From assembly GCA_013239625.1 (NCBI GenBank), contig MU053873.1, forward strand, positions 3,362,524 to 3,426,523: a stretch of DNA of 64,000 nt, given 5' to 3'. The DNA comes from Lama guanicoe. Taxonomy: Eukaryota. The number at the start of each line of letters is the position of its first letter. Position 1 is the stretch's first letter. The notes under the pieces are model-generated. The model had not been told where the DNA came from, searched no databases, and worked only from the letters and a program-made list of their open reading frames with translations. Both the position numbers and the translations under genes were made by a program. Below, in pieces: positions 1 to 64,000 of this stretch.

Positions 1-736
1 CAAAAACCAGTCATGTCCATACGTTAGGCCCAAAGAGGTTGCCCCGTGACCTTGCTGGGAGTAGGGTCCCCAGGATACTGCCCTTCCTTCTGGGTTCCAA
101 GGAGGGACTGGATTTCTGCAGCTCTCAGGCATGGTCCTTGGTTATGTGGTGCATCAGACCCAGGGCTCCACTGCACGGCTGCCCTCTGCCTATGGAACTG
201 ACTACGTTCCCCATAGCTGGGGCTCCCGTCAATTACTCCATTAAGAGGTTTTCAAGTCTGCAAACACAACTACATTCCAGGGAAACCGGATGGCTATGTG
301 CACCAATTGTGACTTCCTTCTTTCCTGAACCGGCAAGGGACAGGAGGTGCTTCCAGCTCAAGGACGGAGGTACCTGCCCTACCCTCAACCTCTGGACCCA
401 CGAGCAGACAGTCCCGCCCAAGAAGTCGTGGCTCTGGGGCCACCACCTCCTTGGATTCTGGTTTAAAGTGATGTGCACCACAAGGTCTCTCATGTCCTCC
501 TGGGAGCAGGGATGGAGAGTGAGAGGTCTTAAGTCCAGGGAGGGACCCCAGGGTCACCCGAGAATCACACGGGGGAGCTTGGCATCACTTCCAGAAAAAT
601 TGGAGATGAGTTGGACCTCCCGGCTTTCCCAGACTCTTTCCTGGCACCATGTCTGACACAAGCAGGTAGTCTCCAAAACCCTGACATTGAAGTTGGCTGT
701 GCTCAAACAGTCCATCAAATCAGCAGAAACGCTTAT

Positions 737-3700
737 TCGGTGGTTCCCATCCTTTTATTTTTTCATTTTGTAATAAAATCAGTCTCCGCATGAATTCTCC
801 CCAAAGTCAGGATTCTTAAAAATGAGTCATTTCCTGATGACCTAAATGCTTGATAAAGAAATGCAGTTTCCTTAATTAATTTAATTTAATGGGGGGGGGG
901 AGAGCACACCAAAGTACCTTTGTACATGTCCTTCCCATTAAAGTTTCTATAAGCAATTGATAAACACAGAAAACCAGCCTGGCTGCCCCCTAAATAGCCA
1001 TGAAATATGGTGATAGTAACTGATAGTGACACGCCACACACAGGGCAGGTGACCCAAACAGCGTCTCACGTGGGATACAATTGCAAAAGCACACTAGTGA
1101 ATGCATGCTGAGAGCTGATGTAAACCTCCACTGGCGCAACTGATGTGAAAAGAGAGAAAAACAAATGACTTAATAGCTACACTATCGAGATTTACAGTAT
1201 CTGATACACTGGCTTTGCTCAGTACAGCGATGCACGATAGAAAATGGACTTGTTAGTAAAAAAAAGAAAACGGACTTATTTCTTTAAGGGTATTTTGCTT
1301 TGCCATGAACAGAGTAAATGTATGACTACGTGGATGGCTACACAGCTGGGAAAACGGGGAGAGACAAAGGTCAGCGCATGAGGAGGGACCCCCCTCTCAC
1401 ATGGATCCTCAAGGGTCCACTCAAAAATAAGACCTCTCGCAAAGCTGGGACCATATACAAGCCCATTTCCCAAACCATCTTGAAATACCGAGGGGGGAAG
1501 TCACATTCAAATGTGCTGCTCTTGGAAGTGCTGCTGGTAAACCCAGCGGGCCATTTCTAAAGCGTGTGGAGGAAGAGGCGTCCGTCCGCAGTTGATGGAT
1601 CAGATGCAACAGTCAGATCTTGAGGCGGTGGCAAGACTGATTTGGGGGATTTGGCACAAGAAGAGTCAGAAATGATGCTCTGCAGGTGAACGTCAGGTCC
1701 TGAAGGATGATCATACAGAAGGGGTAATAGCCCCCGACCCCACTCACTGGGGCTTACATGATGCCGTGAAACCTACACTTCGAGAGAATGCCATCCAAAC
1801 TCTTTCCCAAAATTCTTTGACGATGATGGAGCCTGTCTAGAGTAAAGCAGTCGGGGAACCTGTCAACAAGGAGGGGGGCCTTCGGAAGAGGTAGATGAAT
1901 GCAGTATTCTGCAGCACGTTCGCTGTCGGATGTTACCCCAGGAAGTGCACTTGACTCTCAGCGCAGATCAGAGGGTGAGCTGCTGTTGAGAACTGTCCGT
2001 GGCAGAGAAGGGACGTTCGCCCCACAATGCTATCTGCTTTGCTTCAATTTTGTGAAAAACAAGAAACAAAAAAACAGGAAGGACTGCATTTCCTTAAATA
2101 ACAAACTATACAAATAAAAAGGAGCAGAAGTGATAAGGACTGTTTTTTTTGATGGAAACAAACTTAAGGATTCAATAAATAATACAAAATGCTTTTGTGC
2201 TAAAATAGAACTGGTGTTTAAAATATGTATATATATGTAGTTTGGCAATCTTTATGTTACCCAGAAAGAGCCAAATCAATAATGATTAGTTAAAACATAG
2301 AAAAATACAATTTAACAATAGAACTTAAAAAAGGCCAGTGTTTAGCTTATAAATCACATCTAATATGTACATCATGAGACAGAATCAACTAAGAAACAAG
2401 AAGTAGAATTTCAAGTCCTTTGGAATATGAATACACACTTATTAGACATATTTCTCCATCCCCTACCCTTGTATGAGACACATTTTATATTAGGACAAAA
2501 TTTGAAATGGAAGCATGGTTACCAGTTTCTCACAGATGACTCTGAGGTTTGTTACATATAAGAGAATTTACTATAAGAACATGCGTTGTTTAACTCTAAA
2601 ATGGCGTTTTGGTTTTGATGGAATGCATATACTGTTAATCCATGTTCTGTAGTGTGCACGTGTTTGTTTGTTTGTTTTTTAATAAAGGCGATTTAAAATT
2701 TGGGATGCTAAATTGATCAGTAAGTGCTAACCCAGCCATGTCAGCCAAGTGGCCAGCCACTTGTGCCCCCAAGCCTTCAGATGCTGCCAGCATCTTGCAT
2801 CTCTGTCACTCTGCTGTAAAAGAACAGCTCTTTGAGTTTTTGAAGGCGAAGAAAATCTAAAGGCCATTATGACCCGAGGAACCCAAGAAGTATCATTTTA
2901 TAGTTCAACTTTCATTTATTCTATAGTAAATTTTTTAAGATGTGGCCTGGATACAAAAAAAAATTCTATTAATATGAATTTAAGGAATTAATGAATTCAA
3001 GCTTCTTCAGTCAACCTGATGTGGGAGGGAAAAATCATGTTAGATTTTTAGGGGGAAAAAAAGAGTTTTGAAAATTTAAACTATTCAAGAAGCCTGCCTG
3101 CCTCATGAAGCAAGCCCAGTCTTGTTACTGCAGGGGAATTAGGGCAACTTCAGTGCACGGACGGCACTGTCCCCACCTGACCAGCAGGGCGCTGCACTGA
3201 CAGCCTCGCACATCTCACCTCTGGTCCCCCAGGAGGCCTGCAGAGTACACGCCACCAAGACAAGATGGGCATCAGCTGTGTGCCCCGTGCGCCTTCCCAG
3301 AGGATGCTGAATGACAAGCAGGAGGACCTAATTTCTACAGAAAGTCCCGGTGGAAAGCAAACAGTCTTTTAATAAGTTCAGCAACTCCACCTGTTCAAAA
3401 ATAAAGCAACCAAATCTCGTAAGAGTTCCCCTTTGACTCTTCTTGTTATAAGGGGGGAAACCCCCCAAAGCACCGAGTTTAACTCAGTTATTTCCCTGGT
3501 GCTTTATGGTGTAAAGAGATTGGCTTTTACCAGCAAATTAACTCCTCTTTTTTTCCTTTGCCCCATTTCTGCCACAATCCTGCCATCAGTGACACCCACT
3601 CTGCCCACTTCCCAGCATCTGTCTCAGATCCCAGTGAAGCCTGACCAACTCCTCTCTGGGTACAAACAAGACCTCCATCCCCCGGGAGGGGAGGAGTTCA

Positions 3701-6700
3701 TTCCTCAAGCATCTCGAATGACACAGAAACACTTCCCTGAATGCAACTGAGGAAAAAAAAATTGCACATAATTAAACCACGCAAGGTAAGCCTTAAGATT
3801 ACGCCAGCACATTTCAAAAAAAATTTTAATAGATTTACATCACATGAAAAAAAGTCCAATTTTGAGAATTCTGTCTTCATGATATGTGACAATTTCGAAA
3901 TGTCAGAAAAAAATCAATTCCACCAAAAATTCAACCGTATTGGATTGGCCCCACTATAAATTTCAAGTGAAATCAAAATACCATCAGGAAAAAAAAAAAA
4001 CCACACTTTGATCTTCCTGATAGTTAAACCACTGTTGTCAATTGGTTAATGAGAATTTTTAATAGCCAGCGAGGGCCTTAAAACAATTGTCTTCAATAGC
4101 TGCACAGCATATTTCAAACCACAAATCAAGCTACGTCTGGCTTAAAACCAATCGTTGCCTGTGGTTGTTGCTCTTGATTGATTTACCTTTTCCAGTTTTG
4201 TTGCTGTCTTTCTGGAGCAGACTGCTTCCTTTCTTCAGCGAGCCCTGACATTTGTCCCTTATCTTTATGTACAGAATTTGAAATTGTCATGGCTGTGAAC
4301 TGTCCAATTACAGGCACAAGCAGTGAAATTCACATTAGCAGTGAGACAACAGCCGACTTCTACCGGTTTTGCTGAAAAATCATACTTAAACATGATATAG
4401 AAGGAAAAACCATGAGTCCCAAAGACGCAAGAGGATAAATGCACCAACGAGAATGTTTTCAGTGAAAAAAAAAATAACCTTCAGTTCCCAGAAGTTTTCA
4501 ATTTATTCCATAGATGCTGTAGAGCAGCTTAAAGTCATCGATTATTTTTAGGCTTTGGTTTCATGATTCCTTTGAAATATGAAATCAAGACTTACTATTA
4601 CCATGATTTTATAAAACACATGAACTTTGATGATCTTCTGTGACAATATTAAACTAGCCCGACCAGACAGATATAAAATAATAAGAACACTTGTGCTCAA
4701 TTTTGTCCTTTTTAATGGTCCAGATGTAGGTGGGGTCAAACACCTAGGAATGATGCAACACTCTTAAAACCTAAAACAGCCACTTATACCAAGACTTTTA
4801 AACCAACTGACATCTTTGGCCAGGTGGGCAGCAGGTACAGGCCCAGAAAGGTCCCAGAATTGTCTTCTGTCTGGCAGCAGAAGGGCTGCAGACACGAGCT
4901 CAGCTGGAACACTGGACTCTCCTGGGCCGCCTAACCAGACCCCAACACACCTGGATACCCCCCTAAAAAGCCGCCTGTCCTAACCTCACAGAGTACATTT
5001 AATAAATTACAACCACGTTGATGCATTTCTCAACCATGAATTTATCCATCAAACTCAAGATGGGGGAGAGCAAAACTTTACTTGGAATAAATCTGAGGCA
5101 AAAGGGCTCTCAGGGTATTTCTAATTCAGTTTTCTTTTCCAAAGGGAAGATAACCTTAATGTTCTACTCCAGAGCATAAATGATACTTTGCAAAGAGATG
5201 CGAATCAGCGTAGCTGATTCCGTACGGGTGGAATGGGGGGACGCCAAGCTCAGACCCGGAAGGAGTCCGTGCACCTTCTGCACATGAGGCTAATGCTCTA
5301 GTCTGTCCAGCAGAGGCAGAGGCTCCGTGATTTCTAAACTGTGATTACCCATCTCTGAACTGAAAGTACTAAGCACACATGACCTTGAGACAGAGCCCTT
5401 GACCACAGGAGTGACAGCTACAGTCGACTGTGCCAGGGAAGACGCTCACTCTTCAGGAAGAACAACTGCTTTTCTGTCTCTGGTGGATTTGTGATATTTA
5501 ACATTTTTTCAGAAAAACAGAATTTGAATACCGTGCTTCCCTTTTAAATCGGGGGATTCCACGTAAGTAGTACCCCCGCCCCTCCTGCACTGGAAACAGC
5601 ACATAGTGGAACACATATGTGAAACCCCAACTAGTGGCTGAGACAAATTGTAAACCTCCAAATTTCTTTTCCAAATTAATTCCTACGAAATAAAAGGCTC
5701 TTTCAGTAATTATCTTCCAGACTCTCAAAACATCATTTCATTAAAAAGGACTTAACTTTCCCAGTGAAAGAGGCACACGAATGTCAACACAAACATTTGG
5801 AACCACCAAAAATATCGAGGACAGGATGCAGATAATTAGGATGTCAAGTTATTTATATTGTTAGTAGTTGACTTAGAAACATACAATTCAATTGCACTAA
5901 GAATAGGACAAATAAGTGGACTTTAAAAATTACCGTTACTATTTTTAGTCTGACGGCACGGAGGATTCTGCTGGGAAACACATTGGTTCTGACAACTCAG
6001 CACTTATTTGGGGCCTGAAACAAATCACGGGGAGCGGGGGCCACTGGGATTAGGGAAACGGCCTTTATGCTGTGACACTGTCAGAATGAGTCACCCAGTG
6101 CAAAGAATTATTCACTAACGACAGCTGACCACCACCACAGGTCAAGATACGCAGTTAACCCATTTTGACACATTCGTTCTTTTCTTCTTTTTTCAATAGA
6201 ATTCATTTTAAATTATACTAAAATGTAAAACAGAGTTTCCTTCCTTAATACATCCACGACTGAGATGCTTCCTGAGGTCAGGCAGAGGGAACCAGAGTTG
6301 CTGGGTCCCACAACTGCTTCCTGTCCAAACCCAAGACCGGCTCAACCACCCCCCTCCCAAAGCGTTCCTGGGCACCCAGACACGAGAAAGTGCTGATTAC
6401 TGGAAGGTTTTTGAAAATCGCTATTGCCTTGAAATGGACAACACCAAAGCTGCTGGAAACCTTCCCAACCATCTACTGTCCGACACCTTCGATGCTGAGC
6501 GACTTCTGTGCCCTCAGAGGACCCGCTGCCTCGGTTCCCAGCTGCCGAAGCTCCCTGTTGGGGACTGGCCTGTACCTATGGGGGCAGCACACACAGTGGG
6601 GGCCCAGGTGCGACCCTTTTGGAAAATCTCTGCAGCTTTCAATGCCTGGGCAATGAGAGGCCAGGTCTGAAGTACACAGAAGATGCACCCGGTGATCTGC

Positions 6701-7177
6701 CACCCCTGCCCCGTGGCCTGGAGCAAAGACGTCTAAAGCCAGCAGTGGCTGCTTGTGGACCAAAAATGGCAACGCGGGGGCAATCTATTACCCAACTTGG
6801 CAGACGGTCACATCCTCTTTTGGCAAGTCTGAGATACGTTTTGTGTCAGACGTTAAAAAATGAAGTGGTCAGTAGGAACCACCTCAAGTTCTAGATTCAC
6901 CTACAACCAAAAGGATGTGTGGCAAAGAAAAAGCTTCCATTTCTTCAGTAGTTTTGAGGGCGGACAGATGCGATGGAGGCAGGTGGCCCCCAGAAGGGGA
7001 GGGAGGCGACCCCGAGACTGGGGGTAGTCACCCCTCCTCGCAGAAGCATCTCGGAGTCCTGGGGGCCCCTGAGCCACGGAGAATCCCGTGGGTGAGAGCA
7101 TCGACCTCCTCCTTGCACCTCTCCCCAAGGCTGAGCAGCCCGGTGTGGACTTTCCGGGACTGTCCCGGTCCAGGCTG
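737..7177 (-). other. GRK3: Probable long (~6.4 kb) GRK3 3' UTR
   Basis: Follows the stop codon. No recognisable young SINE or L1, in contrast to the introns. AU-rich blocks. Ends at a candidate poly(A) signal; the 3' end position is inferred. Confidence 0.6.
754..759 (-). terminator. Candidate distal polyadenylation signal AATAAA
   Basis: Minus strand reads ...TGAAAAAATAAAAGGATGGG..., followed ~25-45 nt downstream by GU-rich GTTTCTGCTGATTTGATGG; TGTA motif upstream near 925. Confidence 0.55.
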
Positions 7178-7339
7178 TCAGAGGCCATTGCTGTTCCTGT
7201 GGCAGAGGGGCGGCTTCCAGAGCTCCACGACGGCGGACCGAGACTTGTTGAGGAACTTGGGGGCTCGGCGTAACAGCCGCTGGGCCTCCGTGAACGTCTC
7301 CGTCAGCTCCTTCTTCCACTGCACGAACTCTGGGTCACT
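7178..7339 (-). CDS. GRK3: GRK3 exon 21 coding part (162 nt): [53 protein letters not shown]
   Basis: Acceptor ATCCAG|AGT, stop TGA at 7178-7180; PH C-terminal helix with conserved Trp. Confidence 0.96.
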
Positions 7340-10300
7340 CTGGATGAAAACACACAGGGAAGAGGGGTTGGGACAGTGTCACCTGCTTTGCCCACAGACG
7401 TGGATGCCTCTGGCAAGTCCCAATGTCCTCAGAATCCCCCACTTCAACCCACAACCCCTGAGAAATCACAGCCTGCATCCCTCCCTGCAGTGGGATAACT
7501 GGGGGACACAAGAGGAATTCCTCCAGGGTCCCCTTGCCCAGAGAAGGGACAGGCAGCACCACGCCCTTCAGAGAAGTCTCGTGTAATCCTCCAGGAGAGT
7601 CACCGCTTCTCCTGTGTTGAGAGATTACCTATGATTTCTGATGTCTAAGACAACTCGGAGTCCATAAAATAATATACGAGGAGGAGTTCTGACAAATTTA
7701 AAAAGCACTTTTGCGTGTGCAATGAAGCCATGAAGTAATTAAACATATTTTTTCTATCAACTATTGGTTTAGCTCTCTAAATATGCTCTTTACACACACA
7801 CACACACACAGTACCCCAGTAGAAAAGTGTCGAAATCATGAAGTAATTAAACACATTTTTGTCTTATAACAATAATATAATGAAAAACAATATGAAAAGG
7901 AATATATCTGTGTAACTGAATCACCATGCTGTACACCAGAAATTAACACCTTGTAAACCGACTATACTTCAAAAAAACAAAACATATTTTTGTATCTACT
8001 ACTGCTTTCTCTCTCTAAATACACTCTTTTCTCACACACAGTCCCACAGGTCCCCCCCCACCCCAACGAACCCAGAGTTCGTGCAGTGGAAGAAGGAGCT
8101 GACGGAGACGTTCACGGAGGCCCAGCGGCTGTTACAACCCCAACATCCCAGTAGAGATGTGTTCAGGAATTAAGTTTGGGACTTCATAGAACTTTGGGGA
8201 GAGAACGATGGTATCTCTCCTGAGAAAAGCTACTTGGGCACCTTCTGTTTATTTAAACACACAACCCTTGACTTCAAACATGCTGAAAGATCAGCTCAGA
8301 TCTGGACAACTGTGTTACAAATAAAATTCAAGGCCCCTATTGAATACTGGACCGTTTCCAGAGACGGTAATCACACGATTTCACGTCTTTCCTCCTGCCA
8401 TTTTCTAATGTAAAATGTTTCTAAAATAACTATTAATTTGCCGAACACTTTGTATCTTTGAGGTTTCTTTGCTCCCTGGGCAAGTGAGAAAGCGTTTTTC
8501 AACCCGGCAGGCCTCTTCGCTACTTATGTCATTGCCCTAACTTTCCCCTCTGGAAAAAATAAAAATACGAACTCACCTCACACTGCAAGACAAATTGCTT
8601 CCCTCCTTTTATCCTCAACAAAATGCATTTTTTGTCTTTAATCTGAGTTTCTTCCACGGACAGAATCTGCTCCATTGTCAGTAAGTTTTGCTGACCGTAA
8701 AAATAAAAGATTATATGTTACCTCAGGTCATTTTATGATTTCTCAAGTTAAATGAATAAAATAACACCGAAACTATCAGCTTAGAAAAAGTAACCACAAA
8801 AATCAGCATTTTTCTTTCTTTGACGATATTCTAGAAGCGGAGGGAAATGGCTACAAAAGGAACATGTAATATTTTTGAATATTTTGAATGTTTGACAAAG
8901 ATTCAAAATATAATATCCCAAAGAAAACTGCCAAGAAAGGAACGTCTCTACGAGGCAAAAAGCAAAGCCGTTCCCTCGACGCAGAACTGACGTGTGAGCG
9001 TGAATTGCACGTGCACTTTCTGCATCACACACTCTGCTAGACTCTGTCCATCCTGCTGTGAGGGGACAATGAGACACTGCAGAAAATCTACATGAGCAAG
9101 AAGCGTGTCACTGGCTTTGGACCCAGCAGCTCGGTAAACATCTGGCCATGTTAGCTTGTGAGCCGGCGCCGTTCTGATCATATCGGTATGATGTTCTAAA
9201 TCCAGTTCTGAAAAGACTGTCCCACTATGTCTATAGCATTACTGCTTCAAGGGAATGCGATAGCGTCGTTGAGGACCTTACCAGCTTATGTTTTTTGGGA
9301 TAAATACTCCAGGAATCCTAAATGAAAAACAACACCATCATAAACTCACGTTTTCTTTTTCCTTACTTAACTTCACAAAGCTACCCGTGCATGTTAAACA
9401 TGGCTTCACCAATAGAACACTAAACACTCTTTCTAAAACCGAGATAATTTATTGCATCCGGTGTAAAACAGAAGATTTTTTTAAAACAGTTTTCAAATAT
9501 CCTGAAAAGTGAGATAATTCCCTTTCAATGTGTAAAACAGTGGCTTACCAGCAGATAGCATAGTGAATGCCTAATATGCCCAGGGCCACTCATTATCTGG
9601 AAATATACATTACATAATAATGCTTGCATGAATTATAATTCAGGTGCTAGTAAATATTCTACAATGTAAAAAATACATATGTAATATTATATAAAATACA
9701 ATTCTTATATTTATGTGATTACATATATTTTATATAATGTTATATATATCATACATAATACTTACCAGTACCTGAGTTATAATTCAAGACCCCCAGCATC
9801 TCATTAATCATAACGCAGATTCTAGATGTATTAGTTTTTAGAAAATGACCTTCCCAGCACCAGTGATAGTGAGACGATCTTGCTTATTTGTAAGGAATGT
9901 GCTAAGAGGCAGTAGCAAACACTCATAATCCAATGGCACCTTCACCAACAAGGAATTGCAAAACACATTCCACAGTCAAATCCACAAGATGCGGGATCAC
10001 AGCTTCCCCCGCTCTGGCCCCTGGTGAGCTGACGGTGCTGTTCCGATACACCAACCGTGTTTTTCACAGTTGGGACCGCTGTCCTGCTTACGACAACCAA
10101 CCCTTCCTTTCCCAAGAGTAGAAACCCTTCCCCTGGGTTGCCACCTTCCATGGAGACGAGCTCTGGGCCCCTCACACAGCAGGTGCTTAGTAAATGCTGT
10201 CTGTCTTGCTGAGCGGGATGGTGTGGATCAGAAATTTCCTTTTTCTTGTTCACAAACATTACCTCTCTAAAGGACTTTAGAGGGCAGCTGTATCTTTGCT

Positions 10301-10567
10301 ACTAATTGTATGAAACCTATTTAGGATTTTCCAACAAGGTAGAGACAATAGGAGGTGGGGTCAGGTGCCCTGGCCTCATTTGACTGGACCCTGACTTGGG
10401 GGTGCTGCATAATGGAGACTCGGGGCCCAGGCAGACCCTGGTCAGAACCACTCTTCACCCTCACCTGTCTATCTGTCATTGGCACCAGGCCTTCCCTCTC
10501 TAACGCCTGGTTCCCTCTTTATAAAATAAGGGTTGGACCTCAAAGGTTGCTGAACAAATTAAATGCT

Positions 10568-10598
<31 letters not shown>

Positions 10599-13500
10599 GT
10601 GTGTGCGCGTGCACGCGCGCGTGTGTGTTTATAGCCCCTGGCCTGAGATAAATATGCAGAATCATACTACTGTTATAATTTGCACTTCTCCCATTTTACA
10701 GACGAGGAAACTGAGGCTCAGTCAACAGAACGTGCTCAAAGCCCCAGAGTCATGGAGCAGTGGATTTAAACACCTCTGTCAGACACCAAGTCCCAGATTT
10801 TTCTTTCTTCCTTTTTGATCTGCCCACGGCTCTCCCGCCTTCCTCGAGCCCGCCTGCCTTGACCTCACTGAACGGTACGTCCTATTTTCAGGTATTACCA
10901 AATCCTTCCTTGACTCAGAAGTTTCAAAGTGAACATCTGAACATTCAGGTCTCACGTATACCAGTTAAAATAGACACACAGGGCTTAGGGGGACCTTTAG
11001 GTACAAAACATGCCGGCAACGTGAAATCACCCCCGGGACAGTCGACACCCCAGGAAGAAGGGCTCAGGGTGGGATGGGGCTGCCGCAGACTTACTCGGGA
11101 CTCCCCCTCTCCTCTCCATTCGAGTCTGTTTGGAAAGAGGTAAAAATATCGACGCTGCCACTGAGTCAGGAATGGGTTCCCCAGCTTCAGCATGTGTCCG
11201 TGAAGGATGCAGTCTCTCCCCAGGGCGTAATCTGAGGAACAGAACACAGCCACGCACTCAGCAGAGTCTGACCTAGAATGTCTGCTGCTGCTCAGAACAA
11301 ACAGAATCACACATTTGTGGGGGAAGGGGGCGGAAAGCACGCTTCTATAAGGAGAACACATTACAGAAATCATTATTTTATTTTATTTTTTTTTATCATG
11401 AATTTTTTCATGGAGGTACCGGGAATTGAACCCAGGACCTCGTGCATGCTAAGCACATGCCCCACCCCTAGCTCTCTACCCTGCCCTCATTATTTCAGTT
11501 TTATACACGTTCCAGAACAGGTGTCTTCAGCTCACTACTGACATTATTAAATGGCTGTTTCTCAATATTCTGAGAAATTCATGATGTTCCTTTATTGCTC
11601 TGAGAGGGCAAAAGTTTGTTCGCAAATGATGTTTCCATGATGTGTAGTAAGAATTGGAGGAGAGAGAGTGATTAAACTCGAGCTATGCCCCAAAGTACCT
11701 CTGCCTTTCTACAGAATTGAGGTTCTCCTTTTCGTGTTATTTAAAAAAAAAAAAAACCCAACAGAGAAGGGGTTTCCCTGTCCAGGTAAGCCAAAGCAAC
11801 ACAGGGGACAAAAACTGTTCCTTCTTCCACTTAAGGTTATAGTGATCCTTTGAATACATGGTTCTGCAGGAGAGACCAAGCTCATTCATACTCATGTTGA
11901 GTCCTGATTCCATTTTTACAGCAAAGAATTGTCTCTCAAAAAAAAAAAAAAGACTGATTTTAAGTGGTTTGCTTTGCCTTCCTTGCAGGCTTTGGTGACT
12001 GTGCTAAAACCATTCATTCAGCTCAGCTCACTCACTCCTTCATTCAACTAGGAAGGAAATGAGCACAGAGGTGCTGGGGATGTCTTCGGCATTCTAGATT
12101 CAGCGGCGAATGAGAGAGACCAAGGTCCCCACCTTCGGGGAGCTTACATTCCAAAGGGAGAGTCAGACAACAAGCAAAATAAGCAAAACCCATGTTGCAT
12201 CACCTGGACACCAGCAGGAGGGGAAAAAATGAGGGAAGGAGGGACCTGGGGAGGGTCAGCGGTGAGGGGATGTGGTTCACGGAATTGCCATTTTAATGGA
12301 AAAACTGGCTGCATTTCTAAAGTCTGTTTAACAAGTAGGAGCCTCACATTTTCACTTCAGGGACCTAAGCCTAGACTGCATTGTTCTGGAAAACCAAGAT
12401 CTGGTTTTACCGCCACGACTCACTTACACACGAAGATAAATTCATTGATTTGCTAGATGGTCTAACTGCAGCTCTAACTAAAAGGATACGCTTCAGACAA
12501 GGTAATTAAGACCAATTTTTTTTTCTGGGTCCAATTTGTTAATATTCTAGTAACATCATGGCTCTCCCTTGAGCAAGTTACCGCGGATATGATTTTTCTA
12601 TGTAAAATCTCTCGCGAACATGGTCCAAAGTGATCTCAGTGGACCCATTTCCCAAAGAACGGCTTAGAAATAGAGCCCCTTTCCCTGAGGAATGGAGATG
12701 AGCACAGTTAAAGGGCTGTCATGTTCCCCTGGTGCACTCAGTGGACTTTGAGGTAATGAGTCGTTCATCCCGGATGGAGGACCCTTTTCTTAATAGACGA
12801 TAAATGCTACTGGGGAACAGTCACTAAGACCCAGGAATCCTGCCTCAGGATGCCCCCACCAGAGCAACCTGTGCACAGACTGTAACTGTTTCTGGTCATT
12901 CTTTGCTTAGAAGTAAAATGAAAAGATATCTTATCAGAATCACTGATCACTAATCATAATACATTTAAATATCCAAAATTCATAAAGCCTCAGAAAAACC
13001 AACAGTGACAATTATTTGGTGAATCCAGGAGGACTGATTTATTTAACACTTGACGTTATGCATTCCACTTTGGAAATCCTAATGGGGGACTCAAATCTTA
13101 TAAGTAAAAATATGGTTTGACGACTCTTTAATGCTGTTTATAATATAAATACATTTGTATACATTTACATCTCTTGACAAGTAATAAATAATCTAAGGTC
13201 CTCACCATACCATGTGGGGCACAGTGAAAAATGAAAACGCAGCCTCCTTGTTAAAAAATTATTTAAAATGTCAAGATGGTGAAAGCAAAGCATTAACCTG
13301 AGTGGGGGGCCTTATAAGACCAAAGAGGTCATATGCCCACAAAGCCAGCCCTGTTCCTGACACTACAATACTTCATCTTCAAGGAAAAAAACTTCCAAAC
13401 TGGCCCCAAACACTCCAAGAGAAGAGGGCATATTGACAAAGTACTGCCGCCCCCCTTTACATATATTATTTATATGTGGACTAAATTAAAGACTTGGACA

Positions 13501-15248
13501 CACGATACCAAACTTTCCTGAGTCCAAAAAAACAAAAACAATTTATGGCATCTCCCCCACTTCTACTGGAAAGTACTTGATGACCCAGATGCTCTTTCAG
13601 CTTTACAAGAAATGTTGAAAATTCATTGCATTAGAAGCACCTTGAGATGCACTAGCTATTTTACCTTCTTTGTGGCCAAGTTGCTTATTTTTAGCTCTCT
13701 TCCTGGCCTCGATTTTATCTGTGTCTGCATTTACTGCTTCGTAAACTGTTTCCGCCACTTCCTGCTGCCAGCGTTCAGAGATCACCAGGGGGAAGTTCTT
13801 GTACAGTTCTTGGTCGCAGTCGAGAAGCTGATCATTTCAAGAGATCAAGATATTTACGGTTTAACATGCTTACAAAGGCAACAGATTCAAAAGTGCCCTC
13901 ACCGTAGGGAGGATGGTAACTAGATGACAGCCTGTAACCATAAAGAGATGATTCGTTAAGCTGTCGGAAACCCCCACCGATGACAGTCAAGTGACCAGGA
14001 CCCACACAGGGTGGTGACTGACAAGTGCTTCCCCTGCAGCCCCGGATCGGTGGGATTCAGCCCAGTCTTCTCCAGCATCTTCTTGACATTTTTGTTTATT
14101 TGTTTGTTTTGGGAGGGGAGGTAATTAGGTTTACTTATTTATCTTTAGAGGAGGTACTGGGGATTGAACCCAGGACCCTGTGCACACTAAGCATGTGCTT
14201 TACCACTGAGCTATAGGCCTCCCTCTTCGTGACATTTTCCCAATGAAAACGTAACATACATAGGGATTTGCTTAAAGTACTACAAGATTCCGACAACACA
14301 ATAAAATTTCCACGATGATGAAGATATCATATTTATAAAAACAGGAAAACAGATTCCTGTGGTTTTCAATTCAAGGACAAGGGAGAACCCAGGAGGGCTT
14401 TCTGACCACCCTCTACTCATCTGGAAAGTGAGAAAAGAAAGGCAACTTGGCTGGGTTTACCATCCATCCCGGGAACCTCCCAGCTAATCCAAGTTGAACA
14501 GTATGTTCATACAGCTAAAGATGCACAGAGAGTTAAGCAACTTGGCCTTTCTGAGGTGCATAGACTGATGACTGCGTTTCTCTTCTCAATTATGTCTCAA
14601 AATCCTTTTTAGAATAACTTATTTTTATTAAAAAAATCTTTTTTGGAGGGAGGTAATTCGGTTTTTATTTATGTATTTATTTTTTAATGGAGGTACTGGG
14701 GACTGAACCCAGGACCTTGTGCCTGCTAGGCACGCGCTCTACCACTCAGCTACACCCTCCTCCACTGACCCAAAATTCTTCATTCTTCTGCTAAGCGAGG
14801 CTGCACTCTGGAGTGAGCTAGGCAAGTGGTTTTCTGCATCTGAGCTACAGTTCTGTGGCAGAAAGACCCGCGATCCTACTGATGGAAAGGAATAGGCTTG
14901 TCTCTAGAAAGTGCGGCTCTCTTTGGAAGCTTGACTTGCTCACTCCCTTCCCTGAGAGGTAAGTACAGGAGAGAGATTATTACAGGCAAGTTATTTAGAA
15001 GGAGAAGGGAGAAAGGGCTTGGGTGGGGCGCTGGCCCCCAGGCCCTGAGGGTATCAATCAAACGACGGAGGGACCCACAGTTGGGGCGCCCTGCATCCAC
15101 TCTTCCCGACCTATTGTCCTAACGTGTTGATTCTGAGATCAAAATTTGTACAGCTTTTGCCTTTCTTTTCTTTTTTTTTTTTTCAGAAACCCAAACCAAA
15201 CCCAGTGCTGAAACCTTTGGTTGTTCTGAGTGTGAACACCCGTGTGTT

Positions 15249-15290
<42 letters not shown>

Positions 15291-18200
15291 AGGGGTGGGG
15301 AGGGGTAGAGCACTGATGCTGGAAGAGCGCCCTGTGGTAGGGGGCACTGGGACAGAGTCTAGACAGTTCGGCAAAAGTAAAACCACCCTCCTTTCCTAAG
15401 CAGCTGCTCTGAAACGGCCAACTCTGCTTTACAAGCAAACTGTTCCACCTCCTGTCAGGTCAGAAAACCTTGGTCTTTATGACTCAGCTTATGTGAAAAA
15501 TGAATGAAACAGAGCTCTACATGAAGTGAGACTTTTTTTCTTTTTAAAGAACAATGAATTCTTTGGGCGGCTTTTTTAGACACAAAGCCTGCTCCTTCTC
15601 ACCTCTTGCTCAGGAGGAACCAGACCCACCATGACAGAAGCTCGGAGCGGATACGGGGGGTCCACCCTCAGAGAAGCCCGGCATGAACCCGCTCCCTTTG
15701 CAGGTGAGAAACCAGAGCTCACAAGGTTCCCGAAACGGCCCCAATTCAATCAGCTGATAGATGCCAATCCGAGCCCCATCTGTCTGACACCAAAGCCCAG
15801 ATTACAGCTGACAAAATTTAAACTCCGAGAATTGTTTCTGACCACCAAACATTTCATGGGCTCCACATGGCACTCATTTTATTTGTAGTGCCCTTTGATG
15901 GAGAGAAGTTTGTTGGATGACAAAATTCTATGGGGACCACAGTGACCCTTTATGTTAACTGTAAAGGGGCGATTCCCAGAGCACTGCTGTCAGGTGGTAC
16001 ACCCCAACAAGGGACAAGGGACTTGTCTGTCCAGGCCACAGAAGATGCCCGGCGGTGGTCACACTGCGGTCCCTAGGGGATCCATGGCTGAAATCATGGA
16101 AGCAGCCTGGGTCCTATCCACCGGGCGTGACCTAACATCCTTGCTGTCCCAAGAAGCTGGTCCTGCAAGCATCCTGGTCACCTTGACAGCTGAGACCCTC
16201 CTTCCCTGACACCTTGGTTGTAACCCACGGCCACTCCCTCCCCGGTTCCTGGTGGTACCTGGCCTTCCCAGGCGGCTCTCAGCAGCTGCTCCCTTCCCGA
16301 CAATCCTCACAGCCTCCTCCAGTCCTGCACCCATCATTTCTGCCCCCTCATCCCATGTGCTCCCAGCCTGTGGGTCTCCAGATACAGCTGAGAAGACACT
16401 GGGAGCCTCTCAGAGGGAGTGGGGAGACCCTGGGGGAAACTGGGAAAGTGGGGGCAGCAGAACTTGACATGTAGTGACAGATTTTGACTTAACATCCACA
16501 AGAGGATGACTTTCTGCCGTGACTCACCCTCTCTAATTACGCCCTGTCTCCTTGGAAAATAATGGTAGGAACAAACGTTTGAGAAATGCAGAGCATTCGA
16601 TGCATTAAAAAAACAGTGATTATTTTACTTTTGATTGACAGAGGCACAATGATTCACACCGTTTGCTCTTTTCATCCTAACACTGAGAGATCAGGATGTT
16701 TGGGAGAATTTAGGCTGGCTCTTTGGGCCCGAGGCAAAGTCCATGTGCCATCACACGGGTGTTTTCCCTGTTTCATAAGTTTTATATCACCGGTCTATCC
16801 CAACCAAAACAACAAGGCCCTACTGCACAGCACAGGGAGCTATATTCAGTATCGTGTAACAGCCTATGGTGAAAAAGAATATGAAAAAGAATATATACAT
16901 GTGTAACTGAATCACTATGCTGTACACCAGAAACTAACACAACATCGTAAATCAACTATACTCCAATTAAAAAATTTTTTTCCCCAAATCAATAAAAATG
17001 TGACCGTTCTGCAGTTTATCAAACACAAAGTGATTAGTCCAAAGAAAGCTTTCGCAGTTTCTAGTTCAGGTCCTTGATCGCTTCTACTTTCTTCAAGTGT
17101 GTGGATGTGCATTTGTAAGTTACAGTCCACAAACAGGCCAGTACTAATCAGAGAGTCTGATTTCCAATAAAATAACCTCTGAAGTAAGAACCTGAAAGCA
17201 AGCGTGGCAGGTGTACCTTGATGCCTTTGGTATCCTCTTCATCAAACGAGCCGATGTCAAAGGCGTCGGCTGCATTGACCTCCCCCCGGGGAGGAATCAA
17301 GGGTGGAGGGTACTGGAAGAGCAATGGAAATAGGGTTCAGTTACCAGATGACTTACGGCCTTGCCCCCACCTACTACACTATACAGAGACCACAGTGCGA
17401 GACACCAAAGTGCCAGGGTCCAGGCAGCGCTCACACAAGCGCATATAAATCACAGGACATAGTTCACAATGCCCTCGAGGGAGATGCAGCCCTCTGTTTC
17501 AGCGGCTACAGCATGAGCCTGCAGTGGGGCCTAAACCCACAAATGCCCCAAGGCTGATGCTGGCTGAACCAGAGCCCAAACTCCAGTTCTCACTGGGCAG
17601 GACCAGTAGAGCATCATTCCTCGACAGTGGGAGTTCATGCAAAGACGAGTCCAAAGCTGATCATCAACATTGAGAAAAAAAACCCAAAAACTTGAATTTG
17701 GGGTGTCTTACTGTATCAACAAGAATACTTAAGAAAGTAGCTCAAAATAAGCAAAAGTAATTGTGCTGCTCTCTGATCATGCTGATTCTTAAAGTAGGGG
17801 GTGCTGGGCTAGAGAGTGTCTGTAAGTGTATGACAAATCTTTCTTGCACATTTTTACATATAAATGAAGAGGGGGAAGCTGCCCCAAAGGGAATGAGCCA
17901 CCAGGACAGAAGGGGAGTAAGTGCTGTGGAGGGAGCGCTGGGGCGGGACCCTGGGGACAGAGCCAGGCAGCAGGGAGGCAGACTGAGAGCACAGCGGGGG
18001 TGGCGCCAGCGGAGGGGGTCCCCCCCACCCCCTGAGTACCTTCTGCAGGTATACGTGCTGCCAGTCGACGCCCCTGAAGAAGTCGTGCTCTTTCAGCTCC
18101 TGTGCGCTGCGGGAGAGAGGGAGTCACAACAGCAGAAAGCACGCATTTGGAAATCTAAGAATGTTTTTTGCAAGAACTATCTCCGATTAAAGGACACACA

Positions 18201-19129
18201 GGAACGATTATTTCCAGCTCGTTAAGAAAGCAAGTAAAAGATGCCCCTTTCGAAGCAACCCAGAAAACACTGTGATGTTTGGAAATACTGCACATGGAGC
18301 CTAGGAATCTTATCCCCTATGGCAATTTACTGGGGAGGTTTATCCCGGTCTAAGATAACCTAGGAGCTTTCACAGTTCTGTCTACATCTGATCTGTAACT
18401 GTGGGCACAAATTTGACTGAGTTAACTTCGAGATCTACACGTCAAAGAGGTTTACAGCAAATGTCTACAAGTCATGACAGGTAAGATGACAGGAACACAA
18501 AGCATCAAGCATTTATTTTGAAGCAAAACTAGAAATCTCATAGAACAGTGCATGGCAAACCCCTTCATTAATTGAGAAACAGTTTTTCCCAAAGATCACT
18601 GTGAAAGTTCAGTGCGTGCGGAGCAGAAGTTGTATACTCCGAGGAAAGCCTGCGTCAGGGACAAGTAAGTTCCCAGTGCCCATCACCAGTGCTTCCCTCC
18701 TGCCCTGGCCCGGGTCCTCCTCCTGTCCACGGTCGACGTCTCACAGTCCCCGGGTTGGTTCTCAGTGCCTTTCCTCTACAGTCGCTCCTGGGTGATCCCA
18801 TTCTGCCGGGCTTTTAAGCACCCAGTGCTGGCAGACGACTCCCAAATCTGTCTCGCAATCACTGACCCTCATCCTACACGCCAGAAGGCCCTTAGATGAG
18901 GTCAAAAGGTCTAAAGCAGAACTCTGGACTGTCTCTCCCACACTTTGCTGTCACAGGCCAACAGCCAGTCATCCCCAATTCCTCACTTCCCCAAAATCAC
19001 TAAAATTACTGTAAAGAGAGTGACAGGGGCCCATCAGCAAAAAAGATGGGAGCGGATGGAGGAGCAGTCACTGAAGCAGTGGGAGAACTATGGCCCTGGG
19101 GCCTGAGATGCTAAGCTCCAGGCTCATCA

Positions 19130-19164
<35 letters not shown>

Positions 19165-22100
19165 CGTGTGTGTCTGTGTGTGGCGGGGTGAGACAGGCTG
19201 AAGACAGAATGTTCACTGGAACTCCAAACAAGGAATCCTGCCCCACCACATGCCCTATATACATACAACATACGTTAAAAGTTGTATATATGCAAAGCAA
19301 GCCTGGGAACAGGGAGAAACAGGAGAAGGGTCTGTCTTAAGTCCTTCTCCATAAGCTTTCCAAGTATTGCTGTTTGGGTCCCGCCCCCCAAAGTGAGGGG
19401 TGACAGACAGAAAGCATGTTTAAGATAGCAGTCAATCAGTTACACGTGGGAGGAAATAAGTGAGCACCAGATCAGAATGTTCAACTGCCATAATCACAAA
19501 GATAATCATTACTGATATGTAACCAAACGAACTATGAAATATCAGAATTCCTCTCTATCATCTACCTGATTCGACTTTTTAAGTCCAAAAGGTAGTGACC
19601 CCTTTAGTTGTTAATTACACATGGGACAACAGACACAGTTCCCATGTGGTCCCCCTACCCCCACCTCCTCAAATTGAAACAGAAGACTCTTGCTAAGATT
19701 GAAAGTTGCTGCTCTGCTTTCTGGGCAAAGATGCTGAAAGGCAGAAGCAACGGCCTACCCGCCTCCGTGGCAGCCGAGTCGCTTAGTAACGTCTCGCTGG
19801 AGCAAGCCTTCCAGAAGGGACTTCAGTTCGGGGGAGAAGGTGTCTGGAAGTTCAACATTCTAAGGGGGGAGGGAGGCAGAGAACACAATTTCAAAAATGC
19901 ATTCATGGAAACCGTGCCCTCACATCCAACCAGAATTAAAGGCCGTTTCTTGGATAAGCAGTGTTAAAAAAAAAATAAAACAGAACAAAACTGTAGATTC
20001 AGACCAATGAACATTTATTCTAAAGAAACATGGACCTGTTACAAATCATTTTTAAGGTCAATCAACCGGCTGGGGCCAGAAGAATCAGAAGGTAGCCTCG
20101 TTCTTACGCAGCCCAGCACATTTTTCCTTTCATTTTATTTCTTTCATTTTGTTCTTGATTTTCTAAACTTTTCTCTTACCGATTGCTAGCACATCCTGGT
20201 ATCTGCCTTGGCATCAGTCTCCGTTATTTTAAGGAAGCATTTTTTTTTTTAAAAAACACTGGTGGTAATGGAATGAAACATGAAAATTATAAAGCAAATA
20301 AAAAACAGTTTTTAACCTTACCATGGTGAGTGTCATTCGGTCTATCTCATGCTTATCTTTGGTTTTATGTTGTCTGAAAGGGCTGTGACTGTAGAAATAA
20401 AGAAAATTCTATGACTGTATGGTATCAGGTAACTTCACAAATCTTGTCAACTAGTATTACAGTTCTGTCACTGCTCATTCAAAACTGTAGAAATAAAAAA
20501 GCCATAAACATGTATCATTTCCAGAGAAAAAGGCATGATCAGACTGGCGGTCAGATTTATTAGGTCCTGAAAGAGCAAGGCTTATGTTTATGTGAACTGC
20601 CTGATCCTTTGAATAAAACCACAGAACCAAAACATACTTTTGCAGATATATTTCAAGTGGTCATTTAAACTATCATTTGGGGAAAAAAAATTAGCCAACA
20701 GGTACTTATGAAAATGAAAGTCATGTATATCACATTGGTCATATTAGTGTTTGAAATAGTAGTAACTTTCGTACCTTTTTTTTTTTTTAAGAAAAATAGA
20801 TGTGAGTCCCTCAAACAACCCAAAGAACTGCAGTCAAACCAAAACATGACCAAGAAGAACACTGGGTTCCGCAGAATCCAGTAATTTTAAGCAATACATT
20901 CCTTTGAGGGTAAGAGATATAAACTAACCCTGTGCTCCCAGAGCCCCCAGAGTTCTGAGAACCGCTTACTCATGTTTTACTCACTAAGAGCCCCTGGCTT
21001 ATGAGTCAGAAACCCCGAGTTCATGTTGGGACTTGGCTGTTTGCTGACTGTGAGCCAGTCATGTAAACCTTCCGTATCAGTTTCTTCATCGGTAAGTGGC
21101 ATAACACCGCGCACGTCACCGACAGGGTGACAGCAACAACCAGAACGGCGGACATGCGAGTAGCCAGCGACAGCATACGGTGGGCGTCTGATGTAGCTTA
21201 GCGAGATTAACAAAGGCTTCTAACTCACTAAATGAATGCCTGCTTGATGAACTATGTAAAGAAATTATTCTTACACCCTTGACTATGCTTTTAAAGCTCT
21301 GAAGAAGCTGGCCTTTAAAGGAAATCTTAACATTAAAAGAGACTAGGAAACATGCAAATTAGAAAGCCATGGCCCTTATTTATTTGAAAATTAAAGAAGG
21401 GATATATATGACAGTTATCTGATAGTGAGACATGCCTGTAAAATGACTAATCCTATAGATTTATTATGTATTATGTATTACAATACATTACTAGATAATA
21501 TATTACATAATTATATAATAATCATAGTATAACATTTATAATTATAGTGTGATAAACTTATCATATATATTATTATATGTAATATATTTTATATTTGAAT
21601 ATATTATATGTCATTATATATTATATATTTAACATATATATTTATTATAAGAGATATGCAAAGTAATCTGAGGCAAGATATTATATAAAATAGTGTCCAG
21701 TTAACTGTATAAAATGGATTAGGATGCTGAACACATAAACCAGTGTGATTTAGGCGGAAAAAACCCTAAAATTGCACCTACCCTTGCAGCTGCTGCTGAA
21801 TTAGTTAAACCATGCACCGAATCACCTCTTGAAGAGATCATTCCACTTCAGAGTATTTATTATGGAAATATTTCAGTTTCCACTTTGTACAAGAGAGGGC
21901 ACTCTAGTGCTTGCTTTCTCTCTCATGTCATGAAAAACAGTCATTTCCATCTCTTGACAGCATTCACATGGAAAAATAATCTAAACCAGGTGAACTAGTA
22001 CCGAGCAAACAGACACTGATCTTTAAAAGAGATTCTGATTGGAAATATTATTTCCATCCTAATTGTTTCTTCGAAGGAAATGTAAAATGAATACATTGAA

Positions 22101-25100
22101 AAAAGCCAGTAGGATAGAACACCAAACAATACCGGTTATTTATATTATAGTTTTTAAAAACTTGACCTGTACCATTCTTTTATGCAAAATACACAGAGAT
22201 ATTAACACACTCATGGTTCATGAGAAAAGGAAAAAAGGTTTATCTTACTAGAACTTCAGGCTCTCCGCATGACATAGCTGTTTCAGCCCGACAGGGCTCC
22301 CTAACGTCTAAAAGGGGATTGTGTGAAGGTCTCCTGTGTTTCGGCAGATCCATCCGATCTGGCTCCTGTGTGCAAAGCCGGAGGACCGGTTCCTGTCCTG
22401 AACCCCGTGTGCCTGCCTGCGTCTGATGCCGGAAGCCAAGCCCTGTCGCCCTGACACTCGGAGAGAAGGACTCCTGTGTTCTGACAGAAATGCTCTGTGC
22501 TAAATTTAAAAACTCTTTCATGAGACCAGAGGGAGGGCTTCTGCAAGGGGACTGGAGTTAAAGTTAGTGGTGCCAAAAACATTCCCAGCACATGGGCCCT
22601 ATCTGTCACTACAAATCCCATTTTATAAATAGAGCTCTGCCGTGTCCGACTCAGTAAGAAAACAGTCGGAAATGCTTCTCGGCTCTTCAGTTCCGTGCCG
22701 CAGTGTTTGGTCTTTCAAGTGCAAGTCCCGTTGCGCATCTGTTTCCAATGTATTCTTGATTGTTCTTTGTGAACCGAACCAAAGATTCTGTTTCTATTTT
22801 GGAAAATGTTAAAGAAAACCTCCGATAGTAATGATCTCCACTCGGAGGGAGGCACGTGGTGCTCACAGAGCTGTGTGATCACAGCTGCTCCCTGATGCAG
22901 CCGCTTTAAATAGGAGACGGTAACGGGCCTGTCAACAGCCCGCAATGCGGGCCAAGCCCTCCTCACGGCACAAGCAGCGCTCTGGCTGCGCTGGGGGACG
23001 TGTGCAGTGGTCAGATGCGGCTTCTGAATGGCAGAGGGAGTGGGAGGGCTGCAAATTCCCCCCAGACGAGTTGGGAAATCGCTCAAGACATGATAAACAC
23101 AAACATACACATACACACACATACAGGGAAACACAAACACACACATACAGAGGAGATATATTCACAGCGGAACGACTTCAAAAACAACACATTTATAAAT
23201 ACAAGTGATTCAAAACTCTTACGTCAAAAATTAATTTCAGAATACCAAAAAGATTGCATGTTACATCAAATGTGAGTTTTGAACCTAAGCAAATAGCTGC
23301 CAAGATGTTTATAAACGTTCCTTTTTTCCCCACGGGAACAAACTCAGTCACCACGGACAGAGCTCAGCTCTGCCCAGACCACCTTCCGGGTTCTCTCCCT
23401 GTGTCCAGCAATCAATGGTGACAAGTTTAAGATCAAGGCTACTGTCACACCAGTTCTTTTCTTTAAGAGATATCTGAAATCTAGACTGAGGACCGTGACA
23501 GTAATTCCATGCGCTGCAACACAGACACATCTTTGTGCAGAGGCTTTCTGGTATCCGACAGCCACGTGAAGTGGAAGCCGTGACTGGCGCCCAAACGCAT
23601 GGGCTCTGAGTGGCTCGGTCCATCACTGAGCCCAGGGATGCAAACACGTTCTCAGCCTTGACAGCTTGCTTGCATCCAGATTCCCATCCCCCACGCCCTT
23701 CGAGGGCATCGTGGCAGAACCGGGGGTGCTGCACTGTTTCAGCTGAAGCACTGGGACATATGAGTCAGTGCAAGAAGTATCTGACCTTAGAAAATAGAAG
23801 CAAAAAAACACCACTGGTGACCACTGGTCACCCTCACTGTATGGATGTGGGGAGGAGGGGGAGAGACTCACTCTGGAGCACCTTCTCATCTTCAGCTGGG
23901 GGATGCTTTGCTGGGGTGGCTGGTCTGTGACAACCAAAAATGCCCCGGGGCATTGCTCCTGGGGTGGCCTGAGGCCCAGTGCTGGGGACTGGCTGGCGCA
24001 GAGTCTGCTTTGTTCCACGGGGACTGGCATTGTGGTCGCCTGTGACAGCGCCAGGATGCCCAGGAGACAGGCTGCCCCCACAGCTGGCCCCCAGGAGGCC
24101 CCGCAGGCCATGCTCTTCCCCTCACCCCTATCACTGGTCTCAGTTTCCAGGCCCCTTGTGTCCGGGGAAAGACGGCTGCTCAGGCTCCCTTCTATACCAG
24201 TGTGTGGACATGGAACAGGAGGCTTCTGTACATGTTTTGAGCTTCCCCACACGTCACTTTCTCGTCCCCTCATTTAAGCTGAGGGGACAGAGGCTCCATC
24301 TCCTGCAGATCTCACCACGGGGCTTTGCTCCCAAAGGGCCCTCGAAAAGCATCAGCGTATCATGAACGACTGACACTTGATACTCATTGATATGGGTAAT
24401 GATATCACCCTCCTCTCAATTACCTTGAATCTAAACACCTATCCTTCAATAGCCAAGCATCCACTGGAAGAACAAAACCCAAAAAAACGCAGTGTTCCGG
24501 ACTCGAAGAACCGTATCGTTAAGTCGTCTGCCTCCAGCGCTCCCTGCCTGGGCCTGGTCCTTCCACGCACGTTCCACGCCGCTGCCAGCAGCCTCTCACT
24601 GAGGGGCCAACATTTGCTTAAAAGATTGCTTCCTTCCTCTGTCCCTCCTTTGCTTAGCAGCCTTCAGTCTCCGGGGCCTTGAGAACAAAGCCCCAGCTGC
24701 AGAGCATGGAATTCTAGTCCTCCGGGGCCCCGCCCTCATTCTTGCTACCTTGTCTCTCGCACACCCTCCCCACATGGCTGCAGCTGATGCCCCACTCACA
24801 GGTCACTGATGGGCAAAGGCCACCTGCTCTGTGCTGTCCCCTCCCTGTAGTTTGTTCCTGCTCCAGGTCTTCAGACTGCCATCCTGTCTCCAAAAGAACA
24901 CTTCACAGACTATTCCTGCTGAAGTCGGCCCTACTCTCCCAAATTAGAACTGGTCATCCCATTTCTGTGCTCCCTAGCACCCAGCCCACCCAGCCCTTGA
25001 TCCTGTGTGTGGACCTATCTACTCCCCTGCCAGCTCCTCAAGGGCTGACATGTCTCCCTCCCTCCCTTCCTCCTCATCCTGGAGCATCAAGCAGTTTCCA

Positions 25101-28100
25101 GCATATTGTAGGTACTCAATAAATGCTCACCAAATCGAATTTAAATCACTTAAGTCAAAGGATAAAGAAGATATGGTATATATACACAATGGAATACTAC
25201 TCAGCCATAAAAAAGAATAAAATAATGCCATTTGCAGCAACATGGATGGACCCAGAGATTGTAATTCTAAGTGAAGTAAGCCAGAAAGAGAAAGAAATAT
25301 ACCATATGATATCACTTATATGTGGGATTTAAAAAAAAAAACAAATGAACTTATTTACAAGACAGAAACAGACTCACAGACACAGAAAACAAACTTATGG
25401 TTATTAGGGAGGAAAGGAGATGGGAAGGGATAAATTGGGAGTTCAAGATTTGTAGATACTAACTACTATATATAAAAAAATATAAACAACAAGTGTATAC
25501 TGTATGGCACAGGGAACTATATTCACTATCTTGTAGTAACCTATAATGAAAAAGCATATGAAAACAAAAATATGTATATATATGTATGACTGAACTATTA
25601 CTGCTATACACCAGAAATTGGCACAACATTGTAAACTGACTATACTTCAACAAAAAAAACTATTTTTAAAAATCACTTATGTCAAAAAATATTCCCCTGC
25701 TCTTCGGTTTTAGTGCTATCTCCTCTCCTGTGACTGTCTTTTGAGGGAGTGTTAGAAAGAGCGGCAGAAGATCAAACATGTCAGTGGGGAAGAGTCATCT
25801 CATCTCATCTGTTTTAGGCAAGGCTGGAAGGGGTCTTTCTATTTCAGGCTCAAGAGACAGTCGCCAGGCGGTGACAGGGAGCTGGCTATCTGAGAGACAG
25901 AACACTCCTTCACAGGGTGGCTCGAACACTGCATCAGACTCAGATCTTTTCCCTCCTGAAGATGCCTACCTGTCTGGAGCTATCCCGGTGAGAACAGCCC
26001 CTTCCATGAGATGGGCCTTCCAAGAGCTGGACCCAATACCATGGCTGCTCGAAGCACGATCACCAACTCTTTCGACCTGAGCGCAAGCCATGATTTCTAG
26101 CTGTCACCAGTCTCATCTCCTCTTTTCCCTCCATCCCATCCCATTCTCATGACCATCCTCTGGATGCCTTCCTATCAGCCCAACCGGGGTCACATCACAC
26201 AAAAAGCTTTGACCAAGCCTGATCAAGGACGTCACAAAGGAATTAACTTCCGGTGCAGTACTCCCAGCTTGAGCCATGACCACGTAAGACTGACTTCGCT
26301 TTATTAGCCACACATCACACCACTGGCATAGAGTTAATAATTAAACTGATTTTCAGATCTTTTAAAAAACAGTATTATATGTCAGATCACTCCCAGGCTA
26401 TACACATGACACTGTTACAAACAGACAGAATAACTGTATTAAACAAAATCAAGAAACAAACAAAGGCCTAAGTGCAAGGCTTTGCATGTTTCCCTGCTAA
26501 TTTTCCTGACTTTTGGATATCGAGTTAATGCATTCAACAGTTTTGCTGTTACACAGAGGGGTTTTTTTCACCTTTTCTTCTCTTTTATCATCTGGGGATT
26601 CTGTAATTGTGGATTCTAACGCCCAATCCCACCTCCAGCAGAGGCCCGAACTGAGACGGCGTGTCTGGATGCACTCGCTATGCGTGCAGTGACTCCCCCG
26701 GCCAGCAGGAGAAAGGTCTCGTGTGGGAAGTGGTTTTCTCTGGTCTGCTTTGCAGAGACGTTCTAATTAGGTCAGCTAGTCTGATGACATGAATTAAAGC
26801 CATCCAGGCCCCACAAATACAATAATTCAATTAAGGACCAACAGGACCTGACTCTCTAAGCAATAATACAATTTTCGTTCCCGAGTGAATTGGTGAGCAG
26901 AGAACAACTCGATTATCTGAGTCCTGGGGAAGCAGCAAGGGTGCTTGGAACCTAGTTCAGGGGGAAGACAGGGAATACAGCCTCTTTTCAGAATGTGCTA
27001 AACATAGTAAGGTGATGCAGTGATGCTCAACCAGGCTTTCTGAGGGAAACGTGGAACATTTAGCGAAACTACCAGGCCTGTGTGATCATAGGAGAAACAT
27101 CATAAGGAGAGTCTCGACTAGGAAGCTTTAACATAAAGCAATTCTGTATCTGTGGATGGAGAATAATCAGAAACATACTTTAAACACTTAAGCTCACTAT
27201 TAAAATTGGCTAAAGACTCTGGAAATCAATGCAAGTATTAATGTAACTTTTAAATGTTCACTGTGAGAACCTATTTTGAGAGCACTTGCATTCCATCATC
27301 TTCCTGCTGTATTTCACGATCCCTGGCAGTTTGGAAATAAGGGTCAAGGAGAACACTAACTAAAAACACAGAATTTCATTTTTGTGTTTTTAAAAAACAC
27401 AAAGTGCACCATGCTTGCAAACAAACACACACATTTAACACAGGTTCACTTTGGGCCTTTATCCTTTTGTCTAAAAAAAATGTTTTAGGCTCACAAGACA
27501 ATCATGAGGAATTCATTTCCAGGGAAAAAGAATTCTCCTACCTTCTTCCATTATTCATATTCTGAAAAAACACATCCTAAAATAAGGCTTATCAATGGAA
27601 ATATTTCAACACAGTCTTAGTTTAGGTCTAAATGTGTTGGAATTTCTTCCTGGGATGGAACAAAAATAATAAAGCTTATGGGAAAGAAAATTCACTTTTA
27701 CGGGCAGAAAGAGCCAGGGGAATTGCCTGGATCATTGTGTGGTTTACAGACGGCTGTGTGATCTAAAACGGTCTTAGCGCCTAATGACATACACATGCTT
27801 TTGATCTGGATTTAAGTACGCGCCACGGTGATGCTCCTAAAAGGATGCATGTCACTCACCCTCTCAGCAGTTTGAAAAGCATACAACCCAGGGAGAACCA
27901 GTCAGCGCTGCTGTCGTAGGCAGTTCCCTTCTGCAGAACCTCAGGAGCCATGTACCCATGGGTGCCACTGGGAAGAAGAGAGAGTACATGCAGTTATCAG
28001 GGTGTGCCCACCTTGTCAAACATTCAGCTCGTGGAGAGGTCAGGGCGCCATTCATTAAATGGCAGCCACTGTAAACAAGGGCGAGGGGTCCATGGTGCTT

Positions 28101-31100
28101 CCAACCCGATTCAGCAAACACCCGATGGGAAAACCACCTTTCTTGTCTTCATTAGAAGAGGAATGGATAGGGATAAATTACCATATGAAACAAACATGGA
28201 GGATGCGCACTCCACGGTCTTGTAGATGAAATCTGAATCTGGTCAGTCCCTTCCCACTACTGCTAGAAGAGTCAAAGGTCCCCTGCCCTTTGGAGAGCTC
28301 TCGTGGGGAGATGTGTAGGGTGGGGAAGGCAGGGGGAAGGGGGTGACAAACAGGTGACTACGCTGTAACGCTGAGACCTGGAAGGGATGGGAACAGACTC
28401 TCCTGCGCGGGGCCACCCCCCGCCCCCGTGACCAGGACCGGGGCTTACACATGCTTCCTCAGTAGCGCCCACCCTTCCACCTGGACGGTCCCCAAGGGGG
28501 TGGAGGAGCAGTAGGGGCACAAGCCAACAGGGACAGAGATGGAGAAACCACGTGTCAGGTTTGAAGAGCTGCTGACGGATCAAAGGATGCAGAAAAGCAG
28601 ATGTGAACATGGCTTCCAGGAAGCAGAGAAAAAGCATTGGGGAGGACAGTCGTTGATACAGAACATCTGTAACTCAAAATCCTTTTCCTTTCTACGACTC
28701 CCCATTCCTCCTTAAAGATCTGAGCACACGCTGTTCCAAGAGCAAGAGAGGGCTCATGGGGAAATTTCAAAGACGCAGCCTGGAAGGGCCCCACAAAAGC
28801 CATTACCTGCACCTCCAGTGTTCCCTCCCTTCATTGATTTTCTTCCCTGATAGGATGGGTGATAAAATAACACCTGATCCCACAGGGCTGCTGTGAGGAG
28901 CACACACAGGTAACGGGCTTAGGACAGCGCTGGCACTTAAAGAACTCACTCTGTGTTAGGGATTTTATTCTCTATCCGTACGTTATTATAATCATTTGAA
29001 ACTGACTTATGCCCTGAAGCAGTGAGCACCTGCTCAGAAAAGTAATCCTGGATTGTTAATGACCCTGGATCTGCACTGGGCCCAGGCCCCTCTCTGCCTC
29101 TGCCCCTCTGTTTTCAAAGACTTTTCTCAAACAGTGAAATGGGCTCTGGTCCATCAATCGGAGAAGCTCTGCCATGTGGAATCCAAAGTTTGACAGTGTG
29201 AGGTCAGCTAGCCACGCCGTGGGTGCGACAGAGACTTCCGGGAGGGGCATCCAAGCCTTTTCCCCGGAAGGCTTAATTTCATTGTTGCCAGAAAACCTTT
29301 GTGGTGATCTTGTGAACCTGCGATTCTCAGGATCAAAACCTAATCCTGGAATGGGAAGATCTCGATGAGGATAAATACGCAGGGTTCATGCACCTCGGCG
29401 GTCTCAGCTGACACTGGACACCATCGGACACATTAAAGTGGAAAACTGGACAGCCTGCCACCGCGGGTTCCTGCTTCTGCCTTCACGGCAGCTCGAGTGT
29501 CTCCTGGCGCTTCCCACTGAAGATCAGTACCAGTCATACAAAAAGAGCACTTGACCGTTTGAAGACACTGTGACCGAAGCCTTGGCTCTGTGTCCCTGGA
29601 TAAAATAAGCTGGTACACAATCAATCATGGATGATTTGTTCAGTTCCAAAATCAAAGCTCTTCTGCGACATTTTGTGGCTGCTCCACGGTTAACTTTCAG
29701 TTTACGAGAATTTGACCACATCCTTAAAGGCACTGAGTCCAAGCAGGGATCAGGAACCAACCGCCATGCTCTGTGGATGAGCTGGCATTAGACCAAGTCC
29801 TAGGATCACATCTGCAGTTTTGAAAAGACCCTAGACACCCACTCTAGGGTGAAATTCTGGCCACAAAACTTCAACCTAGTACAAAGTCAATCACCTCAAA
29901 GTCTCAGGGAGTTCATACATAGCGTAAGGTGTACAAGCTTTGGAGTTGGACAGAATTGGGTTTTAATTCTAGACCCACAATGTGCCAGGCACGTGACCTG
30001 ATTCAAGTTAGTTTCTCTGAACCGGTTTCCGTCCCATGAAAAGTAGACAGTTATACCCGCACCCCATGGGGTTTCTGTGACGATAACAACATATTCAAAG
30101 TAGTCAGCCACACGTGTCTGGGACAACTGATGTTCAATTAATAACACAAGTGCCGGGGTGCCAGCACAGCCCCCACCCATCACGGGGTCACTTCTGGACA
30201 GTCCCCTGGCTGCTGGTTCCAGGAGGTCAGGGAGCCTTTCTGCCCCAGTCACCGCGGCATTGCCAGCACCTGGCACAGAGCCAACGTTAAGTAAATACTT
30301 AACATGTGAGTGAATGAGCTGACTGTCACGTGAATAAACAGTGTTGTTATCTCTTTTTTGTAGGGGAGGAAAATGAGGCTGGCCCTGCTGGGAAGGAGGA
30401 TTCCAAGCCACATCTGCTGACTTGGAAGCCTTTTTTCTCAGCCACGACATGCCTCCTCTCCTTAAAAATATGGAATTTCATTGTGCATTCTATCCTTTTC
30501 AAGTAGTGGCCTTGCGATCACCATTTAAACATGGAAACCAACCTCCCCAATCCTACCCATTTACAGATTCTGCTCAGATACGGACAAACAGCCCACCTTT
30601 GAGAGCTGACAGGTGAATTACAGCAAGAAGTGGGCGAGGTCCTATAAGGGAGTAAGTAACCCCACGTCTGAAAGTTAATTCCTTCGGGAGTCACTCTTAG
30701 GAGCTTTCGGATTCATATTCAGTTGTGACTACGCTAAATTGAAGAAATTAGCATACCAAATAGCTGTGGCATTAAAAATTCAAATGACTCTCTTAAAAAT
30801 GTCTGATGAACTCCCTGGGAGAAGCTTACACAACCACAGGTTCTGGCCTCATAATTGTCAAGTGCTGGCAAAATGCTAAGGCTTTTATCACCACCTCCCA
30901 GATTCTGGAGAAACAGTGCTATTCACTACTAAAATCTGATCGGAGCTTTAAATGGCAATTCTGATTTAACGCCAGCTCTCATAAAGTCCTGCAGTGTAGA
31001 ACACTTTATTTCTAGTCCCACAAAAAAAATGGGGGGGTGGTTTAGTTTATCTTCCGCACGGAAGCATGAAGAGACTCCTGGGAGTTACTTCAAGACCACT

Positions 31101-34100
31101 CAACACAGGGATGAATGTCGGCTTAAGATGCACGATAAAATGGAATTTTAAAAGATTCAGTGCTAAGACTGATACATTGAAAAATTAAAAAAAAAAAAGA
31201 AAATCAAGTGAAAGCTATCCATTTTTCCACAAACTACACACATGTCCAGACTTCCCACCCAGATAAGCTGATACCAAAGAGATAGGAATGAAAACCAGTG
31301 TGTATTCCGTCCTGCCTCTGCTGAGCCCCAGAGCAGCCACTCCACGTTCCTGCTGTCATTTGCACCATCCCAGGTCCAGGGAAGTCCTTGGGCCAGTGTC
31401 CACATGTGCTGATCCATCTTGGCCGAAGTTGCCCCGAGCGACTCAGGGTCCACTGAGAGGGCAGGAGTTGGCCGAGGGCGGTGGTGTCTGGGGCCTGCCC
31501 CTGCACGCTGGTTTCCAGGATGGACTTAATGATCAAATCTAACAACGTGACCTGCATTAAAAGCCTGAACTGCCAGTAGATGATTCGTTTTTTTAATTAA
31601 AAAAAAATTTCCTAATTTCTCTTTAGGGGTAAAAAAGCTGCTTTGAAAAAGTAAAGTACATGCAGAGAGGCAGTGACCTCTGGGCCTCCCTTGGAGAGTT
31701 CTATACAGCTGCCTCCGCACCTTCTTTGGCACAGAAGCTGTCATTTATCCTAATGACAACTTTCAGGGATTTCTTCTGACCTCAACTTATAGATGAAGGG
31801 GCTGAGGGTCACGTGGGATCGGGTCTGCTGCTGAGGCCCCTGTCTTGCCCCTAGACCGCCCTGGTCCTGGGCAGCTACATCGTGGATCTGGGCATGCTCC
31901 CCAAAACAGTGAGAGTGAGCATACTGCCCCTCCCTCTCCTCTCCCACCGCCCGGGACATGGAACCTTCTCCGACCTGGGATTATCACATAGTGAAAAGAG
32001 AAAGATGACCAGGTCCGGATGTGAGTGAGTCAATCAGTCATGTTAGTGACACGACAGTGAACGGTGTCCACGTGCTACTCACACACTCGCGTGTGGCTTC
32101 TTTTTGGAAAAATCACAGGCAAGACCGAGGTCTGATATCCTGACGTGTCCGTGTTCATCCAAGAGGATATTTGCAGGCTGAAATGAAAGAGAAGGTGGTC
32201 TTCAAGGGCCCCCAAAACGTCATAGTGGCTCTGAGAACTTCTAAAACTACAGACACCTGATACCTCATTATCTTAACCATCGTTCATTTCTACACACTGA
32301 TTTCAGCACCGATTACATTATCACATCCATGTAGGGCAGGATTCTGACAATGATAGTTTTTGTTAATTTCAGCAGGAAAGCAGTGCTGACAGATGGGAAG
32401 GAGTCTATTCGTCTGACAATGAAATGCAGGGCAGGTAACACGGGAGGGTTACAGCCACAGTTCATCGGAGTTCAAAGCATTTCCTTTTCCCGGCAAGAGC
32501 TGCAATCCAGCCAGAACAGCCAGCCTCTCCACAAAGGGAGCGAGTCCACCGCCTTCTTGGCTTCCGTGAACCCCCTAGGACTTCAGAGAATGAAGCCACA
32601 AAGCACAGAATGGAAAGGAATCTTGCAGGAACACACAAATAATGACCTAAGAAATCAGAATATTCCACAGTGCCACACTAATCCTGATAAATGTCATTTC
32701 TGGTCATTAGTACGTAATCAACATAGAGGCCCTACCAAATGACCAAATATGATTTTGACCACAACTCTGATGAAATGTATCTAGTAAGATTAGATTTAGT
32801 CAGCGTAATCATGGAAAACAAACTCCTCTCCCTAATATGCACTGAATTACAGTCATCTTGGTATTTTTCTGCTGGAGAACAACTGTTTTTTGCTTGAAGT
32901 AAAAACAATGGCCTGCCATTATAAAACTGAAGCATGAATAATCATGAGTGACTAGAATTAAGTTCAAATAGAAATTAGATAATGCCACTGCCTACGAAAT
33001 AGCTTAGAAAACAAAAATACAGCATCGAGATGATTAGAAACCAGTTAGAGATTTAAATTAGAATGTATTACACTAGTTCTTCATGGGCCCTCGGTGTGTA
33101 TTTTATTCTCCGGCTAAATTCACATGAGGGGAAAAAAAATGTCATGTGCTAACCAGCGTCTATTTCTAATTAGATGAAAATACATTTTTTTTCCTTCTTT
33201 ATGCTCATATGAAGGCGAAGGGAGTCACTCTTTAACTCTGCAGAAAGCTTTAAAAGTTACAAAGCATTTTGTGGGGAAAAAAAACAATATGCTCAACAAT
33301 AAAATGTAACATTTTAGATTCTTAGGAGGTAATCTTAAAAAGCTAGTCAAAAACATGAGCTCCTTAGAGAAAGGAGCACCGTCCATACACCTCAGCTGGT
33401 TAACTCGGGGTCATTTAAGAAGGAATCTGAGAGGCGGGTGGGTATAGTTCCGTGGTAGAGTGTGTGCTCAGCATACACGAGGTCTGGGGCTCCATCCCCA
33501 GAATCTTCATATTAAAAAAAAAAAAGTTAAGGAATCTGAGAGGAGGACACACTCTCCAGGAGTCTTCTCATCCAACTGGGAAGGTGCCACGCCTGTTACC
33601 TTTCAACACTATTTACACCTTTATATGTTTGTGGGATCGTTTCTACCATTTGTCAAGGTGCCTTTTCTATCCCTGTCTCCGTGGTGCTGGCCAGACAGGT
33701 GTCACCGCAGACACACTAGGCAAACTCCCAACTCCCTCGTGAACGCAGAATCCGGGATCAAGCATCATAGCCCAGAGTGAAAGAACTCAGAACGCTCTTA
33801 TGTCATTTTTTTTCCAGGCCAGTCAGATTTTAAGGGGAAGCACAGTGAGGAATCCTAAGCGCAGCAGACTGGGGCTGTGTAGTTCAGAGATCGAAAAAAT
33901 CTGTTAGTAAATCAATTTTTAAAGGCGGTCTCAGAACAATCCGAGGCTCGGAGAATGGCCCTCGGGGGACACTCTGCAGGCTGCCAGCCAGTCCACCCCT
34001 CTCAGACCAGCCTTCCTCAGTCACGACTCAGCCATTCTCTGGGCTGGCTCCCCAGGGGATATGCCTGAAAGATACATGCTCTCTGTTTGTTCATCTTTGT

Positions 34101-37100
34101 ACGTCTCCTGCCCTCACAGAGTCACGGCCAAGTCAGTTGCTTGGTGGACATCAATGGAATTACAATGAACTATAAAAATGGGCAAAACAAAAAAACCCTC
34201 ACCCTGCTCTTCATTAATTAACCAACTGAAATTTCTGAGCTGGCGTACGTGCTGCACCAGAAACTGAGTAGTAGTGACAACCAGGATGGACTTGAGTCCT
34301 TAGAACAGAGTTTAGAAGGGCCCAGCATCACACTCAGGGTGACTTTATCAGGGCTGAGACGAGGAAGAGGACAGGATAACCACGAAAGAGGAGGAACGCC
34401 TGGGAGGACTGTGACCGCAAGACACCGCCTGCTGCACAGGTCCCATAAACAGCGCGAGTCCGTCACACGGCCTTACCTTCAAGTCTCTGTAAACAACAAA
34501 CCGATTGTGCATGTGTTCCAGCCCCAGGATGATTTCGGTGGCGTAAAACCGCATCTCCTTCTCGGAAAAAACCCCGTGTTGGGAGAGGTGATAGTGCAAA
34601 TCGCCCCCTGGAATCAGAGCGGTCAAATTTAACTCGGTGTGTTCGTTTAAAGGAAACAAAAAAAATCACTGTCCCCCTACCTAGCTAGGATACAGTAGGA
34701 AAAGGTAAACTATGTTACTGTTTTGTCCATATACCTATTGCTGATTTCTGTGACATGACAAAAACACTTGAAAATTTACAGAGGAAACTTAAACACTGAG
34801 ATGGCTTAGATGGGACGATGGCCGGGACAATATGAAACAAAGCCACCGTTGTCTGGTGTCACAGCTTCCAGACGCACCATCGTGGGAAGGGGGGTAGGGG
34901 GAGGGAGTCGGGGTGGGGGGGTTAGCCAGTCTGCTCTGATTACTAAGTCCTGTCTAACAACTAAATCAACCTGTGCAGTGATCCAGTACATAGCTCAGCA
35001 ATTGGCTCTGTGGACAGTAAGTAAATAAGGAAACAGAACAAACAAGTTGATCACATTGATAGATACTCGATAAAGCGAAGAAGTAAAATTTTAACTGGTC
35101 AAACCCAGGGGATGAGTATTTGGGTGTCCCTAGTAAAATTCTTTCTGTTTTGCCACATGTTTGACATTTGTCATAATAAAATGTTGGGAAAAAAATAAAT
35201 CACACGGCCTCAAGTGGGAGAGACAGAGAAAGCCACCAACAGGGCTAGGAATGTTCTTATAAACGGTGAGGGGAGAGCCTCAGTTGATTTACGAAAGTCC
35301 ACGTGTATCCAACATTATGGCCCTTGATTTTATAAGTGTCATCTTGTTCACACACATTCCTGTATCACCCCTGCCAGATGGAGACATGAAAGATTTCCAG
35401 CATCACCGAAGGCTCCCCCATGTCCCTCCCAGTCAGTATGTCAGCTCGCAGCCCCTGACCAGGCCGAGGGGACCCTCTTCTGCCCTCTCCACCACCGATG
35501 AGCTCTGCCAGCCCCCACAGTCACGTAAACAGCCACACGGGGTATCTGCTGCTGTGTTTGGCCGCTTCTGCTCATTATTATGTCTGTGAAATTCCTTCGT
35601 GCCTTTGGACAGACCTGGTTTTAAATCAAACACTCAAAACGTCATAAAACTTCAAGTGAACTTCAGAAAAGGTATTTCGCTTGTTGAACTGTATGCCTTT
35701 TATCTCAGCTCTTGTTACTAAAAATGCTTTGAACATGTATCATGTTCCTTTCTAGTATTAGAAAAGTACTTTCCTGGCTAAAACTCCTTCGGCATTCTCT
35801 GGGTCATTATTCACAGTTAAAAAATAATGTTAATAAATTAAATAAACTGAATCAACAACGTACAGCTGATCTGGGCTGAAGGTACGGAAGACTGGGCTAC
35901 CGTCTGTGCCGGCCCAGTCAGTCCTTCAAAGCTGGTTCTTTAATACACTTCTATCTTTGGCTTGTATTCTTTGGAGGCATTTTGTTCCTAAAAGTTGAGG
36001 GCCAGGAGACAAGCGAGCTAAACACCCCGGCCAGCTGCGTCCCAGAAAAATCAAGTCTCACTGTGTTTTACTTTCTGAAAATCTTTTCTGGAAAATGCCA
36101 CTTTCCTGGGGAGAGACTGGGAGGGCCAGGAGGAGATGGCAGTCAACATTTTTTGAAATGAATTTTCCCTGAAAATTGGAGAGTAAAAGGTTTCCTCAAA
36201 CTTCAGGGGGTATCTAATTATCCAAAAGACCCAAATGGCTAAGATCGAACATCATGGCAAAGGCTTTCAGTGTATTCAGACTTCCCGGGCCTCGCTTACC
36301 GTTCATCAGATCCAAGATGAAGCAGAGTTTATCAGGCGTGTGGAAGGCATAGGTCATACAGACAATGAAAGGACAATCCTAGAGTGGAAAAAAAAATACA
36401 TATATAAGAAAAGCAAACGCTGTCCTCGAAGCACACCTGCTACCAAACACCGTCTGTACAGTTTTGCAGCCAGGCCACTACCCTGTGTGTGGAGCACAGA
36501 CACCTACGTGATAATCTTAACAGACACAGTAAAGGTCTGGTACCATAGTAAAATGCATGGACACACAACATTGCTAACGGGAGCAAATGAACTCAAAGGT
36601 CTTCTGTCACTCCAATTCAATCATGACTCTTCCTTCCACATCTTCTTCAGAAGACTCAGAGTCTACAGAAAAATAGGACTATCTTGTTAGTCTTTTTGTT
36701 GGTCTGCATTTTGGTTCTGGCTAGTCAAATATTCATTTCAATCTCGGATTCTGAAGTTGGAAGAACCAGACCCTGGGGGGACGGGAGAGGAGGGAGGAGG
36801 AAATGTTATCTGTATTACTGTCTGGAAACAGTGAGAATAAAAATGGAATTAAATTAGCTTTGCACAGTGGAAAAACATACCAGCGTCAGGGACTGAACAA
36901 CTCAACTGTAAAGATGCCAGTTTTTCCCAAAATTAATCTATAGTTTCCATGCAATCTTAATTAAAACGAAAACTGATAAACTGATTCTAAAATTTATACA
37001 GAAAATAAATAGCCACGAAAAGTTCAGATACTCTTGAAGAAAAAATAAAGCTGGAAAACCCATTGTGTTAGATATTAAGACTTAAGATAAAGCAACAATG

Positions 37101-40100
37101 ACTCAGTGTGGTACTAGCCCAAGGACAAACAAATAGACCAGTGGAACAGAACAGAGAATCCTGAAGTAGCCCCATATGTAAATGGTCAGTCGATTTGTAA
37201 TAAAGTGACACAACAGGGTGGGGGAAAAACATGGCCTTTTTAATCAACAGTGCTGCAGCAACAGGCTATCTGTGAGATCAAATGAGAACATTGACCCCTA
37301 CCTCACACCGCACACTAACATCAACTCCAGGTAGATATAAATCTAGAGGAAAAATAATAGAGCTTCTAGAAGAAAACAAAAGAGAACACCTTCAGGATCT
37401 TAGGGTGAACTAAAGATTTCTTAAACAGGCCACAAAAAGCTCTAATAATAAAAACATCGCTAAGCTTGACTGAAATAAAACCAAAGACTGACAATACCAA
37501 GTGTTGGAAAGATATGGAGTTAATGGATCTTCCAGTGTGGTGGCTTGGAGGGTACAATGGTACAACCACTTTCTCAAGATGTCTGGTGGTGTCTGCTAGA
37601 GCTGACCACTACCTGCAAACCCTCTGAGCCAGCATTTCCGCCCCAGGGTATCTACCTAACAGCAATCCGTACTTATGTGCACCAAGAGAACTGCATGAGA
37701 ATGGTCCTCACAGCACTATTTAAAATAGTCCAAACCGGGAAACAATCCGAGTGTCTACCAACAGCAGGATGGATACATGAATTCTGGCACATTCATATGA
37801 TGGAATACTGTAGAGTGGGGGTAAACAAATTATTTCTGCAAAGGGCTAGACAGTAAATATTTTAGGCTCCTCAGGTCCCATCTAGTCTCTCGCCTATTCT
37901 TCTTTGTTTCTTTTCTTTATAATCCTTTAATAATGAAAAAAAAAGTTCTTAGTTCACGGGCTGTGAACACAAGCCAGATTTGGTCCCTGGGCCACACACA
38001 CAGCTTGGTGACCCCTACTATTTAGCCACAGAAGGTGTTGTGGCTTCGTACAATGACAAATAATTCTTACAAGCAAAACTGAGTGAGAAGCCAGACACAA
38101 AATGAGTACGTTTATATAAAGTTCCAACACAGGCAGCGCTTAATTATGGTGTTAGACAGCTGGGTGGTAGTTAGCCTGGGTGTGGGGTGAGCCAATGGAG
38201 AACATTCTGGAGCACTGGTAACTTTCCATCTCTTGATCCGGGTGCTGGATATATGCTTGTGTTCCCTAGTGACAATCCATCAGTGCCACACTAGATCGAG
38301 AACCACATCCATTTAGATAAATATACAGGGTACCCTTGCCACTCAACTGATTCAGGTAAAAATGGCACAAAATATCTATATCTACTTTCTTAACAGAAAC
38401 AAAGAATTATTAAATTCTGCAGAAAAGATTCAAATTTCAACAAGATAATCTGTAAACAGGATTTGCACCGTCCAAACCTCTATATTAGGGGCATATAGAT
38501 AAATCTGACTTAACACATTCTTGTATGCCCAAGATTCATGATCTTGAACTCAATTTCCTTAAATCTTCTGGAGGGAATGACTCCAGAATGAATTACAAAG
38601 TTCATTTTGTGATTACCTAGTTTTCCTTAGAGTTCAGTTGAAAGGTGTTATTTACTAATTTCAAGATTTACTTTGCTTTAAATAGGTAAAATAGTGGTGC
38701 TGTTCTTTATTTGTTAAAAGCCACATGGTTCTTGGTAGGGGTGGGTACTGTTCTACTGGGAATCCCACCAAGTGTTTCACCAGAACTTTCCATAGTCTGC
38801 TGAGGATGGCTCATTCCACTCCAAGTACCACACTCCTTCCTTATTGGGGATCCCCACATACTCTGGTTCCTGGTCTGATGAGCAGGTCATCTGCAGAGCA
38901 GAGACGTGGCAGACCAGGAACTTAGTAAAGCTGGGGTCTTTCCCAGCTTGAGAAAGCAACTCCATCCACTTCACCCAGGGGAGCAACAGAGCCTGAAGAG
39001 GGGGTATTTCTGAACATGACGTCATCTGACCCTTCTAATGACAGTTCTGAGAAAACGGCGAAAGGTCAAAGTATAGTTAAGGTATTACGTTATTCAGATG
39101 GGATGTGAATTGGAGATTTATAATCAGAGGCTATCCAAGGAGGAAAGGCTCTTCAAAAAAAAAAAACCAAAAAACCACAAAACAAAAACCTAAAAAACCC
39201 TGGTCTGACTTCTTTCATTTCAAGATAAGGAAATTAAGGCCCCCTCAAAAGGGAAATGACTTGCCTGAGATCACAAAGTAATTTGGTAGCCAGCCAAGAT
39301 GCAAACCTCCTAGTCTCTGGAACCCTCTCCAGAGTTGTACTGTGTTGCACAGGTTTCCACAGCAACGGAAAAGAAAAGCCCAGTTAGAAGGGTGTGACTT
39401 GGTCAGCTCTACTGAAGGCACTGACCCCAGTCCCTCATCTCTCAGGTGCTGAGCAGGTGCCACCCCAAGTCTCAGGTGGAGCCCGAGACACAGACACCTG
39501 CACGCCGACTCCTGTGAAGAAACAAGCAGTTGTTTGATGGTGTTGGTTTGGTTCCAAAGATAATGATGGTTTCGATGTTCTGCCTTGATGACACACTCCA
39601 GGTAAGTAAGAACTAGTGGGTTTTTACAGGTAGATCCTTAAATAGAGCTCCACGCAAGGAATTGGTCTTCTCTGATTTCCCACCCAGTGAGCCAAATAGC
39701 TTGTGTTTTGCAGGAACTCTGTTTAAAACTGTGATAAACTTGACTGTAAAATAGCCGTTAAAAAAACTTCTCCAACCCTGCTGTTGGAGGAATCTTTTCC
39801 AGTGGCGAGGCTTATTGGGTTATCTTCCTACTTCAAACGCTTTGTTTCCAATGGCTGGAAGATTTTATTTAAATTCTCAATACTGGCCCAGAAAGCTCTT
39901 TCTGGTCTGGTCTGGCCTATCTGCCTCTCCACAACTTCCTCTCACGGTACTCAACCTCATCACTTCAGACCCCAGCTATGCCACCTTCCGTGAGTCCCCA
40001 GAGCTGCCATGCTCAGGACTCACACACCTACTGGCACCTCCCGCGACTTCAGAGGAGCATTTGTTGATGTATCTCTGCTCGGTTAACCGCCTTCCAAGCA

Positions 40101-43100
40101 CTGCGGACCTGCCTTTCATAGCTCTTGCCATGTGTTCCAATTATCTGAGATTGTTTGAATAAACACCACCTTCTCTCACTCCACACAGCTCTGTAAGAGC
40201 AAGGACCAAACTCGGGTCCCTGAAGCGGAGGGCCCGGCACAATCTAAGCCTCAAGGATGGTTCAAGAAAGAATGAACAAAACTCTGATGAACAATTAATG
40301 ACTTGATTAAGGAAGGTGCTGACAGCTCCTCCCAGGCATGGACATCCTCATCCTGACTTCCTTTACTGTCCAAAACTTACAGAGGAAAACTGGGAACAGT
40401 ACTTCCTATTCTCCCTTTGGAGGATGAAGAGCAGGAATCCTCAGTTTGAGACCAGAAGAGAAAAACAACCTTCCAGTTAAAAGAAAGCTCTGATGGGTGA
40501 CTCCCGCTCAGTTGCACGTCGGAACCTTAGGAAACCACGTTGATACAGGCCCACCTAGAGCTTCACCTAAAATAAAGATGACTTAAATCCTACAAACGGT
40601 GGCCCCTGAGTGACAAAACCAATTCCAAACAACCTTACTACAATTCTTTTGGTTAAATTATGTACTTAACAAAAATTTTAAGCTACTAAACAGCTTTGAT
40701 ACTTGAACAAGAAATATAGACACTTCCTTTAAATTAGTTGAGAGCAGTAGCCCAGTGTAACCCCAATGCTTCATTTATTCCCTTATGGGTAGACTGGTGA
40801 GGGACTACACCACTACTTAACCACACTGCCCCCATCACCTAATAAAACATAAAAGTGCTACATGAAAACTTTTTACATCTATTGCTCCAACACCAAACAT
40901 TTATTTCCATTAGCTTTCTGGAGAATAAACATCCAAGGCTTTGAGGTAACTCATTAAAAATGAGTATTTTAATAAATTACTAAAATTTAAATAATATTTT
41001 AAGAAGACTGAACGCCTGCAGTAAGCACACATCCAGGTCTGAAATGAAGACGGAGACATGTACAACAGATTTTAGAAGCCAACGCCATTCATGCTGATTC
41101 CAACAGTGTGCAGGCCACTCAAGGTTCCATTGCAATCAGTTAAAATCTTGGTCACTCACGCAGGGTAAGCCTTATCTGAAATGCTATATGCCCATATGTT
41201 GGCCAGTAGAGGCACATAATTAGAATCTATTTACAGCCATGGCATTTTCATTTGTTATACTGGAGCTAAATTATGACATCCTTCGGCTTCAATAGCAAAT
41301 AGCCTTTCTAGAATCACTTAAAACTCATGCGAGAATAATATAAACCATAATCCAGTAGATGCAGGTGATAAACAAAAAAACGTGAAGCTTAGCAAATGAT
41401 GAGAAAGGAACCCTGGGGGTGTCCAGGGGGTCCAGGGACTTTGCGCAAGGATATGATGTCTCTGGGTTCTCAGTTCCTTGTTTCCTAGCTAAAAGGAATT
41501 CTTTGAGTTACCATCAAAATTTGATTCTTCCAAATACTTCTTTAGAATTCAGCTATGATTGCTGGAGCCCAGCCCCTCCCCCCACCTCTCACGTGTGTGT
41601 AAACCTTCCTGGCACGGTGTTCAATGTTCAATTTGCCCATGAGTTCCATAGCATGGGCCTGGTCACTCCACCCTCTTTTCACTCATTTCATTCTTGACCT
41701 CGACCCCTGACCTCCTCTGAACCCTGGACAACAGGCCTCCCGGGGCCCACGGACATGCCTAGGTTTCTGGGACAGTGGGTTTTTTTGGATGTCTTCCTAG
41801 ACATCTGTACCAATAAATAAAAGCCAAGGTTTGGATTTCGGGGAATATCATTAACAGAAAAAGAAATCAGAACGGGACACTGCTTTGCAAATCGAGATGA
41901 CACAGGACATCGAGCTTTTTTTACATGTGCTGGGCTAAAAATGACAGCCTGGGGTACAAATAGAACACCCAACAGGCAGAAAGGTGGGGATGGAGATGGA
42001 AAAGACCTGTGTTCACAGCAGGCAAAAGTTGCAAGTGCCGAGAAGTTAAAGCCCCCTCCAAATGGAACAACGGCTGGGGACCACCCTGAAGGGACAGTCG
42101 GGACTTGACTAAGCCAAGTGCTTCCTCCCTGTTTGTCACGAACGATGGAAGCCATGTGTCTCGTCCTGTTTTTTCTCTGGGTTAGTCCTTCTCAGTCATG
42201 CAGTTCATTCTTAACTCTACGAGAGGGATTTCTGGTTGTTGATGTGATTATTTCCTGCCATCTCTGCAACTACATTCCGCAAAGAAGGGAGTCGTAAACA
42301 TGCGTCAAAGGGAGAAGGCATGGGTGTGCAGAGCGATGGTTGCCAGTACTTTCCTAAGCCCCAAATTAAACACAGGTGCTATCTGAATTATTGCTTCTAT
42401 TAACTGAGTGCTGCTGCTCCCTGCTATAAATTCTAATTCACCCAAAATTGGCTAGCTGCATACTTGGCCAGGAGAAAAAAAAAATGCCTGTGTTTTATTT
42501 TTAATTTTTTTTTTACCCATGAACTCTCTTTATCTTAATTTTTTTGGGTGAGGGGAGTAACTAGGTTTATCTATTCTTGAAGGAGGTCCTGGGGATTGAA
42601 CCCAGAACCTCCTGCATGTTAAGCACAGGCTCCACCACTGAGCTATCCCCTCCCCCAACCACAAACTCTCTTTTATAGCAACAAAGCCCCAGAGGTGGTT
42701 TAGACATCAGAGATTTGTACCTTAGTGGGAATGAAAAAAAATGCCTGTATTTTAAAGAAATTGTCCAGATGCAAAAAAAGCAAATTAAAACAAATAAGTA
42801 TGAAAACAAACAGACAACAACCAAAAAAACCAGTGCTCAAAACTGAATACTTACTCCTGTGCTCACAAGGGACAGCATAATCCTTTCATTTAAGGCTAGT
42901 GTTTCTCCTTGTTTCATCTTGATCCTCTTCTTATCTAGGCATTTCATCGCATACCTAGAAACGTAAATGTTGAAAATTCTGCGCTAGAAATGTATCTAAG
43001 CAGATTTAAACAATACACATCATACACACTGGGGGAAGTTTCTACAGATTTGGAAAGTGTTTCAAAGAAGCAAAACGCTTCTAAAAAACCAAGGAAATCT

Positions 43101-46100
43101 GAATAAAGTGGAGATTTCAGTCAATGGTAACGTACCAGTGTTACTTCATGCACTGTGACAAGTGTACCACAACTGAAGGAAGATAAGGGTGCTGGGAGTG
43201 GGGTACCTGGGAACCCCTGTACTAATTTTGCACTTTTTCTGTAAACCTAAAGTTATCCTAAAATAAAAAGGCTATTTTTTTAAAAAAAATCAAGCAATAA
43301 TGAAGATATTTCTATCATTATATGAATAGACGATTCAGTTGAATAAGAACATAAAGTAGATGGATGTAAAATTCAGGAAAATGTTTTGTATGTACTGTTC
43401 CCTGCCTAGCACTAGTGTGTGTATGTGTGTGTGTGCGCCGCGGGGGGTGGGTATATGTATAATATTTAGCATTTAGGAATCGTGAATTCAGCAGCGATCA
43501 AGATTTTGAAAGAGTATAGAGTGTAAGACTCTAAAACATTGATGATCAACCGCATGGGAAGGGAAAGCATGTATTCAAAAACCCATGTTCTAAAGTGACA
43601 TTTTATTTACTTGTTTTTCATCAATACTTAAGTTATTGTATTTCAAAAAATACAAAGAATCAAAGTTAGTTGAGAAGGAACACTTGACTACTTAAGATTT
43701 TTGAAGATCTGCAGCAAATTCATATTAAGGAAATACAGACATGTTATCGGTGTACTCTGTAATTACAGGTTAAAGAATGTAGAGGGTTTTTTCTGCAGGA
43801 CAATAGAAAGCTGAAAGGAAATTTTTACAAGGGCTTCAGGGACTTGAAAACTCTGTGTGTGTGACTATAAATTCCCACTGACGGACTAGTTCATGATACC
43901 CAGGTATACCAGTAGTCTGGCTGCTGTAGGACACATAAAATCCACTTGTTTCTAACTGATCGCAACTTATATAATACGACTTATAGCAAAACAGAGATAG
44001 CTGTTCAGATGTGATCTTTTTTATTCCCTCTTCCAGGAGTTCTGTAAGACAAATCTGTTGACGAGACATTAATTTGCTTAATTATGGGATCAAATCTTCA
44101 GAACGCATGAAGTGATGTGTCCTTGAAATATTTAACTGTTACGATACAATTCAAAATGCCTCCTACTACTTCTGTCACCACCCTCCACCCGGATGGTATT
44201 TAAGAAGACCTTTGAATTGCAGACCAGGTGAGATGGCACACACAGGTCTTGAGCCCCTCCGAATAAGCAAATCGAGGCTCCGAGGATAGGTGGCAGTTCA
44301 CTGATGGTGCCCAGAGCCAGTGCACCTGTCACTGGCAGCCTGGAGACCGCAAAGAATGTACTTGCGGATTCACGGGAGCTGAGCCCGGCCACCTTCTAGC
44401 TGGATGACTCCTGAGAAGTGCGTACCCTTAACCTATGAAACAGAAGGCTATCTACCACGTCCTGGTGGTCTCCGAGGCGGGTGAAATATTCCATGTGTGT
44501 GAAGAGACAAATTGGTATTATTTACTTCTACACCATCATGTGACAGGCTAGGCGTCCTAAATACCCCGACAAGCGGCTCCAGTGAAGTAAAACTAAAATC
44601 CGGTGAAAGGTGGCAAATGACATGTGAAGTGCATCATTTACGATCAAGAAGTCCACTGTGTAGCACAGAACAGGAAAGAACGTGTTCGCCAGAAAGCAGG
44701 GTCATGGGGGGCTCTGTCTGCTAATACCAGGGGATAGGCAGGGGGCCAAATGCTTTACAATGTGTTATCTCATTTAATTCTCACAACAAGGCAGGTGCTT
44801 TCAGTATCCTGGCTTTACAGACTTGGATACGGAGGCTCAAAGAATGCACGAACTTTGTCCGAGCCAGAAAGTGAGGACGCTGATTTGACCTATGATGCCA
44901 GACTCCAACTCTGGACCCCTAGGTGTCCTGTCTCGGCCCAACACCAGCCTGCAGACACCTGGGGGCCAGACTCTGGGTTCACCCCGCACGGGGTCCCAAA
45001 GCAAGAAGATCGATCAATGGGCACAACTTAGTGAAGGTAAATTTCAGCCACCAAATAATAAAAAATGTGCTGCCTCTTGGACCTATCCAGGAACGGAAAG
45101 GGCCGACAGCACCCAACCTGAGGAAGGGCCCAAGCAGAGGCTGCATGACGACCTGCAGGCGATGCCGGGGCAGGAGGCAAGCGCCTGAATTAGGTGACTT
45201 TGATTACTCCTTCTTACGCTGACTCGATCATTTTATAAACCAAGCTTCACTGACTATTCCACCTTGCCCACTGTTCTAACACAGCTGTTACGTGATCAGA
45301 CTGGTAGCTCTGGATCTATCAAATCACATTTTTCCATTCTCTTTTGTTTTCAGAAATACATCCACTCACAGACTGCTCCTATATTAAAAAATTTCCAGCC
45401 CCCACACTGAAGAACTCCACCATTTACTTTGCAGAAGACCCTTACATCTGGCTCAGGGGCACTTAACTGCTTCACATCAACCTCCGTGGGACAAGTGACA
45501 GAGGAGGGGTGGAGCCTGATGACAGTGGTCCTTGTAGGAGAGCATCCTCCTTGTCCGCACTGAGCTACCTGCTGTGGGAGCCATGTCTCCTGGAGTGCTA
45601 CATCCTCCCAGACTGTACACCCTAAGTCAAAAGTGGGCCATTATTCAGAAGAGAATGTTTCTCCCCTGCCAAGTATGGGAGCAGGAGGCTGTACCTAAAA
45701 CCCCTTCCTGGCCACCTCCGGATTCCTGGCTCTTCACCCACGGCCTGAGCCATGGAGGGTTCCCAATACACAGTTTCTGGTTAACTTCCCAGTGAGCCCT
45801 AAGAAGTAGAAGTTCCAGATGATCTCATTGACTATGCTTTCCAAAAGACAGCCTATTTCTTTTGGGGTAAATTACCTCAGGAGTGAGATCATGGGCTTCC
45901 ATAAATCTATGGAGGGATTTTCTTTTGATGTGCACACAAAATTGTCTTAATATTCCCAGCAAAATATGTGAGCGTCGAAAGCTTACATTTTTCCAGTGTC
46001 TGCTTTCCTGCAACCGTAGACTTCACCAAATCCTCCGCGTCCAATAATCCTATGTACGCTGAAATCATTCATGGTCAACTGTGAATTCAAAATGTGAAAT

Positions 46101-49100
46101 GAAAACATAAAACTGCATAAAAATTATGCCACTGTTCTCATGCAAAACCTATACAGTTATTAAAAGGGTGATTCTGATAGATCTGCCCTTTCTGGGACTG
46201 GTCCCTCCAACTGAGAGATGAGACGCACAAGGTGGCAAGACACTGCAGAACCACCTTCTATGCAAATTCCACAAAGTGCACACAACGGAGGCAAATGGAA
46301 AGATGACACAGTGGGAGCTGAGTTAGACTATTTTTCCAATCTCATAAATCTTAGATTGTAAGACGTACACTTTGAAGACACGTGAGTGAGAAATTTCCAA
46401 TCAAAATAAAAAGCGACCTCAGCTACTCTGAAGCCTAAAGTTTGGGGACAATTCAGCAATTCCAGGAACTGCCATGGTAAAAAAAAAAGTCTACATTAGG
46501 GCATCTATGTTTTCCTAACAGTGGGCCATATGATTGGAGAGCCCAACAGATGCTGGCCATGTGAATTTTTTTATCAATAACGTCAGTGAGTAGAGAGGAC
46601 CCGTGCCGGAAATGTGAGTGTGAAACCTGACCAAGTGTGAGCAACTCTATAAAGAGGCTTTATTCATAAGCCCTTTCCTTTTGTCAATAATATCTCTGCA
46701 ATGCCCTGCTTCCCAAGTAGTTTTCATAGCATCAGACACGGTACAGAGGCAGATGGTCCTATGTCCATGGTAACGGGCGGTCAGACAAGAGCAAATGCCC
46801 ACTAACTGATGGATCCTGGCAAATGAAGGGTCAGATTCTTGAAGGGTTTTCCGAGACAACCCTTAAAATACCATGTCTGCCGCCAGGTGGGGACATCTGG
46901 CCCACAAGTTTCATCTTTGGTGCTCAGAGGACACGAGGACATGAAGACATGAGGACAGCAGGTCACAAGAAAGATCTACAGCAGAGATAAGGGATTTTTT
47001 TTTTAATATATGTTATGGCCTCTTGCTTCTAAATTCTGCCAAGAAATGGGATGGAGAGGGGAGGTTAAAAAGAAAAAAAAAATGTTCCAACAGTACCATT
47101 TAAGTAAGGAACTCAAAAAATATCTAGTTCTTTCTGTATCTAATTGCAAACTGGAGGAGGGTACGGCTCAGTGGTAGAGCACGTGCTTAGCGTGTACGAG
47201 GTCCTGGGTTCCATCCCCGGTACCTCCATTAAAATAAATTAATAAATAAACCTAATTACCTTCCTCCACAAAAAAAAATTTTTTTAATTAAAAGTGAAGT
47301 ACAGAATGTGCCCGAAGTAAAGAATTACTGACACTGAAAAGATAAAAGATGACAAAACACTAAGGAAATACACGTTGGAAAGTAGCCTATACTTGAGGAG
47401 TGCTTTTATGATTCTCAAAATAAAAATATACTTTACTAAAAATAAATAAATAAAAATAAGATGAAATCGTGGTCTAGTAAAAAGTGTCATCATTTATATT
47501 ATCTGACTGTACCTAATAATAAGGAAAAAAAAAAGAAGAACTGTACCAGGAAGGCAAAAAGACATGAGCACGTGGAGATTACATTACGCAGAAGTCCTGT
47601 ATTTTTCCTACTATTTCTGTTAAAGGGTCAATTACCGCTTAAAATATCCTTTCTTAAATAAACACATTCTTATATGAATATGAAAAAAGAGAATTAAAAC
47701 TCAAATTGTTTACAACCGGCTATGGGAGGATGGATTTTTCAGGCACGAAGCTGTGAGAAGGACATCTGTTTAGGCTGTGCTGTTACCCTGGGGAGTTCGC
47801 TCCCGGACAAAGTATTTTCTCATGAAGTCAAGCCAGAGGAAGTTTTTATTTAAAAAGAAAGAAAGGAAAAGATGATACTCACATGGATATTTAATTCTAC
47901 ATTTTTCCACTGGCAAAATCTGGTGAACTTGTCACTGAAAGAGAACATAAGGAGTTTAACTGAAAAGTTAAAATATCACATTAACTGGATTTAAAGAACA
48001 GTGTTTTCCGAGGAGCTAGAATTGGACTACTTGTGCAGCTGACCTCAAACGAAGTTAAGTTTCAGTAAACACTTTTTCACAGAGCATTCGCCCAGGATTC
48101 ATGGCTTCATTTTACGATTCTGATCAAAGACTTTGTGTTTCTCCTTTAATTGTCATTACATTACGGTAACATCTTTATCTGAATCAGCACTGCCCAACAG
48201 ATGGGTAACACAGACCGCATAGGTAATGTAATTTTAATAATATATTTTATCTAACCCAGTATATCAAAAGATTATCATTTCAACACATAATCAATATAAA
48301 ATTTTAATGAGGTAGTCTACATCTTTATTCTTGTATTGAGTCTTGAAACCCAGTGTGTATTTTGCATGTATAGTCCATCTTAATTCAGACTAGTCATATT
48401 TCAAGAGCCCGGTAGCTACATGGGGCTAGTGGCTCCCATATTGGCCCGTGCAGCTCTAAACAACCACACAAAATGAATGTTTACAAATAATCATAGGAGT
48501 AGCAACTACTTAAATCGTGCTTATCGCGTGCCAGGCCCTGCTCACTTACCCCTCCAACAACTCTACGGCCAGCTACTGCGGTGACCTCATTTTACAGCTG
48601 GGAAGATGAGCTTGCCCAAGGTCACACAGAGAGAGAACTGGGTGGAGCAGAATTTGAACTCAAACCAATTTCTGCCTCACAAAGACACAAACGGCGTAGG
48701 GGAGAAACCCTCAGACTAGAATCAGAAGGCAGAGTAAGTCAGTCTGTTGTAAGACCCCGCGGTTTACCCAATCACTGGCTGTTTTTTTCATTCCTGCAGT
48801 GAGAAAAATATCCAGCCCATATCTATTTAATAAAGACATTATTTTGATTGTTTTTTTTAAATTAATGAGCAACCGGTCTAGAAAGTGTTTGTTTTTGAAG
48901 GTTTTTCAAAAGAAACACGTTCTAGATTGAATACTCCTTAAAAGCACAGAAAGTTCTTGGGGGGTGTTGGGTTTTATTTAGCCCCTGGCATGATTCCTTA
49001 CACAGGCATAGTATTCAGGGTTCTATAAGTGAATGAATGCATGAAAATGAAAGGAAGAAAGAGAGGGAGAGAGGAAGGCAGGAAGGGAGGGAGGGAGCTC

Positions 49101-51162
49101 TTACAAAGTGCAAGTTACAGGTGTTATCAGCATACAACACAATGCCTTAAGGCATCCAAATATTCCCTGGCAGTTTCATCTAATGTGCTTGCTAAGGATC
49201 TTTTAAAAAACTATTTCTGAGGCTAATAATCAAATTAAGAATCAAAAGCAGAAGAACTCTTGTAGTTACACAGCATCTTTTTGCAATGAATCTGAAATGA
49301 CTTTTAAAGAGTATTTCATTGGTCCTCCCAACATCTATGAGGCTGGTAAAATGAAATTATATTTTTAGAGTTTCTGAGGGTTCTTTCAAACAATTTTTTA
49401 AAAGTAAAGTGACTGCAAAAGGTACAACCACATTAGGGGGTCTCAGCATTTATAAATCCCTCACTGTTACTTTGCTGTCCACTAGGTGTGCTAGCTCATA
49501 TCCTCTCTCCTCGCAGATTTTGGCATTCAGAATATTATATATGTATGAACAAGAACTGACTTTAAAGGCAAATCATTTACATAAAATGGTGACAGTTTCA
49601 GAAACTCCAGTGTGAGGTACATGCTTAAAATGCAAACGGCTTCCCTTATATTTCCTGTGACAATACGACTGAAAGGTGAACTCAGTGGGAGAAAATGATG
49701 GTGCAGGTTTACCAGGTGGGTACACAGTGGAGTTAACAAGACCTCTTCCCCAATTTTAAGTGCCATCCCCATGGCTCCCCTCTCCCCCAAGGATCACATA
49801 AAAGCTAGGTTGATCCAAAAGTTTGGGGAAAGTCAAGGTTTTTTAAAATTAATTAATTAACTTCTTTTTTTCTTTATTTAATTGAAGTCTAGTCAGTTTA
49901 CAAGGTTGTGTCAATTTCTGGTGTGCAGCATAATGCAGATTTCAGAACCAACAGCAACGGAGTCAGCTCAGGACTCGGGCTGAATCTCAGCCCTGAGTCC
50001 TCAGTTTGGTTCCACTGCTATTTGGCAAAGTCTCAGTCCTAGCTCAGAAAAGTGCAACCATTTGTATGCATATTAGTTTCCCAAAGGACTGACTCTACCC
50101 CAGGATAAAATTATCTCTTAAATTCTGGTAGAATCATAACACAATTTAAAAAAAAAATTACTTCAGTTCTGTGAACACGTGGAGGGAAAAAAAAACCACT
50201 GCGCTGAAGCATTTGTTCTTAAAGGGCAGTTACTGAACAGCTGCCTGCTGCTCTGTGATGAGGCGCAATCATCACGTTCATTGTCAAGAAATTAGCCAAG
50301 TTGCTGGAGAAAAGTACAGTCAGTGTGAATGCAGATGTGGTTTTGGAAAGTCCGATTCCAAAGGTGCATTACAACAGAGGAAAACACAAAGTACTGAAGA
50401 ACTGGCTCTTCGGGGCTTGAGGATCATAGGAAGACTTCTACAGGCATTACTGAAAATTTTATATGACAAACACAATTTATAGTTTGAGTAACCCAAACAG
50501 ACATGTTTATCAGGCATATTGATGATATACATGACCACAGACATTTGCTGATACCCTTAAATCCTAAAAGATGAAGAGAAGGCTTGAACCACTTTGAAAG
50601 ATATGATTTCAAAGTCTAAACAAACGAATTAGATACAGAGTCATGCCTGCATTAGTAAAGGTGTCCCAAAAAGATACTTTTAATTCTGAGGTTCCCTATT
50701 TTATGTAAATTTTAGACCATTTTGAAGCTAAAGAACTAAAGATCAGAGGGACAGTAAATATACAAATTCTAAATTATAAAGTATCGAGGAAAGAGTCTAA
50801 TACAAAGCCTGGCACATAGCACATGGCCAATAAATGTTTGTTGAATGAATAAATTAATACAATTAAGGCCAGCACTTATTAAGTAAAATGAGGACTACCT
50901 ACACAGTACAAGATTTTATTATGCATACTAGTATAATGTTACATGCCAAACATATCTCAATAAAAACATATATATATACGTATACTTTAATTTTTTATTT
51001 TTATTTTATCTTGGGGGGATAATTAGGTATTTATTTGTTTATTTTATTTATATGGAGGTACTGGGGATTGAACCCAGGACCTCATGCATGCTAAGCACGC
51101 TATCTACCATTGAGCTATATCCTCCCCGACCTTTAAATTTTTTTAAACTTTAGTTTCTGTAT

Positions 51163-51206
<44 letters not shown>

Positions 51207-53550
51207 AAACACACACACAGAGACACACACAGAAAGTTTCATACCTTTCTAGGAATTTTTGAAAAATGTTGCCTCGGAGACTTTCACAAATTTCTTCTAT
51301 ATATGGCTGGAAAGGATGGAAAAGAAATTCCACACTGCATAAATAGGAGCGTATTAAAGTGAAAAACACAAACAGATGAGATTTAGGGGAGGTGATGTTC
51401 CCAGTTATGCTGCTCCCCCCCCCAATATTGTCTTGTGCTTGCCCTTCTTGGCACCTGTCCAATTTTCATCAACAGATTCATGGTTACAATTATTTAGTAG
51501 TTATCTACGCCACCTGACAGCATGTTTCATGAAGGCAAGGACAGGTCTGTCCTGTGTGTCATTGTAGCCCTTCTGCCTAGCACAGCTCCCGGCAAGTCAC
51601 AGACACGTCGTCAATGCCCAGAGTCAGCTTCACGGGCATGTGACCAGTGTAGCCCCACAGAAGAGTCCAGAGCTCGGTTTGGTGTCACCATCCTGAAATT
51701 CTCAATAGTTTCTGAATAAGGGCCCCCACGTTTTCATCGTGTACCGGGCCCTGGAAGTTATGCAGCACATCCTATAAATTACACAGCACGCCCTGTAAAT
51801 TACTATTAATTACATAATTACTATTAATTACGATGATCATATATGATCAGCATTAACACTGAGTTTTAAAGACTAAAAGCTAAGGGACCCATGGAGTAAG
51901 TGGTTTTAAATTAGCTGTTTTACTTACTGATTTTCCATCTCTCATAATTATAGAGCTAAAGGTAACCATGGTGGAGGAGGAGGGAGTTAAGCCCAATGCT
52001 CATTTTGCACATAAGAGGCTGTAGGCAGGTGCATTCCCAAGGTCTTTGAGCAAGTTCATGGCTAAGCTGGGGTCAAGGCAAGAGGTCCCAGCTCACTTGG
52101 GCAGTGCTCTTTCCCTATGGGGAACAGTCTACCTCACTTCCGTGCCAATTTACCATCACCAAATAAACTGCATGAATTTATGTTCCACGAGACAGACTCC
52201 AAATCAAGAACTATAAAAATATCAAACGCCAACATTTCACAGCTCAGCCTAGAGTCAAGTAGATAGTTTTGGAAAATATCTTGATAGCCTACACTCATTG
52301 AATGAAGCAAATTTAATGTTTTCTGTGTCTTCGTAGATAATCCTGAAAATTTGTGAAAAAGAAGGACCAGATCAGGAACTGTCCATGGCACGAGACAGGA
52401 CGAGGAAGTCTGGAGAAGCCACTGTAACCAACGCAGGCAGTGAGACAACCATAGCTTGTCTGGGGCCTCACTTCCTGCCCAAGAAAGGAGACTCGGGGCT
52501 AGGCCAGCCTCCATCGCCTGCCAGGTGGGCCCTTGCTGTGCTGGTCAGGGCGCTCGTTCTGGCCACTGAAACCAAATGGACTTTGTTTCCTCCATGGTAA
52601 AAAGGAAAGCTGAACTATCTCTGAAGCTCTTTCCAGCTCTGAAATCCTATGATTCTGTGATGACATACAATACCGGTCTTAGCTAAGTCTTCTAGGTGCA
52701 AAAGACCAAGGGCCACAAGCCTCAAGAAGTTCCAAGGACTTCAAAAGACAAAACAGATCAAGTGCTCAAAGATCTATGAGAAGGCTGAACTTGTATATCA
52801 CAAATTTTTTATTTACAAAACCCATTGTTAATTTTTTTCATATTTTATCAAATATCTCATGCTTTCCGCTAATAAAATAAAAGGCAAAGGTCATGAGAAA
52901 TTCTTAAGGCTCAACATAACATACCACATTGCCACTTTTCAACAGAAAGAACCACAAAATGTGCCAGGGAGGCGGCACAAAAGCCAGAGTTCAATGGTGG
53001 GGTCGTGAACAAGCAACCTCACCTCTCTGATTCTCAGTTCCCTTAATCTATAAAATGGGATAATCATAATTGCAGTGAATTTGTGACAATTTAATAGGAT
53101 TAAAAATGGTGAGAGCCCTGCACCGGGCCTGTCACAGTTTAGGCACCTAAGCATAAGCCAAGACCCCTCTAGCCCCTGCCACCAAATATACTCATGTAAT
53201 GACTTATTTCCATAGTCAATTTGGAAATGAAAAGAATAAAAAAGCACTTTGTATTTACTTTCAGAGCATTTTTGTTTCACTACCTCCTTCTCCTTGATAA
53301 GAAATTTCAATTCAGTAGGGGAGGGTATAGCTCAAGCTCCAGAGCACATGCTTAGCATGCATGAGGTCCTGGGTTCAATCCCCAGTACCTCCTCTAAAAG
53401 TAAATCAATATATAAACCTAATTACCTCCCGTCCAACCAAAAAGGAAAGAAAGGGAGAAAGGGAGAAAGAGAGAGAGAGAGAGAGAGAAAGGAAGAAAGA
53501 GAGAAAGAGAGAGAGAGAGAGAGAGAGNNNNNNNNNNNNNNNNNNNNNNN

Positions 53551-53608
<58 letters not shown>

Positions 53609-56600
53609 GAAGGAAATTTCAACTCAGACATCACACTTGCTGATTTCTAAATATATTATAAATCTGTAATAATCAAAATAGCATGGCACTAACGTAAAGA
53701 CAGACATTATGAACGAATGGAACAGAGAGTCCAGAAATAAATCCACACATCTGTGGTCAACTGATCTTTGCCAGGGGTGCCAAGAACATATAATGGGGAA
53801 AGGACAGTCTCTTCAATAAACGGTGTTGGTAAAACTGGACACCTACATGGGGAATGAGATTGGACCCTTATCTTACACCACATAGAAAAATCAACTCAAG
53901 ATGAAGACTAAAATATAAGACTGGAAACTGTACAACTACTAGAAGAAAACATGGGGGAGAAAAGCTTCTCGATGTTGTCTGGGTGATGATTTTTTTGGAT
54001 ATGACAGGCAACAAAAGTAAAAATAGACAAATGGGATTGTATCCAACCAAAAAGCTTCTACACAGCAAAGGAAACAACCAACAGAGTGAAAAGGCAACCT
54101 ATAGAATGGGAGAAAATATTTGCAAATCATATATCGCATAAGGGGTTAATATCCAAAATATATGAGAAACTCAACTCAACAGCCAAAACCCCCAAATAAC
54201 CCAATTCAAGAGAGGACTAAGGACCCTGACAGATGCTGTTCAAAAGAAGATAAACAAAGAGCCAACAGACATATGAAAAGGTGCTCAACATCACTAATCA
54301 TCAAGGAAATGCAAATCAAAACCACAATGAGATATCACCTCACACCTGCTGGGATGGCTACTGTCAGAAAGTCGAGCGGTAAGTGTTGGTGAGGATGTGG
54401 AGAGAAGGGAACCCTTGCGCGCTGTTGGTGGGGGATGTAAACTGGTGCAGACATAATGGAAAACAGTCTAAAGAATCCTCAAAAAATTAAAAACAGAACT
54501 ACCGTATTAATCAGCCATCCTCCTTCTGGTGTATAACCAAAGGAAATGAAATCAGTTTCTTGAAGAGGCATCTACACTCCCTTGTTCATTGTAGTTTTAC
54601 TCACAACAGTTAAGATATGGAAACAACCTAAGTGTTGCTGATAGATGAACAATGGATAAAGAGCATGTGGGATGGATACATGTATATATACATATTTACG
54701 TAATATAACTTGATTGTACTATTTTATTTATTTATTTTATTGAAGTTTAGTCAGTTACAATGTTGTGTTAATTTCTGGTGTGCAGCAAAGTGATTCAGTT
54801 ATATATAAATATATTCCTTTTCCTATTCTTTTTCATTATAGGCTATTGCAAGATATTAAATATAGTTCCCTGTGCTTTACAGTAGGACCTTGTTGTTTAT
54901 CTACACATTTCTTTAAACACACAATAGTATATTATTCAATCTTTAAAAAGAAGGAAATCCTGCGATTTCTGACACCATGGGTGAATGTGGAGAACATTAC
55001 ACTAAGCGAAACAGGCCAGACACAGAAAAATAAGGCATGATTGCTCTTATGTGGAATCAAAAAAAAATAGTCAAACTCATAAAAGCAGAGTAGAATGGTG
55101 GTTGCCAGGGGCTGGGAGGTGGAGGAAATGGGGCAGTGTTGGTCAAAGGGTATGAAGTTTCAGTTATGCAGGATAAATAAGTTCTGGGGACCTAATGCAC
55201 ACCACGGGACTACAGTTAATTACACTGTAGTGTATCTTTGAAATGTGCTAAGAGAGTTGATCCTAAGTGTTCTCACCATACGTAAAAAAATGTTGACTAT
55301 GTGAGGTGATGGATATGTTAATTAGTTTGATCACAGCAATCATTTCACAATAAATACATGTATCAAAACATCAAATTATACATCTTAAAGCCTGGGAGGA
55401 AAAAAAATCCCAACTCAAACAATGTCAATCAACTTTATGGTTAATGTCCCTCTATAAACAGGACATGCTAACATATAACTTGTATTTACTTCAATCAGTA
55501 TGGTCTGACGGTACATGTTACACTGAATTCCACTAATACACTCCTTATTTTGATCAACTTAACTATGACTATTTCCTTCACCTCTGAAATAAGAACACCA
55601 CCCAGTCTGTATCTATTTTACCAGGACCTTATTTTCATTTTTTTTTTCTCAAGAACAAATCAGTAAAGCATTTTTAAAAGATATATTGAGTCACAGCCTC
55701 ACCCATTTATTGGCTTTGGGCAAGTTACTGAATCGTTTTTAAGCTCAGTTGCTCCATTTGTTAAAAAAAAAAAAAAAAGGCGCAGTAAGAATGATGCTGC
55801 CTTCGGCTCTCCTGAGGGTCACGCGAGTTCATGCATTGCTGTACTTTGTCTAACACCTGGCACCTGATGAATATTTGTATAAGAATTTAAATGATTATGT
55901 TAAAATCAGTGTTTTGGGAGATTACTTAACAACATGATCTGTTACACAAAGATACAATTTAAAATAAAAATGAATATAAGGTCAAAAAAAAAAAGCTATA
56001 CTGAAGAAGTAGCTTCTAAATGAATATTCCTTGAAGGCACAAGAAGAATCTTGGTGGTTTCTGTAGCGCAGGTGGAGTTTTTGTTTTTTCTTTAATGTTA
56101 TTTATGCTACAGGAAAAGCTAAAGTCAGAGGTGTAAAATCCATGTACTGTGAGGTCTAACTGAACAATGTTAAATGTAACTGGTTACAAGACTGTCTCTG
56201 AACCATGTCAAAATCAGAACACTGAAATTCTGCCACTAAAATATCATGGAGGCAACCAGAAGCAGATTATTCGCATGACACTTTTTGAATGCACAGTGTC
56301 TGATAAGGACTCACGTTTATGGGGCATTGTGATGGACAGGCCCAGGGGAAAGCAACCCACATGCGCTGAATGCTCAAGACGCCACTTTGTGGGAGAGCCC
56401 ACTGTCATTTCCACTTCTTAGGTGGGAAAACTCAAGTGAGAAGAGGTAAGTAGCTTGCCCACGGTCTCTGAATCCAGGTCGCTGACCTTCCAAGCTTATA
56501 ACCTGCTAGACTATCCAGAAAGGTCCTACATCTTAAGAGAAGTCCATCTAATTATTCTGACAGGAAGGCAGCACCCAGTTTGTACCCAAATGTTCTCAGA

Positions 56601-59364
56601 GCCAAATTGGTATTTTCTCTATAGGATAATCAGATTCATTCTGCATAAGTAAATAAATCTGATCACAAGATACCCAGGCAAAAATCAACTTCTCTGTAAA
56701 TGATGGAAAGATCCAAAAAAAAAGGCTAAATTAATTTTCATTTATGAAAATCATCACATTAACTAATGACATCCTTTTGCATTTCTTGTAACTCACAGAG
56801 AGAAAAAGTACATTATCCATTAAAAAATCTGACGAGGTCCTTGCAAGCTGCCACCTCTATAGAAAACCCACAGGATGATGGGAAAGGCTTTGGGGAGGAG
56901 AAATCATTATATCTAAAGAGCAGCAAATACATGGGCCCTTTAGCTGTGGATTGAGTTTTCCAAGTCTTGTAATTTAAATCTGTATGACTGTGTTATGTTC
57001 AAGATATGAGAAACCAAAGAAAAATCCAATTCCTCAGTCATAACTCCAAGGCTGTTCAAATATTCACTCTTGATTCTTGAAAAATCAATCTGTTTCACCT
57101 GGGCGATATCACTGCGGGGATCGACACTTGTACCCCGACAGTCAACCTTGTAAAGTCCCTGCTCATTACAGGTGCCTGGGATGTCACACAGGACAAATCT
57201 TTTTCCTCCAATGTCTTGTCTTGATTGATTTATAGGGAAAGGGAAAAAAATCAAAAAACAAAACCATTACTAGAAAGCTCTAGTGTCCTTTTTCAGGAAA
57301 GCCTTTAGAGAGGATGTCGGTGTAAGGGCACATTTCAATGAGAAGACAAGCAATATTAAACTTCAATCGTTCCAGATAAACCCCCAGGGAAGAAATACAG
57401 TCTTATACATCCATCCCTCCAGCACATGCACACAGGCAGGGAATGTCCCCAAGCCCAACTGTCAAGCAAATCAGAAACATTTATTTGGGAATCATTTCAT
57501 CTTACCTGAAAAAGAGTTGATGCCACTTGTTTCTTGGACAGATGGCTTTGCACATGTTCTACAGCTTGCTTTGAGAATGGCTTTTAAAAATCAAAAAACA
57601 ACATTCTTTTCCACAAATATAAACCATAGCAAACCTCTGTATGTTTTACAATATCACGACATGCATTTTAACACAACCATCACTCAGCAGTAACCTACGG
57701 CGATGACATTAACATGTACTCTTTGAAAAAAAAATCTACCGGATGTCTGTGGGCGATCCAAACAGATGACTGGTCCAGCCAGAGCTCTCAGACACCCTGT
57801 TGAGAAGGAAGATGAGCCCTGGGGCATCTAACTGACCTTTCTAATCCCACAAGAGCTCCAGATTACTTCGATTAAAAAAAAAAGTTTAAAGAATCTTATT
57901 ATCACCTTATTCAATGCATACATCCCTCATTTAGCTGATAATGGGGTCCTAAATTTTTTTTTAATTTCTATTGTATAAGACAAAATGACTGTATGAACAT
58001 AGACCTAAGAATTCAAGGCCAGGAATGCCCAACTAAATCACAGTGGTAAAAGACTGTAGGTTGAGGAAAAGTCTTGCCATAATCACAGCAGAGGGGAATT
58101 GGTTCTAAAAGAATGAAACTGAATTCTGACAAAAATGACAAACTCTATCCTCCGCCCAAACTTCAAATTATGTCTGCAATAATGCAAAAGAAGAGCTTAA
58201 GAAGCACATTGTTACTGCCTCAAACCGTCTAAATGGTTGACCTACATGAAAACTACATTTAGGGAGGCTTTCCCAGTGAACACCAGGCATTTTCCAAGGT
58301 TTAACCATTCCCCAGCAGGGTGGCAGGGCACCGAACATCACTGATCGGCTCTAGCTCAGAAATTCAGTGAGAACTGTAGACAACACCGTAAACACAGAAG
58401 CACTGACATGCATCGTTATCAGGGCTGCCCCGTCCAACTTCCTGTGATGATGGAAATGGGAATCTGTGCTGAGCGAGCCAGGAACCACTAGCCACACGTG
58501 GGTATCGAGCGCCTGAAACGTGGCTCTGAGGATGCCCGCAACTGAATCTGTAATTCCATTTGATCTTAATTCACTTAAACACATTTAAATAGCCACTCGT
58601 GGCTAGTGGCTAGTGTATTGGTCACAGCAGCCCATGGCTCTGAGGACACTCCTTTGGAAAACAGTCTTCACACAGAGAAATTACATGGTAGATTTCCATT
58701 ATTAATTATTCCACTCACTCCTGGTGGAATAATTTCCTAGTAACTTGCTCTATCCTGGGGACTGAATTAGATTGTTTCTCTGACTTACAGGGGGAAAAAA
58801 TTATTTCAACCATCATGTAATGATGAATGAGCTAAATTAACTCAATAATTACAACCCTTATTAATTCAAAGAAAGCACTTAAATTAAGATTTTTATTGAT
58901 CAATATTTGATTAGCCTAATTGTTAAAGGATAGCTATATTAAAAACAATAAAGCTTCATTGCCTTTAGAAAGCCTAGAACTGAGATGAGCTTTCTCTTCC
59001 GTTGATCTGAATTAGCCATTTTATCAACGTTCCCAGTGAAAGTATCCACTCTGGGGAAGATACTAAGAGTATATGGAGCCTCAGAGAATTGGACGGGTAT
59101 TAGCAGGGGGAAACAAATGACAAAGCCCAAGAAATGGGTTCCAACCTGGATGAGCATCGTTTAATTTTTAAACCTCTTCCTCCTATCTTACTCTCATTCT
59201 GGGAACATTTGAGGGCCGTCTCACAGCCATACTGAAGTAACAGAACAAAAGGAGATACTCACATGTGAACAAGACAGCAGCTCCTTCATGATATAGGTGT
59301 CGTAAATTTGTCGACTTCTACAAAGGCGATCTTCCTCACTCTCAAGCTTTTCATATTCTTTTAT
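7178..59364 (-). CDS. GRK3: G protein-coupled receptor kinase 3 (beta-adrenergic receptor kinase 2), 5'-partial spliced CDS, exons 4-21 (residues ~89-688)
   Basis: 18 exons join in frame to 1803 nt with RH domain, kinase motifs (GRGGFG, AMK, YRDLKPAN, SDLG, APE), PH domain and C-terminus ...LCHRNSNGL*. The C-terminus is GRK3-type rather than GRK2-type (...RGSANGL). Exon numbering assumes the human 21-exon structure. Confidence 0.97.
7863..7979 (+). mobile_element. 5'-truncated L1 3' end with A-tail
   Basis: Same tgtaactgaatcac.atgctgtacaccagaa motif as L1 ends at 16.9 kb and 25.6 kb; TSD aaacacatttttgt (7849-7862) / aaacatatttttgt (7980-7993). Confidence 0.85.
8070..8135 (+). repeat. Perfect 66-nt inverted copy of exon 21 sequence 7270-7335
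   Basis: acccagagttcgtgcagtggaagaaggagctgacggagacgttcacggaggcccagcggctgttac is the exact reverse complement of 7270-7335; ACCCCAAC direct repeats at 8060-8067 and 8137-8144. Confidence 0.97.
8577..8690 (-). CDS. GRK3: GRK3 exon 20 (114 nt): [38 protein letters not shown]
   Basis: Acceptor GGTCAG|CAA, donor GAG|GTGAGT. Confidence 0.96.
10568..10628. repeat. (TG)n/(CG)n microsatellite
   Basis: Directly visible alternating purine-pyrimidine run. Confidence 0.95.
10660..10800 (-). mobile_element. MIR SINE remnant
   Basis: Core ccattttacagacgaggaaactgaggctcag; boundaries approximate. Confidence 0.75.
11095..11231 (-). CDS. GRK3: GRK3 exon 19 (137 nt): (D)[45 protein letters not shown], start of PH domain
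   Basis: Acceptor CCTCAG|ATT, donor CGA|GTAAGT; peptide visible inside ORF 10945..11373. Confidence 0.96.
11375..11488 (-). mobile_element. Vic-1-like tRNA-derived SINE (short form)
   Basis: ggaggtaccgggaattgaacccaggacctcgtgcatgctaagcac, B-box on minus strand, T-rich tail. Confidence 0.85.
13195..13352 (-). mobile_element. MER45-like hAT DNA transposon remnant
   Basis: Reverse-complement similarity to the 51619-51775 element and to the remembered MER45A consensus; ends aagccagccctg. Confidence 0.6.
13665..13827 (-). CDS. GRK3: GRK3 exon 18 (163 nt): [54 protein letters not shown](D)
   Basis: Acceptor GATCAG|CTT, donor AAG|GTAAAA; peptide partly visible in ORF 13603..13785. Confidence 0.95.
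14093..14223 (-). mobile_element. Vic-1-like SINE (long form)
   Basis: A/B boxes, ggaggtaattaggttt tail; TSD tcttcttgacatttt (14078-14092) / tcttcgtgacatttt (14224-14238). Confidence 0.9.
14639..14763 (-). mobile_element. Vic-1-like SINE (long form)
   Basis: Homologous to the 14093-14223 copy. Confidence 0.88.
15251..15287. repeat. (TG)n microsatellite
   Basis: Directly visible. Confidence 0.95.
16808..16975 (+). mobile_element. L1 3' end fragment
   Basis: aacaaggccctactgcacagcacagggagctatattcag...tgctgtacaccagaaactaacacaac...aattaaaaa; homologous to the end of the 25.2-25.7 kb L1. Confidence 0.85.
17217..17312 (-). CDS. GRK3: GRK3 exon 17 (96 nt): [32 protein letters not shown] (AGC C-tail)
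   Basis: Acceptor TTCCAG|TAC, donor AAG|GTACAC. Confidence 0.95.
18040..18106 (-). CDS. GRK3: GRK3 exon 16 (67 nt): (G)[22 protein letters not shown]
   Basis: Acceptor CCGCAG|CGC, donor AAG|GTACTC. Confidence 0.94.
18740..18960 (+). mobile_element. L2 LINE remnant (RT region)
   Basis: gcagacgactcccaaatc encodes ADDSQI (YADD region of L2 RT); boundaries approximate. Confidence 0.6.
19132..19181. repeat. Imperfect (TG)n microsatellite
   Basis: Directly visible. Confidence 0.95.
19759..19859 (-). CDS. GRK3: GRK3 exon 15 (101 nt): [33 protein letters not shown](G)
   Basis: Acceptor CCTTAG|AAT, donor CGG|GTAGGC. Confidence 0.95.
20322..20388 (-). CDS. GRK3: GRK3 exon 14 (67 nt): (G)[22 protein letters not shown]
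   Basis: Acceptor CTACAG|TCA, donor ATG|GTAAGG. Confidence 0.95.
20990..21110 (+). mobile_element. MIR SINE remnant
   Basis: ctgtgagccagtcatgtaaaccttccgtatcagtttcttcatcggtaag resembles the MIR core; boundaries approximate. Confidence 0.6.
21455..21660. repeat. AT-rich low-complexity (TA-type) tract
   Basis: Almost purely A/T degenerate TATA repeats. Confidence 0.85.
25160..25669 (+). mobile_element. 5'-truncated L1 (ORF2 C-terminus + 3' UTR)
   Basis: Encodes [41 protein letters not shown] (L1 ORF2 end); TSD aaatcacttaagtcaaa (25143-25159) / aaatcacttatgtcaaa (25670-25686). Confidence 0.93.
27860..27967 (-). CDS. GRK3: GRK3 exon 13 (108 nt): (V)[35 protein letters not shown](G)
   Basis: Acceptor TCCCAG|TGG, donor AGG|GTGAGT; APE motif. 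Confidence 0.96.
29930..30150 (+). mobile_element. MIR SINE remnant
   Basis: gctttggagttggacagaattgggttttaattct...gtgacct...tctctgaaccggtttcc; boundaries approximate. Confidence 0.6.
32083..32177 (-). CDS. GRK3: GRK3 exon 12 (95 nt): [31 protein letters not shown](V)
   Basis: Acceptor TTTCAG|CCT, donor TGT|GTGAGT; DLG motif typical of GRKs. Confidence 0.96.
33435..33528 (+). mobile_element. Vic-1-like SINE (short form)
   Basis: gggtatagttccgtggtagag...A-tail; perfect 15-nt TSD aaggaatctgagagg (33420-33434 / 33529-33543). Confidence 0.9.
34477..34607 (-). CDS. GRK3: GRK3 exon 11 (131 nt): (G)[43 protein letters not shown]
   Basis: Acceptor TTCCAG|GGG, donor AAG|GTAAGG; peptide visible inside ORF 34348..34659. 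Confidence 0.96.
36300..36378 (-). CDS. GRK3: GRK3 exon 10 (79 nt): [26 protein letters not shown](G)
   Basis: Acceptor CTCTAG|GAT, donor ACG|GTAAGC. Confidence 0.95.
36895..38280 (+). mobile_element. Old degraded L1M remnant (ORF2 3' part / 3' UTR)
   Basis: L1 hallmarks ctgattctaaaatttata, aaatagaccagtggaacagaacagag, ttgacccctacctcacacc, cacattcatatgatggaatact; boundaries approximate. Confidence 0.8.
37815..38017 (+). mobile_element. MER58-like hAT-Charlie element nested in the L1
   Basis: Starts gggggtaaacaaattatttctgcaaagggctagacagtaaatattttaggct, ends ggtgacccct (TIR-like). Confidence 0.7.
42497..42732 (-). mobile_element. Unidentified ~80-nt polyadenylated L1-mediated insertion (host of the SINE above)
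   Basis: Outer TSD aaaaaaaatgcctgtgtttt (42477-42496) / aaaaaaaatgcctgtatttt (42734-42753), poly-T at 42497-42514, TTTT/AA site at the right TSD. Confidence 0.7.
42532..42656 (-). mobile_element. Vic-1-like SINE nested in a short retro-insertion
   Basis: A/B boxes on the minus strand; TSD ccatgaactctcttt / ccacaaactctcttt. Confidence 0.88.
42855..42954 (-). CDS. GRK3: GRK3 exon 9 (100 nt): (M)[33 protein letters not shown]
   Basis: Acceptor TTCTAG|GTA, donor GGA|GTAAGT; catalytic AMK lysine. Confidence 0.96.
43105..43290 (+). mobile_element. Old L1M 3' end
   Basis: tgtgacaagtgtaccac...gggaacccctgtactaattttgcactttttctgtaaacctaaagttatcctaaaataaaa. Confidence 0.75.
45987..46078 (-). CDS. GRK3: GRK3 exon 8 (92 nt): [30 protein letters not shown](M), Gly-rich loop
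   Basis: Acceptor TCACAG|TTG, donor AAT|GTAAGC; GxGxxG motif. Confidence 0.96.
47153..47278 (+). mobile_element. Vic-1-like SINE (long form)
   Basis: ggagggtacggctcagtggtagagcacgtgcttagc...aaacctaattacc...A-tail. Confidence 0.9.
47883..47934 (-). CDS. GRK3: GRK3 exon 7 (52 nt): (S)[17 protein letters not shown]
   Basis: Acceptor TTTCAG|TGA, donor CAT|GTGAGT. Confidence 0.95.
48185..48457. mobile_element. MER33-like hAT-Charlie remnant
   Basis: cagcactgcccaacaga ... tagctacatggggctagtggctcccatattggcccgtgcag termini. Confidence 0.65.
49862..49935 (-). mobile_element. Very short L1 3' end
   Basis: ttgaagtctagtcagtttacaaggttgtgtcaatttctggtgtgcagca is the reverse complement of the L1 terminus seen at 25600-25650. 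Confidence 0.8.
50997..51127 (-). mobile_element. Vic-1-like SINE (long form)
   Basis: ggaggtactggggattgaacccaggacctcatgcatgctaagcac; flanked by ctttaa(a)tttttt repeats. Confidence 0.9.
51165..51230. repeat. (CA)n microsatellite beside the exon 6 donor
   Basis: Directly visible. Confidence 0.95.
51245..51306 (-). CDS. GRK3: GRK3 exon 6 (62 nt): [20 protein letters not shown](S)
   Basis: Acceptor TTCCAG|CCA, donor AAG|GTATGA; peptide visible inside ORF 51205..51462. Confidence 0.95.
51619..51775 (+). mobile_element. MER45A-like hAT DNA transposon
   Basis: cagagtcagcttcacgggcatgtgacc...tgaaattctcaatagtttctgaataagggcccccacgttttcat...gggccc matches the remembered consensus. Confidence 0.7.
53318..53612 (+). 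mobile_element. Vic-1-like SINE whose tail has expanded into (GA)n/(GAAA)n; contains assembly gap 53528-53550
   Basis: ggggagggtatagctcaag...cctgggttcaatccccagtacctcc; TSD gaaatttcaattcag (53301-53315) / gaaatttcaactcag (53613-53627). Confidence 0.9.
53628..55405 (+). mobile_element. L1M fragment (ORF2 3' third + 3' UTR), frameshifted; interrupted by a younger minus-strand L1 3' end at ~54720-54905
   Basis: Encodes [29 protein letters not shown] (L1 ORF2); typical 3' UTR gtaagagagttgatcctaagtgttctcacca-like block near 55250. Confidence 0.92.
57506..57580 (-). CDS. GRK3: GRK3 exon 5 (75 nt): [25 protein letters not shown]
   Basis: Acceptor TTTAAAAG|CCA, donor CAG|GTAAGA. Confidence 0.95.
58400..58631. 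mobile_element. MER3-like hAT-Charlie remnant
   Basis: acttcctgtgatgatggaaatg...ccactagccacacgtgg...tagccactcgtggctagtggctagtgtattggtcacagcag. Confidence 0.7.
59263..59364 (-). CDS. GRK3: GRK3 exon 4 (102 nt): [34 protein letters not shown]
   Basis: Acceptor CTCTAG|ATA, donor CAT|GTGAGT; RH domain peptide. Confidence 0.95.
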
Positions 59365-61739
59365 CTAGAGGTTTAAAAGTTACCATTGTCAGGTGTCTCT
59401 TCCTAGAAACTGACTGTATTAAAGGCTATTACTAGGCTTGGCAGAAACGACTTCCACATGAGATCAAGCAAATTACTGAATCGGCGATTCCACAGGAAAC
59501 GACTGCTTCTAATGTTGCAATAATGAAGCTGGAATAATTTAAATTCAACTTGGAACATAGAAATGGATTTTTTCCCAAGATGACTCTCACCACTTATATC
59601 TAGAAACACAGTATTAGAAAACAAACACTGCCATGGTTACAATTATCTTATGATACACCAGGCATGGACCATTCATCCTTGCCAATTCTTCTTTCCAAAG
59701 CACAACTAATTTAAATTTGGCTGTAATCCATGTCTAAGAGTTATGATGGGGACCATTCTCACTCAACCACTGTGTTACAAAACTAACAGCAGGAAAAAAG
59801 TAATAATAAATTGCCAGGATTCCAGCAAAGAGATTTTTAAAAATCCACTAAATAGTTTGGAAAGGCGTTAACCACAGATAAAAGTATTGGGTTTTCATGT
59901 TTGAACCTTATCTTCACTCTTACAAGTATTTAACAGAAAGGTTCCTTCAAATTATACGTTTCGCTAATAACTTAGGGGAGGTAACCTGACTGGTGTTAAG
60001 ACAAGCCAAATAAATAGTAAGAGGGACTTTAGAAATATTTGCTTTATGAGGAAAAGGCCCCTATTAACTCTAACCTCAAAACAGAAGTTCTTGCGTCAGA
60101 GGAGTGTTTTTATTTATTTACAGAAACACTCTTAATCTAAAAGACCAGAAAAGAATGAAAACACAAATGAAATACAGAGCTAGTAAGAAGACTGTAGCAA
60201 AAACCTTCAAGACAATGACTATCAACTACCTATGGCTTATTTGGGGCGGGGGAGGGGGGAGCTTCCTACAAGTAGCCAGTTGTGATGCCAACTTTCATAA
60301 TATCCGAGGGCTATTTATTCTGGTATGATAAAAAGCGGGGCTACTACTGCAATGGGAGGGAGTATAAAATGAACAGAAATAAAAGTGACCTTTTTACTAT
60401 GTAGTGTGAGTTTGACAGTGCTGACATCAAAACCAGTAAATCCTATAAGAGTTTCTGACAATGAAAGGGTACGAGTGGCAGTGAGGAGTATGCACGATGC
60501 TGAGGTCCTACCCAAAGGCCAACAGGTTCACACACTGAGAAATCCCTGGGACCCTATAAATGTCCTTAAACGTCATCAGTGAGATGTCTGAAATTCACAA
60601 GTCTGTAACTGCCCAGGCTTGGAATGGAGCCCTCTTGGAACAGAACGGTCTTCTATGTTCAGTTTATGCTTAAATCTAACATAAAGGCAGGCAAACCGGG
60701 GTAGGTCGACACCTCATCCAAGGGGAAGACACTTTTTTTTTTTTAAATGAAGGAGCAATCCAGCGATGTTGGCATAGCCCAAGGACCTGGGCTTAATCAT
60801 CCTAAATTAATTCAGGAGAACATGTCAAAAGAGTTCAAACACCACGCCAGATCCAAATAGAGCAGATGAAAGGAAACAGAAGCCAGACACCGAAACCTAA
60901 GGAGGAGTCAGCAAATAAATGGAGGAGTCTCACTTGGTTGATTTCTTTTGCTGGTTTGTTTTGGTCCAGTCCAAAGGTCAATGCCAGAACGCTAGGGAAA
61001 AACAGGTGGACTCTTAGTGAACCAAAGGCAAATGCTTCTGACTAAACATACAAACGAACTCTAGGAATAGTAAACCTTCATGGAATTATTATCCCTGAAA
61101 ACAACTGTAATAAAACCTATGTCTGTTCCGGGGGCCTATAAAGCGAGCTGATACCTGATTAAACAAATGCTGATTCTATGGGAGCTTTCTATGAACTGCA
61201 ATAATCTGACTGTACAGGAGATGCTAGTTTTTGGGCAAATGATGCTCTGGACCACAATTCTGGCTTTAGTAAGGGCCTGGTGCCTTACAAACTACAACCT
61301 GAACAACAGAAAAGGTTAATTCTTGTAGGCAAAGGAAGAGCCTTAAGTATCCGTGGCTGTATTTCGAAATTTACTTTCTATTATCAGTAAGACCACAATC
61401 AACTATCAATTAGCTCGAGATGGGATGTCCTGACTATCGCACATGCAGAGAAAATGCCACCTCCAATTCTGGCAGTCAGGTTGTCCGGGGAACCCGGGCA
61501 GGCAGAGGCCTGGGTTCAAGGTGAAAAGTCTTCCCTGCAGCAGAACAGAAGCAGCATCGTCAAGCATGAACATTGACTGAGCACGTGGTGCTCCCTTTCT
61601 GCCTCGGTGGCTACAAAGCTCAGGGCTGAACATGTAGCTTAAAGTGCTGGGACCCGAAGAGGTTCCAGGACCCTTTTGGTCAATAGCTGTCATGGTCTCC
61701 ACTTTCCTGCCTCCCGTTTGTCCCACCACCATTCCAGTG

Positions 61740-62345
61740 GGACAGTCTAGTAGCTTCACTAATGGCCTCTGCCTTGCCCGATCAGGGGTCTCTCTTTTTT
61801 CCTTAGCTTCCCTGACTTCCTAGAAGCATTCAGCTTAGCGGTCCACGCCTGCCTTCTCTGAACCTTCTCTGGCTTCTGTGATCTACACTCTCCTGGGGTT
61901 TGCCACAAGGCTCCTCTTCTTCTGTCTCCCTTGGTAACTTTCCTCTTCTGCCAGACTTCTAAATACTGAAGTGCCTCAGAGCACAGTGCTGGGGCATCCG
62001 TTCTCACCTGCTACATTCTCCTTAGGTAAACCTGCCCAGTTCCACAGTTTCAAACACCAATTAGATTCCAGTGACCAGGTCTGTATCCCCAGGACTCACT
62101 TCTCTCCCAGAGCTCCAGATTCTAAATATTTAACCACCTATTGGGAATTTCCACATCCTCTCTATCCCAGTCAGCCATGCTCTTCCCTTAGTCTCCTTTA
62201 TCACAAAAATGAGTAAAACCATCCTCCCAGCTGCTTAAGCCAAAAAGGGAAGAGTCATCATTGGTCCAGCTCTTTTGCTCATACTCCTGCCCCCACTACC
62301 CACCACATCAAATTCATCAGCCAACATTCAAAATATATCACAAAC
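61740..62345 (+). mobile_element. L2 LINE remnant (RT domain); apparently resumes at ~63610-64000 after an L1 insertion
   Basis: EVPQSTVLGHPFS..SLG...HSF resembles L2 RT GVPQGSVLGPLLF..SLG...HGF; pyrimidine-rich L2-type sequence on both sides of the L1. Confidence 0.75.
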
Positions 62346-62369
62346 CCAGGCTCTGCTTCAGATAAGAGT

Positions 62370-63595
62370 GAACTAACCCCTAAGAGAACACTCCTCCTGA
62401 GAAAACAACTATAAATTCTGGACATGCATAAAACCCAACTACACTGGCCCACGGGAGAGTGAGCAAAAGTACACAGATAATGGGGAAGGAGCATCAGACA
62501 GAAATGTACAAGATACAATCTCATATTATTCTATGTATAAAAAAAAACAGGGAAATGTGGCCCTTTTGCAAGAAAACAGACCGTCAGTGAAGACCAATCC
62601 AAGATGATTCAAATGTTGGAATTATCAGACAAGGATTTTAAAGCAGTCAATATAATAATATGCAAAAATGTATAGAAATTATACATGTAAAAAGTAAAAA
62701 GATAAGAAATAGCAGCAGAAAAATAATAACTATGAAAAGAAACAAATGGAAACTTTATCTGAAGAAAAATTCAATTGCTGTACATAAAAACGACTAGAAA
62801 TGCCAAAAGAAAGAGTCGATGAATTTGAAGACAGCTCCATTGAAATTACCTAATCTGAAGAACAGAAAGAAAAAATATTTGGGGAAAAACCCAAACAAGG
62901 AATCAGTGATATCTAGGATACAATCCAAAGATCAAACATACATATAACAAGAGTTCTAGAAAAAGAAGGGGAAAAGAGACTGAGGTAGAAATCATGTTTC
63001 ACATGTCCCAAATTTTACCAGATTTCGTGAATGATATATACACTTACAGATTTAAGGACACCACAAAAGATAGTGACTAGTGAACCCCACAAAAGATAAA
63101 ACACAGTATCTGAAATTACTCCACTAAAATGCATGGAGTGTCAGAAATGAGCACGTTGGAGTCAGGGGGAAGCAAAAGACTTCTGTATCTGTCTAAAAGA
63201 AATACATTTCACATTAAAAAAAAAACAACACTGGTTGAAAGTAGATGGGCAAAGATGTGTCATGAAAACAGTAAGCATAAGGAGACTGAAATGGCTATAT
63301 TAATAACCAGCAAAGTCATTTTCAAGACAAAAAATAGTACCAGAAATAAAGAGGGACATTTCATACGAAAAGACAACAATCATAAATGTATATGCACCAA
63401 ATAATAGAGCTTCAAAACACATGAAAAAAGTGGACAATAAAAAGTAGACAATTTTGTAGTCAAGAATTAAGAGATTTTAACACCCTTCTCTCATTAATTG
63501 AAAGAACAACTACATATACAATCAGTAAAGACATAGCTAATCTATCACATCAACCGCTTAGATCTAACTGATATTTATAGAATATGCACCTAACA
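62370..63595 (+). mobile_element. Old L1M remnant (ORF1 / ORF2 endonuclease region)
   Basis: RWAKMCHENSKHKETEMAILITSKVIFKTKNSTRNKEGHFI resembles the L1 endonuclease; tatgcaccaaataatagagcttcaaaa (YAPN motif). Confidence 0.8.
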
Positions 63596-64000
63596 CCCCC
63601 ACTCCCGCTTTAAATCTACCATGGGCTTTAGAATAAAATCTAAATTTGTTACTCTGGTCCCTAAAACCCATCCCTCTCTTCAACCTGATCTTACCTCACA
63701 CCACTCTGCCTCTCTCACCCACCACAACCACACCCCACTGGGCTTCTGCCACTTCCTCAAACCGAGGAAGTTCTTTCTCACCACATTAGGGGCTTACCCT
63801 TAGCTGTAACTTCAGCCTAAAACATTTTCCCTCTCACCCTGTGCCCATCTTCAAGAGACAAGCCTTCCTGTCATACAAGTCTCAGTTCAAATGCTACCAA
63901 TCTAATGTGGTCACCAAGTCACAATACATCACATTGACTTCTGAGTCTGTTTTGAGTCACTGCATAGCAGTTCTTGTTTCCTGATATATTTTCTGTTTAC

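What the first reader, a model, noticed from the sequence alone, without database searches (positions are those of the whole stretch)
7270..8144. Perfect 66-nt antisense copy of the last GRK3 coding exon inside the last intron: a possible built-in pre-mRNA hairpin over the final 3' splice site
Seen: 8070-8135 is a 66/66 reverse complement of 7270-7335, which begins 4 nt inside exon 21 and encodes the PH C-terminal helix ([21 protein letters not shown]). The arms are 734 nt apart, and the loop contains the pyrimidine tract and AG of intron 20. The copy is flanked by ACCCCAAC direct repeats (8060-8067, 8137-8144), has no poly(A), and sits beside a C-run. Established: long intramolecular duplexes are ADAR substrates and can mask splice sites and exonic enhancers, and this helix is part of the G-beta-gamma binding surface of GRK2/3. 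Inference: this is a very recent templated insertion (replication template switch or polymerase-theta-type repair), since it has no mismatches despite several CpGs. It could act as an editing-complementary sequence recoding exon 21 adenosines, slow terminal-exon splicing, or yield small RNAs against the host mRNA. An assembly chimera cannot be excluded from sequence alone.
Basis: partly seen in the sequence, partly recalled or inferred. Interest (0 to 1): 0.8.

Follow-up and report, generated by a model that had tools for sequence, protein, structure and literature searches.

The report
Backwards exon copy in GRK3 intron
A short stretch of the last protein-coding exon of the GRK3 kinase gene has been copied backwards into the neighbouring intron; it is a real DNA variant that some chromosomes still lack, most likely a harmless copying accident, though it gives the gene's RNA a long perfect hairpin whose effect nobody has measured.

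Summary
Window 8070-8135 is a 66/66 reverse complement of 7270-7335, which starts 4 nt inside the last coding exon of GRK3. It is the only perfect inverted repeat of 30 nt or more in the 64-kb window.

It is not an assembly chimera as a whole. Independently built contigs of 4 of 4 public DNA runs, with four organism labels from four studies, bridge the left junction. One run also carries the empty allele, so the insertion still segregates.

The window's right junction (8136-8145, including the right ACCCCAAC) is supported by 0 of 4 runs. Contig lengths, depth arithmetic and a k=31 simulation suggest the copy in reads is 81-84 nt and rejoins the flank at a TCC microhomology. This is inferred; the letters were not shown.

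The target sits inside a G-quadruplex-prone C-run. Best reading: a germline template-switch insertion of a known class (MMBIR or polymerase-theta type).

The predicted pre-mRNA stem is very stable. Editing, splicing and small-RNA effects were not tested, because no RNA run could be laid. Earlier notes of this scan describe similar inverted exon copies on other DNA.

The parts
7178..7339 (-). Last coding exon of GRK3, coding part: 53 codons plus the TGA stop at 7180-7178.
   Evidence: Translation. PDB match to GRK3 residues 636-688, E 1.2e-22.
7270..7335 (-). Source (exon) arm of the inverted repeat. It encodes GRK3 residues about 637-658, the C-terminal helix of the PH domain.
   Evidence: One search aligns query residues 1-35 to the last 35 residues of the GRK2 PH-domain structure 1bak. 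In 4 of 4 runs the exon-side contig ends exactly 30 nt inside this arm, at 7306 (records 1, 9, 17, 25).
7252..7269 (-). Probable extension of the source in public reads. The copy appears to run on 15-18 nt further into the exon than it does in the window.
   Evidence: Inferred. The repeat contigs are 84, 84 and 84 nt (X1, X14, X9) and 69 nt (X13), not 66. A k=31 simulation gives 66 nt for the window's junction and 84 nt for the longer copy.
7340..7360 (-). 3' splice site AG (7341-7340) and pyrimidine tract of the last intron. They lie in the loop directly beside the stem.
   Evidence: Sequence. The fold pairs 8069 with 7336 and 8066 with 7339 next to the stem.
8070..8135 (+). The inserted inverted copy. 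It reads as exon sense on the + strand, so it is antisense within the minus-strand pre-mRNA.
   Evidence: Its depth is 1.35 to 2.2 times that of the exon-side single-copy contig of the same run in the four runs.
8068..8069 (+). Two letters (GA) at the left junction that match neither the exon nor the empty allele. 8068 is A in run X9.
   Evidence: junction contexts. table 3: 8068 G>A, depth 14.5 of 14.5 in X9.
8043..8073 (-). C-rich tract on the + strand, which is a G-quadruplex motif on the minus strand. It holds the insertion site, and in the empty allele the motif spans both breakpoints.
   Evidence: Regex scan. It is 1 of 2 such C-rich motifs in 64 kb, and 329 of 64000 bases lie in any G4 motif.
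8060..8067 (+). Last 8 nt of the target before the insertion (ACCCCAAC). The left junction is 8067|8068.
   Evidence: Contigs 7931/7932-8099 in X13, X14 and X9, and 8038-8099 in X1, bridge it with 0-1 differences (table 8).
8136..8145 (+). Right-junction letters of the window (A, then the second ACCCCAAC, then A). They are not supported by the public contigs and may be a consensus or polishing chimera with the empty allele, or a third allele.
   Evidence: X1 has no contig covering 8106-8166, although one would be short and fully alignable. The depth budget of bin 8097-8137 closes without it, and bin 8138-8178 fits both alleles merging at 8146. See also the repeat-contig lengths.

Best explanation
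This is a real germline insertion that is still polymorphic.

Origin (inferred). During replication or break repair at a G-quadruplex-prone C-run in the last GRK3 intron, a growing DNA end left its template. It primed on the opposite strand about 0.73 kb away, inside the last coding exon, and copied 66 nt as assembled (probably 81-84 nt in reads). It then returned to within one base of where it had left. The result is a perfect inverted copy of exon sequence in the intron. This is the known class of template-switch or microhomology-mediated templated insertion (MMBIR/FoSTeS, or polymerase-theta end joining).

Consequence (predicted, not shown). The intron copy is transcribed first, as antisense. 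It can then zip onto the first 70-88 nt of the terminal exon and form a perfect duplex whose base lies 4 nt from the 3' splice site.

Function (most likely). None has been selected for. The variant is a tolerated repair scar. It may cause some ADAR editing, mostly low given the neighbouring bases, or some slowing of last-intron removal in carriers.
For: Shown:
- The 66/66 inverted match is unique in the window and in the genome.
- The left junction is bridged by contigs in 4 of 4 runs, with four organism labels from four studies.
- In X1 one contig joins 8059 to 8137. It skips 77 nt, 8 letters fit either side, and its depth is 10.6, against 8.6 for the insertion-bearing contig. This is the exact empty allele in a heterozygote.
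- Every contig end fits k=31 unitig behaviour: 8099 = 8069+30, 8038 = 8068-30, 7306 = 7335-29.
- A paralogous unit at 7802-7830 lacks the insert.
- The target lies in 1 of 2 C-rich G4 motifs of the window; motifs of either strand cover 0.5% of its bases.
- Fold: the duplex is -149 kcal/mol. It gains 115.5 kcal/mol over a fold with the intron arm blocked. Pair probabilities are 0.999 mean and 0.932 minimum.

Inferred:
- A longer copy with a TCC microhomology at the right junction, from the 84/84/84/69-nt repeat contigs, the depth budgets and the simulation.

From papers (passages read):
- Inverted templated insertions near their template are a recognised germline class, with about 100 events of 25 bp or more in each of two people (PMC8421209).
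- Template switching creates perfect stems in a single event (PMC8794818; PMC5453318).
- Replication blocks, including G-quadruplexes, give polymerase-theta scars with templated inserts (PMC4032859, PMC4654259).
Against: - The template lies 734 nt away. Published detectors look only within 100-200 bp, so no published size or distance distribution covers this case.
- As assembled, neither junction has microhomology. Both carry 1-2 unexplained letters and an 8-nt duplication, which looks more like fill-in of a staggered break.
- The microhomology reading depends on letters the tool did not print.
- No bridging contig for the right junction was seen in any run.
- Polymerase-theta scars at G4 sites in C. 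elegans are 50-200-bp deletions, not net insertions.
- The copy lies wholly within one exon, so a DNA template cannot be told from an RNA template.
- Neutrality is assumed, not shown. A perfect stem this long could well have a measurable RNA effect.
- No outgroup was available, so the empty allele could in principle be a secondary precise loss.
Confidence: 0.72

Rival explanations
1. A working editing-complementary or regulatory hairpin. The insertion is kept because the exon-intron duplex recruits ADAR to recode the G-beta-gamma-binding helix of GRK3, or because it tunes terminal-exon splicing and so GRK3 dosage.
For: - The stem is predicted to form with near certainty.
- 14 of the 16 exon-arm adenosines would change the amino acid if edited, among them K644, K645, Q642 and Q655.
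- Long double-stranded RNA is hyper-edited, and 45-bp intronic stems act as editing inducers (PMC5654063, passages).
- Residues 654, 657 and 658 of GRK2 touch or support the G-beta-gamma interface (PMC6823287, passages).
- The insertion allele is present in 4 of 4 runs, and the empty allele was seen in only 1.
Against: - No RNA evidence of any kind was obtained.
- The stem is perfect and the allele still segregates, which says young rather than selected.
- 9 of the 16 adenosines have a 5' G, the neighbour that ADARs disfavour (recalled).
- Promiscuous editing of 14 codons in a conserved helix would more likely do harm than serve a use.
- Four animals are no frequency estimate.
Confidence: 0.1
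2. An RNA-templated insertion. A broken or nicked minus-strand end primed by microhomology on GRK3's own transcript, and a reverse-transcribing polymerase (polymerase theta or L1 ORF2p) extended it, writing an antisense cDNA patch into the intron.
For: - The copy lies entirely within one exon and stops 4 nt short of the splice site, so nothing rules RNA out.
Against: - There is no splice junction, no poly(A) and no L1 endonuclease-type target.
- Inverted orientation beside a template in cis is the signature of strand switching on DNA (PMC8421209).
- By inference, transcript-bridged repair would be expected to give the direct orientation.
Confidence: 0.1
3. Capture of a free 66-nt DNA fragment at a staggered break, with the 8-nt overhangs filled in. 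This takes the window's sequence, with its ACCCCAAC duplication and 1-2 filler letters, at face value and amounts to end joining without template switching.
For: The window shows an exact 8-nt duplication, fillers of 2 and 1 nt, and no junctional microhomology.
Against: - The right-hand duplicate is supported by 0 of 4 runs.
- Repeat contigs of 84 or 69 nt are incompatible with that junction under k=31.
- A free fragment coming from only 734 nt away would be a coincidence.
Confidence: 0.05
4. The whole feature is an assembly artefact.
For: - The window differs from all 4 runs at 7517 (table 3).
- Its right junction is unsupported.
Against: - The left junction is present in contigs assembled independently from 4 of 4 runs in four studies.
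- The repeat contig has raised depth.
- In X1 a clean bubble holds both alleles.
Confidence: 0.02

Closest known systems
MMBIR-type templated insertions (MMB-TI; Osia et al. 2021, PMC8421209; passages read)
   Same: An insertion that is an inverted copy of a nearby template in cis. Such events occur as inherited germline variants shared between individuals, usually with no larger rearrangement.
   Different: The published signature and search tool require the template within 100 bp and microhomology at both junctions. Here the template is 734 nt away, the copy is 66-84 nt long, and microhomology is absent as assembled and only inferred (TCC) from the contigs.
Template-switch mutations, four-point model (Loytynoja and Goldman 2017, PMC5453318; Monttinen and Loytynoja 2022, PMC8794818; passages and one section read)
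   Same: A single switch-and-return event copies a fragment in reverse complement and creates a perfect inverted repeat, that is, an RNA hairpin, in one step.
   Different: Those scans covered 100-200 bp around mutation clusters, and the largest pattern named in the 2022 paper is 59 bp. Here the loop is about 0.73 kb, the source is a coding exon, and the product is an exon-intron duplex and not a compact hairpin such as a microRNA precursor.
Polymerase-theta end joining at replication blocks and G-quadruplexes (Roerink et al. 2014, PMC4032859; Lemmens et al. 2015, PMC4654259; passages read)
   Same: A G4-prone target and a templated insert drawn from flanking DNA. The same scars are seen in natural isolates.
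   Different: Those scars are 50-200-bp deletions with short inserts and a breakpoint at the first G of the motif. Here at most one base is lost, the insert is long, and the breakpoints lie inside the motif.
Intronic editing-complementary sequences and editing inducer elements (GluA2 Q/R, Gabra3 I/M; PMC5654063, passages read)
   Same: An intron segment pairs with, or lies beside, a coding exon, and ADAR acts before splicing.
   Different: The known elements are conserved, imperfect, 25-54 bp long and lie in the downstream intron. This one is perfect, young, polymorphic and in the upstream intron, and editing has not been observed.
Inverted exon copies noted earlier in this scan on other DNA (e1-7510086, e1-7513501)
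   Same: Small backwards copies of an exon lying near or inside the same gene, read there as template-switch scars.
   Different: Different genomes and genes. Those notes were not checked here. The present case adds direct evidence of both alleles in public runs.

Membership tests
Templated inverted insertion by template switching (MMB-TI / TSM) | [quoted passage not shown] | tested here: met
   66/66 match, 734 nt away on the same contig. These are the only two copies in the 2.05-Gb assembly.
Templated inverted insertion by template switching (MMB-TI / TSM) | An ancestral or alternative allele without the insert exists at exactly that site | tested here: met
   An X1 contig joins 8059 to 8137, with 8 letters that fit either side, at depth 10.6. 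The paralogous unit 7802-7830 lacks the insert. Polarity was not confirmed with an outgroup.
Templated inverted insertion by template switching (MMB-TI / TSM) | The template lies within the short range used by published detectors (100-200 bp) | tested here: not met
   The distance is 734 nt. The limits are stated in PMC8421209 and PMC5453318. This is an operational limit of the search tools, not a mechanistic one.
Templated inverted insertion by template switching (MMB-TI / TSM) | Microhomology at the switch junctions | tested here: inconclusive
   As assembled there is none: GA and A fillers. Contig lengths and depth favour a right junction at a 3-nt TCC shared by 7254-7252 and 8146-8148. The letters were not seen.
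ADAR editing substrate / intronic ECS | A stable duplex between an intron and the exon that holds the target adenosines | tested here: met
   In silico only. The duplex is -149 kcal/mol and the mean pair probability is 0.999. It appears in both the MFE and the centroid structure.
ADAR editing substrate / intronic ECS | A-to-G differences between RNA and DNA of the same individual | not tested
The RNA runs on offer (X15-X20) were contigs, which drop partial variants.
ADAR editing substrate / intronic ECS | Conservation of the pairing across species | not testable with these tools
   No relatives of this genome are held. Only closely related organism labels were found.
L1-mediated (target-primed) insertion of a transcript fragment | A poly(A) tail, a T-rich endonuclease target and a target-site duplication | tested here: not met
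   There is no poly(A), and the target is a C-run. The 8-nt duplication exists only in the window's letters, which 0 of 4 runs support.
Assembly artefact | No independent reads or contigs span the junctions | tested here: not met
   The left junction is spanned in 4 of 4 runs. The right junction as assembled is spanned in 0 of 4, so an artefact there remains possible.

The most novel reading that the evidence does not exclude
This may be the birth of a recoding editing site caught while still polymorphic. In one template-switch step, a coding exon gained a perfect intronic editing-complementary sequence. Carriers would then edit several codons of the G-beta-gamma-binding helix of GRK3 (for example K644/K645 to R, Q642/Q655 to R), or delay removal of the last intron, and non-carriers of the same population would not. 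That would be a natural allelic series for how exon-targeting ADAR substrates arise, and a cis-acting editing or splicing QTL with a known causal variant.
Probability: 0.15. Interest if true: 0.7.

Novelty: new member of a known kind. Interest (0 to 1): 0.35.

Why it matters
As a mutation it is ordinary. Templated inverted insertions are a recognised and fairly common class of germline variant.

Three things make this case somewhat useful:
- Both alleles are visible in public data, so the event is defined to within a base or so, except for its right junction.
- It lies far outside the 100-200-bp range that published detectors scan. It is an example of the longer-range events those tools miss, and it sits in a G4-prone tract.
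- Its source is a coding exon next to a splice site. Animals with and without it therefore form a ready-made experiment on what a perfect 66-84-bp exon-intron duplex does to editing and terminal-intron splicing in vivo.

It also flags a probable local consensus error in the assembly beside a heterozygous indel.

Tried and rejected
- RNA evidence. One search listed six likely RNA runs (X15-X20; X15's kind was only a guess), each holding 0.20-0.29 of the sampled words. None was laid, because the only read-laying run went to four DNA runs. Nothing can be said about expression, editing, intron retention or small RNAs.
- Cover to the right of the insert. Depth is 0 at 8179-8547 in all 4 runs, and from 8138 on in X13, X14 and X9. 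The tool warns that a filter leaves records out, so this hole is no evidence either way.
- Alternative haplotigs. Searches of the window's own assembly with the right flank (8146-8500) and the left flank (7985-8067) found one place each, the window itself.
- Known RNA families. Rfam on 6800-8800 gave only a SCARNA7 match at 17.7 bits, against a gathering score of 65, E 0.12. This is chance.
- Tandem Repeats Finder. It found only an (AC)n array at 7792-7810.
- Earlier notes near this place. There were none.
- Literature. One search (GRK3, ADRBK2, A-to-I, camelid, inverted repeat; 3 or more terms required) returned a single unrelated paper. I found nothing in print on this variant, but that one search is all I ran for it.
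- L1 or transposase integration was rejected: no poly(A), no terminal repeats, a C-run target, and an unsupported duplication.
- Zygosity of X13, X14 and X9. Their contigs run unbroken through 8067|8068, which suggests homozygous carriers. Contigs show presence and not absence, and repeat-contig depth (1.6-1.9 times) lies between the values expected for one and for two inserted copies, so I do not claim it.
- Outgroup dating.
Full report
**1. The observation**

The window holds a perfect inverted repeat. Arms 7270-7335 and 8070-8135 are 66 nt long, 100% complementary and 734 nt apart.

The gene lies on the minus strand. After the AG at 7341-7340 the exon starts at 7339. It reads [53 protein letters not shown] and then stops. 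The best match among solved structures is a chain named G protein-coupled receptor kinase 3, residues 636-688 of 688, E 1.2e-22. GRK2 chains score about 2e-13. The first 35 residues align to the end of the GRK2 PH-domain structure 1bak. So this is the last coding exon of GRK3, and the arm starts 4 nt inside it.

Chance is excluded:
- Across the 64-kb window only three inverted pairs of 30 nt or more lie within 5 kb of each other. The other two are 79% and 87% complementary.
- In the 2.05-Gb assembly the 66-mer occurs only at these two places.

**2. Is it real DNA?**

One search found 14 runs that hold half or more of the sampled words of window 5500-9500. They carry five organism labels (A-E) and come from six studies. 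All are kept as contigs.

I laid four of them on window:7400-8600: X1 (label A), X13 (B), X14 (D) and X9 (E), each from a different study. I chose that stretch so that it held only the intron arm.

The left junction is bridged in 4 of 4 runs:
- Contigs 7931-8099 (X13, X14) and 7932-8099 (X9) have 0, 0 and 1 differences.
- Contig 8038-8099 in X1 has 0 differences.

In X1 a further contig joins 8059 directly to 8137. It skips 77 nt, and 8 letters fit on either side. Its depth is 10.6, against 8.6 for the insertion-bearing contig and 24.6 for the shared flank. That is the exact empty allele, so X1 carries both forms and the insertion is a segregating variant.

All contig ends behave as k=31 unitigs should:
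- 8099 is 30 past 8069.
- 8038 is 30 before 8068.
- The exon-side contigs end at 7306, 30 nt inside the exon arm, in 4 of 4 runs.

X9 reads A, not G, at 8068, a CpG position, at full depth.

All four runs read C where the window has A at 7517. The window's individual or its consensus therefore differs from all four.

**3. The right junction does not check out**

No listed contig bridges 8135|8136 in any run. Depth is zero to the right of 8138 in three runs, but the tool warns that such holes prove nothing. Two other facts do bear on the junction.

*Repeat-contig length.*
- The contig that carries the repeat is 84 nt long in X1, X14 and X9 and 69 nt in X13. Only its first 66 letters lie on 8070-8135.
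- In a k=31 graph the repeat unitig must end where the exon path and the intron-copy path part.
- A simulation on window slices gives 66 nt for the window's junction. It gives 84 nt if the copy runs on along the exon to 7255/7252 and rejoins the flank at 8146.

*Depth arithmetic.*
- Summing contig depth times letters reproduces table 2 to within 0.2% in nine bins across the four runs.
- In X1 the bin 8097-8137 closes with no room for a contig 8106-8166. The window's junction would produce such a contig, and it would be short and fully alignable.
- The bin 8138-8178 (734 depth-letters) fits both allele contigs ending at 8175, which means the alleles merge at 8146. That model gives 661-730, depending on where the aligner clips. 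The window's junction gives 557.

I therefore think the copy in these animals is 81-84 nt and ends in a 3-nt TCC shared by exon 7254-7252 and flank 8146-8148. X13 has one mismatch at the 4th base past 8135, another CpG.

The window's letters 8136-8145 resemble the empty allele. They may be a consensus or polishing chimera from a heterozygous source, or a third allele. This paragraph is inference: the 18 extra letters were never printed, and I put the longer-copy reading at about 0.7.

**4. Surroundings**

The insert sits in the second unit of an old local duplication. Unit 7724-7830 is repeated at 7832-8162 with 72-90% identity, and the first unit lacks the insert.

A very high-copy repeat at about 7851-8014 splits the second unit. 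Summed contig depth there reaches 10^5-10^6, against 8-28 nearby.

The target itself is a C-rich tract at 8043-8073. It is one of only two such minus-strand G-quadruplex motifs in the window. Motifs on either strand cover 329 of 64000 bases. In the empty allele the motif spans both breakpoints.

**5. How it arose (inferred)**

An inverted copy of a template in cis is the signature of a polymerase switching strands and returning. The closest descriptions are:
- MMBIR-type templated insertions. These are inverted copies of a template within 100 bp, found as germline variants, with about 100 events of 25 bp or more in each of two people, many of them shared (PMC8421209, passages).
- The four-point template-switch model. 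It requires only that the middle fragment be copied in reverse complement, and it was searched within 100-200 bp (PMC5453318, passages and Methods section).
- Follow-up work arguing that such events create perfect RNA stems in one step (PMC8794818, passages).

The G4-prone target fits replication stalling. In C. elegans, replication blocks and G-quadruplexes give polymerase-theta scars with templated inserts (PMC4032859, PMC4654259, passages). Those scars, however, are deletions of 50-200 bp.

Replicative switching cannot be separated from break repair here. DNA cannot be separated from the gene's own RNA as template either, because the copy stays within one exon. I prefer DNA because of the inverted orientation and the nearby template in cis.

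Rough age, from recalled mammalian rates: an 84-nt copy with seven CpGs should pick up about one change every few million years. Zero or one change per lineage, together with a surviving empty allele, says young but not private.

**6. What it does (predicted only)**

In the pre-mRNA the antisense copy is transcribed first, then 734 nt of loop that holds the pyrimidine tract and the AG, then the exon arm.
- The fold of 7200-8200 puts all 66 pairs in both the MFE and the centroid structure.
- Pair probabilities are 0.999 mean and 0.932 minimum. The two arms alone give -149 kcal/mol. Blocking the intron arm costs 115.5 kcal/mol.
- The stem base lies 4 nt from the splice site.

Long duplexes are hyper-edited by ADARs, and 45-bp stems act as editing inducers (PMC5654063, passages).
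- The exon arm has 16 adenosines, and 14 of them would change the protein if edited.
- They fall in the helix where GRK2 residues 654, 657 and 658 touch or support the G-beta-gamma interface (PMC6823287, passages).
- But 9 of the 16 have a 5' G, which ADARs disfavour by my recollection.

No RNA run was laid, so editing, retention and small RNAs remain untested. The allele is present in 4 of 4 animals, which argues that it is tolerated.

**7. Verdict**

- The insertion is real and polymorphic.
- The flanking 8-nt repeat is probably not part of the event.
- The proposed RNA functions are open.

This is a new member of a known kind. Earlier notes of this scan describe similar backwards exon copies on other DNA (e1-7510086, e1-7513501) and an RNA-templated exon copy in this same genome (e1-7788518). 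I did not check them.

Interest is modest. Its value lies in being a well-defined natural test case for what an exon-intron duplex does.

Noticed in passing
window 7517: The window reads A, but all 4 runs laid read C at full depth (27.9, 27.1, 15.1, 8.11). This is either a private variant of the assembled animal or a consensus error.
   Followed up: no
window 7851-8014: A very high-copy interspersed repeat. Summed contig depth reaches 10^5-10^6, against 8-28 nearby, and thousands of contigs were laid there. It looks like a SINE-type element inserted into the second unit of a local duplication, with similar short direct repeats on each side (around 7852-7862 and 7983-7993).
   Followed up: partly
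window 7724-7830 versus 7832-8162: An old local tandem duplication of a unit of about 108 nt (families D1, D3 and D4, 72-90% identity). It supplies an internal paralogue that lacks the exon copy.
   Followed up: partly
window 7687 and 7715: Run X9 (organism label E) differs from the window and from the other three runs at these two intron positions (T>A, G>A). It is the most diverged of the four.
   Followed up: no
window 8179-8547: No contig of any of the 4 runs was laid here, although the assembly is continuous. The likely cause is the tool's filter dropping a long contig. It is unexplained and is not used as evidence.
   Followed up: no
window 47142-47242 / 51039-51139 and 51030-51097 / 53349-53416: Two further inverted pairs (101 nt at 79%, 68 nt at 87%) that share a segment near 51030-51139. 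They look like copies of one interspersed repeat in opposite orientations within upstream introns.
   Followed up: no
window 7764-7926, minus strand: A weak Rfam match to SCARNA7: 17.7 bits against a gathering score of 65, E 0.12. It overlaps the (AC)n array and the high-copy repeat and is taken as chance.
   Followed up: no
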